Positions 1 to 64,000 are shown, numbered from the stretch's first letter. The stretch: 64,000 nucleotides of DNA from Octopus vulgaris (GCA_951406725.2 OX597815.1:13392001-13456000); one strand, 5' to 3'. The notes: generated by a model from the letters alone, not told the origin. Program-made: numbers and translations.

Positions 1-225
1 AAATGTTACTAAGTTTTGTGTGTTCGGCCCCTTTTGGCTGCAGCAAAACCAGCACTCTTTGAGATCAGCAGGATAACTGTAATGCTTGCCATTTCGGGAC
101 GAATTTTGAGGCTTTTTAATAACAAGTCTAAACATTGATATTTATGTATGTATGTATGTATGTATGTATGTATGTATGTATGTATGTATGTATGTATGTA
201 TGTATGTGTGTGTGTATGTATGTAT

Positions 226-438
226 GTAAAGTTAATCAAAACATGAAAACACAAAGGGAAAACACAACAACACGAGGACGTTGAACAAGTATAGTGATAT
301 TGGACGCTCAGGAAAGGAAAGAAAGAAGGAGAGTTTAACGTTTCGAGCGGAGCTCTTCGTCAGAAACATAGGAAAAGGAAAGATCCAAGGAAGGGAAGAC
401 GGAGGGAAAAAAAATCACCAACGCTGTCACATATTGAA
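226..438 (-). mobile_element. Family A ~200-bp HHR-bearing element
   Basis: Homologous to 24997-25191, 44067-44274 and 47530-47728; abuts (TATG)n. Confidence 0.8.
333..367 (-). ncRNA. Minimal hammerhead ribozyme, family A
   Basis: GTTT-CTGACGA-A-GAGC tcc GCTC-GAAAC-GTT-AAAC; loopless palindromic stem III (AACGTT), the dimer-type arrangement. Confidence 0.75.
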
Positions 439-701
439 TGTAAGGATACCTGCATGCATGCTTACCTACATATATACAAGACCTATCAAAAGGACGTTTA
501 ATCATAGTATATATTCAACATTTCTCTACCAATGGCATGGACCTCTCAGAAATTCCGGGTCCTTATTCGCCGTGAATGAAGACCCTTCTTCTTTCTGAAG
601 GCATATCTCTACGATGTGGTCACTTTGATAAAATATCAAATGTAAAGGGAATACCTGGATATTTTGAGGGATGTTTTGCTTGTGCATTTAATAAGGCGCA
701 A

Positions 702-743
<42 letters not shown>

Positions 744-785
744 GATAGATAGATAGATAGGTAGATAGATAGATATAGATATAGA

Positions 786-860
786 TATCACGTGACAAGT
801 GACCGACCAGGTTATAATATATTGATCCACATCGCTGGGCACAAAGCCGTTTTGCAACTT
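786..860 (-). mobile_element. RTE-tail fragment
   Basis: Minus strand reads CCTGGTCGGTCACTTGTCACGTGAT, similar to 30103-30223. Confidence 0.45.
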
Positions 861-863
861 ATA

Positions 864-912
<49 letters not shown>

Positions 913-2325
913 GTAATTGTCGAACGATGAAAATGAATGCTCAACACTGCATTGCTAGATGGAATTACTTATCTGTGTGTTGGTTCGTGTGTGTGTATGT
1001 ATGTGTGTGCGTGTGCACGTATGTGAATACTCACACAGTTAATAAGGATTTTTTTCAACATATTTCCCTCTCGGATTCACATATTTATTGCCCCGTAAAA
1101 GAACTCGGATGTTTGGGCCTCCAAGCATACCTTTCGCAACACCCTTAAAGCCAGGAATATTTCAAAACCCCGTCGTATATATGTAGCTTCGCAAATCCAT
1201 GAGTGATGTCCCGTATTCTAGCAGTGCTACCTTCCTAGATTCCCACTAATTTCTCGCTCTTAGAATCAAATCTTTGAACAACATTAGCAATAATGTGAAT
1301 AAGCATAAAAGACAAAGAATATAAAACAAAAAATGTAGATTCATGGCACATGAAAATTTCATCCCTGTTAAGTCCAATACTATTACCAGCAGCACCAATT
1401 AAAATCAAGACATTGCTATTAGCACGTCGAATGTTACTAGGTCTACAAATGCTATACGCCAGGATCTAAATAGTTAAGTTAGCGCCTAGTGAATTAAAAT
1501 GTGACAAAGAACCTGCTAACTATACTTAGATTTGGATATTTCAGAATCCATCAGACAAGTAACTCATCTTAAACCTGAGTTGCCATCAACCGACAAGCGC
1601 ACAAATAGACGAAACTGGTGTGCACTAGTCCAGTGCTAGGTATTTGTGTCCTGTTAGAGTTAAGTTGAAAGATGTGTCTCTCACTGAAGTGAATCTATTT
1701 TAAACATTATCCCATGGCAATGCAGACCAGGTGAGGGTGAAGAGACTGGAATTAAACCAGTATCTCGAATCCCAACACATGGGTTGCATCGTCAGAGCTA
1801 AACTATTCGCAATGGGTTGCGAAGGAATCAAGGCCGCTGGATGGGCCCGAGTGGTGTAAACTCAACGTGGAAATGATTCCATAATTCGATCTTTGTTAAA
1901 TCATCAAGGTGGTATACCATATATCTGCTTGTCAGTTGTTTGACCTTAACCAGTTGAGCATGTCCCTTAGTGGCTGACGATGCGTGCATCTCTTATCATG
2001 AGCAGAAGTAAAGGGAGAGTAACTTAGCCGTGTGTTGAAAGGAATTCTTAGAGATTTGAATAATTCACCTTTCGAAACATATGTCGTTCGTTCAACATAC
2101 TAAAACAATTCTTATTCAGGGACCTTTTGAGTGGCATGGGTTACTAACTAGTCCCCACTTGCAAGGTCATGTGCTGTTTATATTGATATGAGATCACCGT
2201 GTCACACATATATGTTTGTGATGCATGTGCCTAGTGTACACTTACCAGACGGGTATTTATGAAGGGTATACTGGGCTTCGTATATTTTACCCCAATGTCA
2301 CTTTGATGGCATGCACTTTGATAGC

Positions 2326-2339
2326 ATAATAATAATGAA

Positions 2340-2381
<42 letters not shown>

Positions 2382-2404
2382 ATTATTATTATTATTATTA
2401 TTAT

Positions 2405-2440
<36 letters not shown>

Positions 2441-2453
2441 CAGCAGCAGCAGC

Positions 2454-2539
<86 letters not shown>

Positions 2540-2557
2540 CGGCAGCAGCAGCAGCAG
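2326..2557. repeat. Compound trinucleotide microsatellite (ATA/TTA/GTA/GCA)
   Basis: Direct reading. Confidence 0.95.
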
Positions 2558-3284
2558 CCATTTGTTTTTCATGTTTTAATGATATTGCTATCAAAAAATG
2601 CTTTCGAATCAAATAGTTCAAGATTGTGACTTAGATAACGAGATCATCATAAGACAAACAGAATCTTGACAGCATTGGATCAAAGCATCAAACATCGCAT
2701 CTTTGAATACAACATATAATCAATACTTCTATATTATTGTCTATATGTATTTTGTTCCGCATAGTCGCACTTTACATTCGTATACTCATATACACACATA
2801 AGTAAAAATCACATACGCACGCAAACACATACGCACTCGCGTACGGAAAAACTACAAACAATAAAACAAGTACATAAACACTGATTAAAAAGCATAAAAA
2901 AAAAAGAGGAAAACACAAATTGTCTACTTTGATATCTAATCGAGTTAAATGCTGGGACATTAAATAATTTGATAGACGTTGTTAGACATTTTGTCTAACG
3001 AACAGAATAAATGTAGAGCTATATGGTTTCAGGTTTCCTTCAAACTTATTTACTTAGTAAGAGAATGTTCGAAACTTACTCCATAGATATATGAGACGGA
3101 AGGTCAATACAAACATTGCCTGCAAAACATGTTTTATGTTCACCGAGAAAGGTAAAAATAAATGAGTAAATTTTAAAATTTCTATTTGCACTGTCGCAAT
3201 AATAGCAAAAGATTTTGTTTGCGTTGCATCACGTAGAATACTGTTGACCTTAATATGAATAGCTCTTTGTTACAAAAATATATA

Positions 3285-3502
3285 TTTCTTTACTAACCCA
3301 CAAGGGGCTAAACACAGAGGGGACAAACGGATTAAGTCGATTATATCGACTCCAGTGCGTAACTGGTACTTATGTAATCGATCCTGAAAGGATGAAAGGC
3401 AAAGTCGACCTCGGCGGAATTTGAACTCAGAACGTAGCGGCAGACAAAATACCGCAAACCATTTCGCCCGGCGTGCTAACGTTTCTGCCAGCTCACCGCC
3501 TT
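3285..3502 (-). mobile_element. tRNA-derived SINE family 3
   Basis: GAGCTGGCAGAAACGTTAGC..GAGTTCAAATTCC head followed by GCCTTTCATCCTTTC..GATCGAT core. Confidence 0.82.
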
Positions 3503-5963
3503 ACCATTTTGTTACAAAAATATACACACTAAATTCAGCACAGCACCTCTATCCCTGAGTCCTGTCTCAAACGTTTCGGTCAGGACGTGTGCCGCAAATG
3601 TAAAGTAAGTATATACTTCACACTTTTTAATTCTGTTTTTTACCACACTTCATTGCGATATTTAACTCAATTAACAAATTGAATCTTCTCGGTCCTAAAT
3701 CAATTTAAAATTTCTAGAAGTCTATCGCCATCTTAACCTTCTTCCATGCAACTTCAAACTGCATTTTCCTCCATTCTTTCGACAGCATCATTCAATAGAA
3801 AATACCTATTCTTAACCTTCTCACCTTTTCTTCAAAACGACTTATGCGAACCGACATCTGCTACATACGCATCACGTGTGACTACCTGATACGTAAGATC
3901 ACTAAATGCCGTTTTCTAATCCTCCATGCAACCTTATTCATTATATCGTCTGATGCGAGACCTCAACAGCAAGCATTTCGATTTTCTGCTCTCTCAAAAG
4001 AACTCGTACTCATCCGGTAACTTTCCACTTCACACACACTGCTCATACCATCAATGCTTTACTGAAATCAAAGTGTTACGGACATCGAACTAGACTTTCT
4101 TAGAAGAGATATAAATTCTATCCGACGGCTAGCCGGTAACTTCTGTGCACGACTTCTATTATCAAATGCTGAGAACAATCTTGTTTCATCACTGTTTTAC
4201 CCTTTACATCTTCAAATCGTTCTCTTTTCTGGTTGGAGAGTCTAAAGTCATTTTCACCATACACATTAACTCCATCTATGCTGTATTCACCTACAACGAC
4301 GGATTTTAGTCCTTCAATACTTTGCAGACCGTGACTCCCTATATGTAACCAGCAACAATTAGCCCAAAAGCTTACTGCAACCTTATGATGAATTGCCATT
4401 TTTTTCTCTCTGAGGAATGTTACAAAGAGGAATTTTACAAAGCAGAGTAGCAATTGGAACTAAGGTGAGCTCCAATTATTTTAAGCTCTTTCTAGGGCAC
4501 ATAGATGTGCAAAACTTCGCCCTACAATTCACCGGACCAACCTACTCTTACTTCCGTTATTCTTCTTCTGCACCCTAACACACTAAACTTTCAACACCCT
4601 TCTAGCAATGTCTTTGCGCACGGCGGCTATGCAGATTTAATTCGGTTTTCGATTCCCAGTGCGAAAGAATGTAACGATACTTCCTGGATTGAGTTTAAAA
4701 TCGATCAGTTGCTGGTTCTGTATTCTACAGAGCTGAGGCCATCTATAGCACTATCTCTCTCCTACCCTGTTTAGGAATACCTATAGACTGTACTCCCCTC
4801 TCTTTTCTCTCATTCTCTAGCCTTTCTTTCAGTCACCCTGAACCCAGAAACACTTCCTTGTTACATGTTACAATTCCGTTGCCTAAAAAAAAAAAAGAAA
4901 CTCGGAAACAGCCAGTCCTTTACAACCCTAAACATTTAAATGCGATTACCGAAGATGCAACACATTTCCCTACATTTCTTACACCTCAAGTATCAGTGGG
5001 CCTAAATAATAATATTACACTACTCGAAACTTGTATTGCACATCGCCTAACCTTATATAATATATCGTGCGTATCATCCCCTAACTTTACATAACATATA
5101 ATTAAACCTTGCGAAAAATTTTAAATTAGATGAAAAAGACGGATGCTTCGCTGGTCACTTTCGAGAGAACAATCAAAACATACCACTATATCTGCCAGGC
5201 TAATCTCTCATCGCCTACTTCAACTCAACAAGCCACTCCGTCACTCACTAAACAGCGGGCGGCATTTTCCACACCATGGCTCCGCATGCGCTAGAAAACT
5301 TCGGAAACGTATTTTTATATTCGAATTCGGAACCATGTCACCGACAGATTTAAATCGGCGACATTTAGTTTAATCCTACACCTTCCCCTAAATATCCTTC
5401 AACTCCCCCCCTCATCATCTTTTCCATTCTGCTCACTTTTCCTTCCCACCTGCTTAACTGCATGATTCCGTTCCTCGTTCCTTCCACGTCTCTAAAATAG
5501 TTATTCTCCTTCGTACTAGCACTTTTCTCTGTATGAAACTCCCGTATACCTGCGCTACTTATTAGTTGTCGCCGGCTTTTCTTAGCGGATGTAAGACTTT
5601 TTCTGTCTCCCTTTAAATCAATTCCTCTTATCTTTTCCACGAAGAAGGACACTGTACACAACTTTAGATAATTTTTCCACTCGCCATGGCGCTATAACTT
5701 TTTCTTCTTTTTTTCCGCTTTTACTAAATAGTGCACATTTTCCTTATATAGACCATAACTAGTCTGTTTCAAGTGTCTTATAGATATTTATGCAACTATG
5801 CATATCTGTGTAGATATGTATGTGCCTTTTTCTGTGTTTGTGGGCCAATAACCGCGTTTAATTTATCTACAAACTTCAGTATGAAGTATTCAATATATAA
5901 ACGTTAAGGGTTTCGACAAATTCAGATGCAAACCAATTCCGAGTAAATAAGAATAACAATATA

Positions 5964-6353
5964 GGCGCAGGAGTGGCTGTGTGGTAAGTAGCTTGCTTAC
6001 CAACCACATGGTCCCGGGTTCAGTCCCACTGCGTGGCACCTTTGGGCAAGTGTCTTCAACTATAGCCTCGGGCCGACCAAAACCTTGAGTGGATTTGGTA
6101 GACGGAAACTGAAAGAAGCCCGTTGTATATATGTGTATGCGTTTGTATGTCTGTGTTTGTCCCCACAACATCGTTTGACAACCGATGCTGGTGTGTTTAC
6201 TTCCCCGTAACTTAGCGGTTCGGCAAAAGAGACCGATAGAATAAGTACTAGGCTTACAAAGAATATGTCCTGGAGTCGATTTGCTCGACTAAAGGCGGTG
6301 TTCTAGCACGGCCGCACTCAAAATAACCGAAACAAATAAAAGAGTAAAGAGTA
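5964..6353 (+). mobile_element. tRNA-derived SINE family 1
   Basis: A box (TGGCTGTGTGG), B box (GGTTCAGTCCC), CORE-like TTGGGCAAGT, internal TA/TG tract, TAAAAGAG tail; eight copies in the window. Confidence 0.88.
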
Positions 6354-6865
6354 TAAGCCAGTAGGCATTGAAGGTTCTCGTGTGTGTGTGTGCCTATAAA
6401 ACGTCCTGTTTCCGGAAAATAGTTAGTAAGACGAATTTGTAGTAAAACGAATTTGTAACTAAATATATATGCACCAGCACAATTCCCGGCATTGTATATT
6501 TTTAGCATCTCTATACAAATGAGGGAACACTTTACAATCGGTATTATATCTATATAATACGGTTAAATATAGTAAAACATATTAAATACAAGTAACACAG
6601 CCAAAAGACAATATAATATAAAATAGAACAAATATTCTTTACTGCTGTAATATATAGGAAAACATCCTGGACCTAAATTGTTTTCATATGTCCAGAACCT
6701 ATTACAGGCAATACTTCAATGTATTGAAGGATTTCTATTCATAACTTTCACTTTACAGAAATTAGTTAATATTATGTAAATAATCTCATAAAACTATCTA
6801 TAGCATCCTCAATATAATTGTTTCCAAGAAAATTGCTGCGCATGGATATTTTCGGAAGTAGATTA

Positions 6866-7170
6866 TGTTTGTGTGTTTGTGTATGTGTATGTGTATGTGT
6901 ATGCATACATTTATGTATCTATTTATCTGTGTATGTGTGTGTGTGTGCTTGTGTGTGTGTCTGTGTATGCGTATGCATACATGTATGTATATATTTATCT
7001 GTGTATGTGTGTGTGTGTTTGTGTGTGTATGTCTGTGTATGCGTATGCATACATGTATGTATCTATTTATCTGTGTATGTGTGTGTGTGTGTGTGTGTGT
7101 GTTTGTGTGTGTGTATGTGTATCCGTATGCATATATGTATGTATCTATTTATCTGTGTATATGTGTGTTC
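6866..7170. repeat. TG-rich compound minisatellite (~60-bp period)
   Basis: ATGTATCTATTTATCTGTGTATGTGTG recurs about four times. Confidence 0.8.
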
Positions 7171-7856
7171 GATCGAGAGAGGAAGATGTCCGGTAGATTA
7201 CTATTTAATATATTAGTGTCACTGTAGTAAAATACGTTTATTACAAATTCACACCATAAATTTTAATGCAGCATGCTGCGGGTCAAAGGACATTTTATTA
7301 ATCCAAATAATAACCATTATACTCGAAATATTTTTGTCTTCGCGCGAGATATGTCTTTTTTCTTCCTATCGCATCGAACATTGATGTAATGGAGCAGATT
7401 TTGTTTTCTTTTCTTTTTTTCTTCTTTTCTTTTGCTTCAAACTATGCGATCTGCTGTTAGTTGATTTTTGAAAGTCATCTTCAGGAAGTTATCGAAATTT
7501 TTTTGGAGGAAAAAAAAAACAGAAGTTGAATGATCAGCGATCTATTGGGATAAGGTAAGATTTCGTAATGCAGCTTTTTTTCATACTCACATTAATTCCG
7601 AAAATTATTCTGATACATTACATCCATTTACAACTCTGTTCAAAAAATATAGGATTCACTTCAAAATTTGAAACTATGATTCCTCTAGAGAACGTCGTGT
7701 CAAAACTGTTGGAAGTCTCAACTATTACAATTGTCATATGGCAAGTTATTTTTGATGCGACTAATTCCCATTTCTAGGATTACCCAATGCTCGGTATAAC
7801 CATTGCACTTCTTGAGCTACGTTGTTTGAATATTCCGTAAATACGTATACCATGAT

Positions 7857-8243
7857 GGTGGAGGCGCAATGGCCCAGTGGTTAGGGTAGCGGACTCGCGG
7901 TCATAGGATCGCGGTTTCGATTCCCAGACCGGGCGTTGTGAGTGTTTATTGAGCAAAAACACCTAAAAGCTCCACGAGGCTCTGACAGGGGATGGTGGTG
8001 ATCCCTGCTGTACTCTTTCACCACAACTTTCTCTCACTCTTACTTCCTGTTTCTGCTGTACCTGTATTTCAAAGGGCCGGCCTTGTCACTCTCTGTGTCA
8101 CATTGAATATCCCCGAGAACTACGTTAAGGGTACACGTGTCTGTGGAGTGCTCAGCCACTTACACGTTAATGTCATGAGCAGGCTGTTCCGTAGATTCGG
8201 ATCAACCGGAACCCTCGTCGTGGTAATCGACGGAGTGCTTCCG
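7857..8243 (+). mobile_element. tRNA-derived SINE family 2
   Basis: TGGCCCAGTGGTTAGG A box and GTTTCGATTCCC B box; near-identical to 28909-29296. Confidence 0.85.
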
Positions 8244-8840
8244 CATACCATGATGATATGCCTGGGTCCAAAGCAACTATTGACCAAAACCTATTTTTTA
8301 TGTAGCACCGCTTTGGAGATATGTTTTTGTCCATCACCTCTGCACAATCATTGTTTGGTGCGCCATCTGTTATCATGAAACATTTGTTTCACGTCTCATT
8401 TCATAAAGCTATAACGAAATCGTATTTTATTCTTTGTTGACTAAGGGTTACATTTGTTTTTGTTATTTTTCTTTCTTTTATTATTTTTACAATTAGCCTA
8501 TTTTATACACATCCGACGATTTTGCATTAAGATTCCACAGCGAGTACCAAATAGCTGTTAAGATATCAATATTTCTTTTGAGTGCCCCATTTCGTTGTCA
8601 TTTGGTAAAGGTCTTACGTGATCAACCTCATGTTGCAGACTCTCGTCCTTGGAATAAAACATCGTTGAAAGGTGATATATTCAAGGTACGGCTCATTCCC
8701 TAAGGATAATCCAAATTTGAAATAATGAAAAACATATGTCATCATTTTTGCACTAAATTAACAGGTATGTTGTCTTTTTGAAGGTTACGTAATACGTAAA
8801 TTAAATGCATGTACGTATCTCTCTCTCTCTCTCTCTCTCT

Positions 8841-8892
<52 letters not shown>

Positions 8893-8911
8893 AGTATATT
8901 TGTGTATATAT

Positions 8912-8963
<52 letters not shown>

Positions 8964-9043
8964 CACATATATATATATACATATACTAATACATTTGTTT
9001 GTACACCACCTGTCTTCGTCTTTTGATGCTTTTCGTAAACTCT

Positions 9044-9110
<67 letters not shown>

Positions 9111-9139
9111 TGTATGTATGTCTATAAATATATATACAT

Positions 9140-9180
<41 letters not shown>

Positions 9181-9657
9181 TCAAATTTATAGAAAAACAA
9201 AGACGAAGACATGTGTAGCAACAACAAGCGTGTTAATTTAACAGTACAAATATGAAAATACCTTTACGTTTCGTGCCTACGCTGTGCAAGAGAAGGGAAG
9301 AAGAGGAAATACAGAGAGAGAGAGAATGAGAAAAATAAGTATCGAAGTGTTGATTCCAGTGATCCAACATGGCGTACATTACACTGGACTATATATATAT
9401 ATTAGTTATAACAAAACCAGTTACGAATGTAAAGCTCCAAAAATGTTTTCAGACTTCTAGACTATGCACAAGGAAGTAATCTCAGTTTGATTGTAAACTT
9501 ATTTGACTGATAGTATTCAGACATTTTGAAGTATACCCACGCGAAGATTATTCGCTATGACAAATGAAACGGTTGATACTTGCAACTGTTTTTGCACGAC
9601 GTTCTGTAAAGTAACCATAGTTACAAAGTTTGAAGTGAATCCTATATTTTTCGAACA

Positions 9658-9751
<94 letters not shown>

Positions 9752-9752
9752 G

Positions 9753-9843
<91 letters not shown>

Positions 9844-10837
9844 TATGAAAACATATTTCAATCAGACAGTATATATATATATATATATATGTATATCTAT
9901 ATTATGTTTACAAATATACTTTTATTAGCAAAGTGAATATTAATATTGGTTTCAAAATTTGGCAAATAGGTCACAATAAATTGAAATTAATATTTTAAAA
10001 AGTCGATAAAGTATATTTGACCAAATACATCGTATCTAATACGTAGAAACTGCAGCTGGATATAACCTGAAATAGATACTGAAATCACGTATATTCTAGA
10101 CAGTATAAACTTTATACAATATTCACTTTCCGGAAACTGGTTAATAAGACAAGCTTAATCTAATAAAAGGCTAGAATTATCAATAAATAAATAAAATTGG
10201 TCAAAGCAGAAATATAACATATTTTATATTTTCAATATTTTTCTTGGTATGAATCGTCTCTACCTACTTCGCGAGAGTAAGTATATATATATATATATAT
10301 ATAAATATATGTTTATTTGTGTGCGTAGATGTATATGTATGTATGTGTGTGTGTGTTTCTCTGTGTAGGTATGTATGTAATTAAAATTAGATAAGAGAGT
10401 ATGAAAACAAACATTAAGTAGCAATTAAATCAAACTCTGTATCTGAAAGGGAAACATTGTACAGTAATGGAACGCAACTTTAGATTCAAAGGTTAGACAG
10501 ATTTTAGGGAACATCACTTCTTCAGAATTAACAAGCTACCAAGCAAATCTCTGTCTGATATTTTATCATTATTCTCCAAGGACACCTGCTTATGACTCAA
10601 TTGCTGATATCACTCAGACCGGCACTTTTCCTATCTGGACTCTATCAAGGCATAAATACAAAAATTAGAGAGGAACGACTTCAAGTGGCATGTGACATAA
10701 ATTCGGGCAATAAAACAATGTTTTCTGTTTCTAAAATATGTGTATGTATGTGTTAGTGTGTCAACGTGTGTATCTATGACCAACGTGTGTATCTATTCCG
10801 ATAGAACTCGGATTCCGAGTTCGATTCCAGGCAGTAA

Positions 10838-11446
<609 letters not shown>

Positions 11447-11451
11447 TAATG

Positions 11452-11491
<40 letters not shown>

Positions 11492-11561
11492 TAATAATAA
11501 TAATAACTACAACATTGAAAAGAACCTTAAGAATGAGAACCCAGTTTCGAAAGTTCCCCAA

Positions 11562-11607
11562 GATACCTGATGAAGGCTAGAGAGTGTATAAGGCGAAACG
11601 TTGTGTT
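11562..11607 (+). ncRNA. Hammerhead-like motif, family C
   Basis: GATAC-CTGATGA-A-GGCT(12 nt)AGGC-GAAAC-GTT-GTGTT; one mismatch in stem II. Confidence 0.6.
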
Positions 11608-12480
11608 TACAACAAACAAGATGAGGACAAATATCCGTCAATTATAAGTAATGCAAGTAATGTAAATATAGGAAGAATGAAGGGAAATAAGAGAATATTT
11701 CATTTATACTTCCTGTATCTCTTCTGATTCAAAATAACTTCTTATATTGAACTCTACTCTTCCCATCTATTTCACCCTCTCAAATCGTCTCTGATTAAGG
11801 GATATCCCTTATATCCCTAAATCAGCTAACCCTACTTTGCATTTCATAGATGTACTAGAAATCTCCCATTGTCTTGTCTTTGTTGTTCCCTTTTATTTAA
11901 CATATAAATGCTCACACACGACCCTCATTAGACTCCTTACATATACTATTATAGAACCGAGAGTCTAACTATAATTATGATATATATACTACGTCAGTAA
12001 ATAACCCAGAAAAAACTTTTGCGAGTTCTCAGAGAATATTACCCTCAGCGGCGCTAGTGTTGGTATATTCGTGAATAATTCACTAACCGAAGTAAGTGGA
12101 TCTATTGTTTAGGAAAATGCTATTTACTTTTTAAGAGTTGTACTGGATAAAATGCGGAAATAACTCAAATAGTTGAAATACTTTAGGAAGAAGCGTACTC
12201 AATTTGATTTATATCAAATAATTTACGAAAGTGAATGTTTTATTTCCCTTGGCTACATATAAGGATCTCTTTCAGGGGCGAATGAGTTATTTCCCTTGGG
12301 TGTTTAAAAACATATATCAGTTACAGGGACCCTACTGTAGATTCTTTCAACAGTCTAAGTATGTCATTGGTTTCCAGACATGTTTTCTACTCCCGTGTGA
12401 AGTTTAATCGAAATCAATAAAAGCATTTTGGAGGAGTTAAATAGCAACGCCACAATTAAGCACACCCACAGATTTCCACT

Positions 12481-12533
<53 letters not shown>

Positions 12534-12796
12534 GTGTGTGTGTGTGTGTATATATACTTATATATATATATGTATATATATATAAATATAATATATTAAT
12601 CAATATAGGGTGGCAAAAAAAAATTTTGTAGAATTCTTTTGCCTCCAGCGGCCTAGTGGGAAAAAATTAAATAGTCATAAACCATTTTTACGTTCAACAT
12701 CACAATCAAGGAACGGCCATAATAGGCCATTCACCCACTAGAAATAACAGCCAAAAGCTTTAACCGCAAAATAACAATAATACCGTAAACCAGGAG

Positions 12797-12855
<59 letters not shown>

Positions 12856-13071
12856 GAAGGTTTGAAAATGCAGTTTTAAAAGATGTCTATTTACTTGACC
12901 GGTTTCACTTTTTAGGAAAATATTGTCAAAAGTAACATGTAAAAGCTTTGTTGTGTTAGGTACTGGTTGTCGCAAAATATTACAATACGTTCATTGATAA
13001 TAATAAGAACATCTTAAAGACAGTTTACAAGGAAAAATGTTGGGAAAATATAAGAATGTTTAACTTTTTTA

Positions 13072-13218
13072 TAAGTAGCTTGCTTACGAACCACACGTTT
13101 CCGGTTCATTCCCACTGCGTGGCACCTTGGGCGATTGTCTTCTACTGTAGTCTCGGCCAGACCAAAGCCTTGTGAGTGGATTTGGTAGACGGAAACTGAA
13201 AGAAGTCTGTTGTATATT

Positions 13219-13249
<31 letters not shown>

Positions 13250-13458
13250 CTGTGTTTGACCCCCCAACATCTCTTGACAACCAATGCTGGTGTGTTTACA
13301 TCCCCGTTTCTTAGTGTTTCGGCCAAGGAAACCGATAGAATAAGTACTAGGCTTACAAAGAATAAGTCCTGGGGTCGATTTGCTCGACTAAAGGCGGTGC
13401 TTCAGCATGACCACAGTCAAATGACTGAAACAAGTAAAAGTGTAAAGAGTAAAGAGAA
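13072..13458 (+). mobile_element. SINE family 1 (5'-clipped)
   Basis: Homology to 5964-6353. Confidence 0.85.
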
Positions 13459-13502
13459 TATATATGTACATACATACATACATACATACGTACATATATA
13501 CA

Positions 13503-13536
<34 letters not shown>

Positions 13537-14522
13537 CATATGTATGTATTTTCAGCTACAGCAACGTCCACGATTTGTTGGTGTTAAATACTGGGCGGCA
13601 GGGAGTAACTGCGTGAAATGTTAAATACTGCCTCATTAACGACCGGATACACGTTGGATATCCATTGAACATATCATTTTTTTTATTTTACTACACCCTA
13701 CTTCGTGTATGCTATTCAACTGTGATATGAAACCCCATGACATAATAATTGGATGTTTCTAAATATCCGTCTAATTTCAATAGTGCATTGTGTATCGGTT
13801 CTTATTTCCTGTGTAGCTAAGAATTTCTACAATAAAGTTTAAATATTATTTTAACTAGAATCATGTTTTATTATATATTATTTATGTTTCTATTGCTTTT
13901 TATCGATTAATAGCTGCCAATGCATCAATGGCACGTACGCCGTTCCTAGAACAATCAAATATTTATTTTGGGACATACCTAATTCTATCTGTATTAAAAA
14001 TCAATTTGCCTTCTGAACATATATCTTGAAGGACACATTTGTGATCTACAATTGCAGAAGTAAGATTGGAGTTCTGTTAGATACGGTAGGAATATTTTAA
14101 TACTAAACAATATAGGTAAGTGACACTCTCCATCTGTACATCTTACATCTCGCAAATGCTTATTTGCTGTTTTACACACACACACACACACACACATGAG
14201 AAAGTGCTAAAGATGTAGATGAAAATATATATAATAACCCAGCATTCGGACTACCTTGTTATAATCACTATATGCTGTATTATTATATATATATATATAT
14301 TTTCATTTACATCTTTAGCACTTTCCTCCGTTATCGCATTTATCTAAAAAGTGGTTTAATGTTAGATTGCTTCGCCTTTTTATACACAATTGAAACCTAT
14401 GATGTTTTAGAATGGATGAAAAGGTGGAAGGGAGAGAGCAGAACAAATTAGAAATGAAGGTGCTGGGGTGAGAGAGGTGAAGGAGAGTGCAAGATAGTGA
14501 AGATGGGGAAGTGAAGAGAAAG

Positions 14523-15368
14523 TACAGGGTTTTCCCAAAGTCCCTTACGGGTTTCAATTTTTTAAAAATTTCACTTCCTTAACGTTACAAATAAATGCGT
14601 GACATTTCGGTACAATATGAAGTACTTAATAGAAATGTTGCAACACCCCTATATCACCTATGAAGAATTACATCGCTTTAATGGTAGCCATTTTCGGCTT
14701 CGCACGCCTGAGCTCTTTCCAAAACTTGCACCATAACACTTTGAAGGTTTTCAGACCCCACTTCTCTGATTTTTTTTATTGATGTTCTCCTTCATCTACA
14801 AAAGTATCTCCGGTTTGTAAATCCTCTCTTTCAGGTATTCCCTAAAGAAAAAGCTCAGGACAGTCAAGCCTGGGGAACGTGAAGGCCAGTTGACGTTGCC
14901 GTGGCGGGAGATTATTCACTCTCCAAAGCACTGTCATATCAACTGCATTGTTTCTCTTGCGGTATGAGCAGTTTCCTCATTTTGCTGGAACCAAATGTGA
15001 GGTCTAATTTGAATGGCCGGTCGCAATAGGGTTTCAATCGTGGATACCTGTAAATGAGGTTTTACACCAGCAAACCGGAGATCTAGGTGTAGCTGAAGGG
15101 GCACATCGATAAAGAAAGCAGTGAAAAGGGATCTGAGACTCTTGAGAGTGTTATGGTGCAAGTTATGTAAAGAGGACGGACCTTCGAACCCAAAAATGGC
15201 GGCCATTTAGGCGATGTCATTTTCCATGTGATGTGCAGATGTTGCAAAATGTTCCTTGCGCATATTAATATCTCTTACGTCTATTATCAAAATTCCATCT
15301 ATTTATTTGTAATGCTAAGGAAGTTATTAAAAATTGTAATCCATCATTTACTTTTGGGACACCGTGTA
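14523..15368. mobile_element. Tc1/mariner-derived fold-back relic
   Basis: TA-flanked TIRs TACAGGGTTTTCCCAAAGT and ACTTTTGGGACACCGTGTA; ~300-bp diverged arms; WPSRSPGLTVLSFFFREYLKERIY on the minus strand. Confidence 0.75.
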
Positions 15369-15796
15369 GAAAGTGTGTATTTTAGGGTTTTGTTAAAGAA
15401 GGAAAAAGCAACAAGAAAAAGTTTGAGGGGGAAGCCGAGCTAAATGAGGCGTATCTTTTATATCAAGGAGGACAGACTTGTTGACATTTCGGGAGGGGAG
15501 GAAAATGAATACAAAATATTTTGTATTCCTTTTCTGATTCGCGCTAGAACAACAATTCAAAATCCTTCTCATACCTAAACACTGCTCCGCGCAAACTCTT
15601 CGTTCTTTACCACGATCGACCGATTTACCAGCAGAAAAACAGTCAATGTACTGACTGAATTATAACAAAGCTATAAAATTCTACGTTGGTTAAGCTTTGC
15701 CTCTTGTTGTGTACCGCAACAAATGATAATAAATACTGAGGCAGACTAGACTGTAACACACACACACACATACACACACACACACACACAAACACA

Positions 15797-15866
<70 letters not shown>

Positions 15867-17414
15867 AATTTGTGAGAAACTATTTTTGACAACGCTCCCT
15901 CTGCTTGTTAAAAATAGTAATTACATATACGTTTTCAGTATTCTACAATAATTAATATATATATATTCTCTTTTATCTGCAACCAAGCTTAATGTTACAG
16001 CGATATAGTAATATCGACGCCATCATTTGTAGTTATAAATTAGCCGTAGCAGGTATTCCACAAATCCTTTACAAGAATCACCAGGAATTTCACGACTAAC
16101 ATTACTCTGTATTGTATATACTCGTATGCGCATATTTCTCACTTACACGCTCTCACTTTATCTCTCCATTACTCTTTCTTTCTCTTTCTCCCCCTACTTT
16201 CTCTATCCCCTTCTCTCTCTCTCCCTCTCTCCCTCTCTATCTCTATCTCCCTCCCTCCCTCTCTATCTCTATCTCCCTCCCTCCTTTCTCTCAGTCTCAG
16301 TCTCTGAGGCACAAGTTTGTTTTTCACACACAAGAATATTATCCTGCTCTGGAAGAGAACATTGTTTCTCGTACATGGTTTAATGTAAACGTCATCGAGA
16401 ATTCAGGGTAAGCCATATGAAAGATAGCGACTGGTGAAGATTCAAAAAATCAAAGATGAATACAAGAATTATGGAAAGGTGCCTGTAAATAATGTCTCAA
16501 ACAATATTCCACCACTATATCAGAAAACGTTTTATTGATTTCCCTGTTACCTAATCGATCTTTCCCGTTGTAAAAATGAACAGTTATCATCCATTTTATA
16601 TTCAGAGGTGGATATAATAAAGTACTAATTGATATATTGTTGACTGGTACAAGAGTATGGAATCATTTTCAGGCGAGAGACTAATGCTGCAAACTCAGAA
16701 CGAATCGATTTAAGACTTCTTGGATATTATGTGCAAGATTATTCTTCTAAGTAACGCCATAAGATGCCCGATTATAATTTACGGCGTATTTTATAGACAC
16801 ATGATCTGAAGAACTTTTATGTCAAACTGCACATTTAAAATTACATCAAACAGGTATTCGTTAAATTTTTCTACCAGGTGTACATCTGCATACAGGTTAT
16901 ATTCCAATGACCAAAATTATTCTTGAAAATGTGAATGCTTCCAACTCAATTCCATCATATCAAACAGAGCGCTTATATATAATTGCAGAGAACTCGACGA
17001 ATCTACAAAGACTTATATTTTTAAATATGGATATATTTATAACAGCAAAGGCAAAATAACGATTAACCTGGATGAATGGAATCAGAGAAATTGTTTCTTC
17101 GAAATGAAGTGATCTGGTGACTGACTAACCATATGATAATCACAAACCCAGCAACATGGTTCAATCAAAGATTGTTTGATCGGTAATTTAAATTAATTTG
17201 ATTCTTCTCTCCCATTCTCTCCCATTCTCTCTCTCCCACACATACATTCATACATCAATATATACTTACATATACCTATACATATGCATATATATAATAG
17301 TTTCAATATATATGTATATCTATCTGTGCTTAATATGCATGCATTTAAAAAAAGCAAGATTAACGGAAATGCAAGTATGTTAAAATCTTTGACATGATAG
17401 GGAATTATGAATAT

Positions 17415-17600
17415 CTATTTCTTTACTACCCACAAGGGGCTAAGCACAGAGAGGACAAACAAGGACAGACAAACGGATTAAGTCGATAATATAGTCCCCA
17501 GTGCGAAAGGATGAAAGGCAAAGTCGGCCTCGGTGGAATTTGAACTCAGAACGTAATGGCAAACGAAATACCGCTAAATATTTCACCCGGCGTGCTAATA
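17415..17600 (-). mobile_element. SINE family 3
   Basis: Homology with an internal deletion. Confidence 0.78.
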
Positions 17601-20600
17601 CCTTTTGCACGTAGCATTACATATCTAATGAGAAAGGATCTAGATCTATGCATGACCCCTTATATGTTGACAGCACCTTTTCTATTAATGTCTCCGATAG
17701 GATAAAATTCGAAGTTAGACTTGGTGTGTTTTGAAATATCAACTTAAAATCTCATAACATGTTTGGCAAAAGTTTTGGCGTCTGGCTCACCAATATCGCA
17801 TGTTACAATGTTGGCAGCTAGTAAGATATGATTACCGGTGGAGTTGCTGATTGCAAATTTATTGCTTGGGCTACGTGAAGATGTAAGTGACAGCCTCTGG
17901 GAATGCTTAACAAAAGTTTTTATCACTGCACATAGATTTTTCAACTGTCTTGGTGTTTTACAAACAATAATAATAATAACATAGTGGAGGGGAAATACTG
18001 CTTGGAGTTTACAACAAGCATACTGATACAACAATTTGTGGCTAGCCCGTTACCAAACATGATTGTGCAATACTCACGTCAATTAAGACCCCCGTAGCCT
18101 ATCAGCCATCTGTCTTGGTCATCTGGCTGGCACGAGAATGGCGACACAACGCGAAGCTGCCCAAACATCCTCCTGCAATTGCCACCAATGACAGCCAATT
18201 TATAGGGCACAAGGAGAATATTCTACAAGTTTGAATCACATGATAACTTGAAGCTTGTTGGTTGCATTATAGACTGATCACTTGAAAATTCTTTGATTTC
18301 ATCATGATGAATAACCCAACAGCTTTAGATAAGTTCCTTGCTTTTCAAGCAAATGTTAAATAGGATGGCCTATGTGATAGAATGTAGTGTTCCCCATCTG
18401 CATAATAACCGGTTACATAGATGATCGGTTTCGATCCCCACTACAAGCACATTGACTAATTATGTGAAAACTTTATACGGATTAAAGTTGCTTTTATCAT
18501 GAGACAACCCAAACATATATGCCAAGAAAAGCTACATGGTAAACGAACGCTAGAAACCAGCCACAACACACAACACAGGCCATGTACTAAGGAATATTTT
18601 GATAGCATATACACAAAGCCTTTAACCTAAATAAAAAATAAAGAATCCCGACATTGGCAGAGAAGCTATACAGAACAATTTAAAGAACCATCCTTTACCA
18701 CACGTTCACAAAAGCAGCATAGCAAATGGGGGTTTGAACCTAAATTGATACAAGGCACTATTTTCTAGTCTCTCCCTTATTTGAAGAATGCCATTTCAAC
18801 TCGAAGTAGCAGAATTTTATTTACGTTAATGCTAATTATTAAAGATTCTTCTCATATATATTCGTTCCCTTTTCCATTGCTTTAGGTTTCTGTCAGATAA
18901 ATATATGCGTACACACTTATATGTATGCATACATACATTCATACATACAGATATACATGTAAATATATGTGTGTGTATCTCTGTATATGTACATTCATAC
19001 AATACAAAACAGACATGAACTTGCATATAAACTTATATATGTAAATGTCTGTGTGTGAATATGTAGCTGTGTGATATGTGTGATTGTTGTAAGTAAAAAC
19101 ATTTTTCGGATATTTAAATCCTCACTGATCAATCAATCTCTCTGTAATTATGCTCAGGCGCAAGATCACATACATATGTAATTTTTGTATATATATAATA
19201 TACAAGCCAGGTTTTCATAATGTGTCATAGATCACGATATTTTTATCAGCTTGACTGGAAGCTGTTTCAATTGATATCACTGCATACTTAGTGGGAACTT
19301 GTTATATGCTCACTGACTATATTAGATTCTTTACATTTTCTTGTATATTTGCCCTCCATCAAGTCAGTTTCTGATATACCTGCTCAGAATACTTTTATCT
19401 AAAACTTTATTCACTTAATCGAATTCTACTTTTCCGTTAGGTCTTCATCCTTAGAGATTCAGATGCATATGATTAAATTTAAATAAGGTTAAACTGGATT
19501 TGACGCCATCTTCTAATACAATTATCCATGTAAAATTCCTGTACTGATATAAAACTGAAATAATGCCTTAATGCTTTTCTCTCACTGAGTGAATGTATAA
19601 TTCTGTGCTGTGAAAATGATGTAATATCCATTTACCGAGTGCTGCATATTGACAATCCTTAACACTACTCCCGTTTTTACTGTCTCCTTTTTTTAATCAT
19701 TTCCTTATAATTATAATGTAAATAAATTGGAATTTACTTTTTAAGAAACTCGTAAGGAAGTTATGCACGTTAACGTAGTGTGTTCGAATTATTCAAATTG
19801 TTATGGTTTAGTGCGTGTACAAATTCATGACGATTGTATAGCCTCTCCACTTTGCATAAAAGTATAAAACCTTGTTCCTTAAAGATATATCAATTTCCAG
19901 CCGTATATTTTACAGTTTCACATTACAGAAACTTACTGAGTTTACCTAGAAATACAGGCTCTACCACAGAAGCGATTTCGCTATGTAAAATATCTGTGTA
20001 AAAATTTTACACCTCCTTCATGTCTACATTGTGCTAAAAAACTGAGAAAATACTATTGGTCGTCGCAATTTAAAATTAAAGTTTTACTAGATATAACAGT
20101 TGATGCCATATCCCTTACTATTTTCTGAAATATAGAACAAAGTGTTATACTGACTGGTGATACATTTGCATATTTAATTAAAATGTAATAAACAGTATTT
20201 TGAATACTTTTTAGATACCGCAAAATAGATCATAAAACGGTAAACTGTTTCATGTAAATGCAAAGACCGGAGTAAAAGGGTCTGTTTTCTATTAAGATGA
20301 GATAACAATGGAATTTGTTATGAGAGGGTGATTCCGAAAATATAGTCGGGACAGTTATATTATATATGAATATCAATCATTTCTGAAAGTTATGCAGTGA
20401 TATAATTTATTAAGAATATCATTCCACTGTAACAATGTAAATAACTGCTACACTTCGGCTGCAGAGCGGAGGAAAGATTGCAAATATATTGATTTTATTA
20501 CATTCTACAATTTTGGCTGACATCTATTTGTTACTCTAAAGTTTCTCGCTCAGTATTCCAATTCATCATAGCATTTAACAGCTTCTATAAAAGAATAATG

Positions 20601-20682
20601 TTCACCACTGCAGCCCTTATATTTTGTTCGTTTTCATTTTCTAGTTGCAAATATGTTATGATTGATACCGTAAGAAATTATT

Positions 20683-21320
20683 TACGAACGTCGGTTGAAA
20701 AGTTCATAGATTGACGACGATACTCTCATAGAATGGGCACAACTGAGGTTTATTTTTCAAATTGGTCTCTGTTGCAGTCCACACACATCTTCCATTCATT
20801 GTTGCCGTGCATGGATCCCATTGGTGACGCTTTAGTAGCCTTCATCAAAAGTTCATTAACAGCCGATATGACCTCATCATCACTGCGGTACTGTGTTGCC
20901 AGCAAAGTATTTTTCTTTAATGTTGAGAAAAAGATGATAATCAGATGGGAACAATTTAGAAGAATAGAGCAAATCCGCAGCAGCCAATAAAACCAACGGC
21001 TTGTATGCTTGACCTAATGAAACAAGAAGCCTTTTGTCAGTCTTCTTGCGCGTTTGCTGTTGATAACCAATAGTAGCTACCTGAGCATATTGGACATAGT
21101 ACTCTCCATTGAAGGTCTGGCGCTTTTGAAGAGAGACAAGAAATAAACTGACTTTTGCATGCCTCAAAACATGAGGCCATCACATTATCTGCAGATGAGA
21201 AAACGCTATTGCCTTAGAGTGCACTTGATATTTTCTGGTCTTTGTTGCTGAAAGAATGTAATCAGTTTGAATTGTATGCATTTACCAATCTGGTTAATGT
21301 ATGCCTTGAACTGACTCGAT
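20683..21320 (-). mobile_element. mariner transposase C-terminal relic
   Basis: QTFNGEYY and YSSKLFPSDYHLF (a decayed YSPDLAPSDYHLF); TIR-like TACGAACGTCGGTTGAAAAGTTC. Confidence 0.75.
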
Positions 21321-21503
21321 GTACTTGCAACAATTTCTGTACATCGAGAAATTCACTGCCTGACACAATAGAGCGGATGCCTTTCGTACAGGTCCGAATA
21401 TACGACAAGCAATTTTGAACTGGGGACATGTCAGTATTTACACATATAAATGCTTAGCGCTATCAGGTCCGTATGTATATGTATGTGTCAGTGTGTTTGA
21501 GTC

Positions 21504-21536
<33 letters not shown>

Positions 21537-22235
21537 TAAGTAATAAGGATAGAAATTGATATTAATCAATTCAAACAAGTGGTTTAGCATATTTTTTTTT
21601 TAAATCCGAAGATTAATGGCGATTTGACGTCAATGTGTAGCATATAGGGTGTCCACTTTAGTGGTCATTCCTCTAAATTTTTTATGTAACACAATTTTTA
21701 ATCTTATATTTTAAATTTTATATGCTAGACCAATGGTGTGAAATCGATGTTAATTAAATTAATATCTAATTTCTCACCCTCATTTTAAATTTAAATTTAA
21801 ATTAATACGTTCTCTAACCGACAAAGTAGTTTCTGCAGCATCAGCTTTTCCGGTAATTTAGCGCGCCATAATGAGGACATTTGAAATAGTAACCACGAGT
21901 GCAATGTGTAGAACTGTTTACAATTCTGACTTTGTGCGGACGTCCGAGTATGCAGTCCTGCAAATTATATTCATCTGGACGGTCGCACCGATGATCTACG
22001 GATGATAAACTTACGTAATATGGTAATAGTGAAACATGTATGCGAATAATCCATATTTTTATTGCTTTTTTCTTTTGTCTTGCACGGTTTCGTTTAGGTT
22101 GTCTTGCTAATTTTTTTCTTGAGAACATTTCTTAGTGGTAAGACTTTAGCGGATTTATTTCTAGCAGAAGGGTGTCAACATAGTGGTTTCCCTCTAATAT
22201 GTATATATATCTATATCTATCTATCTATCTATCTA

Positions 22236-22283
<48 letters not shown>

Positions 22284-22366
22284 CAAATATATGTTCATGT
22301 ATACATGTGTACACAAATAAATGTATATACATTTATATGTGCGTATATTTGTATATACGTGCATAT

Positions 22367-22454
<88 letters not shown>

Positions 22455-22458
<4 letters not shown>

Positions 22459-22962
22459 CAAGATATCGAAAAGGAGACCTCACGGAGAGTAAGGGACAGA
22501 GGGAAGGCGTTTAATAGCACAGTTCTACCTGCAATGTTGTATGATAGTGAAACATGGGCTACAACAAAGAGAGAAGAACAGATTGGTAACGGCTCAAAGA
22601 GCCATGGAGAGGTCAATGCTTGTAATCTTGTTGAGCGAGCACATCAGTAGCGAAGTTATCAAACAGAAGTCCGGCGTGAGGGATGTCATCGTAGAATATA
22701 CACGCAGCAAATTTAGACGGGCTGGACATGTCGCCCGGCTCACCAATAATCCGTGGACCGGCGCAGTCGTCGAGTGGTACCCGCACGAGCGAACACGAAC
22801 ACTCGGAAGGCCTCCACGACGGCGGAGTTACGATTTCAGGAGGACGATTGCGATCACGTAGATGAGAAATGCGCGATCCAGAGAGGAGTGGAGAGCGTGC
22901 TGTGACCAGCGGTGTCACATGGACGCCCGACGGACTGGTCGGTCAAGGTGATCAAGGTGATA
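22455..22962 (+). mobile_element. RTE-clade LINE 3' fragment
   Basis: [43 protein letters not shown]; ends in tandem TCAAGGTGA. Confidence 0.85.
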
Positions 22963-22977
22963 TGCTTTCTTTTTCTC

Positions 22978-23342
22978 CTTTTACTTGATTCAGTAATTTG
23001 ACTGCGGCCATGCTGGGGCGCCGCCATTAGTCGAGCAAATCGACCCCAGGACTTATTCTCTGTAAGCCTAGTACTTATTATATCGGTTTCTTTTGCCGAA
23101 CCGCTAAGTTACGGCGACGTAAACACATCGGTTGTCAAGCGATGTTGCGGGGACAAACATATACATACACATACATATATATACACATATATACGACGGG
23201 CGTCTTTCAGTTTCCGTCTACAAAATCCACTCACAAGGCTTTGGTTGTTCCGAGGCTCTAGTAGAAGACACTTGCCCAAGGTGCCACGCAGAACCATGTA
23301 GTTCGTAAGCAATCTACATACCACACAGCCACTCCTGCGCCT
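22978..23342 (-). mobile_element. SINE family 1
   Basis: Reverse-complement homology. Confidence 0.85.
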
Positions 23343-23403
23343 ATATATATATATATATATTTACATGCACATTGATACATATATCCACACACACACACAC
23401 ATA

Positions 23404-23443
<40 letters not shown>

Positions 23444-23546
23444 CATACCGAAACTAAATGGAAAATAATTAAAATTTACATTTTCAGTGGTCTAACGTGT
23501 AAAAAATTAGTCAAAATGACTGTATATTAGTCATACGGTATAGTGT

Positions 23547-23735
23547 ATATTTAAACACATAAGGAATCCACTTAAAGGGAAATCAACACGCTAGAATGAA
23601 CAGGTAGGTTCTATAACCACAAAAATTAGGGATAAAATTCAATTCGTTCCTGTCGAATTTTAATCCCTAATTTTCTAGCTGTTCTTTCTAGCGTGTTGAA
23701 TTCCTATATGTTGATTCCTCGTGTGTTTAAATATG
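23547..23735. repeat. Imperfect fold-back next to (TA)n
   Basis: TTTAAACACA..GGAATC..TCAACACGCTAGAA..AAAATTAGGGAT mirrored by ATCCCTAATTTT..TTCTAGCGTGTTGA..GATTCC..TGTGTTTAAA. Confidence 0.65.
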
Positions 23736-23766
<31 letters not shown>

Positions 23767-24698
23767 CACACATACTTACTTCACATTTCAGTGGAATCTC
23801 TTGTTTTTACTATTTCTATGTAGTCGTTACATACTTGACCAGTTCTTTCTGTTAGTATTCAGCAGAGAGACATGAGAGTAATACAGAACATTTTCAATCA
23901 TTAGCTTCTTGTTTTCACTGATATTTCGATTCACCCTCGAGGTGTTGAGTATTTAGAGTGATGAATAAAGATAACCACTCTAATTGTTTTTACGTCTCAG
24001 ACGGTTTGTCCGACATTTTCTTACTGAAACATTGTCTTGGTCACATACTTCACTTCGAAAATTATATTATGAACAAAATACAAAAATTGAAACAGCATGA
24101 ATAGAAGTTGAACATATGAATAATTAATATATTTTTCGATGTAAAAACTCAGTTCCTTTTGTCATTGTCCAGCATTACCAATTATCAGAACGCTGTATAT
24201 CGTTAGTTCTGAATATTATGTAAATGTGTATGCCGCCGTAAACATGTTATGGTGTGCTTCAATTTACTGGAGTAAATATTCATAGCATAGTTACTACAAC
24301 AGATGCTGCCTGGATGTTTCATTAACGTAGGTTTCGTCTTCTCTTTCTAAACGACAATTTTTTTTCATATTTACGACGCAAATTTATAATTAGTTTGAAC
24401 TTTAAAAAAATTTGTACCTTACGGCAAAAATTTGCAAAGACCGCTACGATATTGAAGCGATTTCACATGAAGACCCTTCTCCAGATGTTCCCAAACCACT
24501 TTACTGAAGAGAAATTGCTACTTTGCGTGAGCTTTGTACAAATATTAACATTTAGTAGTAATCACAACTAAATTAATGCAAATCGTGCATCTAAAAGAAA
24601 TCATTCTCTTGTTCTCTTCCATATTCTTTTATAAACAAAACTGTTCTTGAACAAAGACTCAGACGACAACTCTGTCGTGGGTATAAATAGCACATTCG

Positions 24699-24912
24699 AA
24701 GGCGGCAAGATGGCAGAAACGTTAGCACGCTGGGCGAAATGCTTAGCTATATTTCGTCTGTCTTTACGTTCTGAGTTCAAATTCCGCCGGGTTCGACTTT
24801 GCCTTTCATCATTTAGAGGTCGATGAATTAAATACCAGTTGTGTACTGGAGTCGATCTAATTGACTGGCCCGCTCCCCCAAAATTTCGGGCCTTGTGCCT
24901 TGAGTAGAAATT
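24699..24912 (+). mobile_element. SINE family 3 (alternative 3' tail)
   Basis: Same head and core, different tail. Confidence 0.8.
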
Positions 24913-24934
24913 ATAAATAGCACACTCAAGAAGA

Positions 24935-24996
<62 letters not shown>

Positions 24997-24999
<3 letters not shown>

Positions 25000-25191
25000 A
25001 ATCCACACATGAAAACACAACAACGCGAGGACCTGGAACAAGTATAGTATTATTGAACGCTAAGGAAGGAAGGAAAGAAGGAGGGTTTAACGTTTCAAGA
25101 GGAGCTCTTCGTCAGAAACATAGGAAAAAGAAAGATCCAAAGAAGGGAAGAGGAGGAAAAAATCACCAACGGTACACACGCGGTCACATTT
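24997..25191 (-). mobile_element. Family A element (HHR at 25085-25119)
   Basis: Same sequence family; lies between (TA)n and (TG)n; stem II partly decayed. Confidence 0.8.
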
Positions 25192-25232
<41 letters not shown>

Positions 25233-25999
25233 TGTGTGTGTGTGTGAGACTGTGTATTTGTGTGTGAGACTGTGTATTTGTGTGTGTGTGCGTGTGTGCG
25301 CGTGTGTGTGTTTGTTTGTTCTTAGCATTGATGAACCAGTATACTTTCAAGTTAACAGTTCTGGTACAGAGATTGTTACAAAATATCATAAGTTACTGAA
25401 AACGATGAATCGAGGAGGGAAGGAGCTAGGCAATAAGAGGTTGTGAGTATGCAATAGATGCTCATGCCTTGAACAAATTAGATTTACCGGACAAGAACAT
25501 TATAACAATTTACAAGAGCAACTGATAGAACGGATAAATCTACAGTTAGAGTGATCTGGAAAATTGTTAACATAATAGATGATGTGTTTAATATTGCCGA
25601 GTCATTAGATGGAGCGAAGGCCTCAATTGTTAATGTTGCAACGAATAATGTGTGAAGAAGCTGTATGTGTGACTTTATAAGCTTTACCACAAGCTGAAAT
25701 TCTCCATCAAAATATTCGAAATATTTTGTGAGATTTACTAAAGATACAAGTATAAAGAAGTATTATAGAATGACGTGTGTGAGTAGCAGAAAGTTACCCT
25801 GTTAGGATAATATGATTCAAGGCAGAACGTTTACCTCATGAATAACTGACGTTTTAAGAACAAGAGGAAGCTGAAGCTGTATGTGATGAGACAAAAATTC
25901 GATAAACTCCACTATGTTGCTCTAGGTTTGACACATATGGAAGTTCTACAATTGTTTGCTGGTAAGAAGTTTAATCGCGAAAGAAAAGCAAATAGTACA

Positions 26000-26164
26000 G
26001 GCATAGCAGCGGCTGTGTGGTAAATAGCTTGCTTACGAACCAAATGGTTCCAGGTTCAGTCTCACTGCGTGGCACCTTGGGTATGTGTCTTCTACTATAG
26101 CCTCGGGCCGACCAAAGCCTTTTGAGTGGATTTGGCAAACGGAAACTCAAAGAAGCCCGCCGTA

Positions 26165-26215
<51 letters not shown>

Positions 26216-26428
26216 ATGTTTGTGAGTCTGTGTTTGTCTCACCAACATCGGTTGTCAAGCGATGTTGGTGTGTTTACGTCCCCGTAACATAACGGTTCGG
26301 CAAAACAGACCCATAGAATAAGTAGTAGGCTTGCAATGAATGGGCCTTCGGGACAATTTGATCGACTAAAGGTGGTGCTCCAGCAGGGCCGCAATCAAAT
26401 AACTGAAACAAAGAAAGATAAAAGGTAA
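26000..26428 (+). mobile_element. SINE family 1
   Basis: Homology to 5964-6353. Confidence 0.85.
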
Positions 26429-26575
26429 AATATTGCAAGTAAATGGAGAACACATTGAGATTAGATTCTACAGTGAGCTCTACAACAAGATGGCGAGACA
26501 TAATCACCCAACAGTTTTTGATAAGTTTTCTGCCTTTCGAGCAAATGTTAAGTAGGATGGCCTATGTGATAGATA

Positions 26576-26900
26576 GTGAGGGCGCGTGGCTTAGTGGTTA
26601 GGGCATTCGGCTCATGATCGTAAGGTTGTGAGTTCGATTCCCGGCGACGCGTTGTGTCCTTGAGCAAGACACTTTATTTCACGTTGCTCCAGTCCACTCA
26701 GCTGGCAAAAATGAGTTGTACTTGTATTTCAAAGGGTCAGCCTTGTCACTCTCTGTGTCACGCTGATTATCCCCGAGAACTACGTTAAGGGTACACGTGT
26801 CTGTGGAATGCTCAGCCATTTGCACGTTAATTTCACGAGCAGGCTGTTCCGTTGATTGTATCAGCTGGGACCCTCGTCGTCGTAACCAGCGGAGTCTTTT
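26576..26900 (+). mobile_element. SINE family 2 variant with an 11-bp TSD
   Basis: Different head, shared 3' half; ATGTGATAGAT at 26564-26574 and 26902-26912. Confidence 0.85.
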
Positions 26901-26960
26901 AATGTGATAGATGGTAGTGTTCCTCATCTGCATAATAACTCTCATTCCCCCACCACCAGA

Positions 26961-27070
26961 GGGGAAGATTGAGAGAGAGACCAACAGGGAGAAAGAAAGA
27001 GGAAGCCTGAGAGAGACCAACAGGAAGAAAGAGAGGGGAAGATTGAGAGAGACCAACAGGGAGAATGAGA
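26961..27070. repeat. Purine-rich ~36-bp tandem repeat, three copies
   Basis: GAGAGAGACCAACAGG occurs three times. Confidence 0.8.
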
Positions 27071-27720
27071 GACGGAGGGACCCAATATTTGGCAATAGCG
27101 AAAATATTCGTGGCGTTATTGATTTACAATGAGCCGGATTACATAAGCGCTTTATGCGAATGTGTCCATGGCATGGTGCGGGAATGAATAATTTTGAATT
27201 ATCAATAATTAGCAATAATCTTGAGAAACGTTTACATAGTATGTATGGTGGATGTGTGCATGGAAACAGGGTACGAATGGTGGAATATTCACCGAGTAGA
27301 GAATTCTAAATAAATTATATTGATGAAGAAATGCTGCAAGGCATTTAGAACAAAGTTCTTGGAGAGCCATTAGGCCATATATAGATTCTGCAGAGCTCAC
27401 GACAACAATGTTTTACACTCATATGTGTAATATACAGTTCAAAGAATTGATATGGAACGAAAAAGAAGAAAATAGAAAATTGTGTGTCTAGTGTGAAAAA
27501 TGGGATTTATTAAATATAAGGTTCATTAAGAAGGTCAATTCGTGAGTAAGTTGGATCTTAAGGGATTTCACTGCACATGATCGTTCTATTGATGGTAGGC
27601 TCATAAGTAAGTGAAAAGGAATATATATATGTGATTTTATGTGTGTGTGTGAGTGCATTTGTGCGTGTGTACATACACACACCCATGCACACACAACCAA
27701 ACATATATATACATACGCAC

Positions 27721-27759
<39 letters not shown>

Positions 27760-27762
<3 letters not shown>

Positions 27763-27925
27763 TCTTTTACTCTTTTACTTGTTTCAGTCATTTGGAGCAC
27801 CGCCTTTAATCGAGCAACTCGACCCCGGGACTTATTCTTTTGTAAGCCCAGTACTTATTCTATCGGTGTCTTTTGCCGAACCGCTAAGTGACGGGGACAT
27901 AAACACAGACACACAAACACACACA

Positions 27926-27983
<58 letters not shown>

Positions 27984-28149
27984 TACGACGGGCTTCTTTC
28001 AGTTTCCGTCTACCAAATCCACTCACAAGGCTTTGGTCGGCCCCAGGCTATAGAAGAAGACACTTACCCAAGGTGCCACGCAGAGGGACTGAACCCGGAA
28101 CCATGTGGTTGGTAGACAAGCTACTTACCACACAGCTACTCCTGCGCCT
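27760..28149 (-). mobile_element. SINE family 1
   Basis: Reverse-complement homology. Confidence 0.85.
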
Positions 28150-28908
28150 ATACAAATATACATTTATAAAGACATATATACATATATTCACATGCATACA
28201 CATATATAAAACCATGTCTATAATATCATTATATAAAGTGATTAAAATTTCACGATGTATACTTCCTGTGCGATTCATGAGTAAATGCTACACTTTCTTA
28301 TAATCGCTAGTATTTATTCATTAGGCATATGTACTTATTATCACTTGTGGTTATAAATTTATTACATATATTCTCATTAGGCGAAATTCATTTAAATTCT
28401 GTTTGTCTTAATGATAATTGCTAATACCCAAGCGAGTCTGTATTATACATACTGACAAGAAGTTTAGAGATATTCTCAACGGAAGAAAGCTAAATAAAAA
28501 AAAAATTAAATAATAACACACAAAAAAATGAAACATCCAGACTGTAAATTATGCATTGTTTGAGGTGCAAAAGCAATACAAAAATATTCTCTATTAATAA
28601 GCACATTATTGCAAATGTGCAAATGAAGTGAACTGCTACACACCGGAGCCGTTTATAGTTATGTAATATTTCCTGTCAGCGAATTGATTTTTGTTTCTTC
28701 TCTTTCTATGATGTCTGACAATTATGAGTACAGCCTAAAATTTTTTTTTTAAAAACGCACTTGCTCTGCGTAATACTAATTAGATGAGATTTTTTTCTGT
28801 TCTGTCAAGTGGACAGCATCCGCGCATGTTGATTTTGGTGTTTATGACAGCGGAAATTGTTAAAATTATAACCCAGAATTGTTTCATTCTCTGACTATAC
28901 GCAACAAC

Positions 28909-29296
28909 GGTGGAGGCGCAATGGCCCAGTGGTTAGGGCAGCGGACTCGCGGTCATAGGATCGCCGTTTCGATTCCCAGACCGGGCGTTGTGAGTGCTTA
29001 TTGAGCGAAAATACCTAAAGCTCCACGAGGCTCCGGCAGGAGGATGGTGGTGATCCCTGCTGTACTCTTTCACCACAACTTTCTCTCACTCTTACTTCCT
29101 GTTTCTGTTGTACCTGTATTTCAAGGGGCCGGCCTTGTCACTCTCTGTGTCACGCTGAATATCCCCGAGAACTACGTTAAGGGTGTACGTGTCTGTGGAG
29201 TGCTCAGCCACTTATACGTTAATTTCTCGAGCAGGCTGTTCCGTTGATTCGGATCAACCGGAACCCTCATCGTCGTAACCGACGGAGTGCTTCCAT
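28909..29296 (+). mobile_element. SINE family 2
   Basis: Homology to 7857-8243. Confidence 0.85.
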
Positions 29297-29727
29297 CCAT
29301 CCATACGCAACAACGAAATATACTTGTCTTAAGAACTGACGTCAGAGTGCTAAACAGTTGATGGGTAAAATAAATCCTGGTAATATTCAAATTGTATGTT
29401 TCGGAATCGGTAAAATAGGGTAGTCATTCGCAAATTCTGAAGTCCCATTCCACAGTGTGCATTTATATTTAAGCAAGTATCTATAAGACCTATAGGGTTG
29501 AATTGCATTTCACAGTTATATGTTGCTCCGGTTTCAATTCTCAAAACATAGACGTGGAAGACCGACATCTATATCATGTTTCTCACAACACACTCATAAA
29601 TCTTTGTTCCCTTTAGAGAGCTCCATCTGAGTATTATGCATTAACATTAACATCTGAGTAACGACCTATTGCAAAATGGAACAGTATGTGTATGTATCAA
29701 GTCTTTTTAACATTGTATCAGTACTGA

Positions 29728-29770
<43 letters not shown>

Positions 29771-29860
29771 GTATTTATATGTAAATATATATACATATAT
29801 ATACATATATATACATATATATATATATACATATATACATATATACATATATATATATAC

Positions 29861-29906
<46 letters not shown>

Positions 29907-29955
29907 GTATATATATAACTATACATATATATATATATATCTATATATATATACA

Positions 29956-29987
<32 letters not shown>

Positions 29988-30013
29988 GATATAGATATAT
30001 AGATATATATACA

Positions 30014-30102
<89 letters not shown>

Positions 30103-30105
<3 letters not shown>

Positions 30106-30223
30106 CCTGCTCGCTCAGCCAGCGGGGTGGCGTCATTTGAAGGTTAAAACAATGCGAAGCGCATTGTGACCAGTGATGTGTAACAACATCTGATAGCCTG
30201 GTCGGTCACGGTGATCACGGTAA
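30103..30223 (+). mobile_element. Short element with an RTE-like 3' tail
   Basis: TGTGACCAG..CTGGTCGGTCACGGTGATCACGGT resembles the tail at 22901-22962; inside (TA)n. Confidence 0.55.
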
Positions 30224-30245
30224 TATATATATATATATATATATA

Positions 30246-30405
30246 TATCTGTAAATGTAATATGTGACAATTATTCGGTAGCCAAGCTAAAAGTCTGAGT
30301 TACGGATGGCGAGGTGGAAATACACGTGGATTTCTACCTCGGCACCCGAAACTCTGAGTTTTAGCTTGGCTACCCAATAATTGTCTCATATTACATTTGC
30401 AGATA
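30246..30405. repeat. 160-bp palindrome between (TA)n tracts, with an HHR 3'-half-like motif
   Basis: Axis CACGTG at 30323-30328; GAAAC-TCTGA-GTT at 30348-30360. Confidence 0.8.
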
Positions 30406-30466
30406 AATTCCTCTATTTACATAATATTGAAGTTTCTTTCTTTCTGTTGTTATCTTACCGTTTTTA

Positions 30467-30513
<47 letters not shown>

Positions 30514-31065
30514 TGGGGTCAATGCACACACACACACACACAGAAATATATACATGGACGTGCCATGAGGTGTGTAGTGCGGTTGTAGTTCACTGTTTGT
30601 TCATTACGTATATAATTCTGAAGGAAAGGAACGTATTATGTTGATATAACAGATACTAAGCTTAGATATTTGTAACTCCAGCTTAGTAACACTGTTATAC
30701 CCCATGTTCTTGGATAATCTCCATCTGCCAGGCAGATTCAATACAACTTTCAATAGTTTTCATTTTTAGAATGATTCAAAGTTTCATTGACTTACACTTT
30801 GCCTTACGTACGTGACTATGATATAAGAATTGCAATCGTTTGTTGTTTTGGATGAAGCTGCCTTGACAGTCTTCACTTGGAAATTTTGCCTCGTGCTGTA
30901 ACTTACAAATTAATAACGTTTTTCCTTTGAAATCGGATTTTGTTTCGATGCTGATAAATTATTTGTTTCTGAAGTATATTGAAAGGAAAATTAGTGATAC
31001 CGAAATTAACACTAAATCTATACGAAGCAAACAAAATAGAGTATTCTTTCTTTTTTCTTTCTTGT

Positions 31066-31458
31066 TCTTTTACTTGTTTCAGTCATTTGACTGCGGCCAT
31101 GCTGGAGCACCGCCTTTAGTCGAGCAAATCGACCCCGGGACTTATTCTTTGTAAGCCCAGTACTTATTCTATCGGTCTCTATTGCCGAACCGCTAAGTGA
31201 CGGGGACGTAAACACACCAGCATCTGTTGTCAAGCAATGCTAGGGGGACAAACACAGACATACGCACACACAGATATATATATATACATATATACGACAG
31301 GCTTCTTTCAGTTTCCATCTACCAAATCCACTCACAAGGCATTGGTCGGCCCGGGGCTATAGCAGAAGACACTTGCCCAAGATGCCACGCAGTGGGACTG
31401 AACTCGGAATCATGTGGTTGGTTAACAAGCTACTTACCACACAGCCACTCCTGCGCCT
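31066..31458 (-). mobile_element. SINE family 1
   Basis: Reverse-complement homology. Confidence 0.85.
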
Positions 31459-31599
31459 ATAAGATGTCATTTGTTGTTTTCATTTTGTTTTATTATCAGA
31501 ATTTGTTTTTCTATTATTCGCTTTGAAATTTCCCCTCTAACTCCCTTTTTCATTGTCCTTCCATCCATCCATATTCTCCATCCACTCTTCCTTGGAAAT

Positions 31600-32700
31600 G
31601 AATAGTGTTTTCAGAAATCTCTTACTAAGTTCTAACAGAAGTAACCGCCATTGCACTGTCTGATTGGATTTGTGTGTCCAACCAAAACCATTTATATTGT
31701 ACGACAGTCTTGCTTTTGATTCATCACCAAATCTACTTCCGATTGGTTCGACTTCAAGAAACCTTCATTCCTATAACATCCTGTCTCATTTTCATAATGC
31801 TGGGACCAAACTATTATAATGCGGAAAAGGAGCAGCTTGACATAATGTTTCTCTCTCATCTTGAGCAACGCACCGTCGGAAGGATCTCATTTTTGTATTC
31901 GATATTCGATATCGTACTCTTTTGGTCGTTATTCAAAATTCATAACCATAGGTTCCCACAGGCAAAAAGAAAAAGGAAACAAAAACCGAATCAAAGAAGC
32001 ATGTTTAACTTTTATCAGGATCTCGTTTTCCAAACATTGACTGCTGGAACTGGTGCATTATTGTACCATCTCCTACTGTTCTAGCATCCAGTTCAGTCTC
32101 CGGATTGCCATTGTTCGTGAATACGGCCGCAAGGTACTTAACATTCTATTGAAGGCTTTTAATTCTTCCCAGACCGAATTTGAAATTTCCCAGTGGATTC
32201 GTTACATTATATTTTTGAGCGCTCTAATAATCAGCCCTGTAGCAGTAATCATTGCCCGTAGATGCACTAAGTGTCTTGCTTGAGATTCAGGAGTTCAGCA
32301 AAGGACACTTTTACCTGTTGAGAGAACTTCTCTCTTAAAAATAGAGTAGGAAGAGGGCTAGTTGCTACGAAGCCTGGGGTTTGTCTGCCAGAATACTTTT
32401 TTACAGGATCTATACTCAGATTCTAGCTTAACCCCCAGAGTCCTTCCATGACTTAAGCTTGGTTATTTTAACTATCTCTGCTGCAAACTGTCACGGCTGT
32501 GTATCGTCTAAGCGAGGAATTAGACTTAATTTAATTCAAGTTTTTTGCGTCACCTTTGTTTCCTCAGATGACATCTTTACATTCGTGGTTAAACCAAAGC
32601 ACCCACTTACTACTCTAGTTTGCAGAAAACTACGTTTGGATCAGTTGAAGGCACAATGTTTGATATGTACGTACGTCTTCCAGAGAATGAATGAGTTCCT
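31600..32700 (-). mobile_element. Degraded RTE-clade LINE (RT C-terminal region)
   Basis: Minus-strand peptides NVKYLAAVFTNNGNPETELDART and YGYEF*ITTKRVRYRISNTKMRSFRR, with many stops; boundaries approximate. Confidence 0.55.
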
Positions 32701-33329
32701 ACCGATAACAAATTCGATCCGTGTCCTATGTCCCAAAACATAACAGAGATCACTTTTCCAGCACAAAATTCTAGTAAGGCCTTTTTTGCATTGAGTTCAG
32801 GGCTTCTATTCTTCTTAAACGTTCCTTTCCATGTCCACTGATCTGTGACAACATATTCATTGACGTCTTAAATACATCTAAAGTTGCAATGACATCGTCA
32901 AGAAAGGATTTGTACTTGGGCTAGACTTTTGTTGCAAATACTTGCAACATCCACAGTGGTACTTCTTCCAGGACGACCAACGCATTATTTTACATAATTC
33001 TAATTGCATGGTCTTTGTTTCCATTTGAGAGCTCCATTTGAGTATTATGCATTAACATAGGCATGATGCAAAACAATATAGTAGTATAGTAGCGTTTCAA
33101 TCTTTCGTTGAAATTTATGATGCCAGAGCTAGGTAGCTTGCCAGTAGGGCTTGGCTTTGTTCACTATTTCCTGCTCATTACCCATAAGAGATGTGATATT
33201 CGAATTCTTAATATCTAAAGGCTGTTCACCCCGGACGCTTTTCCTTAGGTCCAGGACACGCATTTTTTATGCTACGACACCATGCGTCCCAACACAGCAA
33301 TAAGAAGGCAAATTCGTATATCAACACTT

Positions 33330-33375
<46 letters not shown>

Positions 33376-35749
33376 CTCTCTGTCTTTAATTTTCTCTTTA
33401 TCTCTTTCTAAGTTTCTTTCTCTTTCGCACAGATAAACACACTTTTTCTCCCATTCTCTCTTACTGATATTACCATTTTATGCCGCCCGGAAGTGGAAGC
33501 AGTGTTTTTGTCCTATAAATCATCAGCTCTTTGACCATCTGTAGCGTTGAAATACGCATCCTAGCTACGACTGATGTCATGCATAGATATCCTCCACCTA
33601 ATGCATCCTCATTATGATTCTTTTAAGCAACGCTTAGTCCCCAAATATCATTCTCCTATAATTCGATGTTCTACTTGCCATCACATCCAACAAGGCCAAA
33701 AGTTATGCACATGCCTGGGGCCTTCATTTCTCAATACATTTAACCGTTTATACATTCGAACATCACATTGTAAATCTAAAAATCATTCCATGAACCGAGA
33801 CATTGACTCCCTCTTTCATTGTGTCCGTATCCACCTCATCTCTTCACAGCAAATGTTCGGAGATTACTTATATGAAGAAACTATACACTGATGTACACCT
33901 CCACTAAACTTTTGTGCAACTCAGCAAGACCTATTACAATCTATAAATGCTGAAACAATTTGTAAATGAGAACCTTTGTCGAAGAAAGCACATACATGCG
34001 ATTAGCTAGGACAGCCTCACAAATATTGACCATCATCTTGAAGACCAAAATATTTTCCAATATTACATACTGGACTACTCTTCCTACAGCGGGAGCTGTG
34101 CCTGCTACGCATTCGAAAATCTTGACCGTATCCTGAAAAGCCCACTCGGTCTATTAGCATTCAATAACTTAGATGAAGGACCCAGTTTCCGACCCACAGG
34201 CATAATGTCTTCTCTTAGTGTCTTTACTATCGCATGCAATTAAATGGCCTCTGTTTAACGGAACCAACTGGTCTTCAATCGTCACCATCCTTACACGCCC
34301 AGCCCCGGTGCATTCCCAACACTCGTCGCTTTTGATGTCCTCCAGATTCAACAAATAAATCAAGAGGAGCAATAACACATATACACTCACATATAAACTT
34401 GTAAGTACAGACATACACACATTCATATATACGTGTGTGTGTGTGAACGTGTAATGTATTTCGCGTAATTTCTCCTTGGTTTCCCACTGTTATGTTAAAA
34501 AGATTTTCCTTAATATCATGCTTTGGGATATGTCACAATTTTATGTACAGTGGAACGTGACCATTTAGTATCACATCAATGGTTGTTCGTCGCTTGATTA
34601 GAAAATTTCATGAAACAATTATACAGTGGCAAGAAAATTGTCGCTTGTTTGTGCGATGTCTACCTACAACATCGAGTAGGTCAAGTGAGCTCTTAGTCGC
34701 TCTAATACCTGCAGTTATGGGAGAGTCTAAGAGAAAATTGTTTATAAAATTTTCGTTCTGCATATTTATGAGATACTATCTGCAAAAATCGATTAGATTA
34801 CTTCAATTTTTTTTTATACTGAAGACTGCAAGAACTAGGAATAACATGTGTCATTGTTAGAAGCCAGACTGTCCATAGATATGGCATAAAGTAATGCTTG
34901 AGCAGTCAACAGCGTATTCAACTTGGTATAGATGTTAGCCCTAGTTTCTAAAAAAGAAATTCACCGGTTACCAGAGCAATACCCTTAACCTCAAATTCAG
35001 CTGGCTATAAGTGACTGTATCCCTGATAATTTCATTTACAGGTAGTGGCTGAAATACTAGTTGAGAAGTAACCCCGAGGTTTTAAATGTAACTGATATAC
35101 GGAGATCAGGTAGGAGAGATCTAGTTTGGACAATATACATAAAACAGAAGTCTCAAAGGATATACAGTTTCGGATTTGCTTATGGATAAATAGGATATCG
35201 ATCTAAGTATTAATCCTCCGAAAAAAATTATTTTTCAATTTTCTATTAATTAAGACGACAGGAATAAAGATGAGTTGATATGTTAAGTACCAGTAATACA
35301 AGTAGACACAATTCAACCTATTTCATGATGTAAATTTAAACAATCGACAGTATTATCTAAATACAATTATTAGCAGTTTGTTATTTCATCTCATAAACAT
35401 TAGGTTTTATCGTTCGAGAATTAGCATCTATGCATACCATTATATATATTTAAAGAGATACGAAAAAAGACTGAGACGTTTTTGAAACTTGCTGTTTCCT
35501 GTGAAGTTTTAGTGCTGTTAATTTGAAGCTGATTATAAATTTATTTTGCATTGGTGATGTGACATTTACATTTTATGAAGTCGATGAGAAACATCAACGC
35601 ACATCATCCGCCACCCTACACACACACACACCGCGGATACAGTCATATAGACACTTGCTCAGACACAAAAATCACCCATAAATACAAAACACACGCTCAC
35701 GCACAAGCATAGACGTATACGTACGCACACACCGAAGCATTTATGTGTA

Positions 35750-35838
<89 letters not shown>

Positions 35839-35881
35839 TTATATATATATATGTATATATATATATATACATATGTATATG

Positions 35882-35913
<32 letters not shown>

Positions 35914-36067
35914 ATGTGTATATATATACATATATATATACATATACATATATACATATATATATACATATATATATATATATGTATGTATATATGTATG
36001 TACACACACACATATACATGTGTGCGTATATGCGTACGTGTACATACATACTTACATAAACACACTT

Positions 36068-36124
<57 letters not shown>

Positions 36125-37380
36125 ATCTATGAAATGTTTCTTTGCATTATATATTAATTTATTGAAAAAAGTGAAATAAATGATTAATAGTTTATACAAG
36201 CAAATCGTTTGATATATTTGTATCTATTTGATATTGTTGATCTTCGAGTTTTAAAGAAAAAAAACTTGAAAATAATCAAAGCAATGTTTTTTTTTTTCCT
36301 TGAAATATGACGGAAAAAATCAGGAAGAAAAAGCATTACGTTATACATATATTTAAAGTAAAACATAAGCGCAATATATAGACACAGACAATATTTAGTT
36401 AAACCAAAAAGGTGTTTTTTATATATTATTCACACTAGCTACATAATCTTTTTAATCAAAAATTCATAGTGTTCTCTGAGTGTAATTTGGATATTTGTAC
36501 GAACATGTTTGGATTACGTTAAGTCCCTTTTATTGGTTTGACTAAAGCTTATGCGTTAAGCCTCTTTTTTTCACACAGTTTCATTTCTTAGAGTGTAGGA
36601 TTTAAATTCAGTGAAACAGCTTCTCATAAATAATGTGACTGTTCACATATATACAAACTTGATTATTGAAATATTCACGTTTATGATGTGTATAAAAATC
36701 AATATGAATCAAAATGTAATATTATTACAATACGTAGGAATTATATGAAACAACGACGTACATATTTTTGTTACAGTATAGCCTTCGACTTTTTATCCAT
36801 GAACTGGTTAAATATACAAAACATTAAACTGCGCCGTGTGTAAAGTAGCTTATGAAACAGCATGATATTCCCGTGGCCTCTGTTTTGTATGGTAATGTGA
36901 AGTCAACCACTTTTCCGACCAAATTATAAAAACAAGTTCCGTTTTTGGATTCGGTTTGCAAGATTCTTTATATGAGTTCGTGTGTTGAAGCATATTCAAC
37001 AGTCAAGACTATTGAAGAGTCAAGAGTCAATATTATTTAAAAGGTTGCAAGACGCAACGAAAATTTTAGAACAATAAAAATGAGAAAAATATGTGGAAAT
37101 GTTACCGGTGAGTTTGTTAAATAATAAGGCACAAAAAGAAAATTACTCTCCCCAGACACAATATAAAAAAAGGGTTAAGATTTAAACATTCGTAAAACGA
37201 TATCACAAAGGGTTCCACACAAGATTCCACAAATACTCGTAGATTAATCTGTGTATCGTCAAGTTTAGATTGTATAATTTAAGTGTAAGAAATCTACGGA
37301 CCAAAATTATATATTTTATAGTTTGCCAGTCATTTATTGAATGCACATAGGATATATCCAGTATATTATTTTCCTGACGA

Positions 37381-37613
37381 AAGGCGGTGAGCTGGCAGAA
37401 TCGTTAGTACGCCGGGCGAAATGCTTAGCGATATTTCGTCTGCCGCTACGTTCTGAGTTCAAATTCCGCCGACGTCGACTTTGCCTTTCATCTTGTCAGG
37501 GTCGATTAAATAAGTACCAGTTACGCACTGGAGTCGATATAATCGACTTAATCCGTTTGTCTGTCCTTGTTTGTCCCCTCTATGTTTAGCCCCTTGTGGA
37601 TAGTAAAGAAATA
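37381..37613 (+). mobile_element. SINE family 3
   Basis: Full-length homologue; ATTATTTTCCTGAC on both sides looks like a TSD. Confidence 0.85.
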
Positions 37614-38144
37614 ATTATTTTCCTGACAATAGCTACATCCCTTACATTAGTGCGAAAATGAAATATATTTTCCATATACCACACAGATTATGCATTTAAA
37701 CTTATATGAAAAATATATACTGAAATCATTGTGTATTGTAAACCAGAAATTGAGATTCTCTTGCATGTATATCAGATGGTATTTAATGTGGTGTAAAATC
37801 TTTATGTTAACAACCGTCGTATTTAATCCTCAGACTATTTTATATAGACAAACAAGAGAAAATGTCATTATTCATTTCGATAGTAATCTATTGGCACGTC
37901 GTTTTGGGAGACATCAAGAATAAAATTTAGATGTAACGTATTTCTTTGCCATCAAAAGTAAATGCCTCCAAAATATATTTTCCTATTAACACTCTACACG
38001 TAAATGTTAAACATCCCTTTAAAGTTGGAAAATAGTTTTTAGAATGTTATTTCTTTACTTACTTTAAATAATCACAGCAAGGGATTCATTAAATTAAGGC
38101 ATATCGAATATGAAATGATAAAATGTTGGAAACATCGTAGTGTG

Positions 38145-39020
38145 TGTGTGGTGTCAAAAAGTTCGCGGACTAGTTTTGTAGCGCGCCAAAAGATGGCATC
38201 AAACGGTTGCATGCGCTGAGAAAACTTGCAGTGACCTTCATGACGCTGTGTTTACTTTGCAAGTTGTAAAATTTTAGTTTTTGTGATCACGTGTATGCTG
38301 TAATCTGTGGTTTTGTCATGGGCAGGAAAATATTACAAAGGGCCAATGTGAAATTTTGCATTAAATTTTGGAGGTCTGCTACAGAGACATTGATCATGCT
38401 GTGGCAGAATTACGGCGGCGAGGTAATGGGTCGTACGCAATGTTTTAAGGAGCACAGATTCTTCAAAAGAGGAAGAACGTCCCTGGAAAGCATGAGCGAT
38501 CTGGCAGAATTGGCAGGAGCTTCACCTCCGGAATTCTGGAGAAAAGTATTCAAGTTGTGCATGAGGATCGTCGGAGAACAACCAGCGATAGAGCTGACGT
38601 TTGAATTGATCATACAGCGTGTCTCTGCCTAGTTTGACCCCTGCTTCCTGACCACAGAAGAGACAGAACATCGTGTCCAAGTCAAGATCTCAGTCAACGT
38701 GCCGCTGATGACCTATCCTTGATGTCGGGGATCATCGTCGCTATTGGGTTTACAAGTACGACCATGAGACGAAGCAGCAGTGTCCACGTCCTAAAAAGGC
38801 ATGACAAAGCTGTTTTAAAACCGTTGTTGCGATCAAGAGCGAATCGTAGAATGTCCTCGACTCGTTTACGGAAAAGGACTCCCAGGCTGGATTCGAAAAG
38901 TGTCAGCAATGCTGAGACCGGTGTATTACTGCGTAAAATGACAATTTAGAAGGAGGTAATTTTAAAACTTAGGTAACAAGTAATTTTTTTATTACATGTA
39001 ACTAGTCTATGAATTCTTAT
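38145..39020 (+). mobile_element. Internally deleted mariner relic
   Basis: QRANVKFCIKFWRSATETLIMLWQNYGGEVMGRTQCF..FKRGRTSLE matches the mariner N-terminal HTH domain. Confidence 0.78.
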
Positions 39021-39275
39021 ATGTAAGAACGACTACATCGAAAAGAAAATGAGGCTTCTTATTCCTGGCTTTGGTGAACGTATCTTTAACTTTGACCAGG
39101 AGGATTCTATATCATTAACCTGTGGCCCTTTGAGTGTTTTAAATTTGAACCGTAACACCCTTCTTTCAATTGGTCGGCAGTCGTGGCCAAATCACTACGT
39201 ATCATTACCTTTTTGTTTCACAATTAGCTGTAAGACAACCTTTCTGCTGTCTCTCATACGCTGCATACAACTACC

Positions 39276-39333
<58 letters not shown>

Positions 39334-39399
39334 ATGTATTCTAGTGGTTGCAAGTATATCCAAACCGACTGAGCTTGCATGCATTACAGCTAATCTAGA

Positions 39400-40500
39400 T
39401 TGGTTACAACTGTGCCTTCTTTCTCTTCTCCCTGCAATTCTACTTATGTTTTGTGTACTTGGCGCAACACCCTTTTAACGCTTCATTGCAGCCGTCTTCC
39501 CGCAGGACTGTGATTTTGATTAGATTTATCTTCTTTTCTTACCTAAATCATAAAACTCAGTTCGTGTAAAGGAAGTGGGGAAATCGATGTCTACAACTTA
39601 GGTCCACTTTTACATCCAATGATATGCATTGTGTCATAAATTTCACCGTTGATTTTACTCTACAGCTGCTTTTGTCCTTCCCGCACGAACGTATTTGATG
39701 ATGTCGTCTTTCCCTGCTGTGGTGCATCTTGTGTATTTCATACACAGAGATACGAGAGAGTGTTGTGAAATACTTTTCATAGCAACATCGGTATCTCGTT
39801 TGGGTGAATGAGATTTTACACCCTGAATTGATAAATACGAGAGTTCTTTCTTTCACCTCAATGCCCACAGAATTGGTTCACACTCATGCCATGTCGGTGC
39901 TGGTTTCGAAGTTGCAGGAGGATGCCATGCCTCACTCATAGCAGTAATGAGACTTGGAAAATGTCTATCCTCCATAGATATATCGACGGGATCTACGCCT
40001 TGAAGAAGTTACAATTGATCAAATCTTTCTGAGACACAAACTGCACTGCTTTTGACATTCTATTGTCTTACGCCTGAGCCGTTATTTTACCTGGATCATG
40101 TCAACCTTGTCCTTGGTATCTGCATTCCACCATTGTTGGAAAGTGAAAGAACCGAGATACTGACCTTTTGCTCATCCTGAAAGCCTTGACATTCAATCGA
40201 CCTCAGCCAATTGTCTATTTGTTTGGCAGCCTTGGTAATGTTACGCTTGTCAATGAGTAAATAATTTAATACCTTGATAGGGTAGTTGATTGGTTTTTCC
40301 TCAATCTATGGAACAATGTAATCTTGTATTGCTTCTTGATTCTCTTTGCATGTTTGCCTTTCCTGATCATCATTTGTATAGGATTCTGAAGTTTAGATTT
40401 CTTCCTTTTGTAAACTATAAACATAGACGCATATTGTCTCAAACATACATGCGTTTCTGTCGTCTAGTATTTGAGGAAGTCCATTCTTAAATATGCTACC
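39400..40500 (-). mobile_element. Highly degraded LINE remnant (RTE-like)
   Basis: Only weak QYLGS and SEAW-like peptides; boundaries approximate. Confidence 0.3.
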
Positions 40501-40574
40501 AATATTGTCACAGAATATCATTCATCTCTCATCGCAATGCGTGATGTAAAGCATTTCTTCATTCAAACCCCGAG

Positions 40575-40745
40575 ATATATTACCCTTTCTCTCCTTGTTT
40601 TTTCTGTGTCCCTTTCTGTAGAAGAGCTTAGGCTCGAAACATAAAATACTTTTTCTATTCCTGAGCGTTATACTAATGCATCTGTTTGTTTTGTACACCA
40701 CCTGTCATCGTCTTCCGTTTTTTTCGTAAACTCTCCCTGTATATT
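40575..40745 (+). mobile_element. Family B element with a degenerate HHR-like motif
   Basis: CTGTAGA-A-GAGC ttag GCTC-GAAAC at 40616-40640; its 3' part matches 8980-9047 (+) and 9180-9330 (-). Confidence 0.55.
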
Positions 40746-42299
40746 ACCCTAACCTTTTTGCCCCAAATGATATCGTTAGACTAATAATATTTTGTTTAAA
40801 ACACTGGTAATTCAACTCTATTAAACGGGGTTCTGTTCTGTCTATCAATGATATCCGTTGTTTATTTTCTCCTTAATATGTACATGATTGATATCTGCGC
40901 AAGTTCTGGTCGACCTCTGTTAACATAAACTTCGCATAATTTTACGCATTAGTATAAAGCGCTTAGGTTGAATATCATAAGGAATATAAACGACAAAATA
41001 ATTATTTTCAGAAAAATGACTACATGTAATTTAGAACACGTTTAAACTTCTAATATTGTCCTTTCTATGATCTTCCGATGCGGTAGAAAATTTTGAAAAT
41101 TTGTGATTTTACAGTTTGCTGTGAAATTATTTTATATACATATCCTGCAAACGAAATCTGGTAATATTATAAAACACAACTTAATATAAAAATATATCGT
41201 AGTTCTACATGTGTTATTTAATTTCTATTTATGGTGCAATGAATTATTGCACTTATGCGTGCATATTCCTGTTTCCCATTCGTCTTTATATAACTTTCAG
41301 ATGGTAGTTTATTTGAACATAATTAATGATTCGAGTGCGCATTGACAGAGCAGATATGTAGCATTTGTGCAAGTGATCAAAGGCACCTCTTTCATCTACC
41401 TTCGATCTCTCTCACTGGAACAAGCGTAGCGTCCGTTATATCGTTAGATTATCGTTTGAACGAGGAAAAATATACATATCATCTATGAAGTAGCGTTGCT
41501 TTCAACTCCGCAACATTACAGCATTGGAAAAATATTAATACCTGCAATTTCCTATTTAATTTAATTTCAACAGCTAACGATGCTGAATATTTGGTTTTTA
41601 GTTCTTACAATATTCAGTCTTGATGATCTATACAGAATATTGATCATGAAAGTTTTATCAATTTTAAACATTTAACATACAGCTCAATAATGAGCGCCTA
41701 GAAAGTCCAAAGTTAATTCACTCTCTTCTATGAAGCAGTAGGTGGAATCTCTTAAATCCTTGTGCAGCAGAAACCTAAATAACAGATGCCAAGCTATATA
41801 TATTTTATGTTCTTATTATGGGATTTCTGATTTCAAATGTAAGATTTCAAGAAATGCCTGATTATGACTTATAAATGTTATTTCTAAAAGATCACAACAC
41901 TACGAATGGAGAAAAAGCAGTGTTAGATAAGGATTGCAAGTAATACTTATGTCGCTATGCTTTTCCTATCTCCAATCTGTTCATGAGTTCGTAGTCTGAC
42001 GAATTATGTCCTTATTGTATAATCGACATAACTGCATCTAATTAACACAGCACTATCCAAGCCTCAGAAAAATATATTAAACTATACTATAATTGATATC
42101 GTCATAAAATTTTTGTTTTAACATTGTGTAAGATAACTTCAGATACGATTTTGAATTCTTTCGTGGCTACTCTAAATCATTTTAGCTAGAAACAATATGC
42201 TTAGAGCGTCCAAAATATCTATTGCTCTTTAAGGTAGGAGAATGAAATTTTACCTGGTTTTGCACATTATATGTCGTAACACAAGCGACGACGCAAAGT

Positions 42300-42459
42300 A
42301 GATTGCATCGACCCCAGTGCGTAACGGGTACTTAATTTATCGACCCCGAAAGGATGAAAGGCAAAGTCGTCCTCGGCGGAATTTAAACTCAGAACCTAAA
42401 GGCAGTCGAAATACCGCTAAGTATACCGGCGTGCTGACAATTCAGCCAGCTCGCCGCCT
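42300..42459 (-). mobile_element. SINE family 3 (3'-truncated)
   Basis: Homology to 37381-37613. Confidence 0.75.
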
Positions 42460-43601
42460 ACTCTTATTTCGTATTGCAGCTATCACGTGCAATAACTGGT
42501 TGCGCTAATCAGCGGCTTTTACGGAAGCAGTGATTTGCACAAATACAAACTTGTGACCTGTTCAGATATGCTTCAGTCATATTCGAACTCGTAACAAAGA
42601 TATCCCCTGTATTTTGTCACAGAGAAAATTTCTCGCTATAAACAGATAGGTGTAAATGTATTGAATGAGTTTGTATTGACGCAAACTACGCGTGCATTTC
42701 AGAGTGATATACTATTGTTTGTATATTTCCTTTCAGTTTCACCGTTAAAATATATTTGCATTATTATCTCTCGAAGAATGGGTTTAGCCTGTTTATATAT
42801 TTACCACATAAGTCATATATATCATATCATGCATTGATAGTGTGTGAACTTAGATGCCGCTGACATTACAGTAAATTATCAATACTTAAGTTATGCGAAT
42901 TCGTAATCCCAGTTGACTGTAACTACCAGATTTGTTAATTGTGTAAACAGATTGGATGCTTGTTTATATGGTATATGATGGAGACATATCTGATATGAAA
43001 CCGATAAGGTTCGAAGATAGGATGTTCATCATGTCTTTAAATCCACAGAGAAAAAGTTAAACCTGCCCTGTTTATATAGCTACAAAATATATCTTACATA
43101 CACACACATACATAAGCAAAAGCACAAGCACACACATATATACATATGTATGTATATATGTATGTATGAATGCAAGTATGTATCCGTGTGTATATTCATT
43201 GTCATATATGCAAACACACACATACATATATATGTGTGTAAGTATAGGTATGCATCCATGCGATTGCATGTATGCTTATGTTCATGTTAGACGTATATCA
43301 ACGTTCAGTATGTTTACCTATTTAGCATTGTACGCTAGAATTGACTGTTGCGTCCGTATCTTTTAGCTACTTATTATCCACTATTGATCAAATAAAAGTA
43401 ATATGACTTCTGACATATTATATGAAAGGTTATCTTTACCCAATAACACAGAGTTACATACGAAAAAAATACTTAGTCATTTCTTTTATTTAAGATAAAG
43501 AAAATTTGTCAAACTTTTCACTATAGTATGAAGTAATTTCTTTGACATCTGAGCGCCGTAGTTATGTTTGTCGATAACGTAGCGCCTTCCGAAATTCATC
43601 G

Positions 43602-44066
<465 letters not shown>

Positions 44067-44068
<2 letters not shown>

Positions 44069-44274
44069 TTAATCCATGAAAACACAAAGAGAAAACATAA
44101 CGTTAGGACGTGGAACAGATATAGTATTATTGGGCGCTCAGGAAGGAAGGGAAGAAGGAGGGTTTAACGGTTCGACCGGAGCTCTTCGTCAGAAACATAG
44201 CAAAAGGAAATATCCAGAGAAGGGAAGACGGAGGAAAAAAATCGCCAACGGTACACACGCGGTCACATTTTGAA
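44067..44274 (-). mobile_element. Family A element (HHR at 44162-44196, GAAA changed to GAAC)
   Basis: Same family, (TA)n on both sides. Confidence 0.8.
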
Positions 44275-44287
44275 TATATATATATAT

Positions 44288-44700
44288 ATTAAATAATTAA
44301 ATAAAATACAATGTATATATATACAAAATAAGAAAATGGAGAAACACATCTTAATCAATGATCAACTACCAGATAATATCAGATAATTAAACCACTACGT
44401 AGGGGTTTAATAAATTATGTGATTGGGTATTATCTGGTAGTTGATCATTGATTAAGATGTGTTTCTACATTTTCTTATTTTGTATTATTTATTTGTGGTA
44501 AAACACCTTTACCTTTGCCCATATTATACAGTAAATGAATTAATTGCATCGCAATTCTTAACATTTATATATTACTTTGTTGGGTACTTCACTAGCAGTA
44601 TATTGGATATATGTTATCCCATGGAGGGTTGCACTCACAACCCCTATCTCAATTTGTATATATATATATATATACATTGTATTTTATTTAATTATTTAAT
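44288..44700. repeat. Nested inverted repeats
   Basis: Inner arms 44322-44378 and 44428-44484; outer arms about 44288-44328 and 44652-44700. Confidence 0.75.
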
Positions 44701-45640
44701 TTTGTTATTCAATATCTGATATAATTATTATGAAGTTTATGTAAGATGCATTGAGTAAATTGAAAAATTTTCTCTTCAAACATGTTTTCTAATGGTACTC
44801 TCTTTTCAAAATATTGGAGTTGAATTATAGATTCAAACAGGAAATAACGTTAACTTTACTCCTTCCATGTTGATCGTTGTAATTATAAACGAACAACAGA
44901 GTGTAAAGTCTTATACAATCTTACTCAGGTTGATATGTTCATTTCCCCTTCTTAAGGGCAATCCCCCACCATGACGCTTTTTCATTAACAGGGGAAAGAC
45001 TAAATTCATGAAGTTACATAGACACTATACTTAATTTTATTTAATTATATTACTGTACTTGTAAGAGTATATTTACAAATATTGGTTTGAAATATTAGCA
45101 AAAGGCCAGACATTTCGTTGAAGGGAACAAGTCGATTATATTGATAACAGTACTCAATTGGTAGTTATTTTATCGACCCCGAAAGATTGATCCACAAAGT
45201 CAAACTTGTCAGAATTGGAACTATCTCTTTCTCTCTCGGTTTCTCTCTCTTTCTATCTTTCTTTGTATCATTCGACATTTTGAGTCACTTCCCTTGGCGT
45301 TAAGCAAAAGTTACGTAGGTACTGTTGCATTAGTATATCCTACATATTATCGGTCCATTATCAATTAGGAAATGTGATTATCTGAATATAATTCTATTAT
45401 AAATAAACAGTATAGGAATTGAGTCAATTTTGATTGAATTTAGAACTGAAATTATCTTAATTGACTTTAAGCTGTTTTTCAGAATGGTATCATATTCGTT
45501 GGGGGCTCATACAATTGAGAAAACAATTATTCTGGTAGACACAATACATACATACATATATCTTGTAATCTATTTAAAATTTATCAGTGATACAAACTTA
45601 TTGCTATTCTTTATGAAACTCTCTTTCAAAATATAGTTTA

Positions 45641-46034
45641 CTAGCAGTATCGCCCGGCGTTGCTCGGGTTTGTAAGGGAAATAACTATATAAGCATTTTT
45701 AGAGAGTTATAGCCAAAAAATGGCAAACAAATGCATTAAAAATGGGAAAAAAATGATGGTAATTTTTTTTAAAATTGTTGACTCATCGTAGACATTTTAG
45801 AGAGTTACTTCCCTTATATAATCGCGAAAAAAATTAAAATGGAAAAAAATGATGGTAATTTTTTTTTTTAAATCGTAGACTCATCGTAGACGCACGCTAA
45901 TACCCAGAAGGGCTCGATATGAATCACGACTATAAGATACCCGGTTTTTGGTTAAACTGCACCGCAAAATTTGGGAGTAGTTAGGAATCTAAATCGCGGA
46001 GCCAGACACACAACCTCTCTTTTATATATAAAGA
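45641..46034 (-). mobile_element. Non-autonomous Helitron
   Basis: Minus strand A|TCTTTATATATAAA...CCCGAGCAACGCCGGG hairpin..CTAG|T; no TSD. Confidence 0.85.
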
Positions 46035-46939
46035 TTATGATATTAAACAGCTCAAGAGCACAAGAACTAATTCGGACTTCATATCTTCCGTGTATTACAA
46101 AAGTGGGTGCAGGAAAAGATGTTCTTCTTTCTACCTTGAAAACAACCAGATAATACAAAAGGAAAAATATGAATAAAATGTTTTTAGATATCTGATAAAG
46201 CTTAGCATTACCAAACGAGGAACAGTAACCAAACATATATAAGAAGAATTATTTCTGTACAGCCATCCTATAGTTTGAATGGTGCGTTCACTTCAGAAGC
46301 GCTAGAGCTGACTTAAAAGGTGAATGAAAACTTTAAATGAATATTCCTCGGTTTAAATGAATATTCCTATTAATGAAAATGTTGTTTCTTGCATCGGAAA
46401 TTCGTGGGCGCCTTAAATTCATAGGATTTGATCTCATTAACAAAGCGGCAGGATTTGAAATTTGTGGTGATATATATCAAAAATATACTAACATACATAT
46501 ATCTAACATATATCTATCGGCAAGGAATAATCCCCGATTTCTTTTTAAAATCGATATCTTAATTATTGGGCTTTGAGCATAATGGATTTGTTTTATTTTA
46601 TTTCTTAAGGCTGGCCGGGTGTAGTTGATGAGTGGTAGCATTACTTGTCATCTATATCCAGTTTTTGTTTTGTATGCAAATGCAATTTTCATTTTAAGCA
46701 TCGTGACCTCCATTTATACACTGACCGACAACAAACTGTACGATTTATTCCCTCAACAAATGAGAGTAAATATTCAGTCGAAACAATTGTAGGATACAAT
46801 GCTAACTGAATATTTGGTGACACATGATATTTGAGATTGATGGTATAAACATATATGCGTTCGTCGAAACAAAATCATACGTGGAAATATGTATCAGATT
46901 AATTATATACTTCCATAAGTACACACACAGACGCACATA

Positions 46940-47013
<74 letters not shown>

Positions 47014-47127
47014 TCCTTTTATTATTAATTAAGAAATTTTAGGGTAGCAAAAAGAATTCTAGAAAAATTCTCCGCTACCAGCGGTCACGTGAGATAGTAA
47101 AAGTAGTCAATAGACTATGTAATATAC

Positions 47128-47468
47128 ATTCAAACATATAAGAGATGGCAATAATAGGACATCTGACTCACTTGAAAGAGCAGTTAAACTCCAAACCACT
47201 AATAGTCGTAATTCTGAAATGGAAGGACAAATAAAAACGTTTACCCTTTCCTTTCTGGACTATGCATAGTTTCAGCAATCTTTCGTTAATAAAATAAAAT
47301 TTTATTTTATTTACAAAAGATTGCCGAAACTATGCATAGTCCAGAAAGGAAAGGGTAAACGTTTTTATTTCTCCTTCCATTTCAGAATTACGACTATTAG
47401 TGGTTTGGAGTTTAACTGCTCTTTCTAGTGCGTCAGATCTCCTATTAAGGCCATCTCTTATATGTTTG

Positions 47469-47471
<3 letters not shown>
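47128..47471. repeat. Loopless ~344-bp palindrome (family G) carrying the 3' half of an HHR
   Basis: Axis at about 47299/47300; right arm has GAAAC-TATGCATA-GTC at about 47326-47341. Confidence 0.85.
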
Positions 47472-47529
<58 letters not shown>

Positions 47530-47534
<5 letters not shown>

Positions 47535-47728
47535 ACTGTGACCGCGTGTATACCGTTGGATCTTTCTTTGGATCTTTCCTTTTCCTATATTTCTGACGAA
47601 GAGCTCCGCTCGAAACATTAGACCCTCCTTCTTCTCTTCCTTTCTGAGCGTCCAATAATACTATATATGTTCCACGTCCTCGCGTTGTTGTGTTTTCTCT
47701 TTGTGTTTTCATGTTTGGATTAAACTTT
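47530..47728 (+). mobile_element. Family A element (HHR at 47589-47623)
   Basis: CTGACGAAGAGCTCCGCTCGAAAC; (TA)n on both sides. Confidence 0.8.
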
Positions 47729-47739
47729 ATATATATATA

Positions 47740-48220
47740 TATAACATAAGGAGGATCAGCCATCTGAATGTGGCTAGGGTCAGGGCGGGATGATGGGGGT
47801 GTTACTGATGCATTTAGCCCCAGGCGAACATCAACGTCACCAGAATAGCTGACACCATCTCGGTGTCCTTGCCAGCTTGCAAAGGGAGATCAGCCTCCCA
47901 GAAGATACGGATACTACACGCGGACCGGTTTCGAGGTTATTGCCTCTTGTCAACGTATGGTAAGCACCGCTCTTCGTTGAGGGACTCTCTCTACAGGCTG
48001 GATATATAGATTTGAGTCAATAACCTCGAAACCGGTCCGTGTGTAGTATCCGTATCTTCGGGAAGGCTGATCTCCCTTTGCAAGCTGGCAAGGACACCGA
48101 GATGGTGTCAGCTATTCTGGTGACGTTGATGTTCGCCTGGGGCTAAATGCATCAGTAACACCCCCATCATCCCGCCCTGACCCTAGCCACATTCAGATGG
48201 CTGATCCTCCTTATGTTATA
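47740..48220. mobile_element. Family F fold-back element (~203-bp arms, ~75-nt loop)
   Basis: 47740-47942 is a near-perfect reverse complement of 48018-48220. Confidence 0.9.
47918..47958 (-). ncRNA. Hammerhead ribozyme (U3-A8 core), family F
   Basis: ATACG-TTGACAA-GAGG caataa CCTC-GAAAC cg GTC-CGCGT on the minus strand; GUC triplet; one mismatch in stem I. Confidence 0.72.
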
Positions 48221-48370
48221 GAGCAGTTACTGTTTATATCTCGCTCAGAGATTTGTTATTGTTATATATATATATATAATATTAATTAGAGACAAAACCA
48301 CTATTTTGCAAAACAAACAAGGAAAGACTTAATCAATACATAAACATTTTTAATATAAAGAAATAAACCG

Positions 48371-48413
48371 CCACTACAATCGTTTCATGTCTTCAATGAC
48401 ATTCGTCAGGTGG
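48371..48413 (-). ncRNA. Antisense copy of the family D hammerhead (left arm of fold-back)
   Basis: Exact reverse complement of 48447-48489. Confidence 0.83.
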
Positions 48414-48446
48414 ATTTTCGATAAAACAGATTAGGAGATCGAAAAT

Positions 48447-48489
48447 CCACCTGACGAATGTCATTGAAGACATGAAACGATTGTAGTGG
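48447..48489 (+). ncRNA. Minimal type I hammerhead ribozyme (family D)
   Basis: CCAC-CTGACGA-ATGTC attgaa GACAT-GAAAC gatt GTA-GTGG; canonical core with a GUA cleavage triplet. Confidence 0.85.
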
Positions 48490-48668
48490 CGGTTTATTTC
48501 TTTATATTAAAATTTTTTATGTATTGATTAAGTCTTTCCTTGTTTGTTTTGCAAAATAGTGGTTTTGTCTCGAATTAATATTATATAATATTTTACTATA
48601 AAATTGGATTTAATCCTAAATCTGATTTTTTCCCTGTAAATTTGGATTTATTCCCTAATATTTATTAT

Positions 48669-48730
<62 letters not shown>

Positions 48731-48732
<2 letters not shown>

Positions 48733-50626
48733 CGGACAAAGAAGCGGACAAAGGGAGTGCTGTGGTCCTTATGGACACGGAATTTTATAAACACCTTGTG
48801 TTTTCCATGCTTAACAATAACATTTTCTATGAGGTTAATAACAACTACAAACAGCAAAAAACAATCAGAAACCTCACCACACTCATACGCCAACACGGTC
48901 AGGGACTCACAGAAAAAGAAAGGGATTATATCACCATTTTCAAATGCAAGCCCAGCCTCTTTTATGGCCTCCCTAAAATCCATAAAAACAAATACATCAC
49001 CGAAGCCTGCAAATTCTCCACTGACATCCCCATCAACATCAAAGCACCGGAGGACCTAAAACTAAGGCCCATCGTGGCTGGTACCTCCTGTGAAACACAC
49101 CGCCTCAGTAACTTCCTAGACATCCTTTTGAAACCTTTCCTTACCCACATCAAAAGTTTCATTAGGGATGATCTGGACATGCTCAAACACCTCCCGAAAA
49201 CAGTTAACGAGGAGGCACTCCTGGTATCCTTTGATGTCATCAACCTCTACACCAACATCCCACATGAGTATGGTATAGAGGCAATTGACTTCTGGCTAGA
49301 AAAACACCCAGAGACATTCCCTGACCGCATCAACAAGTCTTTTATTACAGAATCTCTCAAGTTCATTCTGACAAACAATTTTTTCTCTTCGACGACACAC
49401 ACTACCGTCAAAAATGTGGTATTGCGATGGGTACCAAGGCTGCACCAGTCCTTGCGAACCTCATAATGGGTTACTTCGAACTGTCACTCTATGAAATATC
49501 AAGCCAGAAATTTGGACATGTTTTCCACACCTACCTAATGGAAAACTGGAAAAGGTATTTAAATGATTGTTTCATCATATGGAAAGAACCTTATGAAAAA
49601 CTCCTGGAATTCAAAACCATACTAAACAACATACATCCCAACATCCAATTCACTATGGAATTAAGCAAACATCATCTCCCATTCCTTGATCTCCTAATTA
49701 TAAAAACACCTAAGAACCAAATCATAACAGAAATCTACCACAAACCTACAGACTCACAACAATACCTCCTCTTTAGTTCATGCCACCCAAAACACACCAA
49801 GACAAATATCCCTTTCAATTTAGCTAAAAGGGTATGCACCATTGTCTCGGATACAAAAACACGAGAAATATGCCTTCAAGACCTCAAAAAAACACTACTC
49901 CAACGTCAATATCCCTCCACCCTTATAGAGTATGGAATAAAACGCGCCAAAGAACTAGATAACACTACACTGAAAACCACCCAACCTAACACCACACACA
50001 ACCTCAAAATACTTCCATACATTTCCACCCACAACCCCAAAAATATCGAAGCATACACCACAATCATACAAAACCTCAGTCTACTGTCAACAGACCCAAA
50101 AATGAAAAACATTATAAATACACACAAAATCCTCAAATGTAAAAGGCAACACAAATCTTTAAAAAAACTCTTGACACATGCCAAACTTCACACACCACAT
50201 CCACCCCCAGCAGTAAAAAAATGTGCACGCTCAAACTGTGGTACCTGCCCCTTTCTACTTGAAGGCTCTGAATTTACCTTCAAACAAGGTACGAAGTTTA
50301 AAATCAAGACTAACTTCTCCTGCTCCTCCGAGAACCTTATCTACGTTCTCACATGCGCTGGTTGCCAACATAATTATGTTGGACAAACGAGTCTCCCGTT
50401 ACGTAAACGAGTAACGGTGCATAAAGAACAAATAAATCTCCCGGAATACCGACAAATTCCACTGAGTGACCACTTAGACTCATGTGCTAAAGACTTAAAC
50501 CCCAAATTCTATATATTCCCCTTCTACCAATGTAAAGACGGGATCACCACACGGGAGAGAATTAACAAGGAGAATCTCTTTATTGAAAAATTCCAAACAC
50601 AACTTAATATGCAAACTCCTCGTTGA
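48731..50626 (+). pseudogene. PLE reverse transcriptase + GIY-YIG endonuclease, disrupted
   Basis: Motifs ADKGSAVV, FYGLPKIHK, LRPIVAG, SFDVINLYTNIP, (GIA)MGTKAAP, PFLDL, YHKPT; Cys linker CARSNCGTC; NLIYVLTCAGC..YVGQT..LRKR..H. Frameshift at a T-run near 49380 joins ORFs 48642..49466 and 49427..50626. Catalytic YxDD reads YLND. Confidence 0.93.
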
Positions 50627-51239
50627 TCAAACTTCCTTTTTCTACCTCACTCTTCATGGATGGACTAACACAAATATATAAAGATACCATGCATTCATCA
50701 CTTCAAGCTAAAACTTATATTCTTTAAATATCATTTTTACTATTGTTGTTATTACTATCATTTTTATTATAAATGATATGACAATCTGAAATGCAATCGT
50801 CTATGCAGATTTATATAATTAGAAAATAATATAAATAAAATGTTAAAATCTGAAAGTTAAGTTAACAAACAATTATATAATAAAGATAACGCAAATGAAG
50901 CTAAAATGATAATTCTATAATTTGGGTTTTACCTCAAAAGAGTTGTCTCCCCTTACTCACAACACAGGAACTGAAGAACCACAATTACTACTACTTCCTG
51001 TTCTGCCAACATTCTGAATTAAACCAAACAACACATGCTCTTAATCCCATTGGATCCTAATACCTCAAGGTAATTTTTTCGTGAACAATCATCAAACTCA
51101 AGATACACAACGAACTCACAATGTATCGGAGTACTTATTTTTTAATTTTTGTACATTCTTATTATTATTCTTTTGTAAAAAACAATGCAATTTTCTCTTT
51201 TTCCCCTTTCTAATTTTTAAAAACACTTTTTAACATAAA

Positions 51240-51280
51240 TATTCTTGACAAGTCATACAATGACGAAAACCGGTTGAATA
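51240..51280 (+). ncRNA. Minimal type I hammerhead ribozyme (U3-A8 core) at PLE 3' end
   Basis: TATTC-TTGACAA-GTCA tacaa TGAC-GAAA-ACCGGTT-GAATA: stem I TATTC/GAATA, stem II GTCA/TGAC, palindromic stem III. Confidence 0.75.
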
Positions 51281-51370
51281 AATATATATTTATATATTTT
51301 ATCAATTTCTCATTTTATTAAAATTTTCTTTCATTTGAGCATTCTGCATTTAAAAAAAACTTTTTCCTTG

Positions 51371-51431
<61 letters not shown>

Positions 51432-52227
51432 CTGTATGTATACATATATATATATATGTGTGTGTGTGTGTTTGTGTGTGTACGTATGCACGTATGTATA
51501 TATTGTGTGTGTATGTGTATGTGTGTGTGTTTGTGTGAGCATACGAATATTAATGTTTATAAAGAGTCCTATCTTCTGGACACGTATAAATATTTTCATG
51601 GGATATACACTGATGAATTATTAGGACAAACTAGGGCATTGCCATCCGTCGAAACGAGATCAGTTGCAAAGAGTTACTGATTCCATACTAGATTGTATCG
51701 CAAGGAATTTCAGTGGATGATGAAGTTGATTATATAACTTTGAGAAGACATTTATTGCATTTAAGGATCGCGTACCGAAATTTATTGCTTAATAGGTGGA
51801 CACATTGATGCAAACGTGCGCTTGGTATAAGTGATTAAAACTATCAGAAGTCCAATAATTCATAAAATCAAACAATTAACCAATTTTAATTTATGTAGTT
51901 GAGGCATTTCTGTTATTAATTTGATTAATATTATTAATTAAACATTATTATTTTTTTTAATTCACTCACTTCGATGTTATAGCATTTAAAACGGCGGCAC
52001 CTACATCTTTCTTTCTAAGATATACTAGTCGTTGACAAAAGTTATGTATGTACCAGTGAATTTGCGCAGGAGTTGCTGTGTGGTAAGTAGCTTGCTAACC
52101 AACCACATGGTTCCGGGTTCAGTCCCACTGCGGGGCATCTTGGGCAAGTGTCTTCTGCTATGGCCCCGGGTCGACCAATGCCTTGTGAGTGGATTTGGTA
52201 GACGGAAACTGAAAGAAGCCTGTTGTA

Positions 52228-52292
<65 letters not shown>

Positions 52293-52346
52293 GGAGCTTC
52301 TACAGGACTAGAACTGTTTCATTCAAGAGAAATCTTCAGGAAGCTC
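52293..52346 (-). ncRNA. Hammerhead ribozyme, family E
   Basis: GAGCTTC-CTGAAGA-tTTC tctt GAAt-GAAACAG ttctagtc CTGTA-GAAGCTC; 7-bp stem I, 4-bp stem III. Confidence 0.75.
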
Positions 52347-52347
52347 A

Positions 52348-52401
52348 GGAGCTTCCTGAAGATTTCTCTTGAATGAAACAGTTCTAGTCCTGTAGAACTC
52401 C
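52348..52401 (+). ncRNA. Hammerhead ribozyme, family E (opposite arm)
   Basis: Mirror copy with a 1-nt deletion in the 3' strand of stem I. Confidence 0.68.
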
Positions 52402-52882
52402 TTCTATATAATAAATTAATTTTACTCTGCTATGTATTGAGTACCTTATTTACTGTGGTTAACCCCGAATCAACCCGGGACCTACATATATATATATATA
52501 TATATATACGTGTCTGTGTTTGTGTGTCAGTGTGTGTCCCCCTAGCATTGCTTGACAACCGATGCTGGTGTGTTTACGTCCCCGTCACCTAGCGGTTCGG
52601 CAAAAGAGACCGATAGAATAAGTACTGGGCTTACAAAGAATAAGTCCCGGGGTCGATTTGCTCGACTAAAAGCGGTGCTCCAGCATGGCCGCAAGTCAAA
52701 TGACTGAAACAAGAAAAAGAGTAAAGAGTAAAAGAGTAAAGAGTATGGACATACAAATGAATACGAGATCATTACTCTTCTCTAAAGAATAGATGAGTCA
52801 AAGAATGCACAAATTTAAGCCTGGGTTTTCTAGAAATATGTGAAGTAATACATCTTTTACAGTTACATATCATAATAAACAT

Positions 52883-53086
52883 ACTCTTTTACTTGTTTCA
52901 GTCATTTGACTGCGGCCATGCTGGAGCACTGCCTTTAATCGAGCAACTCTTCCCCGGGACTTATTCTTTCGTAAGCCCAGTACTTATTCTATCGGTCTCT
53001 TTTTGCTGAACCGCTAAGTGACGGGGACGTAAACACACCAGCATCGGTTGTCAAGCAATGCTAGGGGGACAAACACAGACACACAA

Positions 53087-53161
<75 letters not shown>

Positions 53162-53328
53162 TACGACAGGCTTCTTTCAGTTTCCGTCTACCAAATCCTC
53201 TCACAAAGCATTGGTCGGCCCGGGGCTATAGCAGAAGACACTTGCCCAAGATGCCACGCAGTGGGACTGAACCCGGAACCATGTGGTTGGTTAGCAAGCT
53301 ACTTACCACACAGCAACTCCTGCGCCTA
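52883..53328 (-). mobile_element. SINE family 1
   Basis: Reverse-complement homology. Confidence 0.85.
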
Positions 53329-53404
53329 TATATTCTTTTTTTAATATTTCTGTTGTAACTATTTGTTTTCCTTTCTGTTAGCATTGACGTCACAGATTCA
53401 ATAT

Positions 53405-53730
53405 TTTTGCCAACTGAGTGGACTGGGGCAACGTGAAATGAAGTGTTTTGCTCAAGAACACAACGCGTCGCCCGGTCCAGGAATCGAAACCACAATCTTA
53501 CTATTATGATGCTGACACCCTAACTACTAAGCCACGCGCCTCCACATCGAATATTTCGAAATCCCAAAGAATTTAGCTTAGTAGTTGCTTAAGATCACAA
53601 CGCGTCGCTCGGTCCAGGAATCGAAACCACAATCTTACGATTATGATGCTGACATCCTAACCACTAAGCCACGCGCCTCCACATCGAATATTTCGAAATC
53701 CCAAAGAATTTAGCTTGGTAGTTGCTCAAG
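53405..53730 (-). mobile_element. SINE family 2-variant head, tandemly duplicated with its flank
   Basis: ~137-bp unit at about 53458-53593 and 53596-53730. Confidence 0.75.
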
Positions 53731-53759
53731 CGTGGGCAAAGCGCTTTGTCGATGACCTA

Positions 53760-54750
53760 GTTGAGATATACTTTGTTGTCATACAAACAAGATTAACTCC
53801 GTTTTTTGTTGGAATCAATGATACTTTTTGTAGCTTCATTTAATGTTGTTTGGAATGGATGACTATTCTTCAATAAAGCAGGGTTGAGTTTATTGGAACG
53901 CCCACATTTCTTCGGAATTTTTCTCTGATGACAGAAGTTTCAAACTTTGAGATATCAAGAGATTAATGACTGTTGGCTTCTTGTTTTGAGCAGAATAGTA
54001 ATTTTTATGCCTGTGATTTCAATACAACAGTCTCTCCAACTGTCATCAGCACCAGAAGCTTCTGCAATCATGAACGTATAATTACTTCTTTATTATTATC
54101 GGACGATACGTTATTCCACAAGATTCCAGTGTCTGGAATGTCGTTAAATGTGGGTGGCTCAAATCGATGACGAATCGGAGCAGAGTCTTGAATATAACAA
54201 TTAAAAAAAAGGAATATGTCGAACAGAGACCACAAAGGTGACATCCGTTTTGATTGCAGTTTGTAATATCTTCTTTTCCAATACCATCATCTCTTAGCTG
54301 CGAATTGTTTCTTATTCTTGTGTTGAAATCTCCTATGTAAAATAATTGTCTCGTGTTAAATCATTCAACATGATTGCCATTCACATGTAGGTAAACATTG
54401 TTCACACAAGATAGCTCGCTCTATAAAAGAGCTGCTCCTTATTCTGGTCTCATAGTGATGTTAATTTGAACGTGCCTTCATATATTTCACATTTCAGAGA
54501 TTACGTTAATAGATCCAGACTCACTTTTCTTAGTGTTTCGGTTACTTCAAGGGTGACACGTTGGATACTGATACCCACGAAGGTACTGAAAACTGGTTCA
54601 CATCTTCATCCTACATGTTTTGTGGTCCTTTTTCTTTTCTGAATGAGCAGCGGTATTCCAGAATAGGATTATCCAGACACATGTAGGACATGAAATTACC
54701 TGTAATCACTAGGTCTTAGGAAGTCAACCGTGATACATCTCATCCGAATG
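53760..54750 (-). mobile_element. Degraded RTE LINE AP-endonuclease region
   Basis: LFYIGDFNTRIRNN..GIGKE..NQNGCHLCGLC and SRHWNLVE resemble the GDFNARVG..NG..LL.LC..SKHWHLID pattern. Confidence 0.6.
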
Positions 54751-55160
54751 GGCAGAAACATGCTAGTTGCTTCAAGCAACACCAATGTTTAACCATCATC
54801 CTTATCTTATAAACATTGGGACATTTTAGTAAAAGGAAATATAATGTTCACAGGAATCTTAGCAGGAGGAAACGCCGCCAAGGTTTAGTCGTTGACGGTG
54901 GATTTCAGCTTACCAGGAAGTGGTAGTTTTGGAACAGTTGAAATGTAATTAAGATCAGCTCCTATGTTTGTCGACAATTGTTGCTTTAGGTTGAAGCGGT
55001 ATTTATCGTATTTAATCTGTATGATTTTCGTTTAACCTTACGTGGCCTATGAGCAATAGTCTTACCCCAGCATTGCTTAGAGTGTCACTAAGTTACGAAA
55101 ACTCTCCACACGACAACAAGCAACCTTCAAATGTAATAATATAAAAATATAGTTATTGTA

Positions 55161-56231
55161 TCTATGTAAGAATACCTCTTTGTAAGAATACCGCTATGTA
55201 AGAATACATCTTTGTAAGAATATCTCTATGTAAGAATACCTCTTTGTAAGAATACCTCTTTGTAAGAATACCTCTATATAAGAATACCTCTATGTAAGAA
55301 TACATCTATGTAAGAATACCTCTATGTAAGAATACCTCTTTGTAAGAATACCTCTTTGTAAGAATATTTCTATGTAAGAATACCTCTTTGTAAGAATACC
55401 TCTATGTAAGAATACCTCTTTGTAAGAATATCTCTATGTAAGAATACCTCTATGTAAGAATACCTCTATATAAGAATACCTCTATGTAAGAATACCGCTA
55501 TGTAAGAATACCTCTTTGTAAGAATACCTCTATGTAAGAATACCTCTTTGTAAGAATACCTCTATGTAAGAATACCTCTTTGTAAGAATACCTCTATGTA
55601 AGAATACCTCTATGTAAGAATACCTCTATGTAAGAATACCTCTTTGTAAGAATACCTCTATGTAAGAATACCTCTTTGTAAGAATACCTCTATGTAAGAA
55701 TACCTCTATGTAAGAATACCTCTATGTAAGAATACCTCTTTGTAAGAATACCCCTTTGTAAGAATACCTCTATGTAAGAATACCTCTCTTTGTAAGAATA
55801 CCTCTATGTAAGAATACCTCTATGTAAGAATACCTCTATGTAAGAATACCTCTATGTAAGAATACCTCTATGTAAGAATACCTCTATGTAAGAATACCTC
55901 TATGTAAGAATACCTCTATGTAAGAATACCTCTATGTAAGAATACCTCTTTGTAAGAATACCTCTATGTAAGAATACCTCTATGTAAGAATACCTCTATG
56001 TAAGAATACCTCTATGTAAGAATACCTCTTTGTAAGAATACCTCTTTGTAAGAATACCTCTTTGTAAGAATACCTCTTTGTAAGAATACCTCTACGTAAG
56101 AATACCTCTTTGTAAGAATACCTCTATGTAAGAATACCTCTATGTAAGAATACCTCTTTTTAAGAATACCTCTATGTAAGAATACCTCTTTGTAAGAATA
56201 CCTCTATGTAAGAATACCTCTATGTAAGAAT
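55161..56231. repeat. 16-bp minisatellite (GTAAGAATACCTCTWT)n, about 67 copies
   Basis: Direct tandem units, no spacers. Confidence 0.97.
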
Positions 56232-56864
56232 GTCGTATAACAGATAGCAGTCAAGTATACATACACAAAATCAAATACTCTACATACACATACACGCACT
56301 CATACATCTGTGTATCACTTAACTGTAGTTTCACTGCCTCCTCATATTCTGCAATTCCTTATCGTATCCGCTCCATGACAGTTTTGTAGGCCTTTATTGA
56401 TGATGTGGTCAGATACCTCATCTAAAATTCGTTCTATCCCATATTGAGGGTTTACTTTTACAGAGAATGCCATGTTTTATTTAGAGTTGTTGTTTTTACC
56501 TATTACCGACTTCTCATTTATTCAGTCTATTCCGATATTGACATCACAAGTTTGGTTTTGTTTTGTTTTATTCTTTACCACATTCTCTTCGCATCACATT
56601 CTCTGTGCCCACTTAGCATCATTTTCTATGTTTTGAACAATTTGGTATTACTTCTCTATTCAAATCAGAACTGACTGCTGCCTCAGCAACTGTTGATATT
56701 TGTTGGTTTCTTTGAAACTAAAAGATATCAGTCTTTCTTCATTCGTGTTTTGCAGATATTCGTATTAATTTTGACTAATTCTTTATTAGATATTACTGTT
56801 GCCAAGATGTCTTATAACCATTTCTAATGGCAGAAGAACGATACAGTCCATTATTAAAGGTCTA

Positions 56865-57395
<531 letters not shown>

Positions 57396-57780
57396 TTGTG
57401 CCGGTGTTTCTTTCATGTGTTTTAAAATCACTCAATACTGTTCTTTATATCTAGTCTTGTTCATTTCCTTACGCTCCAGTTCAGAATATAACTATATGGA
57501 CTGTTAGAATATCGTCACCAATTACGTTACTGTTTGCACTTAGCTCTTTTTTATTATGTATGAACAGAGTGCTTAAATGACGTGATATTCTTTTTAACCC
57601 TCTTCTTTTGCTGTGTTGTAAATTGTGTATACAGTTATTTGTTAAGTACATCTAAGTATGTACTTTCTTCAACTCTTTCATCTTTGTTTCCCTTTATATA
57701 ACATTGGGACCGATTATATATTAATTTTCGCTTTCTCGGAGGTCACTAGATGCATTGTTCTATAACTTGTATTAATTTAC

Positions 57781-57839
<59 letters not shown>

Positions 57840-59599
57840 GTGTGTGTGTGTGTGTATGTACACCCATTGTAACTATTATCAATTGTTAATCATGCTTAGC
57901 GTATATCTCAATGTAAAGGATAAAAAAGAAACGATTCATACACGTATTTCTATGGCACTGGTCTTAGCATGTTGATAAAAATTTTATCTTCAGGTTTGGG
58001 ACTATATCTCCATCAACAAGGTTTTAGTTCTCTGATAGCAGTTATTGACCAGTATATTGCTACTTCTGTACCAACCCCCATGCTATACACAGCGAATAAG
58101 TGCTGTCAAAATATAAGTAGCAACTTCGAAGGAAACTGATTTGTGCAAGAAACGTAATAAGTCATACTTGCAATATGGTGTTGAAATTTACTGGAGAATT
58201 GGGGAGCCTTCATGAATTTAAGTCCCTTTGGTGGTAAGGGATGATCATCTAGAACTGGGTTTACAGTTTTGCCACCTACTTTTCCTATAGCCCACAGCCA
58301 TATAACTCTCAAATGTTGATAATCCCTGGCATTCTACGATTCAGATATTCTGCTGGAGATTTGGCCAAGCCTCATACTTTGATTTCACCCAGCGATTGAC
58401 GTCACAGAATACCACGCTCGTGTATTCTTTTCTTCTTATAATTTTTTTAGTGGTTTAAATCATAATACTGCTGGCGTACCACTTAAAATTTTTACTCTTG
58501 GATTTGATGTCGCCTTATGGCAGGAATTTTGGTCTATGTTTGATTTTGTAACAGCTGATCTTCCCTGAGTGCATCCGTTAATATTTCGCTCGTCCTGGAT
58601 TATCGTTAGAAGTTTTAATCTGTGATACTATGATCAATCACGTGAAACGCCTTAGCAAATAAGATTATATGCAGACTTTGTCCTTTCTTCTCAAGAGATT
58701 ATTGAGAATAGTCTTATGACAGAAAAGTGTCCGAAAACTATCCTATATGCTCGTAAGCGATCTTGCTACTTAGATGACCCCAGGTCACATATTTATAAAA
58801 CCTACTTTAAGAAACGCCATGCTGGCCAGCAAGTAAGGAAAGGAAAAAATGAAGTGTCACTTACCCTCATGGTAACTGTCTGTTTTGTTGGGTTCTTTTG
58901 GGAACTCCCTTAAAAGCCATCTACTCGCCGTTACACTGGGAGATTCAATGTCATATGGATAGATCCGCTTAATGCTCGTATGAGTTTCTAATGTCATTCG
59001 CACCATCATTGGGCTCTACAGTACTATAAAAGTATTGGGGCTGCATATCACCCTTGTTTCAATGTTCTCGTTTTGTGTAATGAGAGCCATCAGCTTTTCA
59101 TTGGCCCGCCTCACCTGCACGAAATACCGCTGCTGGGCAGATACATGTTGTTGCTGTTGTAGTAACATTTTTCGTTTTAAAGGTTGTTGTATTCTTGATT
59201 CTGTTGTGGGTGTTTGTGATGGTGTTGTTGATTGTGGTGATTGTTATGTTGATGTCGTCATCAATTTGTCGGTTCTTGAATTTTTCCCTTTGTTTCTCTC
59301 TATTTTTTGGTTTCCTTTGCCTTTTCGGCTTCCTCCTTCTCATCACTTGGATGCCTGAAGGAATCCGTGTCTTGTATGTTTTCTTCTGGTGTTGTTTGCC
59401 CTGGTTCTCTTGTAGTTGTTGTTGTTGCACCTGATAGTGTAGCTTCCACCACTACTGCTGGTGCTATTGCAACTGCCATCAGTGTAACACCTGCCAGTTT
59501 TGTTACCTTGGGTTCAATTTCTATTTCTATTCCCCTGCCTTTAAGCTGTAGTACTGTTATTGCTTGCTTCTCGCTTAGAGATTTAAAACTAATTGTTTT

Positions 59600-60700
59600 C
59601 CTCTTTATGTCATTTTAAAAGAATATACTTCGAGCATCTTCCATCTGTAGATCTTGTTCTTGTTTCTTGTTCTTGTTGATTTTATCGACTCATGGGTTGT
59701 GATGCTTTCGTTTGGACATTTCTTTCTCCCCTTCTCTTTTTGTTCTGTGGGCAAAAAAAAAAACTGTAAGTGGGCTGTTGAGCCACCACAATTGTGGCAC
59801 TTCAGCCTTCGGACCTCCATGTTCACCCTTACTTCTACTCCATTCGAGAAGGAAACCAGGTCTGGGACTTTCATTATTCTTGTATCACGTGGAGTAGAAA
59901 CTCCAAGATAGTCCCAACTGAATTCTCTCTCCCCGAACTTTAAACATTCAGGAGAAGCCACCATAAATCCAGTTCTAGTGGGACACCAAGTACCGTAATT
60001 CGTATCCTATCTCTTCCCATGTACGTTGGGAAGAGGGCAATTTCCTCGGAGTGACGCGTGGTCACCGAGCTCTGTATCACCTTCACTTTGGTTTTAAAAA
60101 GCCTTCTGCCCCGCCGTATGCGCCGCTCTGACAATGTGCTGGATATCCTGCCATATCTTTATATATAAAAGTGAAGTTGTGTGAGTGTCAGTCTCCTACG
60201 ATTTAGATTCCTAACTACTCCCACATTTTGCGGTGCAGTTTAACCAAAACCGGGTGTCTTATAGTCGTGATTCATATCGAGCCCTTCTGGGTATTAGCGC
60301 GAGTCTACGATGAGTCTACGATTTAAAACAAAAAATTACCATCACTTTTTTCCATTTTAATGCAATTTTTTCGCTATTATATAAGGGAAGTAACTCTCTA
60401 AAAATGTCTACGATGAGTCAACGATTAAAAAAAAAAATTACCATCATTTTTTTTCTATTTTTTGCTATTTTTTGGCTATAACTGTCTAAAAATGCTTGTA
60501 TAGTTATTTCCCTTACAAACCCGAGCAACGCCGGGCGATACTGCGTTTTCGAGTGTCCTTGACTTTGTGCTCACGAAAATGTAGACAACAGTCCGTTTGG
60601 AAGTTGCTTCAAACACATCACTAGGGGGCGACACTTCTGCCCTCTTTCCATTCATTTTCATATAGTTTACTTCCTTCTTTAGTCTTTCTATTTTCTTCTC
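59600..60700 (-). mobile_element. Degraded gag/ORF1-like region with a zinc knuckle, interrupted by a Helitron
   Basis: RIRITVLGVPLEL and VRVNMEVRRLKCHNCGGSTAHL (CCHC-like); frameshifted. Confidence 0.4.
60156..60544 (+). mobile_element. Non-autonomous Helitron, second copy (terminal TAG missing)
   Basis: A|TCTTTATATATAAAAG start, same body and subterminal hairpin; ends GATACTGC. Confidence 0.82.
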
Positions 60701-60887
60701 TAATTCCTTAGCTGCCGCGATATTTGCAAAAATGATTTTTCCCGCTACTTATTCCATTTTTGTTCGATTCTTTGGTAATTGTTGTCAATGTTGTTCTTCG
60801 CGCTACTACAATTTCCATGGAAGACTTTATTTTTCTTCCCCTCGCCTTCATTCTGTTTTGCAACTTCTTTCTTCTTTTCTTGACTCT

Positions 60888-61320
60888 TTACTTCTTCTTC
60901 TTCTCCTTCTTCTTCTTCTTCTTCTTCTTCTTCTTCTTCTTCTTCTTCTTCTCCTTCTCCTTCTTCTTATTCTTCCTCTCCTTCTTCTTCTTCTTCTTCT
61001 TCTTCTTCTTCTTCTTCTCCTTCTTCTTCTTCTTCTTCTTTTTCTCCTTCTTCTTCTTCTTCTTCTTCTCTTCTTCTTCTTCTTCTTCTTCTTCTTCTTC
61101 TTCTTCTTCTTCTTCTTCTTCTTCTCATTCTTCTCCTTCTTCTTCTTCTTCTTCTTCTTCTTCTCCTTCTTCTTCTTCTTCTTCTTCTTCTTCTACTTCT
61201 TCTTCTTCTTCTCATTCTTCTTCTTCTTCTTCTTCTTCTTCTTCTTCTTCTTCTTCTTCTTCTTCTTCTTCTTCTTCTTCTTCTTCTTCTTCTCCTTCTC
61301 CTCCTTCTTCTTCTTCTCCT
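60888..61320. repeat. (TTC)n microsatellite
   Basis: Direct reading. Confidence 0.95.
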
Positions 61321-61601
61321 TTTCTGCCTTATTTTTTTTCTTTCTTCAAAGCAACTTTTCGAAGAAATTAAAATAAAAACGTTCGTATCTCCCCCAAACT
61401 GGGGGTGGCTCTTTTGATATACACAATAAGGGTAACATAATTCGTAGACAATGTAGTATGCGGTAAGAAGCACGTTAAATAATGGTACTCGGTATACATA
61501 CCAAGGTGTAGTAGTGCTGGTGTACATGACATGCTGCAGACAGTATATACATAGTGTATCTTTCCAGATCCAGAAATACATAGCCGTCTGTGGCTAGTGG
61601 G

Positions 61602-61664
<63 letters not shown>

Positions 61665-61700
61665 TGTATATATGTATGTATGTATATATAAATATATATA

Positions 61701-61770
<70 letters not shown>

Positions 61771-61771
61771 C

Positions 61772-62224
61772 ATATGAATAAATAAATGGAGTTTAACGCA
61801 GGTGTAAATCAGATATTTTTACTTTCGGCACATGTTTCGAAAATTCCACTGATACTATTCAAAAGAATAAATGTTATAAACAAGTAGTCTCTATCATTAT
61901 ATATAATTTAAACTTTAATTTCCTTTATATTTAACATTCACTATTAATATCCCTACTCTTTCTGTTAGCTACTTATGACGTTATATCATATAACGTCTTT
62001 TTAAACGATATTAATAGCGTTCTGTCTATCGCTACACAAATCCTCATTTTTTGCTAAAACGTCTTATTGACGAGTTTCGTTTTTTTCACTTTCCCGTAGA
62101 GAAGATTGCATTGTTTATACCATTTATTCATTTGAATAGTATCAGTGGAATTTTCGAAACATGTGTCAAAAGTAAAAAATATTTGATTTACACCTGCGTT
62201 AAACTCCATTTATTTATTCATATA
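61772..62224. repeat. Inverted repeat (~110-bp arms, ~225-bp spacer)
   Basis: 61772-61883 versus 62111-62224; follows (TA)n; GAAAC-ATGT-GTC at 62156-62167. Confidence 0.8.
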
Positions 62225-62397
62225 TTATTCAAAATATTCCACGTAAACACGAAGTTTCTACCTTTATAAACAAGAAGTTACCATATCTTTACTTGTGAGT
62301 TCTTTGCTACCCTGGTAACTATTTATTATTTTTTTTCCGTGTTAATTGTTAACAAGGTAAAAATACACTCATCTACTTATATATATATATATACATA

Positions 62398-62650
62398 TAA
62401 AATAATAAATGTTAGGGAATAAATCCAAATTTACAGGGAAAAAAATCAGATTTAGGATTAAATCCAATTTTATAGTAAAATATTATAAAATATTATTAGA
62501 GACAAAACCACTATTTTGCAAAACAAACAAGGAAAGACTTAATCAATACATAAAATTTTAATAAATAGTCAAAAAAACCGCCACTACAATTGTTTCTTAT
62601 CTTGATCGACAATCTTCAGGTGGACTTCCAATAAGTCAGTTTCAAATTAT
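62398..62650 (-). mobile_element. Family D HHR-bearing short element
   Basis: Reverse complement matches about 48440-48672; (TA)n on both sides. Confidence 0.75.
62581..62623 (-). ncRNA. Hammerhead ribozyme, diverged family D copy
   Basis: CCAC-CTGAAGA-TTGTC gatcaa GATAA-GAAAC aatt GTA-GTGG on the minus strand. Confidence 0.82.
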
Positions 62651-62808
62651 ATATATATATATATATCTTCCTACATGTCACCTATTCTGTCTTCCTCTCA
62701 CACTCTCAGTGCGCGGTGATCCCTTATGAGATTTAAACTCATAAAATATTATTATCATAACTTACAGAAGTGTAAAATTGACACAGCTTAACACATATTC
62801 GCTTGTAT

Positions 62809-62891
<83 letters not shown>

Positions 62892-63235
62892 CATATATAT
62901 ATATACACGTGTGTGTGTGTGTATACTATAAGTTCGTTTACGGGAAATGTTTTTCCGTGTGCATATATAAACCCCTATTTTCATTATATCGGTTAAGAGC
63001 AGTTTTATGGGATTGTGCCGAAGTGTGCTGGTATAATGTAGGATAAAAAGAAGAATAATGATAGTAAAAATCAATGGATAAAATATAAATATTTTGAACA
63101 AAATTTGAACGCTTTCACTGATGCTTTATAATATTTATGGATTCTATCCATATATTATTGTTATTTTTATTATTATTATTATTATTATTATCATTATTAT
63201 TATTAATATTATTATTATTATTATTATTATTATTT

Positions 63236-63785
63236 TTCAGTAGTTTTATTTTTATAGCGTGCTTTCACTTCACTACCGAGCGCAGCTCTGTGTGCCTTGG
63301 GTATGTGCTGTGATTTGTTGTGATGCTCTGATGGTTATTGTATGGAAAGTGTTCTGCGTAGGATGTGTGCAGTGCCTAGTAGTGCAATTTTCTGTATGTT
63401 ATATGTGTTTGTAAGTCCTGGTGTTTTTGTTATGTATTTGTCTGAATATTTTTTTATCATGTCTAATGCACCTACTATGATAGGAATTGTTTCTGTTTTT
63501 AGATTCCACATTCTGGTTACCTCTATTTCCAGGTCTTTGTATTTTGAGAGTTTCTCCATTTCTTTTAGAAACACGTTGTCATCTGCCGGTATTGATACAT
63601 CAATTAGAAAGCATTTTTTTCTTCATGATCTCTGACAACTATATCTGGTCTGTTGGCCTTAATTTCTCTATCTGTGTGTATCGGCATACCCCAGAGTATG
63701 GTTGCTTTCTCGTTTTCTGTGACCTTTTCTGGTGTGTGCCTATGCCATCTTTTTTCTGTTGTTATTCCATAATGTTATTCCATAA
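63236..63785 (-). mobile_element. R4/Dong-clade 3' fragment, second copy
   Basis: HYGITTEKRWHRHTPEKV..ILWGMPIHTDREIKANRPDIVV..IDVSIP..KYKDL..ILRRTLSIQ*; same 3' UTR; inside (TTA)n. Confidence 0.87.
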
Positions 63786-63854
<69 letters not shown>

Positions 63855-63914
63855 TACTACTATTATTATTATTATTATTATTATTACTATTATTATTTTT
63901 ATTATTACTATTAA

Positions 63915-63950
<36 letters not shown>

Positions 63951-63951
63951 T

Positions 63952-64000
<49 letters not shown>
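63786..64000. repeat. (TTA)n/(AAT)n microsatellite
   Basis: Direct reading. Confidence 0.95.

Follow-up and report, generated by a model that had tools for sequence, protein, structure and literature searches.

Pieces of five families that carry hammerhead ribozyme (HHR) motifs lie side by side in one (TA)n region of the Octopus vulgaris genome, and very probably they represent five separate Penelope-type insertions into it: modules A and D as termini of Penelope-like elements (PLEs), modules G and F as retrozyme-like units, and one broken PLE. The stack itself is ordinary and its adjacency is at chance level. For the way in which G and F move, we lean by a small measure to the explanation that they are invertebrate retrozymes with a circular RNA that a dimer of a PLE protein copies, with the two strands primed at different fixed sites on the RNA and with an asymmetry between two 3' ends, T1 and T2, as the record of this process. 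The window is the whole stretch of DNA that was analysed, 64,000 nt in length (GCA_951406725.2 OX597815.1:13392001-13456000).

The five modules are split by (TA)n spacers and each has a whole or half type I HHR motif. To the right of the left-flanking (TA)n (46943-47014), module G (47024-47471) is a fold-back of which the arms are 95% identical over 172 nt. Its left arm is an inverted, 5'-truncated unit on the minus strand (47024-47299) that runs beyond end T1 (47128) to the tail end T2 (about 47024) and holds a half HHR at 47251-47273, and its right arm on the plus strand (47300-47471) extends from the 3' half of an HHR (47326-47348) up to T1. A (TA)n spacer (47472-47530) is followed on the plus strand by module A (47531-47728, minimal HHR at 47590-47622), the last about 200 nt of a PLE that is Neptune/Nematis-type by its motifs. 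Module F (47744-48262) is again a fold-back, with arms 98% identical over 207 nt. The minus-strand arm (47744-48013) carries a whole HHR of the U3-A8 variant (47917-47959) and stops at T1; the plus-strand arm (48014-48262) carries a half HHR (48018-48043) and passes T1 (48216) to reach the tail end T2 (48262). The same arrangement is found in module D (48279-48668, arm identity 98% over 150 nt), which has a whole HHR on both arms: the minus-strand arm (48279-48422, HHR 48371-48413) stops at T1, and the plus-strand arm (48430-48668, HHR 48447-48489), a pseudo-LTR (pLTR) of a putative Hydra-type PLE in its short 5' form, has T1 at 48581 and the tail end T2 at 48668. After a further (TA)n spacer (48672-48731) comes the long PLE, also on the plus strand, with a 5'-truncated ORF in two frames that comprises RT, a CX4CxxC linker and GIY-YIG (48732-50626), and a 3' UTR or pLTR (50627-51371) with a U3-A8 HHR at 51240-51280. 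The right-flanking (TA)n occupies 51372-51457. An earlier note on this DNA had described four modules and a PLE separated by (TA)n, each with a whole or half HHR; the coordinates and spacers were reproduced, and the motif was found in G, A, F, D and the PLE. The HHR of the PLE, which had been put about 90 nt short of the terminal (TA)n, ends 91 nt before it.

Other repeats were observed elsewhere in the window. A fold-back family H lies between (TA)n tracts 0.9 kb to the right of the stack (52290-52484), and a descriptor scan detected no HHR in it. A 432-nt repeat is present in two inverted copies (10944-11375 and 63238-63668) that are 97% identical and lie between (AAT)n tracts, and a 16-nt minisatellite of 67 copies occupies 55161-56231.

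Type I core boxes and stems I-III in type I order are whole in D, F, A and the PLE. In all 32 matches the PLE motif has one A more, GAAAA in place of GAAA, and its stems are perfect; in the window copy of A position 16.2 is altered and the helix III palindrome is broken. G has the 3' half of the HHR alone on each arm because the pivot of the fold-back sits in the stem II loop; whole HHRs are found in other G copies. An HHR descriptor gave 27 matches (15 strong) in an 800-kb genome sample (eight 100-kb blocks, 0.03% of 2,800 Mb), against 2-10 matches (0-5 strong) in three dinucleotide shuffles, so the motifs exceed chance; the matches are spread across many unrelated families of which the stems differ yet pair. 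The hammerhead search proposed in the earlier note gave matches with this descriptor but not with Rfam, which had no gathering matches in five loci; in the window no hammerhead appeared among 150 of 249 Rfam matches listed, and the miRNA matches reflect hairpins and (TA)n. Minimal HHRs of PLEs were detected with relaxed descriptors in the published work (PMC4209133). For the preferential conservation of core bases across copies, also raised in that note, a tally found the cores mostly intact, but those of A show decay, with CCGA in 9 of 49 copies and a changed position 16.2 in 8 of 49. Selection on the HHR core is not expected in inserted copies.

At least 15 further HHR families occur in the 800 kb (L171-L250), several of them with a long stem II and a palindromic helix III. 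Further HHRs in the window, all on the minus strand, belong to one more U3-A8 family (12897-12929), to an older subfamily of D in which stem II is changed (62585-62619), and to two copies of A (337-363 and 25089-25115).

When the motif alone is folded as RNA, D, the PLE and other copies of F and G form the predicted stems I and II, and helix III forms as a monomer in G only. When the whole D and F fold-backs are folded, every HHR pairing falls to a probability of 0.0. The HHRs in fold-back copies are predicted to be locked in long hairpins or are only halves, and no ribozyme activity is thus predicted for the stack as an array. If read through by transcription, the stack would rather form hairpins of 150-207 bp.

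The long PLE is the broken member of the stack. The window copy has a frameshift near 49.37 kb and YLND where intact copies read YLDD; it is 96% identical to an intact copy over 2.6 kb, and its 3' end stops at T1, without a tail. Elsewhere in the genome, the 3' end of a copy of this family lies either at T1 or about 47 nt beyond it, at T2. In intact copies a 753-aa RT-GIY-YIG frame is preceded by an ORF of 367 aa, and a copy of the 3' end is present on the 5' side. The family is young and abundant, the best-scoring 150 matches being 97-100% identical in the endonuclease region. In nearly all of the 17 copies inspected (L151-L169) a conserved KIINLS...GLKFTPTP stretch lies out of the RT frame, behind the separate 367-aa ORF; what separates the frames may be a break that the copies have in common, programmed frameshifting or an intron. 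The CX4CxxC linker and a CCHH motif fit Neptune/Nematis as described in PMC8557442, and by motifs alone both the long PLE and the parent of A would be Neptune/Nematis-type.

For module A the 3' end alone was found, with one fixed 3' end. Walking upstream from it, a CA-rich 3' UTR of about 1.5 kb is followed by an RT/GIY-YIG ORF, and two independent loci are colinear over 3.1 kb (82%) from the ORF through the CA-rich UTR to A. Because the ORF stands upstream of A in two loci, A is a PLE 3' end. A sister family, A2, likewise sits behind another ORF. A linked RT and GIY-YIG ORF, as in EN+ PLEs, is present for the long element, A and D, with a GIY-YIG Pfam score slightly under the curated cut-off, and the long element and D also have a pLTR on both sides of the ORF with an HHR inside it and a tail.

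The D HHR has 312 exact matches in the genome. Two same-strand matches at a distance of 2.1 kb flank an RT ORF, which gives a D-ORF-D arrangement at locus L331; of five further loci examined, two (L341, L342) have D immediately before the start of the ORF and a third has it upstream in inverted orientation. The D-linked ORFs are about 821-840 aa long (a peptide search gave frames of 781-852 aa) and carry DKT, KWK (RWK-like), CxCX5C and CxxC/CxH motifs and no CCHH. Marks of Hydra-clade PLEs are listed in section 11 of PMC8557442, and it is by comparison of the ORF motifs with this published list that the PLE of which D is the pLTR is assigned to the Hydra type. Most young D copies, that of the window included, belong to a short form of which the 5' end is fixed, about 45 nt ahead of the HHR (26 of 30 rows), and differs from the upstream sequence of the autonomous element. 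The short form is possibly a SINE-like pLTR derivative from one master locus. Fold-backs make up 20 of 21 short-D insertions (L301-L330).

G and F are of a different kind. In real copies the units are 453 nt (G) and 358 nt (F) long and stand head-to-tail, and the HHR patterns have 149 and 108 exact matches. For F, all 12 same-strand neighbour spacings below 5 kb equal 356-361 nt (100 of the 108 matches listed), with up to three HHRs in a row; G tandems are spaced 453-465 nt. The longest stop-free frame in a doubled G or F unit is 72 aa. Long G and F copies run on into another unit in the loci examined, and in full-length copies the HHR is reached again directly, within 100-150 nt of the tail end. 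Tandem units are also formed by older relatives that resemble G (70-79% identical). Head-to-tail units in the 150-450-bp range (G, at 453 nt, at its edge), a type I HHR and no ORF are the marks of non-LTR retrozymes, and G and F are classified from their sequence as units of this type. The earlier note had proposed to look for module copies that extend into an RT/GIY-YIG ORF: such copies exist for A and D, but for G and F no continuation into an RT or ORF was found in the best 30 loci of each or in the 100 matches listed for each. RT neighbours of G or F copies (L003, L004/L157, L170, L045, L048) were considered as parents and rejected as separate insertions or targets. Inspection by eye of the inverted arms of F and G showed no accumulation of 5' truncations at the predicted cut site. 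The 3' end lies away from (TA)n in 12 of 40 F copies, and F copies outside (TA)n (L039, L041, L056) have the same short AT-rich words on both flanks, resembling target-site duplications.

G and F could instead be plain pLTRs of autonomous PLEs as well, with ORF-bearing copies rare or lost and the tandems produced by template re-use. A rare ORF-bearing parent may exist beyond the best 30 loci of each and the first 100 exact matches that were covered; D appeared to be ORF-less in its first 30 loci, yet turned out to be a pLTR. The F HHR is of the same type (U3-A8, ACCGGU helix III) as that at the 3' end of the long PLE, and a 2026 preprint derives retrozymes from pLTRs. This explanation is less easily reconciled with the return from tail end to HHR in full-length copies, with listed same-strand F spacings that without exception equal one unit, and with the tandem structure of the older G-like relatives, and we consider it unlikely.

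Retrozyme-like G and F units nevertheless share an insertion footprint with the PLEs. In G, F, D and the long PLE alike the 3' end is fixed at two positions, T1 and T2, which lie about 100 nt apart in G, 46 nt in F and 87 nt in D. Inverted HHR pairs are all arranged minus then plus, with the 3' ends outward (39 of 39: D 18, F 14 and G 7, among the first 100 matches listed for each). One arm ends at T1 and the other at T2 in 36 of 38 fold-backs (D 19/20, F 12/13, G 5/5). The D set, in which paired rows served to resolve two insertions, was selected by pattern and is unbiased; the queries that selected the G and F sets stopped at T1, so that in these the second arm alone is unbiased. An independent choice of end by each arm would give the T1/T2 combination in at most half of the cases, for which the unbiased D set has p about 2e-5. 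One autonomous fold-back pair (L145/L146) ends T2/T2, as an exception to the rule. PLEs are known in print for a tail at one end, for inverted truncated copies and for (TA)n bias (PMC8557442), and a PLE protein has been shown to use two RT start sites on uncleaved RNA in the extension of both strands (PMC11167929). Since G and F carry a PLE footprint, they offer independent support for the claim of the preprint that animal retrozymes use PLE enzymes.

In view of the above, a mechanism can be considered in which the PLE RT-endonuclease would cut both strands of a (TA)n tract and prime reverse transcription on either side of the cut, at T1 of the RNA on one side and at T2 on the other. Joining of two incomplete cDNAs would then produce a fold-back. 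G and F could be copied in trans from circular or multimeric RNA, which is suggested by copies that read through the predicted cut site and exceed one unit. Each insertion would leave (TA)n on both sides as a new target, by which stacks would build up passively.

The 800-kb sample contains 614 (TA)n tracts of at least 6 units, and 44 of 71 sampled modules adjoin (TA)n, compared with 11% of random intervals. A neighbouring HHR module was found at 19 of 220 TA-abutting sides from 160 other insertions of the five families and at 79 of 1228 sides of random tracts (p=0.24). The null uses a 20-family library and 0.8 Mb of the 2,800 Mb, without three library entries (66-159 matches each) that carry other repeats; with these entries it is 131/1228, and leaving out their rows lowers the focal count from 21 to 19. 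The neighbour rate is 1.37-fold above the null, and mild hotspot behaviour is therefore possible. A rough extrapolation gives about 4-14 stacks of five expected by chance per genome.

The earlier note had also interpreted the stack as a candidate ribozyme-based non-autonomous system upstream of a Penelope element. That the stack is one composite non-autonomous element processed by ribozymes, or an array of functional ribozymes tied to the PLE, has in its favour the adjacency alone, five modules in a row being rare at about 1 in 10^4-10^5 modules. Among the 160 other insertions, however, the order of the window is absent and the neighbours are of mixed families; an F-D, D-PLE or G-A link in the same order and orientation occurs in none of them. 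The modules also face different ways and differ in age, the identity to another copy being 100% for the D arm, 97% for F and 96% for G, and the HHR stems have no pairing probability in whole fold-backs, with G reduced to halves and A mutated. A system is unsupported as a unit, given no links among the modules or to the PLE, no recurring order, chance-level adjacency and HHRs predicted to be mostly unable to fold; this reading is largely refuted and we regard it as highly improbable. The other proposal of that note, by which remnants of pLTRs or retrozyme-like passengers from several PLE families enter (TA)n again and again, is correct, with A and D as PLE termini and G and F as retrozyme-like units. 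An assembly artefact that joined separate loci at (TA)n, to which one might be led because every junction is (TA)n and public contigs do not bridge the junctions, is equally implausible in view of the short tracts (15-72 nt) within a 216-Mb contig, the natural ends of each module, and the occurrence of two-module neighbours elsewhere at the expected rate.

The stack as such matters little, as elements that target microsatellites produce such arrays in a 2.8-Gb genome; the families are of moderate importance. Published work has inferred the enzyme responsible for the movement of animal retrozymes from co-occurrence and homology, to which G and F contribute a footprint in common with PLEs of the same genome. 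The T1/T2 rule is a countable constraint on the origin of PLE tails and inverted repeats, a question named as open in PMC8557442. Both questions can be tested with the young intact ORFs and the short templates: if the proposed mechanism is correct, the intact Hydra-type ORF with its 300-nt short D RNA would be a minimal system for the formation of inverted pLTRs, and F or G together with a PLE protein that targets (TA)n would be one for the enzyme that moves animal retrozymes. A literature search gave no published description of these families; they may be listed in Repbase, in Dfam or in the supplementary data of PMC8557442 or of the preprint.

All the structural features are in print for PLEs: opposite-strand HHR pairs, the U3-A8 core, the tail, the inverted 5' copy and the (TA)n bias. 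Compared with the minimal HHRs of PLEs as described by Cervera and de la Pena (2014, PMC4209133), the motifs are similar in the short palindromic helix III, the extra nucleotide after A9, the U3-A8 variant, the opposite-strand HHR pairs 100-700 bp apart and the many families per genome. G differs from that description by a 4-bp helix III and a long stem II, with a predicted monomer fold, and the long PLE by the extra A in its core (all 32 matches). The D-linked ORF motifs, the canonical HHR and the (TA)n targets resemble those of Hydra-clade PLEs in the account of Craig et al. (2021, PMC8557442), whereas here most D copies are of the short form, which has a separate fixed 5' end and nearly always occurs as a fold-back. 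The long PLE agrees with the Neptune/Nematis-type elements of the same account in its C-terminal GIY-YIG with CCHH, the CX2-5CxxC linker and the 5' pLTR, and, as far as the descriptions in PMC8557442 and PMC11167929 of Neptune/Nematis and the Poseidon PAc mechanism go, in the tail, the inverted truncated copies and the two RT start sites; it differs by the upstream 367-aa ORF and the shared frame break before RT.

Animal non-LTR retrozymes are given a range of 150-450 bp, those of mussel 350-390 bp, by Cervera and de la Pena (2020, PMC7229834). G and F resemble these metazoan retrozymes in their head-to-tail units, which lack an ORF and carry a single type I HHR; F with 358 nt lies inside the mussel range and G with 453 nt at the upper edge of the overall range. 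Unlike the retrozymes described there, G and F form short arrays (1-3 units) that are dispersed and often inverted with PLE tails, F uses the U3-A8 core, and both are known here from DNA alone. The 2026 preprint reaches the same conclusion that retrozymes use PLE machinery; whereas its argument is built on co-occurrence and pLTR homology, mainly in vertebrates, G and F add two fixed ends and an inverted arm.
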